64,000 nucleotides of DNA from Mizuhopecten yessoensis (lineage: Eukaryota), in contig NW_018407859.1 in the NCBI RefSeq assembly GCF_002113885.1, positions 191,654 to 255,653 on the forward strand, read 5' to 3'. The notes under the pieces were generated by a model that did no database searches, was not told the origin of the DNA, and saw only the letters and a program-made list of their open reading frames with translations. Each line of letters begins with the position of its first letter. The first letter of the stretch is position 1. Below are positions 1 through 64,000 of the stretch, piece by piece. The position numbers were made by a program, and so were the translations under genes.

Positions 1-2117
1 TTGAAGGTTGGCTTTCATACACATCAGTATTAAGTTAAAGATCAAAAGTTACCTCAAGGTGTATTTACTGTTAACATGACTCGATCAAACAGATTAGAGG
101 AAAGAAGAGAAAAGATCGAACTGACAAAGAACTAATGAAGATGGTACAAAGGTGGGATCTCTTGTTTGCTTTCATTTTGATCTTTTACTCTCAGTTTATC
201 ATAGGGAGCATTTTAGAAAACATCTTATCAAAAGTGCTGGTTATCATGACAAAAAACAATGATTTGAGGTTTTTCTGCACTCGTTAGGATGAGAATTAAC
301 ATCAGATCAGTTGTACACAGACTTAACATGTTTAGCACATGCATTCAGTAATCGTGAACCCATCCACGCGTGTGTTTATTCCAAACGTCTTATGTCTGCA
401 GCATTCAGTAAACTTAAACTCACCTACGTATGTATTTACTCAATCTTTTATCAACCGAAATTCACCAAGGGAAGGATTAGGTTTCATATAGAAGCTGTAT
501 TTTCTGTAGAGGGGGATTTAGAGAATGTTCTCAACCTTAGTCAATTGTTTATTGTTATACAATGGAGCAGCTGTGCATCAGATGCATCTGTTCATGCATG
601 TTTGTATTATATCGTACAAATTGGGGGATTTCTGTCAGATTTTGATCAATATTGCAAAATGTCAAGATTTAAGACTGAAATGAAACGTCCTACTGCCTTT
701 TTGAGAAAATCTAATAAAAAATCCAATTATTTAATAGTATGGTTGAAAGGCTTGCCATTTACTTGAAGCTTAGTTTTAAAATATGATACTTTTCTTGGTA
801 AAAGATTCAAACGTGATGCTATCTTTATTACAATTGGTTATTCTCAGCTTAAATATTTGGAATTTTCTTTCAATTTGAAAATTAAGTCTACCTTTGTAAG
901 TGAGATTACAAGAAATATTCAACTACATATACCTCAGATATCTTGATCTGTACTTCAAGTTTCCTTTATTTAACTTTACACAATTAAACTCAAGACATTT
1001 GCTACATATCAAGCTGAAAGTAGTTAATGACTTTCAAAATTAGAATCCTTTGTATTTGATATTATCACTTCTGTGTTTGAAGAATAAGAATCATACATAT
1101 GTACTTATGAGCATTTTTCTTTGAAATAAATACAATTTTCTTGTTAAATGATCTATTCCTGAGATGAAGGATTTCTGTCAAAGCTCTGATAAAATGTAAC
1201 AGATTAAGACTTTTATAGCTTTAGTGTCGACATTGTTATTAGAGATGGTTGGAAAATTCTCCATTCTCATCATAATGTTGTAGATACAAAATGTAAGACA
1301 GTTTCCAGTGAAATGACTGGTGCTTCTATATATTAGTTAAGATGATACCTTTTTATATTTGATTGAATGTGGAGTACAATTTGTCGAAAAGAATTATCAT
1401 TGGGATAAATGCTTCAGTTTCATGGTTTTAGTGGAGTACATAGAAATTTACTTTAAAAATGTTTACTTTATGCAGAATTTAACGGTACAACATCTTACAC
1501 AGCAATGTGTGTATAGTTGAAAGTCTAGCTAATACATTAGACTGGGGATGCTGCTGTTAATACAAGGTTCAGTTTAGACAGGTCAAACTGATGACAATAA
1601 ACACTTGATCTGTGTATATGTATAACTACTAGTAGCTGCCACTGGTATTGACTTGTATATGTGTGTTTTTTCTCAGAGAACCAGCTTTTTTTTTTTAATT
1701 CTATATCAAGTCTGGTAGATTTATATTTATAGATAAAAATCTAGTTCATGTGCGAGATTATAAATATTCAAAAGTCATTTATTCCTGTATGCATTATACA
1801 GGGTTATCAACAGAATTATAAATATTTATAGATAGTTACTGATAAAATCTATAATATATATACTTTTCATGGTTGATTTGACACATTTTGAATAAATCTG
1901 AGCACTGTATATTTCACCAGAGTTACAGTCCCTCCTGAAAAGCCCACTGAATGGTAGGTAGCTGAAGTTTGAACTGTGCCTTAATTATTGTTATAATTAC
2001 ATTAATATTGCAGATATTTTTAACTAGAATAGAAAGTCAGTATTGGAACTCAAAAGTTTTGAGCATATAGGTCTGACCAAAGAACACCTTATCACATAGA
2101 TTTCAGCAAAGTCTAAA

Positions 2118-2363
2118 TAAAATACCCTTCATGACAAAGTTTTAGGCAAAGGTCTGACTAAAATACCTTTCATGACAAAGTTTAAGGCAAAGGTCTGACT
2201 AAAATACCCTTCATGACAAAGTTTTAGGCAAAGGTCTGACTAAAATACCCTTCATGACAAAGTTTTAGGCAAAGGTCTGACTAAAATACCCTTCATGACA
2301 GAGTTTTCAGCATGGGTCTAACTAAAATACCCTTTATGACAAAGTTTTCAGCATGGGTCTAAC
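2118..2363. repeat. 41-bp minisatellite, about 6 copies (taaaatacccttcatgacaaagttttaggcaaaggtctgac)
   Basis: Directly visible tandem units, with a degenerate copy upstream from about 2053. Confidence 0.95.
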
Positions 2364-2741
2364 CAAATGTATTGATGTTAACAGGTACATAACAATTTGT
2401 GTTCCTGACTTCTTACAGATATATATATAAAAGTACACTATTAGTCACCACAGGATTGACATCTGTCGAAACTTTCCTCAATCAATATCCAAACAGTTAG
2501 ACACTCATTGATTTGTACCAGTGAACAGGTGCTTGTTCTGTTATTGAGTAGAACACCTACAATATGATCATGAAGCCAATTACAAAAAGCTCCATTGAAA
2601 GCAGCAAAATTTCAAGGGAAAATTGTTTTTCACTCAAAAAAAAAAGGTTAAGTATTTTTGGAGTAATTTCTGGAAAAAAATCTAAAATAAGTTTATCGCA
2701 AAAAAGATGTGCTGCATGCTGTCATTGATACAGTTTAGTGA

Positions 2742-2811
2742 TCAGCAGATGGTACGGTATGTGTGTGAATGTTTAGTCAGCAGATGGTACGGTATGTGTG
2801 TGAATGTTTAG
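2742..2811. repeat. 35-bp perfect tandem duplication
   Basis: tcagcagatggtacggtatgtgtgtgaatgtttag x2. Confidence 0.95.
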
Positions 2812-3475
2812 ACATTGGCGCTTGGTTACTGTGTTCATGGTAGTTCTGAAGATAGTTGGCACCATCTGTGAATGAACAAAGTCTTAAAAAAACAAAAATA
2901 AAATTCTTTATATAGAAATTTATGATTTGAAAGTACAAGGTATTATACATGTATCAGTATACACATGTAATTAAGACGTAGGAAGATAATAGGGATATCA
3001 ATCCTACTGTAGGCAAAAGACTAGAGAATTCTACTGTAGTTTACGGTACAAACAGTAACCTCCCATTGATTTGAGATATATCTGTAGACTTGACAGGGCC
3101 AAGTTTCTTCAGTAGACCAGGTAGCTCAGAAAGACAGTTTATCACATAATGTATTGTTACCTGACTCGTACATAAATGCATATTAATCAATTTCAACTGT
3201 TTCCCAGACAATTCACCAAACGAATTACTATAGCTCATGTGTGCTACCGTAAAACTGTTGACTCACTTCAACTTTAGTGCTTGCTACCCTAGGACTGTTG
3301 ACTGGTCACATGTTAGGTAATCGAACGCACCTATAATTACAAGCACCCCGATGATCAAGCGTTTTTGGTACTGGATTGTTGACGGTCGTCTGTCGGTACA
3401 ATCGACATGGACAGGTTTGAAGAAATCAGTGATGAATCCTTACTTCTTTGTGTTTTTCATTGATCAAGTAACAAA

Positions 3476-3990
3476 ACAGTTGTTTCATGCCTTATCAGTC
3501 AACAGTCAGGCGGCCAAGGGAAACAGTTCATCTGGTGGGTCCCAACTCTGAGGGAAAATAGTTTTGACTGTTGACTGATATTTATTAGGCATATAAAACA
3601 ACTGTATACTGCGTTATCCAGTGAATATACCCATGTCATATTTTTTGCGTATTAACTCATGTAATATGACCTATCAGCCCTGTGATTGGTTGTAAGTTTC
3701 AATTGTTTCAATTGTGAAGTCATGCCTAGGACAAGTACATGACGTCACTGACTTACATACTCGTGTCAAAATGGTGACTTTTTACATTTTAAGGTTGCAT
3801 GAAAATTGTCTTTTAACGAATAAATGCCACAAATCTTGATTATGTGATAAAAAGGATCTTATACTCGTTTTCATTTCATATACAATTTATGAAACTCTTC
3901 ATGAATTTTTCATTTTAGCTCGCCAGAGGCTCGCTAAACTAAAAAAATCATAAATCTCCTATGAAATGGAAACTCATGTAAGATCCTATA
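3476..3990. mobile_element. Degraded non-autonomous element with a different long hairpin at each end (possibly Crypton-like)
   Basis: Left palindrome 3476-3605 (acagttgtttcatgcc..tcagtcaacagtca / tgactgttgactga..ggcatataaaacaactgt). Right palindrome 3853-3987 (aggatctta..catttcata..tttatga / tcataaa..tatgaaatg..taagatcct). Internal TGACGTCA at 3740. The family assignment is inference. Confidence 0.6.
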
Positions 3991-4861
3991 TATAATGATC
4001 CAAGGGTCAAACCCTGATCTGGCACTGTTGTGTAGTGTATTTTAACACTCAGAACACTGCTGTTGATTTCTTTCTGTTTGTTTCACCTTTATAACTTTTT
4101 TTATTTTATTTTTTATAAATGTCCGCAGGGTATGGTTTTCATTTCAGAAATATAGTCTTGCTATTATATAAAGGTTCCCAATGCCTAGTTAGAGTTTTTG
4201 ATAGTCAGGTGCAGGGATCCTTAATTGTTCAACTAGTTTTACAACTGGTAGTGGATGGGATCAGTGGCCTGGTTCATAATGGCCAAGTAAGTGACCCTGG
4301 CAGTACAGTGACAAGAGTTCCTCCCTATGATCGACAGGGTGTGATAGTATATGCCAACGGAAATATAAACAGATTAGAAAATGCCTAGTGATTAGGAAAT
4401 AAAGTTTGTAAGTTTGTGTGGATGTTATCTTCAAAAATGTGAATTTTTTAGGCGTATTTGTGTAACCCTGTCTGTCCCTGGTGCGACAAAGTGTGGGACC
4501 TGGGCAGTGTTAGGAACATGGCAATATACTGTTGACTAGTGTAGATTAGCCTTCCTCTACTTCTAAATAGGATGTAATAAATGTCCTCAATAAAACTCAA
4601 CATGCTCTCTTTTATAAACAGTTTCCATAAAATCTGAACTTGAAATCAACCCTATTGGTTTGTGGGTAACTTCTTTGGCTTCCTGTCCATATTGCTGAAA
4701 TATTATGGTCAGTCGGTACACCTGTACTATTTACCTGAGACAGTTAATTATATAAGTTGTACATGGTAATCTGTACAAGTATAGTTCATTTATCTACCAA
4801 AAAATACACAGCTGAAATTTTATATACAGTATCCAGAATTTTGTGAAAGTCAATGATGAGA

Positions 4862-5295
4862 TTTTTAGGTCACCTCAGACAAAGTCATATGTAACATTTT
4901 GCGAACACCTTATGTCCATCATCTTCTTTTGTCCGTGATAAACAATTTACATTATAAACTTCTTTTCAAATATCACTGATCTCAAGTATCACTCAAGTAT
5001 CAATAAAATTTTACAGAAGGCGTCTATGGCCTAAAGACAAAAGAAGACTATGCATTATAGTGTTTCCACACCACAGGGGACTTAATGGGCCAAAAGTGGG
5101 GAAATTGGCAAAATTTGAAAAATCTTCCTCTTCAGACCTAGAAATGCTAATAACAATATATTTTTTATGAATGTAATGATGTGATGTTCCTTTATTATTG
5201 CTGTGAATTTCATTACCATAGGTAATCCAATCTGTCCCTCCCCAGGGGAGTAAAGTTTAAAATTATGTATAAGAAATAGCACTTTCAGGTCAATA
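4862..5295 (+). mobile_element. Degraded Helentron-associated non-autonomous element (HINE, bivalve type)
   Basis: Begins tttttaggtcacctcagacaaagtc, then gtcc-type motifs, ...tttacatt..aacttcttttcaaa..cactg and aaaaatcttcctcttcaga. This matches the layout I recall for bivalve HINE/Helitron-N elements. Confidence 0.65.
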
Positions 5296-6339
5296 TGTTT
5301 TCTTTTTTTTTCAGTAGAAATAATTCAGACATGTCAGAGTTATTTTCATTGGATGGCAATTTTGTAATACAAATTTTAAAACCTCCCAAGTGGCACATAT
5401 GACAACTCAATGATGAATAAGTTACAAGATCTGTTTCTGAAACAAAGTTCACTGGTGTTGAAGTTGTAACAAAATCTCTGTTTCAGGAGCAAATTTAATT
5501 TAGATACTGCACCACACACACTGCCTGACTAATCATTCTCTGATCAAATACAATTCTGTCAGGTTCTGCAAAGCTTTGCATTACACCAGATACCTATAGA
5601 TTTTATTGGTATCAAGTCGATCTCACGGAGGAGGTGTCAAATTACTTTGGGAACATTTCTGGTGCCAATAAAACTTTGTTGAGCAAGTAGAAAGTAGATA
5701 ATCAATTTGTGTACCTGAGCTTCAGAGGTTTTCAGTAGCTGATTAGAGACCATGTATGTAAAGGGACTGTGTCAGGTCTGCTGGTGCTATCAGGCATCCT
5801 ATCAGGTTTGGGGGTAGTAAGGGATGTAGGCAGTCTATCAGGTGTGGGCCATGTGATACTGGCCAGCTAAAACACCATCTTATTGTCTAACAAAGATAGC
5901 ACACCAGTTCTACTTCCTCTCTGTAAAGACTAGGAGGCATAAAGTTTGCCCAACTATCTCATGTATTTGTAGTAAAATGGCCAAACTCTCTGTCAAGATA
6001 AAATGGCTCTTTTATGGATACAAAAGGAAGCACCTGGCCAGTTTTGGGTCAATTCAGTTAGCAAAGGCCAAACAGTTATCTCTAGAAGAATTAAACGGCC
6101 TGATCCAGGAATCTGATTTATGTTCTCTCAGTATATCCTCTCTCTGTCTCCATACATACCGGGTATATATATATGTACGGATCATGATATGTAAGAAGTA
6201 TTAATCCAATTTTGTAGTTACTGTGATGTTGAATTGATACTGGAATGATATATTAAGAGACTACCTGATGAGTAAGGAGACCTCTTTTTATAACTTTCCA
6301 TTTACATCAGATTATATCTAAAAAAATACAGAAGAAATG

Positions 6340-6460
6340 TTTAGGTAGGTCCTAATTGTTGTTTAAGGTCATGGCCAAGTGACCCAGTGTATGAAAATTG
6401 TTCTTGGATAGAGTAATAGGAACCGTATTCATTTAGGGGTAAAGGTCACAACCTCTGTTT
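6340..6460 (+). mobile_element. Fragment of HINE/pearl-like central repeat
   Basis: Motifs aaggtcatgg and aggaaccgtattcatttaggggtaaaggtcaca, similar to the 33550-33930 element. Confidence 0.35.
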
Positions 6461-7381
6461 GGTGTGTAGAGAAGTGTTGATGTTCAGAATTTCCTGTGTG
6501 ATGTCATCGGATGCATTATTGTTTACCTTTAATATTGATCATAGGTTATTTAACCTACGAAAGGTTTTTTTACCAATATCTTTTTATGGACTCTTACAGA
6601 AAGGGCATACATGTCAACATAAGGTAGCACAGGTACCATATATTACCAGTGATAACCCCTTGTATGGTAATAAGCCCACCCCCACTATGCTTTACTTTTC
6701 GTGCAATGAGTGGGTGCCTGGTAATAAGCCCACCCCCTTTCTTCAAGTTCGTCGGCATGATTTTTTTATATTGTTGTACATCGTGCAATGTAAATTAAGT
6801 CATGCTAACAAGCAGAATATACCTGTACACTCCGCAGCGTCAAACATCTACTAGCATTTACAACATCATCGAAAAATGTGGCTGGCTGGCGATATCTGAC
6901 CTCTGACTCTGACATGTATGTATAAAAACTCAGTATACAGACCATTTAGATTACAATGAAATATCAGTTTAGATAACATATGGTCGTTTTATGAAATGAT
7001 TTAATGTACAATAGCAGCACACATATACATACAAACAGATACATATAAATGGCCTTGCGCTCTTGGTGTCCACTTGACACTGTAGACATCATCTCAGTGG
7101 ATGAGTAGAGGGTGGGACACTGTGTTGGTTTTAATTCTGAATATAACATCAGTTAATTAATTCAATTCTCTAGATCTGTGTCTTAGATACAAGTGCTTCA
7201 TAAAGAGGATGAATTGTGAAAATATTAAATTCCAAACCAACAATTTAATCAATTTACAACTTACGAATTTGCAAAATTTGATCGGGTCTGTGCTGCCATT
7301 AAGTTTATAAGGCTTAAGCTAAATCTAGGTCTGCAGTTTCTTCAAATAAACAACTTGGAAATGATAGGGTTGTGTAAAATC

Positions 7382-7453
7382 TGGTGTAGTACAGAAGAGA
7401 GAAAAAACTTCGACTACTACGCCCAACGGGACTTAGCTAGGTTTGAGGACAGA
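7382..7453 (+). pseudogene. Isolated HMG-box helix-3-like coding relic (WCSTEERKNFDYYAQRDLARFEDR)
   Basis: Fits the pattern EE[KR]xx[YF][DE]xxAx[KR]D[LK]xR[YF]E of HMG-box C-terminal helices. Locally CpG-containing. No convincing splice sites. Confidence 0.3.
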
Positions 7454-8039
7454 GTCATGGGAGAGGTTAAACAGATGTGTGTAATAGCTGAGCAACTAGA
7501 AGTGTGTGCAATGTTCATATTTCCTCACATTTTGGGAGGGAACGGTACAGTAGTACATTATCACACAAATGCAGTCTGCATCTTATTTACTGTGATAGAA
7601 TGTATTCCTCAATTTTTGAAATGTTTTCGCAATAATTCTACTTGAAAGTTAAAATAGCTTTCAACTTCTTGTCAATTTCACGAAGCTATCTGAAGCTTTA
7701 TGATGGTCTGCTCATGATTGAATAAAGTGCCACCAACTTTAAACACATAATGATAGAAAAATAAAGTTCATCGCTGTCATATGTAATTGAAATTTATTGT
7801 TGTAAATAATTGAAAGATTTTGTATAGATTGTCAAGTCGTTATGGTCAAAAAGAAAGACAGGCTTCATAGGGTTTCCATTTACCAACAGTAGAAATTTAA
7901 AACCACTGCTTATATAAAATTGCAAATTATTATGATTTTTCTGAAGCATATGGATGACTTTCAGGTATTTACTCTATATAAAAACAGGGGTCCTTGTCCT
8001 CAGAAAGTTTATAAACAAATGGGTATAGTTACTGGTAAT

Positions 8040-8250
8040 GAGCTCATCACTGGCAAGGGGAGGGCTTAACATCAAGCATTAGATTATCATTGGATGTATA
8101 CCAAACATGAGCTCATCGAATATAAAACTAACATGGGGTGGGCTTACAAGCATTGGACCAATGCAGGATGTATACTGTCCAAGTTCATCACTGGATATAA
8201 ACAGTAGTAAGGGGTGGGCTTAACTCCATCCATGGTTATTATATCACTGG
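8040..8250. repeat. Degenerate tandem repeat of about 77 bp, about 3 copies
   Basis: Recurrent (ct)catcactgg ... gggg(t/a)gggcttaac. Confidence 0.6.
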
Positions 8251-11200
8251 TAACATGTGGTAGTTAAGTTGTGATATTGGTCAACATTGTAACATTTTAT
8301 TCTGGGTAATGATGACATGACACTAGTTAATGACATACAGATTGATTTGGTGTGAATGAGAGGGACCTCCTGATGTGTAGGTATGTTTAGGTTGTCTGTG
8401 ACTGGTAGTGTTTGTATACAATACCTGAGTATGTATGCTTGGTTCCACCTTCTTAGTCTCTAATCTGTGAAAGTTTGTGTAAAGTCAGTGCTAGGCGTAT
8501 ACAATTACAAGAATTAGCCTGTGGTCACCCACTATAGTAATTGTGTTGTGAATGGGATCTTCCTCAGATAGAGTCCAGTGGAGATCTAATGATAAACACT
8601 GTCCATCACCATTAGTGTTATTAGATAACAGTTTGGTTGGTCAGTACAACCCCTCCAGCTATCAAAATGGTCAGCTATATAGCTAGCTGTTTGAGATTTT
8701 AAGGTGGATTGCACTGCTGTCCACCATGCAAGGTGTCGCACACATCAGTTTAAGGTGGCTTGCACCAACAAAAACACAACAACCATCACTTGAAGTAGGT
8801 GTAGTTCTGATTCACTGACATAATGATATGAATATCCCTGCCTGCATTGATTAAGATTGCTTGCACTGCTACCAACTTTTAACATTCTGATCGTATTAGG
8901 AATCTGTGCCAAAATGTTTGTAGGATCACGTACACTAGTACTGCTTACATTGCATTTCTTCTTTAATTGTTGTGCTCAACCTACCTTTTCATCTACAGTA
9001 GGTTAAAAAAACAAAAAAACAAAAACATGCTGGTAGATTTCATGAATTTGGAGTCTCGTTCAATATCTAGAGTTTTCCTGCACAAAGTGGTCTATATGAT
9101 GGCCATTGATGTAAAAACAAAAAACAGTAATGAACAAACGTTCTACAGGGATCTATAACATTAAACTAGCATGTCAGTACCTTAATAGATTTAATAGCTC
9201 AACTAGTCAGCTTTATATACATCTTGGTTTGCAATCAGTAGTAGATGGATTGATTATCAAAGAAGCAATGTCATGGTCAGATCACGAGGCTAGGAGCATC
9301 AGCTATCTGGCTACAGTTTAAAACTATTTCCAACAGAGAGGAAAGCCTTGCCCAGATCAATGTAATATTTAGACTCCATGGGTTAGGGATAAGAGGATCA
9401 GCTCTCTGCATGTCCTGACTATGAGTCTCCTGGAATATAGGTTCTCATATCAAAGGTCAGAGGGCACCCTGTTGTCAGACTCCTTTGACCTTCAATATGA
9501 ATGTGACCTTCAGACAATTTAGCACACAAGAACCTGAGAACTGGTCCCAGGCTGTTTTGACTGGTCTCAGATTATCAACAGTGTGGGAGGGGATCTGATC
9601 TACTGTTTGACCTTTAGTCTGACCTCTAATTGATCTAGTTTGTCATTGATTTATGGAGAGTTGTGTATCAGCTAAAATGTAATGGTATTTAATTTGCCCA
9701 TCATCTATATAAGGTTACTGCATTAATATACTTCGCTATATATTAAGAGTTGTTATGATGCTAAACATTAACCACATGACCTACTTCTATTAAAGTTAAA
9801 CCAAAGGTGAAAAAAAACCTCCAAAGAAATGAAATTGAATAGCCATGCAAGAATGTATAATTATAAAAGGCATCTCCATATTTCCATTAACAGGTGAAGT
9901 AATATATTAGGATGCCTAGCTAAAACATGTGGAAAACTCACCCCAGTCAAATGTCCTGGCCTCACCTGAAAATCCTTATTTACCTCCTTAATTATTAAAA
10001 CTAAATCTGTATCCTAGATTTCATATACTGGAACTATACAGATAAGGTCTTACATTAAAATTTGTAATTTGAAATTATCTGCTCTTAACTTCATCTAAGT
10101 TGTCACAGTGTTTTAGAGAGATCAGCAGCTGAAGGAAACATACCATATATTATCATTAACTCATAAGCAGAGCACTTTCCTAATGTTTTGTTTGTGACTT
10201 TATTTTTCCGTTCATACATAAAATTACAATCACTCCTATCATTAAGGTCACTGCTAACACTTTCTTTTCTTTAATTTTACAAAAAATAATTTAACGAGTA
10301 AAAATCTCATTAATCTTCTAAATTAGACAAAGAGTTTAAAAGCATAAAAAAAGACATTCTTTTTATGTTGCATGTCATCCACTTAGTCTGTCTCTCCATT
10401 CACCGATTATAGTAATTGATCAGCGACCATGGATGAAGACAGATGGACAAAGACACTCTACTTTGTTTTGTCAAGTGTACACACTTATTAGTGTTGAATT
10501 TAGTTTTTTCTTTGGGTTTTTTTTAACCCATTTCTCATTATTCACACAAAATGTGTGAGGAATTTAAAATGTTAACAATCGTTACATGAAATGAATTACA
10601 AAGGAAATTGCTTACCGTGTCAAAGACAATTGACAGGTAAGTTCTACAATGTACATTGTACAGCATAGAGGATTTACCTCCCTTTGATAATAAACCTTTT
10701 CTAATGAGGATCAATTAGCAAGAAAACATTATTCCCATCACTTCATTGCTGCATATCTAGGATTATTTGACGGTTTCCCCAGAAACAATTCCCATATTAT
10801 GTGCCTTTTTTTATCCAATGTCTATCTATATTTCTGACAGACATAAATTGTACATCAACAATAGCTTATCTGTAGTTTCATCTTGTCTTTATTGGTTGAT
10901 AAGTCAGAGTACACTTCACTTATCAACAAACCAGTCTTTTATTACCTGAAGGACACCTTGAGACATCGTAACCTTCAAAAATCCCACTATGGTTTAAAAG
11001 TTGTAAACAAGCCTTTGTAGTTTATACTCGTTTTAAACAAATTAGTACAAAATTAGCGTGAGCATGTATATCTTTAATCATCTTGCTGAAACGATGTTTT
11101 CATTTCAGAAATATAGTCTTGCTATCGAGGCAGAGCTGCTATATCTGTACTAGATATTAGAAAACAAGCTGATGCTGCTTGATAAGCTGGCATTTTGCGT

Positions 11201-13295
11201 GTTGATACCGATGTATTTGGTTTTGAGATGGCCCCCCCAATGCATAAAGCTACTTCCTCTGGCAGATGTATCAGTCAATGTTAGGCTGTAGTATGTGTAG
11301 CAGGGTGCTTGCTTCAATCCACTGACCCTGGTGTTTTCATCTCCACAGTTGAGCCCCCCGGGTATCATAGGGATCAGCTGTCACACCATACTCAGGCAGG
11401 AAGTGCAAGAAAACAGACTTGGACATATTTAACTGTGATTGTGGAATAATTTCTCTGTGGATGTATGTGTAAACATAGAAGGCCAGCCTCCGCAACAGCT
11501 ATAGGGGATGCTACATAGGTAAGTCATAGTACAGGCCGATCAAGGAAACGATGCACTTACATGGGATTCCTTTAAGGCACTTGTGACTTTATAATTTGAC
11601 ATTTTGGAAGTGATAGTATCTTATAGATAAGGTATTTTACTGTCAGTATGTCTAGATAAATTTGCTGTAGGAGAAATGAGAAAATGATGTATTCAGTGAA
11701 TTTGTTTGACTATAACACAGCAGGTTTTCATGTAAGCATCAGAATACATGTGGTGTATAGCTGGTATAGTTAGTGGAATTACGTTTGTATAGCAGCAGGT
11801 ACTTGCTATTACCTAGTACATATTATATATAAATATATGTACCTACAAGGCATCGGCGGCTTGATCAATAGGGCACATATTGGTCTTGTAAACATGTGAT
11901 GATTAATGATCATGGAGACCATGTAAGTGATGCAACCACATGACTACTTTATTTCTTACTTACTTAGTATGTAAAATAGATTGCTGAAGTTTGAATATTC
12001 TATATTAATGTTTCAACATAGACAGAAATATCTAAAGTCCCTAGCGTTTACTGTATAGACGTACCTTGCTATCAGTATAGTTACTGTACCATAACATATT
12101 ATAAAAACCCTAGAAATAAGGTGTCAATTATAGTTCATAGATTTTATCCCCAACACAAGTACATGTGTATAGACTAACACATGATTGGTTGGTTGATTGA
12201 TCAGGCTTAACTTACATCCATGTTCCAGCTATAACCAGCCTAGGACAATATAGATTAACACGTTTGTAGGTGAACAATATCACAAACAAGTATAACAAGT
12301 TATTTTTATAAACTAACAAGTTTGTAGGTGTACTCCTCACAAATAAATACAGCAAGTTTTTGAATCTTAAAGCACATATATAAGAATTCATGCAATGAAT
12401 ATTTTTTCAAAAGAAAACTACATATTTTAACAGTAGATGGTTTGAATAAACAACATAACATATATAGCTAAAATGTACTCAAGAAAAATGTTAAATTATT
12501 AATGACATTACAATTTTAGTTAATTAGATATTGACACCAATGATGTAATTGGCCAGCAAGAATGCCATAGATTGAATTAAATTTAATGCTGATGTATAAA
12601 GCTGAATAGTAAAGAGCATGTGAATTTTAATAGTAATATTGACTAGTTTCACTCTGCTCCATGGCCTAGGTGATTATAGGCCCATGATGCCTGGGTATCA
12701 TACAGTAGGTTGACTCCAGGCCGTTCAGTGATGAACTCCATTAGTATGTTGATACTGGGAAACAGAGAGGGAATGAGGTGAAATAAATTAGAACTTCACA
12801 TGCCTAGTCATGAAATCAACATTGCATTATTGATCAGTTGGAGCACATTATAGCGGCCACATCAGCTATTGTTAGGGGCCAAAACCAGCGATGACTGTTG
12901 CCTGACTGTTGCCGTGGTAATTCACAGTTTCGAGATAGCATATCTTATAGTGGATTTTTCCTAGGTATTGTGACATTCACCCCGCTTTTCCATCCAAACG
13001 CTGGATTGATTTTCACATATTGATATCTTCCCTTTGTTTACTTCTCTCCTTGTCCGTTTCAAGGGGAATAACTTTGATGAATAAATCATGTAATGGAATA
13101 AGTATACCACTTTAATGGTACTCACATAGTGTGAAGTGATAAAAGCATCTTTCCTGAAGATTTTCTGGATATAATAACGTATGATAAAATGACTAACTTA
13201 ATCTGTCTGCTATATAATACTATTGAATAAAACCTTTGTATAGACTGAAAATATCTGGGACACATGTGAGTCTTCTAAAATTTGTTTTCAGTTTG

Positions 13296-13373
13296 GTAAA
13301 TATCAACAACTGATAATTCTAGTAAATATCAACAACTGATAATTCTAGTAAATATCAACAGCTGATAATTCTA
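13296..13373. repeat. 26-bp tandem repeat x3
   Basis: gtaaatatcaacaactgataattcta. Confidence 0.9.
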
Positions 13374-14496
13374 TAATGGTCATAAAAGGTGATGTTTTCT
13401 ATATGTGTGTATGTACATAGAATTAGTTCTTCAGTTCTCATAGCCACTGGTGATGAGTGGTGGCAGTGTAAATGTATGGTAGTCAGAGAGATTATCAGTG
13501 TACATATGTAGGCCAGTAAGGTAATTGTTTCATAAACAAATGCTGAAAGTTACTCACAGTCTATGTAAGACCAATTAAGGGAAGGAAAGCCCTCATCATC
13601 AAAAAGAAATGTCCCACTCAGAACAAGAGTATATAAGTTATCTCACCTGTGGTGGGATGAATGATGAGATATTTGTAAGCGCGGAAAATGATGCATTTGT
13701 TTACTTGTATAAAACCTGTGGTTACCATGTTTATCTGTATTATAATGCCCCAATCAGAAACATATCTCATTTTACATATTCTGTATAGAACTTGTCAGTA
13801 TATGGGGTGAACATTCGGGAACAAGTACATAATTTCATCCTTTTCCAAGCAGTAGCTAGGTTGCCTTGGCTAATCCTAGGTATAAATAGCCTTCACACTT
13901 TGATAGATGAGGTGGCTGTTGGCCTACTCTAGTTAACTGCTACACACAAACCTGTCTGGTCAGTTCACTTCAGTAAGTATCCATCATATCTCACTGACCA
14001 ACTGTTTAGTTTCCATTAAAATCAATCAACAGAGAAGTAATGCCAATAAAAACAGAAGTGGTGTAGTGGTGTATGGTGTGTGAGGTTAGGAACCCGGTGT
14101 AAACACAGCTATAATACTAGTTTTATAGACACGTTCATTTGTACAGCGTATCGGTGAGAACTTTTTTTGTGTGACAGATTCTCAGCAGGTGAATGAAATT
14201 CATCAAATCACTTAGCTTCTAGATGTAGTACTTGATTCCTTATAGATTTAATAATCAGCTGATAAAAATCACTCTACTTATGTTACTTAGTCAAAATATG
14301 TTAGCTTTTGAAATGCTTGCACCCTCGGTAATACTGATCGGTGCTGTAGTAGTATAATCTGTGTACATAGATAACCTGTTTGTTGAATTTTCACAAATTT
14401 CACATTAAATATCTACCCAGTAAAAAATAACTATAGTGTAAGTATATAAGGCTCATCTTGTGAAAATGAATTATTTATTGTGAACAAATTTACATA

Positions 14497-14676
14497 TTTC
14501 AGCACTTAATTATGGTAATCAGTCTTATCACTAAATATGTTATTACTCTTCCTGTATGATACATGTATGATAAATATTTAATATTTACTTTTGTGTTTAT
14601 GAGATTTCAGCACTTAATTACGGTAATCAGTCTTATCACTAAATATGATATTACTCTTCCTGTATGATACATGTAC
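14497..14676. repeat. Direct duplication of about 72 bp with a short spacer
   Basis: atttcagcacttaatta(t/c)ggtaatcagtcttatcactaaatatg..ttactcttcctgtatgatacatgta occurs twice. Confidence 0.9.
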
Positions 14677-15599
14677 AGCTGGTGGGCCAAAACATTGTGC
14701 ATGTGTATAACATTAAAAAATCACCAATGCACAGAGTACTGATAAGTCTACTGGATCAATTGGATAAACAAACCACATTTATACCCTGTTAAACAGATTG
14801 ACACAAAGTTTGTATCAACTCAAGACAAAATCCTTGTTTAAAAAGTAAATTATATCAAAAAGTGAAAGCATGGCATAAACCTAGCTTTCTTTTATGGTGA
14901 AAAATAAGATTGTAGCTAGTTTTGTCATAAAACTATGGTAATCTTATTATATTAAGAAATGTTATCCATTAGTTGATAACATTTGATAAATCAATAGTTT
15001 ACAGATTTGTCTTCAAGTAATAAGCTGGTGTGCTGGCAGACATAATATTTATCTAACTATACAGGAAGTGTGTATAATAAATTATCCCGTCTATGTCAAA
15101 TTAGCAACAGGCAGTGATATGGAACCTGTGGAAAAGCATGTTTTCCCAAAAAAAATCACTCTCATATGATCTTACAGTACAGCTCCGCCATGGCATGCGC
15201 GGACACTTAAATTTAAAATGTAAATATCCTTTTACAGTGGAAAAAATAAGTAGGGGATTACCCTATTTACACATCCTTGATCGATGAAACACTTTAAGGA
15301 TGCCTGTACCAAAGACTGCATGTAACTGTGAATTGGACATTTTTTACTGGTATGAGGCAATAGCTTTAATAAATCATTTCTGAAAAGAAAGCCTATACCG
15401 TGCGGAACATTTATCAAAACACTAATAAATGTGAAATAGACCCAAAAAAACACCAACAGTGGTATAAAGTGATCATGCAACAGGGTGATACCAGGATTCT
15501 AACTGTTGACCTCCCGTCACAATAGGTCACCTCTAACCAGTACAGCTACCTGATCAGGGGTACTTCCCTAGCTTAAACCCACTAGAGTTGTTTCAAAAA

Positions 15600-15697
15600 C
15601 GAAAATAAGGGGAGGTTACTGTAAACTGCGGTGGAATTCTCAAGTGTTTTCATGCAGAGGGACAAGGATCCTTAAAACAGTGTTATATACAACAGAG
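15600..15697 (+). other. Candidate upstream non-coding (5'UTR) exon; 5' boundary unknown
   Basis: Consensus donor CAGAG|GTAAGT at 15697/15698. The acceptor at 37514 implies at least one upstream exon, but no transcript evidence is available. Confidence 0.25.
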
Positions 15698-17054
15698 GTA
15701 AGTTTTGTCAGACACGATAAATATGTAAACATCGTGAATCTTGTGATTGGAACTTATTTTCTGATAAGACATAAAGACCTGATAGACATAAATACTTTCT
15801 AGAAAGTGTTGTGTTAAGTTAGTGAGCTGATATTGGTTAAGTTATGATAAAGAGTGTTTTAGGTTTTTTTCTGAGTTTTAAAATGAAAATCAAGATCATT
15901 CTGTCAAGTTAGACATGTTAGAACTAGATATTTAAAACCTGTTCCTACTACAATTTCAAGGAAGATAGTGAAATTAACTTGAATATATTTATGTAATGTG
16001 CAAAAGAATACACAACTTTAAATAGGAATTCAGTACAAAGAGTGAAGCTTTTTTTTTAAATCTGGATATTTTGTTATTTTCTGTTGCTCGTCATACTTCC
16101 TGGAAATTTTGTCTAGCTCATTTACATGTACCTGACATGCTGTGTCACTGTATTCTATACAACATAGGGTACATGTAAGATATATCAGTACCTTAAGTGA
16201 TGACATGTGGACATTTCACTGATACTATGTAAGGTAAGGTTGATTAATGGGTTAGAAATACCAGGCCAGCTCGGGTACTTAGCTGTACAAGGTGTAAAGG
16301 TGTGTGCACATACTCCAGTGAGTCTTACGTACCTTGGGTGAAGCCATATTTTCATTGATATTGCTTTGGGGTAAATCCTTCACAGTATATAGATCGTGCA
16401 GCGTAAACAGGAAGCCATCTTCTTATAAACACGAACCTCTCTAGGAATTTGTTTAATCATATCCATGTTACAGACATTATATTACTGGTGGTGCTTGATT
16501 GGAATGTGTTGAGAAGTTTGCTTATATATTGGTATCTGTGTGATAAATATCAGTGGGGGGACTGTCTTACTAGTAGTATCTGGGGGTGAACTTGACAATT
16601 GATGACTGTAACTGGTACCGAGGAACTGTCCTAAACCTCCTACCATGAAATCTACATCAAAGAGCAGCTGTTTATAAAGATTGTTTACCAGCCTATAGCT
16701 ATGCTATGTATCACCAATAAGCCCATGCCTGGTAATAAGCCCATCTATGTCAATTACAGCTCAGTAGAAATGCTAACTAATGCTATTTTGTTGTCCTGCA
16801 ATCAGCCCACCTTTAATTAGAGTCAGATTTTATAGTGTAAAGCTTTTCTCAAACATAGACATATGTAAGAGTAAAGTAGAGCAAAGATTTGGTTGCTACA
16901 AATAAAATGAACATTCAGTACATGTGTCTGACCTTAATAAGAGTGTATCTATATTTTAGCGATGGATTAACTTAAAATGGACTGTTATCTTTCTCTTATC
17001 TGGAAGTAAACTAATACATGAACTATTATCATTCTGTTACCTAGAAAAGGACTC

Positions 17055-17174
17055 TATCATTGTCTCATTTACTCTTTGATCGTCCTGTTACCTGGAAATG
17101 TAGTATTAAACCACGTTATCATTGTCTCATTTACTCTTTTATCATCCTGTTACCTGGAAATGTAGTATTAAACC
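17055..17174. repeat. Tandem duplication of about 62 bp
   Basis: tatcattgtctcatttactcttt..atc.tcctgttacctggaaatgtagtattaaacc x2. Confidence 0.9.
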
Positions 17175-17772
17175 TGCTATAATGCCACCATCTCCATGAA
17201 GAGACTACCTGTGTTAAACTTTGCTCACTTGGCTGTCTGTTTGAACTTCACAAAAGTGGTTTATTCTCAGGACAAGTTTGACTATCATCCTTCTCGTACC
17301 TGAATATGGATTGCTGTGTTTACGTGCCTTCAAAATACCAGTGTTTCTCTAAGACTGTACCAGTAATGTAGCCTGGAGTTAGGTACCTTACACACCATCA
17401 CAAGCTGAAACACAGTTATATGTTCATTCAGCCTAATTACTTTGCCATTATCATGCATGTCTATAAAACCTTTCAAAATGATTCCGGAATATTTGAGTAG
17501 GATGTTAGAGGGATGATTTGTGATTGGTTTGTATTAATTTAGAACAGTGATGTTCATTTTGTCCTTTTACAGGAAATGTAGAAATTAATGTATAAAGTAT
17601 TCATGACTATACTCCAGCAACACCCGAACTTCCATTGTAAAGTAGGATTTAGATGGTGTGTAGGCATGGCTTGGATCTTTGAGAGTATAAAAGTAGGCGG
17701 TACTGAGGTATCAACTGACACTACTGCCTGCAGCACAGAGGTACATTTTAAATACTGGTAATAGATGTGATA

Positions 17773-17861
17773 AGTATAAAGAATGCTGGATCCTGTGTAT
17801 GATTAGTATAAAGAATGCTGGATCCTGTGTATGATTAGTATAAAGAATGCTGGATCCTGTG
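17773..17861. repeat. 32-bp tandem repeat, about 2.8 copies
   Basis: agtataaagaatgctggatcctgtgtatgatt. Confidence 0.9.
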
Positions 17862-19042
17862 TGTACCCATTTGCCTCCTTCTGTTTATGATCTTGTCCAT
17901 TATACAAGAGGCTAGTCTCATTAATGACTTCCTGTACATATATGATCCACCTGTCTCTAAATCTCTGTTATAATTCTCTAAATGGCTACAACGTCTACTG
18001 ATGTTTATGGTTTTCACAATTGCACTAGAACTGAAAATAGTATAGTGGTTTAGAAACTGCAGGAGTCCACTTTCTAGCTTTTTAAAAACCATTTTGTCTA
18101 TTGTTAAATTTGGCCACAATAATATATACCTACAGGTATTCCTAACCTTCATATTTTTCAACCCTTATTGAAATGTCTCTCTCCTTCAAGGGCTAAATAG
18201 GTCAAAAATAATAAAGTTCGACTAAATAATTAAGTTGTTTGGACTGTTTTATTCCTCGTAAGTTTAGTTCTTTGCTAGACTAGAAGCTGTATTTAGTAAA
18301 AACTATTCCATACACCTAACCTGATACCTCCTTGAAAGACGACATGTTCACAAATCTTCATGTTAAATATTTTATCGTCTCTGGTGATTAGAATTGTACT
18401 CTTTGAGTGTATTTGTTGAAAGATGAGATCATTTCCCATCTGTATCCATAACAGTGACATCATTCCATGGGCAGCAACAGTTCCGTGTCAGTTTAGATTT
18501 TGTCAAGGACAAGTCTGTAAAGCAGGGTATGAAATATTGACTTCTTGTCTCCGCTTTGCAGTCCAGTTCCGTGACAGCTGCCAGTGCAGTCAGCTCTATT
18601 GGGTAATTACCATAAAATAACCTGGTGTGATCGCTGAATCATTGGGGAGATGACTTTCCCGACGATTTTCGGAATTGTAAGTGAGAAAGTTCAGCTTAGA
18701 CAATCAGGGACCAAAATACATTACATTCTTACAGTACATACATATATGGTTCGTGTCAAGTTCCATCAATATCTTTTTAATGAACTCATGCATAAAGTTG
18801 AAATTTAACTTTAGCTCAGATTTGTTGAAAGAAATTTGGCTGAAAGCTTGGGGTGTTATATTGAAATATAGCCATGTTCCATTTATCCTGGATCCTCCAT
18901 CCACTTGTGGAGGGTTCCAGGAAAGGCTCAGTATGAACATGGAGTAAAGCTGAAGTCGAGGCCCCTAAAGTGGTCTGCATCTTTTCTCTTCTTCCATACC
19001 ACCTTCTTTTCTGAACTTGCCCCGCAGTGGTACAGTTACTGG

Positions 19043-19708
19043 TAGTACGAATTATTCTGACGTTTTATCGACTTTTTTATATCGGTCTGTTGTCGATTAA
19101 CGTCAGAACTCCGACCCTCTATAATATATGCGGGAAATAAGCTACCCGCGCCTGGGTCGCTCTTCAAACTGATATTTTAGAAACAAATTGTCACTTTCAC
19201 ACACATGTCGCACATGGATCGAAAGATCTATTCTTTATGCACTAGGTGGTATCAATAACATGTTTCAAAGATCATTATAGGAACAGTATTTTCCAACGTT
19301 TTCTATACCAACCCATGTTTTTAATGGAAAGTAGGGCATTACCGAAGGTATTTTCCAACGTTATGACGGTGGCCGTCGAGATTTTAGTCACGTGGCATTA
19401 GAAGGCGGGGTTATCAAAAACGTAAAGTAAAACAGAGTAAGTTTGAAAAAATATGTTTTTAGTGATTGTATTGGTTGTTTGAGGCATGTAATTTATGTTC
19501 ATCTTGTGCATAAAGAATAGATCTTTCGATCCATGTGCGACTTGTGTGTGAAAGTGCAGGACGATTTGTTTCTAAAATATCTGTTTGAAGTGCGCTCCGG
19601 GAGCGGATCGCTTATTTCCCGCATATTATAGAGGGTCGGAGTTCTGACGTTAATCGACGACAGACCGATATAAAAAAAGTCGATAAAAGGTCAGAATAAT
19701 TCGGACTA
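19043..19708. mobile_element. Young MITE with about 200-230-bp terminal inverted repeats, TAG...CTA termini and a 9-bp TSD (AcademH-like)
   Basis: Left end tagtacgaattattctgac..., right end ...gtcagaataattcggacta. The arms align with high identity for about 200 bp. agttactgg is present at 19034-19042 and 19712-19720. CpG-rich relative to the flanks. Confidence 0.85.
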
Positions 19709-21859
19709 AGAAGTTACTGGATGATATAAAGGATTTATTTTTTATTTTATCAAGATTTTTATTTCAGTTTAACAAGGTGATTGCTGGTTTGAAGGTGTAC
19801 TGAATATCCAGACACAACACAATAAGATAGACAAAAATAATTGTGAACTTATCAAATAAAACAAGGGAACTGGATAAACAAGTGATATCAAACTTGTAAA
19901 AATGAGGTGTATAAATCTGCAGGGGAACCAATTATCTCAACAACAAGGCTTATTGGTGATTAGAGCTGGAGTACAAACTTGCATTGATTGGATATAATGA
20001 TCTGTTGGGAACATTTCATTGGAGGTAGATTTTATGTCGTGTTATTGGGTGTTATGTATCCCGCCTGCATATCTATCTATAGACTGCCCCCGTCCCCCAC
20101 CCACACCCCTCCCCAGTTTCTAGAATATTAAATCATTTAGAAAAAAATGAACTCCAATACTTTTGATCACTTAGATGTCTGATTCTACGTTCTAAACTAA
20201 GGGGGGATAAGCTAGTAGTAAAAGTTTTTTTTATTTTTTTATGGCTTAGACTTGTTGAGCTCTCACATGATCAGGCATGAGACAATTTTTATGTTGACTG
20301 TTGGAGTCTGGTTTACCTGTCTTCTACAATACATGAACAGAGGATGGGTGTGTTGTCTTACTCCATGCCCATTTAATGGTGGCATAATAGAGTTTCATTG
20401 AGCTTGTCTTCTTTTTTTCACCTGAACAGTCAGTGGATGTAGAGTCTATGGCGGCTTTCTAAATGTAAGCTGTCTTCTACATGGTCATAAGCTATAAGTC
20501 TGATATACTTTCCTGCAAGATGTTGATGTGTGGCTCAAAACACTCACTGAGGTGTCTTCAACATGGTCGTAACACTAAAGTCCATCCGATGGTCAAATTT
20601 CTTATTTATATTTCTGGCTTACTGAAATCTCTTTTCCAGATAGTTTGATAAAATCCTTGTTCAGCAAATGTCTGTATGACTGTCTACATTATCACATCTT
20701 GCATACATATATCAGGTTATAAAAGTTTCAATATCTAGTTTCATAGTAACAATTTGTGGCATTTATGATAGATTAAACTCTACTATAAGTCTATACCAAT
20801 AAACCTTATTCAGGGAAGTATGAAAAAACAGACAATTCTCCATCCAACTTGACACCTAAACCTTGAATGATTCTTGTCAGTCAGTGTAAGCATTTGCATC
20901 CTACCTAATTACCTCCGAGATTTACTGACATTTCATCTCAAAAAAACACTTGAAACAATTTCCATTTTTTCAGTGATAAAACTCATAACTACATATTTTT
21001 TTTTACATTCCAAACTGAAGTCCCCTCAGAGTTTTTGGTCTCGCTAGATATGGTGACTGGCTCGTTGTACGCTATGAGAAGGCTATTATTACCTTGGTTT
21101 ATTGTGTGTACTGTCAGTGTCATAATGTTCCTAGATAACATCCTAGACCATTGTTAACCAGCCGAGACTGGGTGTGAAACTCATAAGGGTACATACCTCT
21201 TTATATCCTGAAAAATTCAAATATATATATATATTAAAAAGGTCATTGAAGTCTTGCTCTTTGCTATCATGTTCTCATAAAGAATAGCACATTCTGCAAT
21301 AAAAAAGATGAGATAAGTGATACCAGAAAAATAGGAGTGACTTTTTTTGTGTAGTTAGGTTTGATATTCATAGATATCAAATGCCAGTAGAGAAATTAAT
21401 GCCAACTGTGATTACGGACCAGACAAATAAAAAATGAAAAGCATTTTGTATAACGAATATTGAAAACAGATGTGTGGACAAGAATGAGTGTTTTAGTGCT
21501 TTATGAGGTATAACATATATACCAGTGATCAGTTTGTGGTAAGGTTACGATCAAGAGTATTAATGAAAAAATAGATTCTATCAGATCTCTTGTACTTGTT
21601 AAATTTATGATCTGTGTAGATTTAAAAATGATTTATATTGCATCATATGGACAAAAGAACAGATATCAGGTGTACTATCATAATTTAAAATGATAGATGT
21701 TTTTGAATGGTATACCGAAGTAAAATGGTATAGCAGTGTTTAAGTACCTGTCCAAAAGCACCTGAATCACTTATATATTGGGTTTTGGATATCAAAAAAA
21801 AAAAATGTACTTAGGGTATTGACTACCAACTTTTTCAGTTGTTTTTNTCAAAAGTTTTC

Positions 21860-22150
21860 TCCTTTCCATGTAAACCCTCCTTGGGATGATATTATCGTGT
21901 AAGACAAACAAGGATTTCATCCCTTGGGTTGGAGATTTCTCTGTCACACCCTCAAGGTAGGAGATGATTATTTTTCTCCCATGCTGTTTCACTCACAAAT
22001 CTGCAGACAAGCGTTGATTGCATGTTTTCCCAGCTAATCCAGAGTTGTCTTCCATGGCCTGCTACGGTTGACATATGACGTCAATGCATTGATGACGTGA
22101 CATCATACTTTTGTTATGACTTAGATCGCGCCATACTGCACGGGGCTATC
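21860..22150. mobile_element. Remnant of a hairpin-bearing interspersed repeat
   Basis: Hairpin ccttgggatgatat (21879-21892) / atttcatcccttgg (21914-21927), TGACGTCA at 22076 and further tgacgt motifs. Organisation is similar to 3476-3990. Confidence 0.4.
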
Positions 22151-24408
22151 TCCCCCTAGGAGGTGACAAGCTGAGCTTTTCAGGCTTAAAAGGGTGACAC
22201 ACCTGTGAAGTACTGTAATAACTCATTATAAAGGTAGTCTTCAATTAAGTGGAAAGTGAAACACATTTATATATACAACTCCAGTATGCTCTCTGTAAAA
22301 AAACTTATATTTAAAGGCCATGCTGATGCAGTAAATTGTATATTAAAGGAACGTGTCTGACTGTACAGTCGAGGTGTCATGACCTTTGATGAACAGGTAT
22401 GAGTAGGGGTTGTGACCTTTGAGATGGATACAGGAGTTTAAAATTTCATTACACAGCAAAATCTTTACATAAAGTAAAGAGGTCGGGTATGAGGTGAAGA
22501 CACTGGGTTATCTAAAATAAATCTTGCAGTCTCCCGGTAAAAAAACTATAATTCTGATATTGCACTGACACTGTTTGTAAATGGTGGTACTAGGATATTG
22601 GTAGCCTGGTGATGGAGTATTTATGCTGAGGTTACATTATAAGATTACATGTGCAGACTGCGAGGTGCCTGTGCTAGAAACAAGAAACCCCATATATCCC
22701 ATCAACCATATATATTAAAAGGCTAACCTCATTTTTCTGAAAACCCGTTAATTTTGTGTTCAAATAAAATTATCTGTAATGTAAAAGTCCACTTGTCAGT
22801 TTATAATACATTACTGGTAAGATGGATTAAGAACATTTGCCAACCTATCTATCATAGTATATGATATACACACATCAGTAAGCTGATCTCGGACTAGATT
22901 TTAAGTTAAATTTCCTTGAAATGTTTCATTTTTACTCTTAAAAAATGGATTTATTGGAAATATTTATAAGTCACATTGAGAGTAAGTCTCCCCTGATGTG
23001 AAGCAGTAAAGGAAACAGCTACATTTATCAGATAAAGTTAAATTGTTAATATTTACGTTATAGTTATTTGTTTCAATCAGGCTATACAGCCACAAAAAGG
23101 AAATAGATTTATATGTTTCCTGAAGTACCTATGTCCTAGACTAGCCATGTGGCATAGAGATTTAGGTTTTTTCTGGAGGATGTGTACATGTTGAACTACA
23201 GTATGTCTCATTTCAGTTGTTACATATTACTGGAAATGTTTCCTTGTAGAATCCTGTTAGTGCCAGGAGATGAGGATGTAACCTCCAGTGTTTATAAACT
23301 CTCCCGCTTCACATGCTGCTTCAAATAACTGGATATGTCTTATTTACCGGTACCACCCTGAAAACAAGTGACCTCTTCAACTTCAGATCACCGTAGGAAT
23401 TCAGCAAGAAGGTTACAGTCATATTTATTGTCGTTCTTTTCTAAAAAAAATCTAAAAGTTTACAAACATGTTACATGGTTATATCATAAGCATGCTTGTG
23501 CTGCATGCTATGGCATGGTGCCAGGTTGAAGCACTGTGAAATGTTAAAATGATTTTATCTTGATGCTAAATTTGATAATTTTTCTTTATTGAATCACAAA
23601 TATTACTGACAGTAGGATATTTGTATCCTTCCATCTATTGCAGATATGTAGAAGTATGATACGGGGAATGATATATGTATATCAAGGGGCAGACAATATC
23701 TACACGAGCAAAAATGGTTTTAATTTGACAAAACATTGTTCATGATTACTTCATATCTTAAACATCATTGTCTGATGTAAAACGTTTTGATCAACAAGAT
23801 GTGATCCTGTACAGAATTTGTATAAAATCATTGTCTGCTCATGTATGTGTTAAAGGTAATAACAGTACTTTTACAAAAAAAGAATTCAATATGATGTCAT
23901 CACATCACCTGATGTTCTGTGCTGCACATGTGTTGCGTGAGCTAGGAACATGCTACACATTCCCATGCATGTTGTTGACAAATGCCAGGAATTCTTTTTT
24001 TAATCAGCTGCAGATCTGCATTGATGGTGTCGTGACGGCCGTGTCTTGGTTTCTGTGGCAACGTGTTGTGTGGCTTTAATAACAACACATAGCTACAATT
24101 TTAGATACGCTATATTGGTAGACAGAACAAAACAGATAATGAAAACATGTACAGTACATTATTGATGTGTAAAATTTTATCATCCAAGGGATCTAATGAT
24201 GTCAACGATGATATGAACAGCTGGTAAATATCAGATGGTATTGATTTTACATAAATATGGATACTTCATTCTACGATATTACATTGGTTCCTGGTAGGTG
24301 TTCCAAAGTGACTGTTGAGTTGCATGTTTAAATACATTTCTTTAAAGCTCCTCAGAACATACATTACCACTCCTTGCTGAAACAAGTAAATAAACATTCA
24401 GCTAGCAG

Positions 24409-25082
24409 TGTAATAGGAGAGGAAAAATGCAACAGGTCCACACCAGGTTCGAACCCAGGTCCTCTAAACTCAAGACGGACGCTCTAACTGTATATCATGA
24501 GAGAGAAAATGCAACAGTGCCACACGAGATTCACATCCAGGTCCTCTAAACTCTAGATGGACGCTCTAACTCTATATCAGGACAGAGACAATGCAACAGT
24601 GCCACACGAGATTCACATCCAGGTCCTCTAACCTCTAGATGGACGCTCTAACTGTATAACAGGAGAGGGAAAATGCAACAGGGCCACACCAGGTTCGAAC
24701 CCAGGTCCTCTAAACTCTAGATGGACGCTCTAAATGTATATCAGGAGAGGGAAAATGCAACAGGGCCACACCAGGTTTTAACCCAGGTCCTCTATGAACT
24801 CTAGATGGACGCTCTAACTGTATAACAGGAGAGGGAAAATGCAACAGGGCCACACCAGGTTTGAAACCAGGTCCTCTAAATTCTAGATGGACACTCTAAC
24901 TGTATAACAGGAGAGGGAAAATGCAACAGGGCCACACCAGGTTCGAACACAGGTCCTCTAAATTCTAGATGTACACTCTAACTGATTGGCCTACCTCAGG
25001 TCATTGGCCAGTAACCGGCCCAGTCCAGTAACAGTAGTAATGACTTTATCCTCATGTCAGTATTTAGATATTATAAATCACA
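24409..25082 (-). mobile_element. tRNA-containing LTR-like element (Helenus/TRIM-like solo LTR) with 7 tandem copies of its 82-bp tRNA-derived 3' part
   Basis: Minus-strand unit: agttagagcgtccatctagagtttagaggacctgGGTTCGAACCtggtgtggccctgttgcattttccctctcctg (D-arm end, anticodon-like loop, B box). The element ends ...ctcctattaCA at 24409. Only the rightmost unit has the tRNA 5' part. The other end is uncertain (25033 or 25082). Confidence 0.7.
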
Positions 25083-26077
25083 TATTGTAATGACCTGGTT
25101 CATTTAAGAATATTAAGAATATAGACCCTGAGCAGGTAATATCTGTTTTTCCCCAAACGTTCAGAAGTAAATATATAGACGTAAACTATTTCACTGCCTG
25201 TGTTTTGATATACCTATACATTGTATGTGACTGTGTACATGGTGCATGTATGTTTCACACATCTAAGGTATGTGTGAACTAGGAAGTTTTGAAGCAGAAA
25301 CATAACTACGTTATCTAAATAATATATAAATTAGGTGATAAATAGACAGATTGTCATATGTTCTGGGAATACAATTGGCGACACCATACAATTCCAGGTG
25401 CAGGAATTTGTATTGCTCTCTGTGTTTTGCTGCAAACCTTTTCTGATTAAAATTGCATACATCCTTTCTTCTAGTTTTCCAAAAATAGACTTTCCGTTCA
25501 ATTTGTTTACCACCACAATGAAATAAGATAACATACTGGTATTATTGTTACATTAACTCAATTCTATGTGTAAATCCTAGCATCTTCTCCGCAGTAAATC
25601 AATACTTGCCGCCTCAAAATGAAGTTTGGCTTCATATTTTAAACAATTGCAAAAATATTGATTTTACTGGTAGGCATGTGTTTTTGGAGCACAGATCATT
25701 GAAACCTGCACAGATCTAAATATATCACACTGGGATTTCCTGGCAAGAAGACTTATTGTTTTAATCAGAATCACGATAACTATTTTTACAAATGTACGTT
25801 GGATACGTGATAGTATTCGTGTGGAGATGAGAGCGTGTGATATGATGGTAAGGAAAACTTCTTACACTGGTGAATGCTTGCATCATGCATAATGTAATTA
25901 TTATTTTTTTAGTCACTAATTTTGATATAGTTATAAACCTTTACTTTGAAGACTGCAAAGGTTGTATGTTTTTGTCAAAGCTGTGTCAGATTGAATTAAC
26001 CAAGTCAAAAATGTACATATTGATGTATCCAAATTAAAAAATTGTTCAGTACTTGCTCTGCAGACATATGGTGGATA

Positions 26078-27660
26078 AGCTACCCTAGCTAGTACACCAG
26101 GGTTAGGTTAGTACCCCCTCTGATGTATCAGCTTTGTATTGTGTATGAGCTTCCCTAGTAGACCAGGGTTAGGGTACCGTAGTTCCCCATCTGGTGTATC
26201 AGCTTTGTATGGAGTATGAGCTACCCTAGTAGACCAGGGCTAGGTTAGTACCCCCTCTGATGTATCAGCTTTGGATGGTGTATGAGCTACCCTAGTAGAC
26301 AAGGGTTAGGTTAGTGCCCGCTCTGATGTATCAGCTTTGTATGGCGTATGAGCTACCCTAGTAGACCATGTTTAGGGTACCGTAGTTCCCCCTCTGGTGT
26401 ATCAGCTTTAAATGGTGTATGAGCTACTCTAGTAGACCAGGGTTGGGGTACCGTAGTTCCCCCTCTGATGTTATCCAAATTAAAAAATTGTTCAGTTCTT
26501 GCTCTGCAGACATATGGTGGATAAGCTACCCTAGCTAGTACACCAGGGTTAGGTTAGTTCCCCCTCTGATGTATCAGTTTCGTATGGTGTATGAGCTACC
26601 CTAGTAGACAAGGGTTAGGTTAGTGCCCGCTCTGATGTATCAGCTTTGTATGGTATATGAGCTACCCTAGTAGACCAGGGCTAGGTTAGTACCCCCTCTG
26701 ATGTATCAGCTTCGTATGGGGTATGAGCTACTCTAGTAGACCAGGGCTAGGTTAGTACCCCCTCTGATGTATCAGCTTCATATGGTGTATGAGCTACTCT
26801 AGTAGACCAGGGCTAGGTTAGTACCCCCTCTGATGTACCAGCTTTGTATGGTGTATGAGCTACTCTGGTAGACCAGGGTTAGGGTAGTACCCCCTCTGAT
26901 GTATCAGCTTCGTATGGTTTATGAGCTACCCTAGTAGACCAGGGATAGGTTAGTACTCCCTCTGATGCATCAGCTTTGTATGGTGTATGAGCTACCCAAG
27001 TAGACCAGGGTTAGGTTAGTACCCCCTCTGATGAATCAGCTTTGTATGGTGTATGAGTTACCCTAGTAGACCAGGGTTAGGTTATTACCCCCTCTGATGT
27101 ATCAGCTTTGGATGGTGTATGAGCTACCCTAGTAGACCGGGGTTAGGGTAGTACCCCCTCTGTTGTATCGACAGCTTCCTAGCCACAGATGGTTCTCTGC
27201 TGGCTAGGAAGCTGTCGATACAACAGAGGGGGTACTACCCTAACCCTGGTCTACTAGCGAAGCTCATACACCATACAAAGCTGGTACATCAGAGGGGGTA
27301 CTAACCTAACCCTGGTGTACTAGCTAGGGTTAGGTTAGTACCCCCTCTGAGGTATCAGCTTTGTATGGTGTATGAGCTCCCCTAGTAGACCAGGTTTAGG
27401 GTACCGTAGTTCCCCCTCTGATGTAGCAGCTTTGTATGGTGTATGAGCTAACCTAGTAGACCAGGGTTAGGTTAGTTCCCCCTCTGATGTATCAGCTTCG
27501 TATGGTGTATGGGCTGCCCTAGTAGACCAGGGTTAGGGTGGTTCCCCCTCTATTGTATCAGCTTTGTATGGTGTATAAGGTACTCTAGTAGACCAGGGTT
27601 AGGGTAGTACCCCCTCTGTTGTATCGACAGCTTCCTAGCCAGCAGAGAACCATCTGTGGT
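26078..27660. repeat. 66/69-bp minisatellite (about 20 units) with telomere-like GGGTTAGG motif, a duplicated left flank and an internal inversion (27183-27330)
   Basis: Unit tagtagaccagggttaggttagtaccccctctgatgtatcagctttgtatggtgtatgagctaccc. The reverse-complement block is directly visible. Confidence 0.97.
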
Positions 27661-28062
27661 TGAATACCAACATCACAATACAACAACATATCAGTGTACA
27701 TAGACATGCTGTTAGCACCCTGGTCCTTTGTTAAAGGTCTTGTAGCAAAATGTCAAATGGGAATATCAGAATGCTCAGTTTTATTTTTTTGTAACAGCAT
27801 GATAATAAATGGTCTGTTATCAAGTGTCTTTCTCTGAAGGAATTGTCATCGGTCTCAAGTTCTCCAAACATTGTGCAATAAACAATCCAGGTACAGTATA
27901 TCATTGAGACATGTATTAACGCTTTGTGTTTTTATACACAAACATATGCCACAAGCTGGCCTCAGTCACATGTTGAGAGCTATAGTAGATATATATACGT
28001 AGAATCTACACTTGTCAAAATCCAATGAATCAGATTTCTCCTCCTCCTGTTTTAAACAGATA

Positions 28063-28184
28063 CAAATAATCCTTCTGTTGGGAACAGATAGAGTCAAATA
28101 TTCCTTCTGTTGGGAACAGATAGAGTCAAATATTCCTAAATATTCCTTCTGTTGCGAACAGATAGAGTCAAATATTCCTTCTGT
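28063..28184. repeat. Tandem repeat of about 32 bp, 3-4 copies
   Basis: aacagatagagtcaaatattccttctgttggg. Confidence 0.85.
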
Positions 28185-30127
28185 TCTAAAAGTTTCAAAC
28201 TATGTTTGAGTTGGATACCCGTTGTTAACAGCTAATATGGTCCTCAGAAGGTAACGCCATCCGTATTAATTACATTACATAAAACATGGGACGTGGTGAT
28301 AACTCGAACAATGACGCACGACCAGACCTTGTTTACGGCAATGAATTTTTGTTTTTGCCTAGTTTTACAGCCAAAAACAGGCTGCTTCCTCGAGAAAAAT
28401 GGTCTCTATTCCCCCCTCCCACAAAAGAAAAAAACGAAGAATATCTCTCCACTTTGATAAAAAATAATAAAAATACATGTAATGCTATATTTTAATAATT
28501 GATGAAGAACAGGCTGTTGTAAACCTTTAAGTAGATGAAACACTATGGTATAAGTTTAGTCTGGAGACTGTAATGTGTATTAGTTACATGCTAATCCTGA
28601 CACAGTGTGGTAATTTATTCTGCACATGTATCATAATTAACCTAATTATGTACACACATGATGATAAGGGTGTGAACTCACTCAATATGTATTATGCAAG
28701 TACTACATCACAGGATAAAATGCTAATTTGATGATGTCTCATTATATTTAAATTTCATTGTTTACCAAGTTGATTGGCTGCGGACATTTACAGGATAGGT
28801 TATATATGTAAACTTTGACATTCAATCTGCTACAGGAATTTCTGAATGTCAGGAATTCTACCCTGCCAGATTGACAAAAGTGCACGAGAAAGACACTGTT
28901 TATGCCTTGTCAATAAAGGTTTCGTCAATTTAAATGTCTGAGTTTTATAGGATACTGTATGGTCAAAGATCACAGCAGACAATTGCAATCATAATAGAAT
29001 CTTGAATTCCGTTAGATGTTTTTATTTGCCGATACATTTGTATAGATTTCATCAAGGGGGGGCCACAAGGTATTCAATTGACCAGAAAAGTATAAGGTAC
29101 TCACTGAACCAATAGTGTAGTGGAGTTTCATTTTACGCCATTATTGAGCTGTCTCTGATCATTACACAAGGTTTTACATAATCAGCTTGGGGTATCTTGT
29201 ATTTTGTAGGTCACAAAGGTCATATCATTGCACAAGTTTTTATGTAATCAGCCTGGTATCTGTGTGTTTTGTTGACCTCTCTGTTCATCTGTTGACACTG
29301 TCGGAGGGTTCAGTTAACGAGTAGTCATGCATCTATTTAGGGTGACATAAACAGTAGTTTGTTAGTGAGGCAACAACTACAAATCTCTGTACAGATGTCA
29401 TTATCAGGATCAAAGCTAGACGAGTTAACGAGATGTGATATTTGGTGGGTCTTTTATCTACCCCCAGAACCATCTGGTCACCTTTTGACAGTCATGAAGC
29501 CACAAAGAATGCACACTTATATAAATTTTATCATGTCTGTTGTAAAAAATGCTGGCGATAGCAACTGCAGCAGATCGTTTTACTTTCAGAGATTCTTGTC
29601 AAGTCCAACAGTTTTTTTATGAGCTGGTTAGGAAAACAGTAGTTACTGCATTGTTAACAGTTATCTCTGGAGAGACTGACACATTTTGGTCCTGATCACA
29701 CCGAAGTTTGATTTGAGTATTGAAATGTGCTTTTTGTTAAGTGTTAAATGATTTTCTTTGAAGACACAGGAAGATACATTTGTGTATTCCCATAGAGTAT
29801 ACTTAGAGGGAATTCAAATTTCAATTTCAATGTACAGTTGTTATATACCTATATACAACACTTTTCAGCATCATGTGAATGTTTGTCAAGTAGAAAAACT
29901 TAAATGAAAATGAGTCACTAAAAAGTTCTCTTCTTGTCAACATATTAAACGGACAACTTGACTCGACTCGTATTCAAGGACTTGGTATATATAGCATTAT
30001 ATACAGCTTTTTTACGATTTAAATCACTATTTGTTATTAATAAGAACAACACAATATGTCTAAATAAAGAAACAGCTGAACGAATTTGTAAAAAAAAATA
30101 ACCCTTATAGATGAAAATCTAGAAAAT

Positions 30128-30260
30128 AATACTGTTTCTGGAGTCCATTGGTTTATATTCAAGTTGATAAACGTGCAGACTTCAATTATTATACAAAGAT
30201 AGAGGAAGGCTTTGTGTCTGGCCATTTAAACATCACTAGTTATTGTACCAGCAGTATATA
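30128..30260 (+). repeat. Dispersed direct repeat of about 130 bp, copy 1
   Basis: About 90% identical by eye to 30892-31019. Confidence 0.9.
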
Positions 30261-30891
30261 CGCATTACGCAAAACATTTCCAGGCAATGCTGTCATGTTG
30301 TTATATAAGGACTACAACAGTTTATATTGATTTTGAAGTCATTGATTTTAGAAAACTTGTAGGGGGGTGTAAAGTTGTGGTGTTCTATAGAATACATTTG
30401 TATGACTTGATGGGTCGATCAGTAAAAACCTATAAGGTTCCTATAAATAGCCAGCCTTATCAGCTGGAAACTGTACATTATCACAATGTATAGGTTTGGG
30501 AGGGTTACATGGTATCGTGTAATAACCAAATCATTGCTGATACTGGAGTAACTAGCGTCAATGGAACACCATGCTATACCTCTATGTATTGGGAACCATA
30601 AAGGGGCCAGAACACCTGAAGCCTGAAGGTGTCTTGTATAGGGAGTACCTGTGGTATAATGTCTACAAAGGGGTGTCCATGATTTATAGGTCATGTTTTA
30701 CCCTAGAATGGAAGGGAATGAAGTGTATCTAGATCAAGAAATGATGAATTGGGTAGGTTATACACCACGATATCACACGGGACCTGTCATTTTGGTATGT
30801 TCAATGTACACAAAGACATCATTTATCCGGAACATATTAAAAATGCTGTTATCAAAGAAATGTTCATCTTTAAAATCTCATTATGATTTCA

Positions 30892-31019
30892 AATATTGTT
30901 TCTGGAGTCCATTGGTTTATATGAGTTGATAAACCAGACTTGAATTATTATACAAAGATAGAGGAAGGTTTTGCGTCTGGCTGTTTAAATATCACTAGTT
31001 ATTGTACCAGCAGTATATA
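30892..31019 (+). repeat. Dispersed direct repeat of about 130 bp, copy 2
   Basis: tgtttctggagtccattggtttatat...ttattgtaccagcagtatata shared with 30128-30260. Confidence 0.9.
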
Positions 31020-31090
31020 AGGTAACACTTGGATACAATGGACCAGTTATCATTTAACTCAGTATTATCACAAACGTATTTCTTATCATT

Positions 31091-31326
31091 ATATAAAAGT
31101 TATAATATATTTTAAAACAATTATGAAACAAGCCATTTCAACTTATATTAATCACTCTTGTTAGCCTGTATGTTAGTGTGCGGAGGTCTTAATGTGGGAG
31201 GAAACCGGAGAAAACCTACATGGTCGGTGACCCCATACCTTTTCACATCCGATCAGGGAATCGAACCCCAGTCACATTGGTTAAAAGCAGGTGCGCTATC
31301 CATAATCCACTGTGCCACCTGACCAC
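31091..31326 (-). mobile_element. tRNA-derived SINE with V/Meta-type core
   Basis: Minus strand: ggtggcacagtgg (A box), ggttcgattccc (B box), core ggttttctccggtttcctcccac, AT-rich tail. Homologous over its length to 61393-61625. Confidence 0.85.
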
Positions 31327-33544
31327 TTATAATTTATAACTGTTGCCTTATATGGTTATCATAGTTATTTTTCAGTTTTCGGTTGCAGGATGTTGCATGA
31401 GTGCATAATATTTACCGTGTTGTCTAATGACATTTCCCTATGTTCTCTGTTGTAGGTAATATAAGGCGTGATGGTGTAATCATGACAGCCGTGGAGTGGT
31501 AATGGAATGACTTCAATATTCGAGAACATGTACAGAAATTGATACTCCCACGTATTGCGTGACGATCCGAAGGACATGCTCCAATCTTGTAATGTTATGG
31601 TGCGTATCAATAGGAACAGGAAGTGTAAATTTCAACTAACACTCGTATAACTGTAAACTACATGACCCCATCCATATCTAGCTATACTATACCAGACATA
31701 GGTTGTATTATAGGATATATTGGACAGGATAGTTTATATAGATTATAGATTTCATGTGGTATTTAATTTTTCATGAATTCTCATATAGCATTGATCGTTT
31801 AAACAACATGAGCATTTAGCAATATGCAATGATAGTAATTATCTAAATAAATATGGGAAGGTTAGTTTGCAAAAAATAAATACAAAGAAGTAATTTAGAG
31901 TAAGCATTAATTTCATGGCTCTGTTGTTAGTCCCTTATATAGTCAATAAGTATCACTAACAGGGACTAGAGGTTTACACTGTGCCATCTAAGTTAGTACT
32001 TAATTGGATGATAGAGTGTTGCTAACTAAAATTGGGACTCCTGCCCTGCTATATACAGAGTTGTAGCCCTTCGTTCATTTTCTATACCATTGCCGTGTTT
32101 GTCAAAGGGTGGGGACTATGGATTGTTCTCAATAGTTTACGTGTTTTTGTGATTTTGCTGCATGATTTACATGAGAGTATTTTACAACCTGTTGATGAAG
32201 GGCACCGTATTTAGGAAAGTATATAATCTTACAACCGGTCGACGGCCCGATAAAGAGTGATAAGTATTCTAGGAAGGTGTGTTACAGTCTAAAGAGTATT
32301 TAGGAAGGTTTCGTACAGATTTTGTGAGGATATGTGTCTGGATTTTTCTCTTAGTCTACATGAATATGAATATGCCGGTTGACATAAATGGACCCCTATA
32401 TATTAAGATAGATATCTTGCTGGCTTAATTTATGGTGGTCTATTTTACAGGAGAGTTCTATATTATAAAAAGTATGTTTTTAAGTATATTTAGGTATTAT
32501 CAGTATGACCTTACGGTGGTGACCTGGTCGTTAGATTGTCAGTCGATAACATTTGTACTGGTTAATGTTTTACAGTCCATTAACTTAACCATAGGCTTGG
32601 GAGACATAGAGGAAAGATAAAACTAATATAGGGGCTAATTAACACACTCAATTAGCTTCAAAACAAACTTACGCCACATAAAATATGGTCAGGACACTTC
32701 AACACATGCCACAAACGAAATCAATTGAACACAATTATACAACCGAAAAAAACTAATTGTTCAAATGAGAATGTATTGTTTAAATGACTTTACCCGGTTG
32801 TTCTTCAGAATTCTTTGAACAAAAAGAGGAATTAAGCTATTAGAGGTCAACTCACTTACCTACAGGACCCATTAAGTGTTTAAAATCTACTTGAGGAATC
32901 TATTAGATGTGCAGGGATGAGTTGTTGGAGGGTTTCTTAGATGTGTGTAAAAGACATTTTAGATATTCTCTGGAGCACGCACATTAAAAAAAATGCAACA
33001 TATTTCGAAATGGTTGTCGTAAGTAGATTGACATGGCGGAAAACCCTACTTGAGACAAGCTGGTTTTTGTGCCCATTACAGAAAGTATTTTTCATCATCA
33101 GAACAATTGATATGGCAGCACTGCATTGTACTAACTATCTTGTGGTGTAGATGGGAGGAGATCCTGGTGTCACAGGACACACAGGATGCTGATCTTGTTG
33201 GTGGTGACATACAGACGGACAATAACGGCACTGACAGACTGTGCCTATACCTATCCTGTAGCCCTGTTAGGACTGACCAATCTTAAACATCCTGTACCAC
33301 AGTTGAAGACTGCCCATCTGCTAACATTGAGTGTTATTGATGAAGCAGAAGAGGCTGACCCTTCCAGAACATTTAGTCCATTTTTTTTCATTTTTCAAGG
33401 GATTCATTTGTTCCTTATTTGCCCTAGTTTTGTAAATGTTTACTTCACACTTTTGTGGACATTTCAGTATTCTTTTGTTGTTCCTTATCTCTGGGTGTCT
33501 GAAAGAAATGGTTTCTAGATGTTTACTTTGAAACAATAAATCTG

Positions 33545-33930
33545 TGTTAACCACACTTGGTGAATGATGTCCTGAGGGGAAGGGGAAAAGTCTATGGATT
33601 TTGGTGTCACTTAGCCAACGGTCAAGGTCACAGTGCCAACAAGTATACTAAAATGTGGGAAAAGTAGGTTTTTGGATGCTATATCTTGAACGGTCCACCA
33701 GACCTAAAACAGTCCTGGATGTCTGATGCCCTTGGAAAGAGGAAGATCCCTAATAGTTTTGGAGATGCAAGGTCAAAGGTCATGGTCAGAAAAGCTATAA
33801 ATGGGTTGAAAATTTGTTGAAATATTGATTTTCGGATAGTATTTCTTAAAAAATACATCAGATATAAAACTAACTTATCTCTATTGATTTTGGGGTTTCT
33901 AGACGACAAATGAAGGTCAAAGCGGCTCTA
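33545..33930 (+). mobile_element. Degraded HINE/pearl-like element with central repeats of about 150 bp
   Basis: Repeated pattern ...aaagaggaagatccct..attgattttggggt...ggtcaaaggtca(a/t)ggtca at about 33620, 33772 and 33915. Confidence 0.6.
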
Positions 33931-35071
33931 AACAAACTAATTTCTTTAAGATATTTGTTTCTGGAATCCATTTTTTTTTAATTTTCGAGCTATCTAATTG
34001 AGCACAGAAAGAAAAGGAGATATCAAATTGTGTTTATATGGATATGCTATCTATCCATTTATCAGTGCATTTTAATAGCTATGTCCACATGGTATTTTGA
34101 TATAGAGAAAAAAAGTGTCAAAACAATTGTGTGGGGGAAATATGTCTGGTGATGTGGCCAGCCTCCTAACCTAAGGTGTGTGTGTTACTGTTGTAGTAGA
34201 CAGGGAACTTGTTGACATTTTATTGCATAGCAGTACAGCAGTGTTTTAGATAGCACCAGAAAGATGATTCCTTTTGTGTAGTGTCTGAAACAAGTTTTGA
34301 AATGCCAAACCACTACAGTGTATATATGATATTCATTGAGTGCTAACAAGTACTGAAATGATACGTTAGCAGACAGCCTATCCAACAGTCTATGGTTATT
34401 ACAGCATTGAGTCTTCCGTAAAATATTTCAGTTTCCCTTTTGCACAATTGTACAGACCAATGGCTGTATATCATCTATCCAAGCTTTTCCCCTCATTTCC
34501 TTTTGGTTTAACTGGGGAGGTTCTGCTGTCATAAATGAACTGCAGTTCTCCTCAGTTAAAACTTTTCTTCCCAAATATTAATTCAGACAACTGACCAACC
34601 CTCCAATAGTCTATAACTGGTTGTTGAGTGGGCATTGTTGACTTGTCCTCAAAATCAAGGAGTTAAGCTTTCAATATAAATATCTTTTCTGCACCCTTGG
34701 TTCGTGTCAAGACAAAATTGAAGGCTCACGATTAGCATTGTGATTGGATTCAGATATGAAAATAACTGACAGATCACTAGCCTGATAAATGTCCTTTGAA
34801 GAGTATAAGGAACTATTCCCAAATCAAGGGCAATCAATCTTGTTATGCTGCAGCACAATTCCTTTTATATATATCAAAGAGATCACAGGTATGCAGGATT
34901 TTGTAACAGATTTCAGACTAGTCAAATCTATCAAGATGTTGTATACCGAGACTTTAGATATGTCACAACATATTCCAAGGGTGTGAAGAACATCTATATA
35001 TCAAGAATGGAACCTTGGATTTTGAAGATGTTTTCTGTATGAGCTGTATGCTCCAAATGACATAAAACATT

Positions 35072-35215
35072 CTATATAAGAGTGACCTTGGAAATGCTGT
35101 ATATGCTCAGAATGACCTTGGACATCCTATATATACTCCAAATGACCTTGGACATGTTGTATATGTTCAAAATGACCTTGGATATTAATTCTATATATGC
35201 TCCAAGTGACCTTGG
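35072..35215. repeat. Degenerate tandem repeat of about 30 bp, about 5 copies
   Basis: ctatatatgctccaaatgaccttgga(c/a)at recurring; explains the repetitive ORFs at 35072-35435. Confidence 0.85.
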
Positions 35216-37514
35216 ATGGTTTGATAGTGCAACTGATGATGGAACTTTTACATACTCTGCTGTATATGTTCTCATTAAAACTAACCAGTATCCTCTTATT
35301 CCCGCCCTGAAGAGGCTTCAGACGACCTTGATTAGTTACAGCCTTGGTTGTTTTGTTATTTTGTTTCTTTTGATTATAAAAGTAATTTGAAATTCTTAAT
35401 AGATTTTCCCTGAACAAATAAAAAAAAAAAATCAAGATATTCTATTGTGTCATTGAGGAAGATGTTTCCAATAGTAAGTAGCATTGTATATATATATATA
35501 TCTTAATGGAGAAAGATGCTGAAACCACTCTTTCCCGTAATAGGTATGTACATCTTGATATCCTGCAATCTTTGTATCATCCTTATTTTTACATAACCAA
35601 GATATTTATAAAAAGATTGTAGTGTTTTCTTTGCCAATAAACATATGTTAGTAGACTATTGCTGTAGCCCTCCCCTGTCTACAACCATGGACCAAATATA
35701 ATTAATTACTGTCCTAGTGTGATAATGACATTTCTAGTCCTCACATCATGTTTTATCAGTTTTCTACATCTCCTGGCTCTATAGCTTTTTCACGACTGTC
35801 ATAATTTCAAAAGAACAAGTAAAAAGGAAACGTCTCTGATTGTGTGACAGAATTTTATCTCCAGAAGGTTTGAAGGGTGGAGAGCAGTGTGAAAGACTCG
35901 CCGAAATTTTGATTGCAGCTTTAAGAATGGCAATGTCAATCAACTTACAATAACATTTGCTTGATGAAATTATTTAAACAGCATTTGATTTGGCGGCGTC
36001 TTGAAGTGTTAGAACTGAGAGAACATGATAGTTGGATGTTCTGATAAGTTAGAACAAAGGCCAGTGGTGTGTGTGTTCAGGTTTGGCTGACACCTTGTAA
36101 CACCAAGCCTAAGGCCTTCTCTTGTTAAAGCATTTAGGTTTAATCTTGCATACTCTGGTTTTCTGATTCCATAATATGATAAGCTGGAAGGAAAAAACAA
36201 TTTAAGTTTAAAGAATTTAGTTATAAACCTTTGGGGGACATGTAAAGGCTCGAGAGAACAGCATGGTGAGACTTTTTGTATTCATTCAGGATTATCAGTA
36301 CGTACTAGCCATGATTTACAGTTTGTTTACATGTACTGCATTCAACTGTTCACAGTTTCAATGATACTTTGCAGTTACCTATAGTTAAAACTTTGGTGTA
36401 GCGGAAAGATACAGGGGTTGTAGACGTAAGCAGTAGAGTTAGGTTGTGTTGATGCCATGTAAGCAAATCTTCTTGAAGTTAGCTGTCTTATTAAGACTAC
36501 ATAGTGATTTTCCTGATTTTAATGTTTCACTAGCATGCTGGTAGTAATAAAGTACACATGTATACGCTGCACACCAAGCGCAGTGCCACTCCTATATCTG
36601 TACATGTAGCACTCAGCAGTTTTGTGATGGTGTCATACAGACATTAGAATTCCAGGCTAATATCTGCTTGGCACCGATGTTTAAAAATATGGGTGTCTCC
36701 GGGACGTCAGTTGTGATGTTATACTTGCAGGTGCTTGTTGCAGAATGTGTGCATCTCATTTACTCAAAATGATGTGATGTTTTGTATTACAGTGGCAATG
36801 GTTAGCCAGATATGCTGAACATGTTCATTAGAATCCCTACATTCGGTGCTTTGTCTTCAGTGTGGTGGAAAAAACGCACGACCATAACATTCATGTTTTA
36901 TAGTATAATAACAGGCTATTATAGGTAGGAATGTTTATGGGTGTTGTTCGGAACCACTGCTGTTAGAACTACGTTTGTAAACATTCTAAAGTTTTGTTAA
37001 TTTCCCTGTTAATAAATGGTCCTGATGAAGTCTCCATCCGGTGTTTTGACATGGACTGATATCTGTCAAAAGTGAAGTGGTAGGTAGTGTATATAGGTAC
37101 TTGTCTGGTCTCCCACACATGTGGACATCCTCTCATTAGTCAGAGGACCAATGACAGACTAACTCGGATGACAGACCCGTGAAATATGGGGAATAGAGTC
37201 TAAGGTTAGTTACTGTTACATAGAAAATCTACAGTTACATTGTGTTGTATCCTAATAATTATGGTGGGACATTTCCATGCATAGATAACCTTTGATCATA
37301 TCAGTAATGTTTATAATGTTTTAGTTTATTATAGTTATGTCAATTATTATGTTTGAAAATGTCATAACAGCAGACTGGGCCTGGTTTCGCTGATGACCTA
37401 CTTGATCTGGTAAAAGTCATATACATAATTTAGGTCATTTTGAGCTATAATCACAACATCATTGGGGATATTTCAATAGAATTTCAACAGTTTGTGTTTT
37501 GTTGTTTTTCACAG

Positions 37515-37591
37515 ATACCCACTGGATAACTACCTAGGATTAAACGAAGAGGAACAATATTTTATTCCAAACACCAGGACATATTTTCAGG
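37515..37591 (+). other. 5'UTR part of the same exon
   Basis: Strong T-rich acceptor tttgtgttttgttgtttttcacag| ending at 37514. A second possible acceptor atattttcag| ends at 37590, one base before the ATG. Confidence 0.6.
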
Positions 37592-37730
37592 ATGGATGAA
37601 TCAAGGACTTGTAGATTAACAGGCAGACTTATTCGCTGTGAAGTGGTTCTGTTCTTCACAATGCTGTGGGCTATTTTGCCTTATTCTGGTACTATGGTAT
37701 TAACAACGTGTGGAAATTTACATCCCCAAG
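37592..37730 (+). CDS. First coding exon of an unidentified secreted or type-I membrane protein (signal-peptide-like): MDESRTCRLTGRLIRCEVVLFFTMLWAILPYSGTMVLTTCGNLHPQ + 1 nt (phase 1)
   Basis: ATG in good Kozak context (CAGG-ATG-G) with an in-frame upstream stop (TAG). 139-nt open frame ending at a strong donor CAAG|GTAAGT (37730/37731). Arg-rich N-region followed by a hydrophobic core VVLFFTMLWAIL. Too short for the supplied ORF track. Identity not determinable from the sequence. Confidence 0.7.
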
Positions 37731-40700
37731 GTAAGTACCAGAGTATAAGCTTGGACTTTATAGGTAAATAAAATTGTCATACTTCTCCATCCCTTCAGGC
37801 AAAAATTGCCAGTTCTTATGAAAATCCATATAAGCATATACACAACATCAGGCTATTTTCTTGTGGTGCAAATTTCAAAACTTGATCAAAATCAAGTGAT
37901 GGGTTGGGGAGGGGGGCAAGAGTTGTTGCCCTTAGTGATGTTCTACATATTACCATACTTCTGGTCAACACTGATGTATGATTTGTGTTTTCATCAGCTG
38001 GTGCATAAAATGGGTTAAAAAAAAAGGCGAACATAAAGAATATAAATGTTGAGAAAATTAGATTTTATGTACTTGTTTAAGCTTGTCATTTTAATCTTAT
38101 TGTTAGTGATATGTCCCTCATGATTTTCTTTGGTATAATAGTGACAGTAGCAATTTACACAAATTGATGATCATAGATCAGACCTGACTGTTGGATACCA
38201 AAACACACTTAGAAGAAATATTAAAAACCCTTCCGAGATGTTAAAACCCTTGTTAAACATCATCACATCCTTGCTTTTTTATGTTCATTCTCCAAGTGAT
38301 AAAACATCATTCAGTTATCTCTGTAAAATTGGACCAACGTCCCTCACCAAGGGGAGTATTTCACTCCAGTGCAAGCATGTTCTTCAAGAAAGGTCTGCTA
38401 TCTCCTATAAAAGTGGCTGTGGGGTCAGCACCAGTCAGGGATAGGAGATGTGTACACCCAGGGGTTCTTCCTCTCCTGTGATGATGTAATATACCAAAGG
38501 AGGTTAAAGTAGTCAAAAAAGATCCAGAGATTGTAAATTATAGTTCAATAAAATGGTTTTATCCAGAGTCAGATTCACTTCCTGCTGTCATTAGCTGACA
38601 TTAGATTGTCAGTGCTAGTAAATAGGGATGCCACCTGTCGGTTTTATTTCATCGCATTATTTCAAACTCTGAAATATCTCTAGAACTTGGGGATTGACTT
38701 GTAATATAGTGCAACTATTTCATAAAACATATCGTCTTATAGCATATATCTACCTTTAGTATGGCTGGTGTGAAGGATAAAATATCTCCTTATCTAAGAT
38801 ACAGAGACTTGACTGGTTCACCTATAAGTGGTTTTAAATGCTTAATCAAGAATGATCATATCAAAATATTCGGTAACACAGTTATTCCAACGAACTCAAG
38901 TCAACTCTTCACCGAATTAAGAGCCGGGAAACTCCTCTCATGTCCTGAACTTTGTGTGTGGTTTTAATTTTGTGTTTTTAAAATGGAGGGAATAAAAACA
39001 ATGTCTATGTAAGGTTCAAATGCAAATGCTATGAGTAATGTGCCTGTAGGCCGGGTCTGGTACGTGGCAGCTTGGTGTGGTAACATGCACATGCATGGAT
39101 GGAGGAGATTTTCGTGAACGGAAATTGCTGCTTATTGGTTAACCTTCGGTAATCCTTTGAATTTGTGATGGATTTTGCAAATGTCAACTAGGAAATTACA
39201 AAGATGAGACATGCTAATTAAATGGTTTAGGAGTGCCTGGCTGAATTTATATTTCGACTGTTAGTAACACATTAAATAATGGCTGTTTCGTCCTTGATGG
39301 CAGATTGTTGACCCTATCAAAGGACTGGATACTTAAAAGTTCTTATCTTATTAATTACTTGTGGTCATTTAGACTAAACATCTTCATCTTGAAGTGTTCA
39401 GGTCCTGTTTATAAGGCTTTTAGAATCATGAGGATGTGATATCTTATGATGAGATTTTATACTTGATGTGTATAAGTGATGACAGAATATTAATGGTTTT
39501 GTTTTTGTATTTTTGATAATAGAATATTTATAAAGAAGTTTCATAGATGTTGAATTAAACCTGGTGGGAAAATGTTGCAAGTCATTCTGATAGCTTGTAA
39601 TTTTACTGGTGTGAAATGACAATGTATTAATGTTATACTAAACAATGATTCTTGAATTGGCCATTCACAATCAATCAAAACTAGATATACATATCAAGAC
39701 CAAAGTCCCTGCTCGTGCTCTTTATTGGAACAGGTGCCAAAACCATGATTGAATTTCAATTATAAGTATTTAATTACTAATACCTCATGTACAACCTGAT
39801 TATATTTCAATATTTTGTAATGAAATCTTGAAAAGTCCTATCATTTTGTAAATAATATGTCATACTGTTATAACAAGCATTTTGTTAATAAAAGCTAATA
39901 TCATGATCATCTATCAACATTTGCATCGAAGGAGAATTACATGCAAATCAATTTAGCTAAATCATTAATGTTATATGTGGTACTACTGTACGCTCTTGTG
40001 TCACACCCAGATCCACTAGTGTGATAGGGTAACGGTAATTAGCACCGTCTAGGCATGCACATGCATTAGATCTACGTATTATCAAACTGATTTGCCAGGG
40101 ATGCACCAGTTAAACTTTGACCCTAATGCACCTAAGGGCTTAGCGAATGAACAGGATTTAACACAGATTGTACAACTGTAAAACAGATAAGATCAACTAG
40201 ATACATTTATTTATGTTTTTTAACAAAACAGACAGATTGGTATTTAAGGGTGATATAAGACATTGCATAAACTTATCAAATCGTGTAACAAACTTGACGG
40301 TAGAAAATGTTTCCATGAATATTTGATCATACCTGATATTCGCTGAGCTACGTGAAGCTTGGGATGCATGATGCTATGTAAGATTTTATCAAAATTATTT
40401 TCTATAGTTAAATAGCTTTGACAAGCTAATGATTTATGGCCGTATTCCAAGTAGACATGGAAGTATAGCCGTGCCCATGGTTATGTAATAGATGTCAGAT
40501 TAGGGATGTGATATCGGCTATCTCCCTATCCAGGTATTAATCAAGGTGATGCACCAGTGAGTGTCATATTTAACACCGAAGTACACTTCCTAGACTCGTA
40601 CATCACTTGTTGGGCACATACTTAAACGATTTGTTAGCAACTTTAAGTGACCCACCACCCATTTAACTCACACCCCAATACATAGGTTTACCATTAGTAA

Positions 40701-41862
40701 TAGATGTTGTGGTTATTGTGGTAAGTCTTACTCGTTTACTCTTGTTCAAAGAACAGTTTGTCAGTTTCCAGTCTACTCAAATATATATTTATAACCTGAT
40801 ATCTCTTGAAAAGACATTGTGTAAATTTAAGGAAATGAAAATGCTGGTTTGCTAAACTTATGTTGGTTCTCTTGATTTACCAGCTCAATTAACAGAATTG
40901 TGTAACGATTATGAGGAAATGGTAAGTGGGGTTGGAATATATATATATAAAATACACAGTACTAATAGGAAATTATAAGGGAGAGTGGTGATATGTTATT
41001 TAATGATTTTGCGTGGCTAGCTTTTAATCAGTCACTTTTATAAAGGAAGTTAGGGCTTCTTATTTGAGGACTTACACACAACACACAACATTTTATCTAT
41101 AAACCTTTTTATATTTTGTGGATTTTTAAGACATACGACCGTGCATTTTGATTTGTTCAAAATTTTGCGTACCTCACCATTACGTCAAACTTTGATTACA
41201 CACCAAGTGACCGTTAGGAGATGACAGATCAGCTGTATCATCCTTTTCCTCAAATATATTAGTCATTACATACATGTGTATACAAAATCATGTTGATCAT
41301 GGGGATGGTCCAGAAATACTGTCCATAAGATAATTGATGGCGGCAACAGGTTTATTTTTGTTAGGTCTTGTGCTTCTGCATATAGAATTGTATTTTAGAT
41401 AGAATATTGTCATAAGTTAGTAGAGAGCAGATACTTATCTAATCCTAGGGAGGACAGCCCTTATATTACCCAAAGTATCGTTTGTGAAGTGTTTGGGAAG
41501 AAAATTGCTGGACAGACTTTATATGAACTATCAATGGTATAATTAGTGATATCTCGAATACTACTCTGTTAATGATTCGTCCTTGATCAAATCTTTACAT
41601 CACTGTGTTTGATCCAATACATCTAAAGTTTAGTTCCAAGTCCTTATTTCCTGTGAACTCTCACAAAAGTAATCTGCTAGTATGAGGAAGTAGGACAGAA
41701 AACAGAGAATGGGGTTGTCTAGACTACTGTTTGTACTGTTCAGGATAGATTTTCATGTGTCAGATAGGACAGGTTCTTCATTAATTGAATAAACACATTA
41801 TGTCTAAATAAAATGACTCTGTTACATGGTGATAGTTCAATTAATTGGATGTAGTGTTAAGC

Positions 41863-42635
41863 ATATCATAAAAGATCAGTTCTGCTGTGAGACAAGTTCT
41901 GCTGTATGTAATAGCCAACTGATATCAGATGAAACAAGTTCTGCTGTACGTAATAGCCAACTGATATCCGCTGAAACAAGTTCTGCTGTACGTAATAGCC
42001 AACTGATATCCGATGAGACAAGTTCTGTTGTATGTAATAGCCACCTGATATCAGACGAGACAAGTTCTGCTTTATGTTAAATAGCCAACTGATATCATAA
42101 AAGATCTGTTCTGCTGTGAGACAAGTTCTGCTGTACGTAATAGCCAACTGATATCAGATGAGACAAGTTCTGCTGTATGAAATTGCCAACTGATATCAGA
42201 TGAGACAAGTTCTGCTGTATGTAATAGCCAACTGATATCAGACGAGACAAGTTCTGCTGTATGAAATAGCCAACTGATATCAGACAGACAAGTTCTGCTA
42301 TATGTTAAATAGCCAACTGATATCAGATGAGACCCATTCTGCTGTATGTAATAGCCAACTGATATCAGTCGAGACAAGTTCTGCTGTATGAAATAGCCAA
42401 CTGATATCAGACGAGACAAGTTATGCTGTATGTAATAGCCAACTGATATCAGTCGAGACAAGTTCTGCTGTATGAAATAGCCAACTGATATCAGACAGAC
42501 AAGTTCTGCTATATGTTAAACAGCCAACTGATATCAGATGAGACAAGTTCCGATGTATGTAATAGCCAACTGATATCAGACGAGACAAGTTCTGATGTAT
42601 GTAATAGCCAACTGATATCAGATGAGACAAGTTCT
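41863..42635. repeat. 42-bp minisatellite, about 17 copies, with duplicated left flank
   Basis: Unit tgagacaagttctgctgtatgtaatagccaactgatatcaga. The flank atatcataaaagatc.gttctgctg occurs at 41863 and 42092. Confidence 0.97.
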
Positions 42636-45603
42636 TCTTTATGGTAATAACTAAATTGGTAACATTGACAGGTTTTGGTGTATGGTACATACAGCTTTTA
42701 GGCCCGGCTATATTGTAATCGTCCTTCCTTCAGTAAAAGGAACAGAACTATAAAAGTTGGAAGATGTTCAAGATAGGAACATTCTTCTGACCACAAAAAC
42801 CCTCTGACAAATATCACGTTTGACAAATGAATTCAGAAGAACAATAAAGTTGTAATCATGAAATATATGTATATAAATATGTGAATTTTTGTGATGTGAT
42901 GTTAAGCAATATTGATATTCTGCGAGTGTCATTCCACATGTTCTAAGTAAAAAAATGTTGTAGAGGAATTTTGGACCTAGAAGAGGGAACTTCTGACTGT
43001 GAAATGTTGATTAGTTGTCAGTGTTTTTGCTAATAGAATAATGATGATGGTCATCAGAGGACTCATTGAGTGTTGGCATGCATTGTTAGGAAACTGCAAT
43101 ACGTGTCCTAGATACACTCAACACGTGTTATTACTTACACAGAGCAGAACCGAGGTAATGTACCTACAAAATGTCACATGTTAGGATGCAAGTATAAATA
43201 TGGTATACCGCAGTTATACTGATTGAGGTATTTAGACCTGTACTCTAATCTAATTGCCTAAAAACATGTAATAAAAGTCTTTATGTAAATGAATAAATCT
43301 AGATTAACTACATAATGAATGTGGCTTAGTGAACAAATTTATTTTTTTGACATGTCCGTAGATACTTTGACCATTAGTTTATACATAAGCTTTTATCCAG
43401 AATAAATTCAAATAATTTGACAAATCTGGCGTATTGATCATTTTCGGCAAAATGTTAAGTAAATGACACCTTCTCATCTACCATAACGACAATGATTGGC
43501 TAAGCCTCTCCATTGGCCAACCAATCATAACTGGTTTTTCAATACAAAAATGTACATCATCCACCAAGATAGACAATTATTTGGGGAGGGGGTAAAAACA
43601 GAAATACCTGATATTAGTTGTGATGGACTGTTCGGTAATGAAAGGAAACCAGTTTTGAATGTTGATTCCAGTTTTTGTTTGAATTATATTTATTTTATTT
43701 TGATATGATCAATTACTAGTCAATCATCAGTCATTTGATAACAAGTCATGAAAGATAAAAATATTATGAGCAATTGCCAAGGCTAAGTGCATACTCAATA
43801 GGTTTGACTGCAATTAGGGATGCTGGAAAGAGTAAATACGGTAATAAAAAGCACATGATATTACGGTACTGTGATGTCTGTGCCCATCAGTGTGATGTGA
43901 GAAAGCATGTGTGTTGGAATGATAGACACGTACATTAAGTAAACAGACTAGTGTCCTTGTAGAGGATAATATGTAAAGGTATCAAGGTACCAACAGTTTA
44001 CTCCCGCCATAACTCAACTGTTACAAAAGTCCTACTCACCATAATATTCATCAAGCTGAAAAATACAGTAATGACGGCATCTCCTGTCCTCATTTATTAT
44101 GCCAAATATTGTAATGATTGACTGATGGAGTAATTTTTGCTGTATTTTGGTTTTTCTGTATCTGTTGGAGTATTTATTATCCCCTGTCGGCTGTGAAGAG
44201 GCACCATAATCTGTTGTTTGGGCTGGCGAATTTGAAGAGAGCTATACGGGAATGATAAAAAAAATCCTGGTAAAAACATATAGCGGATGCTAATAAGCAT
44301 TTTATGATACAAAATTCAGGAGAGTGATATTATGTGTTTTGACCACATATTTCTGGTAACTTGAATGAATTGGGGTGGGAGGGAGGAGGGTATTTTTTAT
44401 CGCAGATAAACCAAGTTTTAAGTTCCTTTTATATCGAAGTTTCTTTATAGATGAAAAGAATGGTTAAAAGTCCATATTAGTATCTATAATGGACAGATAG
44501 AAGGGTTTTGTTAAATTGATGAGACTTCTCAAAAGACCAATTTAGATGTTTTGAATGATTTTCAACCGGTATTGAGCCTACTTAGATATCTATCACGTCT
44601 GCCTTCAGGGGACAACTGAGGTCAGTAACACACTTTGATCTCCTTTGCTTACTTCAATATTTGTTTTATACATGTCAATAAAACCATTGACCTTCAGACA
44701 ACCTTTCCTTTATCAAACATCAGAATGTCGGGGGTGAAGATCCGCTGGAATTTGAAAAAAAAAAAAAAAGCCTTTCATAGATTAATTATATTTTCACTGA
44801 CATCAAATCAATATTTTTGTGGGCGGAAATGCTGTGGAACTTCGCTATTTTGGTCTTGTCTTTCGCTGTGTTTCGCTGAAGACACTAACTGTATGGGAGA
44901 TTTAGTATCCATTCAATACATTCAGTATCTAAAGTTTCAGTCTGAATCAAATATCCCTCCTACTCATTCAGTATTTAACGTCTTCAGTGCCAATTACCTG
45001 CCTCCTTACTGCCAGCTATAAGGCTCCGTGGGGGACAAAGAGTTACTTATCCTTTCCATTATTAACCTGCAACCAATCACTACATCTTAAAATTGTGAAA
45101 ATTGACATTAATTATGACTGCCTGGATTAACCAGGTTCTCAGGTTTTACCCTTTTTGGGAGACATTAACTTACACTCTATGAAACTGACATTTCTGATTA
45201 CTGTATCAACATTGACCGAGAAGTTGAGCTAATTTTTGAGTGTTTGCCAGGGAGCCTCCTTTCACGGCCAGTATTAAGTTTTGTTGATGTTCTGTCATCT
45301 AAGAATCCCTGAGGCTGACTGCCAGTATCTGTTTTATTTACACGTCCATGCTTAAGCTTCTTGGTTTACTCTGACCCTTGGTCAGCTGTTATTGGTCCAG
45401 ATTAAATTCAGACTTGGAGTTTCCTAGTTGGTATAACTGGGATTAGACTGGCCACCAGCCCAAAAGTTTTTATGAAGAATTTCTCGACTGCATTTTACTA
45501 CTAGCTTATCTCCCCCTAGTTTAGAACTTAGAATCAGACATCCCAGTGATCAAAATTATTAGAGTTAAAAAGATTTCTTAATAATTCAATATTCTAGAGA
45601 GGG

Positions 45604-45612
45604 NNNNNNNNN
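45604..45612. other. Assembly gap (9 N); a single N also at 21847
   Basis: Run of n in the sequence. Confidence 1.
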
Positions 45613-47710
45613 GCAAGTCTAAACTGTGATACATTTTACCGACTCCTGTATTCCTGTATGAGTTAGCAGCGACAGATGTTCAATATTGGCCAGCCTGCTT
45701 TGTTTATATATACATATCTGGCTACTTAACCTTGTCATAAAAACTTCTCGCCTTTTACTGTCAAGATGTCTGATGTATGTATATCATCTGTATGGTCTGT
45801 CCATCATCTGTTTAAACTGTCCTGTGTCTGTGACCTTCAACTGTGTGATGTGGTGTTTGTCATGTTTATGTAGGCTAGTGATTGGTCAATACATGTACCC
45901 ATGTGACATATTCGTTAAAAGTTATAGACATATTCGTTAAAAGTTACTTTGTTGTGTTTCCGACAGATAATTAGCATCATTATACAGGGTTAACCCATTG
46001 GTGGTCCTGCAGCCTTGTGTTGACCTCAGTTAAGGTCTATAAGTGTCTGGAGTAGACAGTTTATGTTCCAAAGAATCATCCTAGGTAGTAATCGTTTTAC
46101 TCTATTTTCATTACCATTGGCTTTCAGGAAGACACACTCAATTGGTGAAAGGCTTATAACTGTCCATATGATAAGGAATACTTTACAGTCAGAGTCAGGC
46201 GGTGTATCCCCAGAATGGTGGGCTGGAAATACTTCAGTCTTACGAGTCGTCGTTAATGCTCAGTCCTTGGATGCTGGGTGAACTTCCATGACGAGTACCC
46301 TGCTGCATGTTCTGCATTCATTAAGCAGTTTTGCTCATTTGACGTGATATTTTGCCACATTTATTGTATACATGCAGACATTGTTTTCTGGCTTTATGTC
46401 TAACAAGCTTTCATGCATTCTTTTCATCCCAGAGTAACTACAAGTAGTTAGAGATTGCATAACTTCCATGGAAAGAAGAACCCCAAAATAATTTTTTGTT
46501 TCCAAAAAATATATTTTGTTTCGAATTCAAAGAAAAGTTTGAATTCTGAAGAAACTTCGTTGTACCATGAATGAGAAATTTCATTATTTACTTATATTTC
46601 CAAGAAACACGTAATTTCCTTGAAAAGTTCTTTGTATATATAGCCCAGGCTACCAGATGCTATGGTAAGGATATGTCACCACAAGCCCTACCTTAGTAGC
46701 TACATCAGTGGTATGCTCGGATGCTGATGTTGGAAGGGCTGAGTGAAGATTTTACATTAACCAGTCAAGGGGCTAGGCCTGTCAACACTCCCCTTATCTT
46801 AGCTGTCTGATAGGGATCATACAGAAACATGGGGCCCCCTCCTAGCTACACCCAAACTCACTTTTATGTATGTTTATTGTAATGTCAAGGGGTGCTTGAT
46901 ACTAATGTAAGAATTGTCAGAATTCTTCCATGGAGCCCTGCCCATGTACTTAAGAGGCTGTGAGTTTAGGGTGAAAATATCATGAGATGACAGCAGATAT
47001 TTACAGTTTTGGTATTTAAGTATGTTACCTCATTATGACATGGTTTCCTTTCCAACCATTACATAGTTGTGTATAGCTGATAGACTAGAGAGTTATGAAT
47101 GGTGACTAGGATTCAGTGACTTGAAGACACATTTGAAAGGTTCAAAAATAAATGTTTGCAATATTTATCAAGTTATTCTAAATAATAAGATAATGTTTAC
47201 AGAAATTTATAAAATACCTCTAATCACTGGTATGACGTAAAAAGTGGTGTATAATCTTAAAGGAGGGGGTAAGGTTGAATATATTTATTGTAATGAATCC
47301 TATTTCACTTGTAGTCATTATGGAAATTGAATTGATACATTATGCAATGCTTAGGTTTTATATGTAGATTGGTACCATGAAATAAATTCTATAGAAATCT
47401 AGGTTAGAATATATATAAGTGTTGACTTATAATTACATCTTCGCCCTTTGTTACGTTACTGTGTAGATATCCTAGTCCGAGTTTGATGCAATCAAATTAC
47501 AGACAGAAATGCAGACAGTTTTCTTGAGAAGAGATATTATTTATAGCTGTCAGACCTTATATAGATATATGTGAACATTTCTTTGTTAAGTGCATCAATT
47601 GCACTTTTGTAAAAGAATGAGTTAAAAGGTCAAAATTGCTGACATTTAACCAGGCCAAGTGGCTAATGTAGACTGACATGGAAGTGTCAAGATGGTGCTG
47701 TGGGAGTGTT

Positions 47711-47768
47711 GGTACTGTATAGTCTAGGGCTGTGAGAGGGTACTGTATAGTCTAGGGCTGTGAGAGGG
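47711..47768. repeat. 28-bp tandem duplication
   Basis: ggtactgtatagtctagggctgtgagag x2. Confidence 0.9.
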
Positions 47769-47875
47769 GATTGTGTAATTGGAGGGGTCAATCACTCAAT
47801 GTCTACCCCTGGGAAACTCAGATTCATGGCTGTCCACACCTATAAACTGTACTGAAACATCCTAAGTCAAGGAGA

Positions 47876-48185
47876 TGTCGCTACTTTCAAGGTAACCGTC
47901 ACCAGACGGATCTGGAGACGGAATTATGTCGGTACGTTCAAGGTAATCTGGAGACCGGCATTATGATGGTACGTTCAAGGTAGCCATCATCACCAGACGG
48001 ATCTGGAGACCGGTGTCATGTGAGATTTATATCCCCCATAGGATAAGTACCCGGATACCAAAACTGGCCATAGGATGAGTATCCGGTTACAATCCGGAAT
48101 TATGTCGGTAGTTTCAATGGCAATTTTCAGACAGGATCTAAAGACCGGAAGATATATATACATACTTTCAATGACAATTTCATGA
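47876..48185. mobile_element. CpG-rich inserted fragment with internal sub-repeats (probable transposon fragment)
   Basis: Recurrent caccagacggatctggagac(c)gg, ggaattatgtcggta and ccataggat.agta.ccgg; composition is distinct from the flanks. Confidence 0.55.
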
Positions 48186-48784
48186 TCCTCTCTATCTTTT
48201 CTGATGCGCTACTGATGTGTATATAAATGTCATCTCTGCTAACATACTATAAAGGGCACAATCAACTTATATGACTTATAGTACAGCTACAACAAAACCC
48301 AGCTACACAGAACTATGACAGGAATGGTTGGCATGTCAAAACAAAAATAGTTTCAACATTAACCCTGCAGTTTGTGTCAACATCTTCATGATATAGTTGT
48401 CCTTGATTCTAGCGCTGCTAACATTAACATTCTTTCTCCTGGCATAAATTATGCTTCTGTTTCACAAGAACAAGCATTTGAATAGTTGCTTTTGTTCTGT
48501 TTTCCTTACTTTTGTGTTGACCTTGTACTGTTCTGTAGCAAAATGTGGTATTGGTTTCTAGCGGAATGCTTTGTCTTATCACATTTATGTTTCTGTGGTG
48601 CAAGTTCTGTAGGATTTCCCTGCATATAGTAATATTTTAGATGAGATCAGAATTACTATAATGTTGCACAACTTTAGGGAATTTTGTTAGTTATTTTATT
48701 TAAACACAGAAGGATAAGGATTATATATGAAACATAAGTCATATATTTGCTGTAGTTTGTAGTTTTTTGTAGTGTTTTCTGAGT

Positions 48785-49959
48785 CTGGTGTTGTACTCAT
48801 GCACTGAGCCTGTATGCTATATCCCCTTGGCTGGTGTTGTACTGCATGCACTGAGCCTGTATGCTATGTCTCCTTGGCTGGTGTTGTTCCCATGCACTGA
48901 GCCTGTATGCTATGTCCCCTTGGCTGATGTTGTACTCATGCACTGAGCCTGTATGCTATGTCCCCATGGCTGGTGTTGTACTCATGTACCCATGCACTGA
49001 GCCTGTATGCTATGTTCCCTTGGCTGGTGTTGTACTCATGTACCCATGCACTGAGCCTGTATGCTATGTCCCCTTTGCTGGTGTTGTACTCATTCACTGA
49101 TCCTGTATGCTATGTCCCCTTGGCTGGTGTTGTAATCATGCACTGAGCCTGTATGCTATGTCCCCTTAGCTGGTGTTGTACTCATGCACTGAGCCTGTAT
49201 GATATGTCCCCTTGGCTGGTGTTGTACTCTTTCACTGAGCCTGTTTGCTATGTCCCCTTGGCTGGTGTTGTACTCATACACTGAGCCTGTATGCTATGTC
49301 CCCTTTGCTGGTGTTGTACTCATTCACTGATCCTGTATGCTATGTCCCCTTGGCTGGTGTTGTTCTCATGCACTGAGCCTGTATGCTATGTCCCCTTAGC
49401 TGGTGTTGTACTCATGCACTGAGCCTGTATGCCATGTCCCCTTGGCTGGTGTTGTACTCATGCACTGAGCCTGTATGCTATGTCCCCCTGGCTGGTGTTG
49501 TACTCATGCACTGAGCCTGTATGGTATGTCCCCTTGGCTGGTGTTGTACTCATTCCCTGAGCCTGTATGCTATGTCCCCTTGGCTGTTGTTGTACTCATG
49601 CACTGAGCCTGTATGCTATATCCCCGTGGCTGGTGTTGTACTGCATGCACTGAGCCTGTATGCTATGGCTCCTTGGCTGGTGTTGTACCCATGCACTGAG
49701 CCTGTATGCTTTGTCCCCTTGGCTGGTGTTGTACCCATGCACTGAGCCTGTATGCTATGTCTCCTTGGCTGGGGTTGTACCCATGCACTGAGCCTGTATG
49801 CTATGTCCCCTTGGCTGGTGTTGTACTCTTTCACTGAGCCTGTATGCTATGTCCCCTTGGCTGGTGTTGTACCCATGCACTGAGCCTGTATGCTATGTCC
49901 CCTTGGCTGCTGTTATACTCATGCACTGAGCCTGTATGCTATGTCCCCTTTGCTGCTGT
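48785..49959. repeat. 46-bp minisatellite, about 25 copies
   Basis: catgcactgagcctgtatgctatgtccccttggctggtgttgtact. Confidence 0.97.
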
Positions 49960-51226
49960 GTAACCACTGCAGAATATGTCAGTCAATGTCTACAGATATT
50001 TCTTCATCAAACAGAAAATGGTATGTTTGTCACACGGTCCAGTCTAGGATTTATGTCTCCCCAAGTGAATGTACAGTGTCAAGACTTATGTAACCCAATT
50101 CACATCAAAAACTTTCACATGTGATGAGTAATTCCTTGAATTCGCCCAAACATTTTTCTCCTGTATGTTAGTGTCTAGTGAAACCTGTCACTTGTATTCA
50201 AGGTCCTGTCCCGCTATACAAATATAAAAAAAAGATATATATCCTGAATACAGTTTACTCGTGAAATCCATCTTATTGTTGTTTTGGCTGTTTCTTTGTG
50301 TTATCTATCCTTGTGACTTCTGTAATCATGCTGACACTAACTTGATAATACTGTTCTCTAGATCACTGATTATTTCCTAAAAAACTAGTGCACTGGTGTG
50401 AAAGTAACATGTCAGGCCAGCAGCACAGACCTTCTGTGTTAGATGTAATTAAAACATATGTTTAGGAATATCTTATGCCCTCCCAGACCTGGGAAGTAGG
50501 GAAGGCAGTGGGAGGGGTGTTACTCGAGGGAGGGGTGTTATTCATCACAGAAGCCACCAGATAAGGGTTAAGACTTGGTCCACTGCACTCAGTTTCATGT
50601 GATGTGTGCAGTCTGTCACACGATGAACCACCTTCACATACAACTGCAGGGGTAAAATGCCTCTTAGCTGCGATAAAACAAACTTTCACATCGTCTTAAA
50701 TGCGTACACATGAAATGGTTCTAGGTCTTTGTGAGGCCCCTTCATGTGAAGTGTACTCCACCCTCCTGCTACATTAATTTTATTGTCATTGCACAACTGC
50801 AGATCGTGTGCACACGTCTGATGATGAAGAATGGGCTGCCCACAAGGTCAGCATTTTAACAAAGGCTTCAGTTGATAGAGACCCCATGTCATATGCATTA
50901 TAATGGTGTAAAGGGACTATTATGTAATGTCCTGATAACATTAGATGCAGGGGAAATGTATTGAACAGTCTGCCTAACAGTTTGTATCACCAGTGAGGAA
51001 GATGGATGCAACCAGAGGTGTTTCTGTTCTTCAGTAAATTAAGATAAAGGGTGCTATCAAAATCTGGCCATGAATTTAGTAGTGTTTCGAAACATCTGCG
51101 TTTTGTTGTTTTCTGGGAACACGCATGTGCACATGCTTTTTGTACATGCTTCTGTATTGTTGCATTGTTCTGTTCAGATAAGATTTTATACAGAAGGTAA
51201 AATGTAAGGCTTTGTCACAACCTGCT

Positions 51227-52245
51227 CCTGTCTATAACTTTGTTAGGACCTATACCTGTCTGAGTTTGTTAGGACCTACACCTGTCAAACTTTGTTATGA
51301 CCTACACATGTCTTACTTTGTTAGGAACTACACCTGTCAAACTTTGTTATGACCTACAAATGTCTTACTTTGTTAGGAACTACACCTGTCAAATTTTGCT
51401 AGGACCTATACCTGTCTAAGTTTGTTAGGACCTACACCTGTCAAATTTTGTTAGGACCTATACCTGTCTAAGTTTGTTAGGACCAATACCTGTCTAAGTT
51501 TGTTAGGACCCATACCTGTCAAACTTTGTTAGGACCTACACCTGTCAAATTTTGTTATGACCTACACATGTCTTACTTTGTTAGGACCTACACCTGTCTA
51601 AGTTTGTTAGGACCTATACCTGTCAAACTTTGTTATGACCTACACATGTCTTACTTTGTTAGGAACTACACCTGTCAAACTTTGTTAGGATCTACACCTG
51701 TCAAACTTTGTTAAGACCTGCACCTGTCTAACTTTGTCAAGACCTTCACCTGTCAAACTTTGTTAGGACCTGCACCTGTCTAAGTTTGTTAGGACCTACA
51801 CCTGTCAAACTTTGTTAGGACTTTCATCTGTCTAAGTTTGTTAGGACCTTCATCTGTCTCACAATATCAGGACCTTCATCTGTCTAAATTTGTCAGAATC
51901 TACACCTGTCAAACTTTGTTAAGACCTGCACCTGTCTAACTTTGTCAAGACCTTCACCTGTCAAACTTTGTTAGGACCTCCACCTGTCAAACTTTGTTAA
52001 GACCTGCACCTGTCAAATTTTGTTAGGACCTACATCTTTCCTACTTTGTTAGGATCTACACCTGTCAAACTTTGTTAGGACCTACATCTTTCTTACTTTG
52101 TTAGGACCTGCACCTTTCAAACTTTTACACCTGTCTAACTTGATAAGGACCTACACCTGGTTAACTTTGTTAGCATCTGTATCTGTTTAAATTTGTTAGG
52201 ACCTGCACCCGTCTTAACTTTGTTAAAACCAGGACCTGTCAGACT
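51227..52245. repeat. 26-bp minisatellite, about 38 copies, decaying to the right
   Basis: ctttgttaggacctacacctgtcaaa and variants. Confidence 0.97.
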
Positions 52246-53439
52246 TTTATAAAAGTTATGATAACACAAAATGATAGCCATATCAAGTTTTTCGTGAAGG
52301 ACTTTTCAGAAAGTTGGCTTCATTTGAGGAAAATCATTAAGCATATGATATTTTATATATAAGTGTATTTCTATTCTTTCATATTTCATGCCATCCAGTT
52401 CTGGTTCAATGGAAAGATCTGTATGTGACTTGAATAAAGTTATATGTTGAGAAAGAAGAAGCACTTTATGATCTCTCTAGGTCTGCTGCACGGAGGTATA
52501 TGATGATATGGGGCCGAACTAGCTGTATTCAGAGACCTTTGATCGGATGGGAGGAGTCTGGGTATCTCAGGAACACATATTGACTTGTTAAGGACTTTAT
52601 AATTGTATATTTATGTGTCATTATCTGGACATAAAGTTGTGCAAGGAACTAGATCTTCGTGTCATTTTACATAAGGCTTGTACCATGGGCTGTAAAATTG
52701 TAAAATATGCATCACAGATCAAAGTTAGGGTGTTCAAAGACATGAGAATTACAAAAGAACGGACACTCGTTTCTAATGTTATTGGTATTTTACAGCTACG
52801 GTAAATATGATATATGTTACATGAAAAAAAATCCATCCAAGTACATTTAGTAAATTTCAAATAATGAATTTTTGTCATTATTTGTGAAATACTAACATAT
52901 CAAAAAAGAAATACAAGCTCTGACAATGAAGATTCATTGGTTGGAAAGAATAATAGTTTATAATGGGGTAAGTTATGATAAAATTCTAATTTTGTAAGTT
53001 ATCTGGTAGAATCAGACTTAGCATTTTCTCATGTTCGGGACCTTGATACAGTCTAGCTATTTCTACTCTGTGCTTGCTCCAGCTACTGATATTGATGAGC
53101 AACTGGAGGGAAGGTGGAGAGGTTATAATAGCCCTCCCCTATCAAGGGACCGCCTCTAATTAATTGGGTGTAGCTAGGAACACAGGGTCATCAGATATTG
53201 GCTAATTTACTAATTGATCAATTTCAGGAATAAGATACAGCTGTTTCTACATAGCTGGTATAGCACTAACACTGCTGTCTATTTCACTTGTCCTTTAGAC
53301 TCTGTAAATATACAATGCACATCTCATTCTACTGGACAGTGGGATACATGACCAATAAGACAAATTTGACATGGTGAAAAAATATACGTACTGGTATGAG
53401 CAAATTTGTTTCAAAGGATGTTGGACAAAACTTTCATAT

Positions 53440-53710
53440 GGAGAAAATAACTCGTTTTAATTTCTCCTTTTTGTCGAAATCTAGAGCACGGATTTCTTCC
53501 TCGTAACTCATGAATTAGACAAAATTTCAGCCCTGCACTCGCCATATCTGCCTGGCACGCACCATATCTGCCTGGCACGCACCATATCAGTTTTACTTCC
53601 GGTCCTCATATTTAAAAATTGTGCCTCAAGTACATTTGATTTGGGTTATTGCAAATAATCGTGAATATATTAGAACTACATCCAAATTTTTAGCAATAAC
53701 CCAATTACAA
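53440..53710. mobile_element. Remnant of a hairpin-ended interspersed repeat
   Basis: 12-bp perfect inverted arms ttgggttattgc (53641-53652) / gcaataacccaa (53693-53704). CpG-containing body with a 20-bp duplication ccatatctgcctggcacgca. Confidence 0.45.
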
Positions 53711-54225
53711 TATAACTGTAATATGACCATTTCTGTATTCTACCCCTTATCAACCTGGGAACTCTTCAGAGAAGCCAATTCAAGTCTAGAATTGATGCTG
53801 ACAATTGATACTGGAGAGGTGAAGAAAAATGTCCTATTATTACCATCTTTTCATATGAAAAAGATTATAATTGTACTTAACGTTGGATAGATCTTTACTG
53901 CAACAGATCAATCGAAGCACATTGTAAATCCAGATCTTTGCATCACATCAAATGTAAGTGTAATATATATCCAGATATCTGTTTACCCTGTTCATCTCAG
54001 TGATTATTGGTCCAAGGTATTTTTGAGATCTCGCAAACTTAGGATAAACATTATGTAATTTATAGGTGTTGATAACAAATGAAGAAAAACGTTAAAAAGT
54101 CCATGAATATTAGATATTGATTGTGCAACACCTCCATGATAGTTTAGAAGGACTTTTGTTGGAACCTTTAAAGAAAGGTTTCAATAAAGAAAATCCAGAG
54201 GCATTGATAAGATCACATCAGAAAT

Positions 54226-54294
54226 AGAACAAGTGGTAGCTGTTACCTTACAGTCTGGTAGAACATGTGGTAGCTGTTGCCTTACAGTCTGGTA
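54226..54294. repeat. 34-bp tandem duplication
   Basis: agaaca(a/t)gtggtagctgtt(a/g)ccttacagtctggt x2. Confidence 0.9.
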
Positions 54295-57200
54295 TATGTA
54301 GGACATTTATTTGATTTCCTGGCAAAAAATGTGAAAAATAAAAAATAAATAGATTAACTTTGAGTAACAGTTGTATTCACATAGCCTGAAATGTACTTTA
54401 CGATGAAATAGAGAACAGGAATTCAACGAGGAAAACAAAATGAACACTTTCTCTAGCCAATGTCTGTATTTAGCAATGCCAATGGATCTTAAAGCATTGT
54501 TGATATATAAAACTACAAGCTAGTCTTGTGTTTGGTACATATATTTCTGATGAATGTTGTATCTTTGATGTCTGAATTTTTGTCAAATTTGTTTTTTAAA
54601 TCCTATTTACAGATTCAGACTTGAGAGGACTTTCATTCCGAATCTCAATAAACAAAAGGCACATTGACATTTTTTAATTTAAAAAAACCATGCAAAGATA
54701 TGCAGATTTGCGAGAATTCAGATGGTTTTTATTCAAGTTGGAATTTGATTATTTTGCAGTTTCATAAGTATATTTATGAGCTGATTTGCTGGAGATGAAA
54801 ACGTTAAGATAACAAGATAGGAAGTGGAACAATAAGGGTTTGAAGTTTGCCTGATCGTAATCTTATAATTTCATATGATACTAGCTGCATTCCTGTCATA
54901 TTAAACTCAATTTCTGTGAAATTACACCAAATATTTCTTTCCTTCTATCTCCATATTTCACAATAGATTGACCCAAAATGATAGATAGGAGAGTCTATTT
55001 TAAAAATTGGGGATGCGAGGATTACCTTGGTGGGTGGGAGATCACAGTTACATGTTACACAGCATAATTCGACAGACATAAAAGTCTGTCTGCTATCCAG
55101 AATCAAAATCCTTTCCACTATGGTAGTAAAGGATAATCTGAGAACAAACAGGGTAGATCTAGGCAGCATTACTGTGATACCTTTTGTTCATGTGTAGCAT
55201 CACACCGGTAATTTGTCTTCGGTTCAAAGAGCCTATTATCAAGTGATATTGTCCAACCGTCTTCTTTTGATGCAATTTATGCTCAAATGCTGAACATGAT
55301 GAGCTGAAAAGAAACAAAATGAGCTAACAAATTAGATAGGTACGATAAAGAATCTACAGATATGTGAATATAATTTCTCCTTCGATAAATTGTTTTTCTG
55401 AAAACGTACTGCGGCATGAAATGTTTGATGTCTGTCTGAGATTGCGCCATTCTATCCGTGTGACGGTTTTTGTCTGCACTTCCTCCAATCTGAGGCTGGA
55501 GACATGCACAACAATAGCATTTTGTACGAGTCGATAACAAGGTCTAGCTTCTAGCTGTGCTTAATTTCACAACCTACGTATCAACTTTATACTCAGCTCT
55601 ACTACATCTGCAGTCCATTTGCAATTTCCTTTCTCAATGAGATAGTAGGAACTTTTACAATAGAAAGGGCAAAGATTTTAAAGCCATTATCAGAAAGCAA
55701 GCAGAGTAAGATAATGACTTATTTGTATTGGAGGTGCAGATTGCATGAACACCATGTGTTTCTTGTTGGTTGGTTTTGGAGTTGAGAATGATCGTGTTGC
55801 TAAGGTTACGATGGTGATGATCCTGTTGCCAGGGTTACACCATGATGAGGTAGCTCATACGTAAAAAGGAAATGCATTGATCTTATTTATTCATCAAAGA
55901 GTGGTGAATAAATATAGATATCACAGGTATATGTGATGAAGAGGAATAATTTCTTTCCTTGTCGTACATTAGTAGAAATAAAATGTGTGTAAATGAAAAG
56001 CAGCACAGGCCTATCCATTTTCATGTGACGTCTTGATAGATCTGATCCCATATTTCCTATAGGTCAAAAAAAGAGGATTTCCTATAAAAAAAAAAAAATA
56101 CTCTTATACAAAATATTAACCTTCATGAAATGGAACCTAATATATACCTGTAACGTTCTTGCATTATTATCAGGGACAATGAGATTTTCAGCCACAAATG
56201 TACAATCTGCTGGTCCATTGGTTATACACTATGTAGATTTTAATTGTGATATAATTCAGTTATATGATACTGGAAATCAGAAGAAGAAGAAGAAGAAAAC
56301 TGATTTCTGTAAGCTTTCTGTAAATTTCCTAAGGTAAATAGTGAAAATAGTGAAAATCAATTATAAAATTGGTGCAAAATTGATGACAGCCAAGTTAATG
56401 GGTTCTGGCATTTAGAACAGTTAGCAATACACACCAGAATCTAGCTGAAATGTTAGTACCTGTTTTCAACAGAGAAATAAATAATGTCTTACCTGAGGTT
56501 GTGCAGAAATTCTTAATCAAAGGTCTGTATGATAAGGAAATCACTTCAGCTGCTGCTGGAAGTAGAAATAAATGGCATTAGAGGGAATATCCCACCAATC
56601 TGCCAGAAGTTTGAAGTTTACAGGTATTTATCATTGGTAGTGTGGGAAATCACCATTACAGAATGAGGGGAAAACATTTAACAGATATACAAAAAAGTAA
56701 TCTGTAGATAGCCATGTAATTCATGTTGGTATAATGTTCATGAACTTTAAACAGAAAGACCTATAGACGTCCAATGCAACAACCACGGCACAATGATTTG
56801 CTCTCGCGTTTTCTTGCGATAGAAATTATGTTTCTGTACGAAAAATGTTTCAGGTAGTTTGGTTTAGCCAGGGAAGGTAAATGGCCTAAGTGTGCCTTTG
56901 GGGGAGGTTGTTCACGGTCCATCTTGAGTGGTTGTGATGGAATTGGTCCAAACTTCCTTGTAAGTGGTACTGATAAGAGCATATATGCACAATTCATTCT
57001 GGACGTGTTTCATTGTTTTGTGGGATGCGGGGTCGTGTAGATTTGTAAGAGTTCTGACCTTTATCACATAGATGTTATCGTTAATCAGTGTGTACAGGTA
57101 GCTAACGAGTCTGGAGACACAAGAACAGTCCGTCTCACACCTTCAGGTAACGATGCTGTTTGGTGTTTACAGAGGAATCCCTATTGGCATTGTCGACATA

Positions 57201-58322
57201 TCAGCAGAATCAAGCTCCCCTTATCATACACCTTACATCTACGCCATGGTGTGGGATCTATCTCCCCGTACCCATTCTCCACAGTCGTAGAAGATTACTG
57301 CAGATTTTCTACATTATTTGGCCATTACTTGATATTAAGCCAAGAATGTCTATGGCTAGTACTACAGGAATGATATATTTTAGCAGTGATTTAAATGGCA
57401 TTCTTTACAAAAACAATTATTCTGAAAGAGAACTTTTTTACTTTGAAAGAAAGACAAAATACTTCGATGAATTTGAAAGAAAATACCTAAAAAAGCCTTT
57501 GTACCTTTGCCAGTAACTAGGCATTGTTGTTTTGAAATGAACTGCATGCTGTAACAACATCATAATTCGGTTTATTTGAAACATGTCTTAGGAATTTATT
57601 GGCTAACAAACTTGCTTTCTGCAATTTGTCTAGTACACAGAAGAATAAATTCTAGCAACAGTTATAGTTGGCAAGGACATGGAGATCAGGACATACAGAA
57701 GCTTTACATCAAAAGTAATGTTTTCATCAAGGTAGTGTTCTCACAATGGCCATAATCAGGTACAAACCGTTCACAAGACGTCAGCATCTACAACGACAAC
57801 AGAAAACCTGTTCATCACATGCGTACCACAAATAAATAATGAAAAAATATTGCAGTCAACCAAAATTCTGTGATGTATTTGTTAAATCAAACATCAGGGT
57901 ATGGCCTTAAGTGACCTTTAATGGCAGATTGAGTAAAAAGGTTAAAAGTTAATATCAAATCAAGATATATGGAATAAAAGCTGTGTGAGATTCTCTGTGA
58001 ATAAGTGCCTAATTCAATATTAGATTTATTCGTTCCAAGTTACATTAACTTAAATTAACTCTTGACTTACAATGGATTACAATCATGTAGAAGCAACTCC
58101 TCTCAGAGAAAGTAGAGGTGGTCTCAATTTGTCTGTATTTCAATCCAAGAATGAAAAAATGCCGTTACACTTGTAACAGATATGCTAATTATAGGTTAAC
58201 TCTTTCTCCAATATAATGCTTGCCTTACATCAAAGGCAGACAGGAAACTCCATTATAAAAATTGTTTTTCTAGTTGGTAATTTTATGGGGAAAAAGTTAA
58301 AGGTTCACAGGATAGAAAATAG

Positions 58323-58902
58323 GTTATTCTGTAATTTACCTATTATAAGTGATACAGCTAACCGTACATTGGTATTCTGTATTTTACCTATCATAAGCGA
58401 TACAGCTAACCGTACATTGTTATTCTGTAATTTACCTATTATAAGCGGTACAGCTAATGGTACATTGTTATTCTGTAACTTACCTAATATAAGTGATACA
58501 GCTAACTGTACATTGTTATTCTGTAATTTACCTATTATAAGTGATACAGCTAACCGTACATTGGTATTCTGTATTTTACCTATCATAAGCGATACAGCTA
58601 ACCGTACATTGTTATTCTGTAGTTTACCTATTATAAGCGATACAGCTAACCGTACATTGTTATTCTGTAATTAACCTATTATAAGTGATACAGCTAACCG
58701 TACATTGTTATTATGTAATTTACCTATTATAAGTGATAGAGCTAACTGTACATTGTTATTATGTAATTTACCTATTATAAGCGATACAGCTAACCGTACA
58801 TTGCTATTATGTAATTTACCTATTATAAGCGATACAGCTAAATGTACATTGTTATTCTGTAATTTACCTATTATAAGCGATACAGCTAACTGTACATTGG
58901 TA
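58323..58902. repeat. 48-bp minisatellite, about 12 copies
   Basis: ttattctgtaatttacctattataagtgatacagctaaccgtacattg; explains the repetitive ORFs at 58216-58908. Confidence 0.97.
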
Positions 58903-61392
58903 TATTGAGCTAAATTTGCTGTGAGGTAGATTTACAATGTCACAATACTTTTTCTCCTAGAAAGATTGAAGGTCATGATTTCAAATCCATGTAACTATTG
59001 AATTTGTGTACGCCCACAGTAAATGTCCTTCCTTCGAACCGTTTCTAGTACCTCAAGCTTGCATGCTTACCAGCTGAACCAATGTGTCTAGGGGAAGAAC
59101 CCAAGTGGGAAAATCTTCAAAAGTCCAATGAGTACTTACATTGACCACCACTTGACAAGATATTTGTGCAAAATGCCCTATTTTAAGGTGTTTTATTAAA
59201 TGTATTAATTAATTTATGCAAAAAGGAAGAATAAGGAATTCAACTTATTTCAAAAACCATTAATGAAAGTTAACAATTGGTAATCTGCTTCCTAAATAGG
59301 GAGACTTAGCAAGTATGAGTTTGTTATATTTTGTAAGTTTCATGATAACAAACACACTTCATGAATGAAAACAATTTAGAATATAACAATATTTTTCACT
59401 AATAAATGCAATTCATATATTGCAATGGAGTGGTTCTGTGTGAATGATTTTAGTTAAGCATTGCATATTGCAAGGTGCAATTATTGATAGTTCAGACCAA
59501 ACAGATTTTGGTTTTTTTATGGATTTTTTTATGGGAGCTACCTTCCATGCTGGATGGCCTTTGTACATGTAATGCAGACTGACATCTATCATGGTCTGTT
59601 GCTATATTTTAAAGTTTATTTTCAGTAATGGGATAATAGCATGTCTAGGTATATTTTGTCTGGGGTAAATCAATTATATTTGTTCTTGGTGTGAGTGTAA
59701 GTATTCCAGGCCAGCACCCATTGGGCGATGTAGGATTATAGTCCATCATCAAAACTGTCCGGGATGAGGAACGATGGTAGGGCATACAGGCAGGAAAATG
59801 ACTAAACCCAAAATATATTCCTGTATCACATTAGTACAAGTGCTTGTTTCCTAATTTAGTATTAAGATGTCTAAATCTTAAAGTATTTAATCAAGTTTTA
59901 AAGTTTCCATTTCTGTTTCTATATAAATGACTAGAAGTGTTAATGATATACAATAATGTCACTGTTAATTGGGTAAAAATTCTAATTATGTCATGTTACA
60001 ATGATCAGCTTTGATGTTCTGTGCAAAAGGAAATCGGTAAGTTAAGCTTTGATGTTAATTATAAATCACTTTTAAATACAATATTAATGCTAAGTTCTCT
60101 GAATAGAATTATGTAAAATGGAAATAAATGAGCTAAGAAGGTTACCCGTTTTTCCATACACTTTATATATAAAGAATAAATGCTGACAGTACCTATTTAG
60201 TGTTTGGACCTATGATGATAACTACAGCTAGCAGGTAGCTGGGCATTCACACAAGTGGTACCAGCATGTTGGCAGTCGGTACATATGTTATACACAAAGA
60301 AGGGATAGCCCTGAGCAGGACAATAAAACCACATCCCCCTCATCAAGGAAGTAACGGTGGTTTTCTGGTAGATAAATCAGGGGGTGCTAAACTTCACTTT
60401 CCCTGCAGCTGATGAAAGCATTTGGGAACTACAAAAGACATCTTCAACTAATAAAAGGGTGCAGACTTGTACACCAAGGTACCTGTGAACACCAGGAGCA
60501 CAGCCTGGTGGCACTAGAGCTGTATAGATTGATCCCTTCTTATCTCACGACACCAGCATCTCTTTAATTAGCCCATCTTTTCACAGTCGATTGGGTTCAC
60601 GATCTGGAAATGTCTCAGGAATTTGGAGATACTGGTATCTAGATTTAGAGCGATATACTGTCGGAGGAGTTTTGATCATTGACCCTTCTAATTGACATCA
60701 TCCACTATCTCAGAATCGCACTTTACCTGCTATGTACAGGTATGACATGACTGAAAAATCTGCTAAGTAGCTTACAATATTGGATTTGATTCTGCATAGT
60801 TATTTATAAATGATCTGTAGTATTCTTGTTAACTCGTAAGTAATCTGGCCTCTGTCAGAACGCAAATTGTTTTAAAAGACAGTGGGACAAGTTAACGGTA
60901 AATACTGGGGTATCTGGTGATATTTGAGATGTGACCTATTTATAGTCGCAGAGTAACAAATGGATATATCAGGTGTGTTTTATGGCCGAGTTAAATATCT
61001 AACCTAAAAGTACATTATAATTATACACCTTAAGTTTGAATTTGTAGTAAATTAAGAGATATATATTTAGAAATTATTTTATATGTGCTAATAGCTGGTA
61101 AATGTTTTTTTAGTATTGTGTTATCAGGACTTAACTTCATGACTGACTATGTTCAGAAAATGTAAATCATATGTTCAGAAAATGTATATGATAAGCCCCG
61201 CAATGCTTTTAAATAATGGTATAATCAACTTACCATTGGGAATCCATTTGTTTTGTTTTCCATTTGAATATTATATGTAATGTATTCTTATAACATATTT
61301 TTATTGTAAATGCACTGATTATAGGACAATATATCCTTAAGGAGATGTCTACTGAATTAGTTTCAGTACCACATACATGTACTTCCTTACAA

Positions 61393-61625
61393 GTGGTTTT
61401 CGGTGGTGCAGTGGATAACCCACTCGCCTTTCACCAAGGCGACCACGGTTTGATTCCCCGATCAGGTATAAAAAGGTATGGAGATATCTGCCTGACCACA
61501 CAGGTTTTCTCTGGTACTCCCCAACATTAGGACCCCTTCCTGTTAACATTTGAGCCAACAAGAGTGGTAAAGTTCAAATAACTTCTTTCATAATTGTTGT
61601 AAAATGAATAAAGTTTATATATTAT
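61393..61625 (+). mobile_element. tRNA-derived SINE, same family as 31091-31326
   Basis: ggtggtgcagtgg (A box), ggtttgattcccc (B box), aaaaggtatgg, caggttttctctggtactcc core, and a shared tail aacaagagtg..tttcataattgtt.taaaat. Confidence 0.85.
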
Positions 61626-61791
61626 ATATACATATTCCTCATGTTATAAGAACAATAAAATTCCCAGGACAATACAAAGGAACTGATCATGGGACAATTT
61701 AACAGGACATGTTCTCAATTAGTATCTGGGTATCACCGTAAAACCTTCAGCATGTCACAATGACAATAAAAATTAAGGAAATTTTGTTTAT

Positions 61792-61848
61792 GTCAAGTTG
61801 TGTGTATAAATCAATGTAGGAATCGTGTTTAACCGTGTCTTTGGTGTC
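61792..61848 (-). pseudogene. Short Penelope-like reverse transcriptase relic (DTKDTVKHDSYIDLYTQLD)
   Basis: Resembles the Penelope-like RT motif I recall as DTTDTVKSASYLDLHLEID. Similarity stops immediately after the motif. Confidence 0.4.
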
Positions 61849-64000
61849 TAGAACAATACTCTCCATATCATTAAAATAATGTAACCTTGGCAAACTGTCA
61901 AACATTATGTGGAGAGCATGACGCTCTGAAACAGTCGGACAATAGAAGAACATGAAAATTATAATAGATTTCTTCCCTAATGTTGTTACGGAAATTTATG
62001 GTTCTAAAATGAAATTAAAACGCGTGATTGAAAGGGGTTTCCCTCCTCATTGAGATGCCTGCAGGCACCAAACCCTTGACTTGGGTGACACCGTCGTGGC
62101 GGTAGAGCAGGGTCCCGACTGTCTCCTGGGGACAGCGGTCACTGACGCCTGCTAAGATGAGTCATACTGTAAATGAATTGTTCCCTCCATTACCATTTAT
62201 AAGAACAATGTGAGAGTGCCTCCTCTTCTCTTGAAGGAAACTGTAAACCTTTGAACCTTACTGGCTGATAATCACTCCCATTTTCATTAGTTAAAGAGCT
62301 TTTTGCACAAAGATCACAGAATGTTATCAATACATTGAATTATTTATAGAAATACTTTTCTAAAAGAAAAAAATCACAAAAGTGGCTGTCAGATTATTGT
62401 TCAGCATGATGGATATCACTTTTTTTTTAATTCATTTAAAGTCAAAATCCAAGGCCTTCTTCATGATTTAGTGGCTAAATCATGTTTAATCCAATGAATT
62501 ATTTCCAAATTCAGGAATAGAAAACGCACCAAAATGTCTGGAAAGTGTCCATGGAACATTGCTGTAAAGTATGACATTTGAAATGATCGCATTATCTTAC
62601 CAAAAATTGTAAGGCTTGCATAGCAGGTGCTGATAAGTTAAGCCCATATTACTTTTTTTTTCAAAAAAGGATCATAGCCATTATAAAGCTGTTGAACTTT
62701 TACATTATAGCGGCTTAATATTAAGCACATTTCTTGGGGAGAGAATTATGATTATGATATTGGAGAGATTTATATGTTGCTGAAGGATGACTTGTCTATG
62801 AAGGATGAGTTGTATGAAAACGGTTTTAAAACATCTGAAAGTATATGTTGTGTGTTGAGGCTAATGTGTTACCCATCGATACCTCGACCCCTAACTGATG
62901 GGCAGGACATGTAAATCTCTGTACAGCCTCAGTTTAGGACATTATTGCATTATTAAACCTGAACAATGCTAACACCAGTTTTAGTGGGTGAAAACTTGAG
63001 GTGTTTGAAGTGTGTACGGGGTAGTAATCGCCTGGTTTGTAGAATGTCAGGATTTCACTTTAACCGCCATCAACATGGGACCAGAATGTAGCCATAAAAA
63101 CACTAATCCCACTACCATAGAAAGACATTTCTGTACACAAATCAGGTTAACGTTGACTTTTATTAGGACCATCTTTATATTGCAGTATTTCTCACAAAAT
63201 ACCTCTCTGTATTACCTATACCAAGCGAGCTATTGGGTGTGGCAATAGGTTCCGTTTACAAGTTGTGGTGCTGGACTGATTCCTTCTATCTCGTTGTGGA
63301 TGATAGTCTCTTGGTGAGGAGCCTATGATGGCTATCAAGAGTTCAGAAAACCTGGGATCAGATTCTTAATAGGCAGGTCTAACTATACCTACTCATTCCA
63401 TATGTTCTTTTCTACAAAATATCCATACTCTATGACCAATGCAGAAAATAAATGAAACAAAGAATTATATGTTATTAAGAATGCTATTGTGTAGTTGTTC
63501 AAAGATTTATTAGCTGAACAAACTCATTTGAACTTAAATGTTCAAATGAATTTGTTTTCCCGAAATATCTTTTCAAATTAAAAGTTTTTTAGCATTCAGA
63601 TTCACAATTTTGAATATTGTCTCTATTCAGTTTTATGTAAGAATGTCCTTGTTCTAGAAAAAAAAAACACTTGATAAGTTCAAAAAGATTTGTATTAAGT
63701 GGTCAGGGTTGTGGGACTTGGAATATTTTGGCTCAGATGACAATTAGTGTGGTTATAGTTTTTCTGTCTGAACGTTTTGATATTTTACACATGTAAACCA
63801 TGAGGAATGTTTTTTGTGAAATTAATTCATGCGCATACATCGGTGGTATTTCCAGAAGATTTACGGTATCAACACCTATTATTTACATTTCAAACATTAT
63901 GTAATTTGACCCACTTAGATCCTATCTAACTAAATTTTTAAACAAACAAAGGATTGATATTGGCTTGAATTTCATAACAACTGGCTGTGTCCCATCAGAT

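Follow-up and report, generated by a model that had tools for sequence, protein, structure and literature searches.

Layout of the minisatellite locus

The window analysed in this study is a stretch of 64,000 nucleotides from Mizuhopecten yessoensis, and at 26067-27625 it contains an array with a period of 66 nt whose orientation changes within the array. Head-to-tail units in the 10-100 nt range at a single locus fit a variable minisatellite (VNTR). The locus is built of four blocks rather than three, holding 5.6, 9.6, 1.6 (inverted) and 4.5 units in that order, which are set out below together with their flanks and junctions:

26026..26090, forward strand: end of the left flank, copy 1, with A at 26051 and a degenerate unit tail over the final 24 nt
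26091..26471, forward strand: block A, five full units and one part unit, three of them of a 71-nt type
26466..26472, forward strand: junction 0, passing from unit to left flank at a common TGATGT(ATC) word with one extra T
26472..26536, forward strand: left flank, copy 2, with T where copy 1 has A
26537..27169, forward strand: block B, nine full 66-nt units and a 39-nt last unit, without any 71-nt unit
27170..27185, forward strand: first 16 nt of the right flank, including the junction 1 overlap at 27183-27185
27183..27330, reverse strand: inverted block of 148 nt, comprising array start, first unit, last unit and 34 nt of right flank
27326..27330, no strand assigned: junction 2 overlap of 5 nt, a word found in most units
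27326..27625, forward strand: block C, about 4.5 units, the second being a 71-nt unit, as it is in block A
27626..27659, forward strand: intact right flank; the weak hairpin seen at junction 1 can be formed by 27639-27659

The first-pass annotation of this window, made from the letters, had reported a flip of the array at 27183-27330, which we confirm as an inverted block of 148 nt. It had also described the block as the inverted array start, exactly two units and the array end. This makeup holds, but the count does not: the reverse complement of 27183-27330 reads as 9 nt of array start, one 66-nt unit, a 39-nt last unit and 34 nt of right flank, so that the repeated part spans 105 nt, or 1.6 periods. 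The forward-inverted-forward layout is likewise present in the sequence, but a recurrence of the left flank had been overlooked, and with it a direct junction at 26471/26472 (junction 0). More specifically, 26472-26536 repeats 65 nt of the left flank (26026-26090) with one substitution, and these are the only two copies of the left-flank end across the genome assembly.

The unit, the left flank and the right flank were each placed only at this locus in the assembly, these placements being lower bounds. An array forming part of a mobile element was ruled out because the flanks occur nowhere else in the assembly. Within the locus, the second unit of block A (A2) and the last unit are identical over their first 20 nt, and the four 'first' units differ mutually at 3-5 sites. 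The nearest-neighbour table of the units is too shallow for building a tree.

The genome assembly comprises 987.6 Mb in 82,659 pieces, and the scaffold that holds the window (C4532) has numerous N runs, with 93 tandem arrays along its 295,653 bases. Positions 1-190000 of the same scaffold were noted as very rich in unrelated minisatellites, tandem repeats making up 32% of the scaffold compared to 7-30% in six others. A Pfam scan of 140 of the 568 frames of at least 38 aa found no coding sequence near the locus. A 138-aa stop-free frame at 7229-7642 (forward strand) has a weak Pfam match to ERF (E 0.0019; 18.6 bits against a cut-off of 25) that is probably due to chance. A MITE-like element at 19073-19677 is bounded by long terminal inverted repeats, its arms measuring 55, 74 and 57 nt, and a first look gave 1,388 candidates for it in the assembly; 40 were scored, and all but one of the 41 listed matches have 93-100% identity. 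A 74-nt inverted pair at 20150-20223 and 45493-45566, 91% complementary and 25 kb apart, likely represents copies of a dispersed repeat. Outside tandem arrays, the search for fold-backs returned single hairpins only, the nearest pair being 601 nt apart and unrelated.

Strand switches at short shared words

All three junctions lie on short shared words, of 6-9, 3 and 5 nt respectively. At junction 1, the forward copy tracks the normal right flank to 27185 and the inverted copy starts at 27183. The strand switch in the right flank and the hairpin near 27192 described previously are thus borne out, with a centre at about 27193 and an overlap of 3 nt. The arms (27063-27185 and 27201-27323) are 123 nt long and 94% complementary, with a spacer of 15 nt. 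The switch back at junction 2 is equally clear, as the inverted copy runs to 27330 and the forward array from 27326; here the arms are 27236-27313 and 27326-27403, separated by 12 nt. The two resulting hairpins have folding energies of -66.9 and -63 kcal/mol (z -16.7 and -15.0), and 0 of 200 shuffles were as good in either case.

The donor hairpins, in contrast, are weak. Those at 27639-27659 and 26082-26103 are imperfect stems of 7 and 8 pairs that fold no better than shuffles (z -1.2 and -0.7). Nevertheless, the 3' base at the break takes part in a pair in the best fold of each donor, a state shared by only 11% and 9% of 161 nearby ends per strand. Each of the two inverted junctions looks like a 3' end that folded back on a weak hairpin, and the class of mechanism put forward by the first-pass annotation, strand switching at short interrupted inverted repeats, fits both of them by words and by folds. 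Junctions of this form can originate in living cells as well as in sequencing libraries.

Age of the inverted block

Compared to its forward counterpart, the inverted last unit with its flank shows no differences in 73 sites and the inverted array start shows one in 50, that is 1/123 sites (0.8%) for the block ends together. The 18 full units of the locus differ pairwise at a mean of 7.2 of 66 sites (10.9%; range 2-12). The probability of finding zero differences in 123 sites is 7e-7 at the divergence of the units and 1e-3 at half that divergence; these figures are slightly too small, since one difference did occur, and the conclusion holds.

The distance between these two levels of divergence suggests that the units had diversified well before the inverted block arose, and the block is young unless conversion has preserved its identity. 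An inversion left over from an ancestral two-unit state, as had been proposed, should be at least as diverged as units that arose later; the block ends fall far below that level, and the proposal is contradicted. Furthermore, because A2 and the last unit have the same 20-nt head, a slip or deletion can yield the content of the block from a long array, and the length of the block is therefore no evidence on the ancestral length of the array.

The locus in other individuals

We compared the locus with contigs from eight runs, corresponding to eight samples and covering all five studies, among 15 runs listed as containing the stretch. The samples form two sets of four, set 1 (including X2) and set 2 (including X3). 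Runs X16-X20 contain almost no words of the stretch. None of the eight samples resembles the assembled individual, from which set 1 differs by other letters in the flanks.

In all eight samples, a single contig (386-515 nt) leads from the last unit across the junction 1 site into the ordinary right flank. Similarly, a single contig (306-764 nt) leads from the ordinary left flank into the first unit in six of the eight; X3 and X4 have no left-flank contig among those listed for this short stretch. Had a junction allele been present at normal frequency, the graph would be expected to branch at these sites and such contigs to break. Relative to the right-flank contig, the depth of the deepest listed unit contig is 41 in X1, 40 in X2, 36 in X3, 43 in X4, 8.6 in X6, 8.1 in X9, 2.9 in X12 and under 1 in X11, a rough proxy rather than a copy number, by which a long array is not evident in two of the eight samples. 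The prediction of one or two units in other individuals fails on these data, with the unit contig at 8-43 times flank depth in six of the eight.

Contigs also cover the 71-nt unit A2 without gaps in all four samples of set 1, so this unit type exists in plain-ended arrays. Since the model of the first-pass annotation places the origin of the 71-nt type after the inversion, this result counts against it. In all four samples of set 2, contigs equal 71-75 nt of the inverted block, with no other letters. Bins of zero depth were found at 27170-27179 in all four samples of set 2 and at 27310-27329 in X3; in set 1 they lie at 27280-27363 (three of four samples) and 26440-26523 (two of four). Zero depth is not equivalent to absence, as contigs drop rare variants and the filter omits records, and other bins are filled by unit contigs. 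An apparent joint of opposite strands at 27300/27409 in set 2 was rejected as a junction: it consists of forward unit contigs split across the inverted block and the end of the stretch. In run X2, two contigs with loose ends (165 nt before, 255 nt behind) at 25633-25666 hint at an insertion or a shared repeat.

The comparison also bears on block B. The left-flank site that reads A in copy 1 and T in copy 2 is T in three and A in one of the four samples of set 1. At two sites, the first unit of block B is closer than the others to the first unit of other samples, and its last unit is a version of its own, with one difference. Units of 71 nt number 0 of 10 in block B against 4 of 10 in blocks A and C together (Fisher p 0.087). 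On these letters, block B looks like a whole second allele inside the first. Flank copy 2 begins 25-30 nt ahead of the polymorphic site, like the arm of a k-mer bubble, a likeness that was set aside because too many values of k would fit. All four array starts in the window carry T at the position of 26108, where all four samples of set 1 carry G; this may be a haplotype difference.

Orientation changes in other arrays

We surveyed 1.44 Mb of non-N sequence from seven scaffolds, a non-random draw consisting of the window's own scaffold and six long ones, and found orientation changes in 9 of 291 arrays (about 3%). Five of these nine, including the locus studied here, are forward-inverted-forward, with inverted blocks of 126-274 nt. 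The four further minisatellites of this layout are located at C4532:110-235, C4580:217250-217450, C4580:282525-282798 and C731:181541-181805, and the inverted block at C4580:282525 has internal repeats of its own. One of the nine is to be discounted, its unit being itself palindromic. At C5166:273352-274132, a 171-nt tandem unit is itself an inverted pair, folding back every 85-86 nt, and could be an amplified inversion. A survey for re-entry into the flank flagged 14 of the 291 arrays, mostly compound repeats, and was uninformative.

Flips are not limited to short blocks. A 39-nt minisatellite on the window's scaffold (L028, C4532:164432-168813) contains several flips, at least two of them at the same small palindrome in the unit, and both orientations are long in this array. 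An array on the same scaffold combines a 28-nt flip with inverted stretches of about 480 and 1,335 nt. Orientation-dependent expansion, in which only forward copies grow, is thus not the rule here. The studied inverted block has 82% of its 21-mers in the forward parts, the highest share among the five blocks longer than 100 nt; three of the others share 2%, 19% and 25% with their forward neighbours, and one is internally repeated. Low sharing and internal repetition in these other blocks suggest real, older inversions and argue against growth in one orientation.

Origin of the rearrangement

We favour, with middling confidence, a young and rare rearrangement by template switching, with the build of a small inverted triplication (SIT; DUP/IN/DUP), in a minisatellite that was already long. 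The event is likely recent, carried on one haplotype of an old, probably length-variable 66-nt minisatellite, whose two ends the inverted block copies almost exactly. Synthesis would have left block A at the 6-9 nt word common to the left flank, and the second allele would then have been copied, giving flank copy 2, block B and 16 nt of right flank. A fold-back at the weak right-flank hairpin would have led to copying of the last unit and a slip to the first, and a second fold-back at the array start would have allowed the array to resume as block C. The interior may have been skipped via the 20-nt head common to the second and last units, whether in the event itself, by later contraction or through assembly collapse. 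We infer the order of the switches, the origin of block B from a second allele and the existence of the junctions in the DNA. Switching of this kind in vivo is favoured by three word-guided junctions within 900 nt, by the lack of a gap nearby and by the similar flips elsewhere. The rearrangement implies no function. Long inverted repeats are unstable. For such structures, instability has been shown in E. coli (PMC13334657).

Several observations sit uneasily with this reading: the first units differ at 3-5 sites, which is more than expected of a very fresh copy, the hairpins of the donors fold weakly, the assembly is fragmented, and two population alleles in tandem have the appearance of a mis-joined heterozygous locus. 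A serious though somewhat less probable explanation is an assembly chimera, in which both alleles of a heterozygous minisatellite came to lie in one scaffold, joined during gap filling through library fold-back or PCR-switch reads; the 'two-unit' block would then result from collapse of the path that leads from the start of the array to its end. Such a chimera would account for flank copies carrying A and T, alleles found in one and three of four other samples, for a block B with its own first and last units and no 71-nt unit, and for the top-ranking 21-mer sharing of the inverted block. It is also consistent with a fragmented assembly that has gaps near arrays, 43 of the 291 lying within 600 nt of an N run, and with the chimeric reads that sheared libraries yield at natural inverted repeats (PMC10908179). 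However, it needs three separate rare chimeric joints in one 1.6-kb array with no N in or near it (the nearest are at 21847 and 45604), and flipped arrays lie near an N run in the same share (2 of 9) as all arrays. Assemblers are also not known to make joins on 3-5 nt by themselves, which counts against a chimera.

Improbable in our view is a contracted allele, consisting of the first and last units, that underwent a single small inverted triplication and whose forward copies regained units from a long homologous allele by unequal exchange or conversion. Its 148 nt would be near the 160-nt median of SIT inverted fragments and would thus require one event and no extra slip. By the contig-depth proxy, array length appears to vary widely among samples; inter-allelic transfer occurs at minisatellites, and complex inter-allelic exchange at human ones. 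Against this stands the fact that no sample showed a contig leading from left to right flank via a short array, with no listed piece spanning in the four samples of set 1; the forward copies would need to recover about 11 units without any change to the identity of the ends, and junction 0 would be left over. We consider it very improbable that the inversion took place at the first two-unit stage, that only the forward copies expanded and that other individuals later lost the inversion. While the block does join the unique start to the unique end over 148 nt, and reversion is possible in principle given the precise slippage loss described in E. coli plasmids (PMC13334657), this history is already largely refuted by the near identity of the block ends amid diverged units, by the plain right end in eight of eight individuals from five studies, by the 71-nt type in un-inverted arrays of all four set 1 samples, by long inverted stretches in another array and by an extra left-flank copy that lies outside the model.

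The assembly does contain the inverted block, which belongs to a known kind, is young and does not record how the minisatellite arose. As it stands, the locus is one non-coding repeat allele, private or artefactual, of little significance. Had the locus preserved the birth of a minisatellite and its strand-dependent growth, as claimed, it would have mattered, but the data contradict this. The useful remainder is that about 3% of the sampled arrays change orientation, several of them with short forward-inverted-forward blocks. If long reads confirm these flips, they would be natural small inverted triplications; if not, they would reveal a systematic minisatellite error in the assembly. It is also conceivable, though doubtful, that inverted blocks of about 100-300 nt formed by SIT-like switching are a recurrent heritable class of mutation in the minisatellites of this animal, the present locus being a fresh multi-switch case that captured a whole homologous allele with its flank. 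Five of 291 sampled arrays would then mean thousands genome-wide, and the animal would offer a natural population for measuring how such a rearrangement, known to date from mutant yeast and tumours, arises and is lost.

Comparison with known systems

In the papers open to our search, no inverted block of this sort was found for minisatellites or for bivalves beyond PMC13334657, and a search on false duplications returned nothing specific to this case. Small inverted triplications are described in PMC13334657 from FEN1-deficient yeast and tumours, with median segment lengths of 148/160/148 nt, a median spacer of 30 nt and a modal junction of 6 nt; none were found there in 15 human long-read genomes.

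Library fold-back chimeras (PMC10908179) resemble the locus in switching strand at a short inverted repeat and reading the spacer in reverse, but they are rare single-junction reads, whereas here three junctions are fixed in assembled sequence. The inverted triplications formed by ODIRA (PMC10766183) also use two switches at short interrupted inverted repeats to give a forward-inverted-forward product, and such repeats pre-exist at both ends of the present segment (27639-27659 and 26082-26103), where they fold weakly. ODIRA is, however, origin-dependent, proceeds through an extrachromosomal intermediate and is known from cases of kilobases or more. Nothing at this locus points to an origin, and a replication origin inside a 148-nt segment is unlikely. 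With FoSTeS/MMBIR and other iterative template switching (DUP-TRP/INV-DUP, PMC11293582; short switches, PMC5453318 and PMC7954356), the locus has in common several microhomology junctions and sequence copied from close by. Unlike those cases, it is on a scale of about 1 kb in a minisatellite, where slips by a unit are indistinguishable from later changes in length.

The closest likeness is to the small inverted triplications of PMC13334657. Both have an inverted fragment between direct copies (148 nt here, median 160), short spacers (15 and 12 nt, median 30), short reverse-complement words (3 and 5 nt, mode 6), fold-back geometry and a link with repeats. In contrast to them, the parts of this locus hold 9.6, 1.6 and 4.5 units, their second and next-to-last units differ, and triplication is limited to the ends. 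The locus also has the direct junction 0, which brings in a second flank allele, and it is known from an animal reference assembly alone. The rearrangement would work like a small inverted triplication but is not one in the strict sense, since its three parts do not repeat a single segment.
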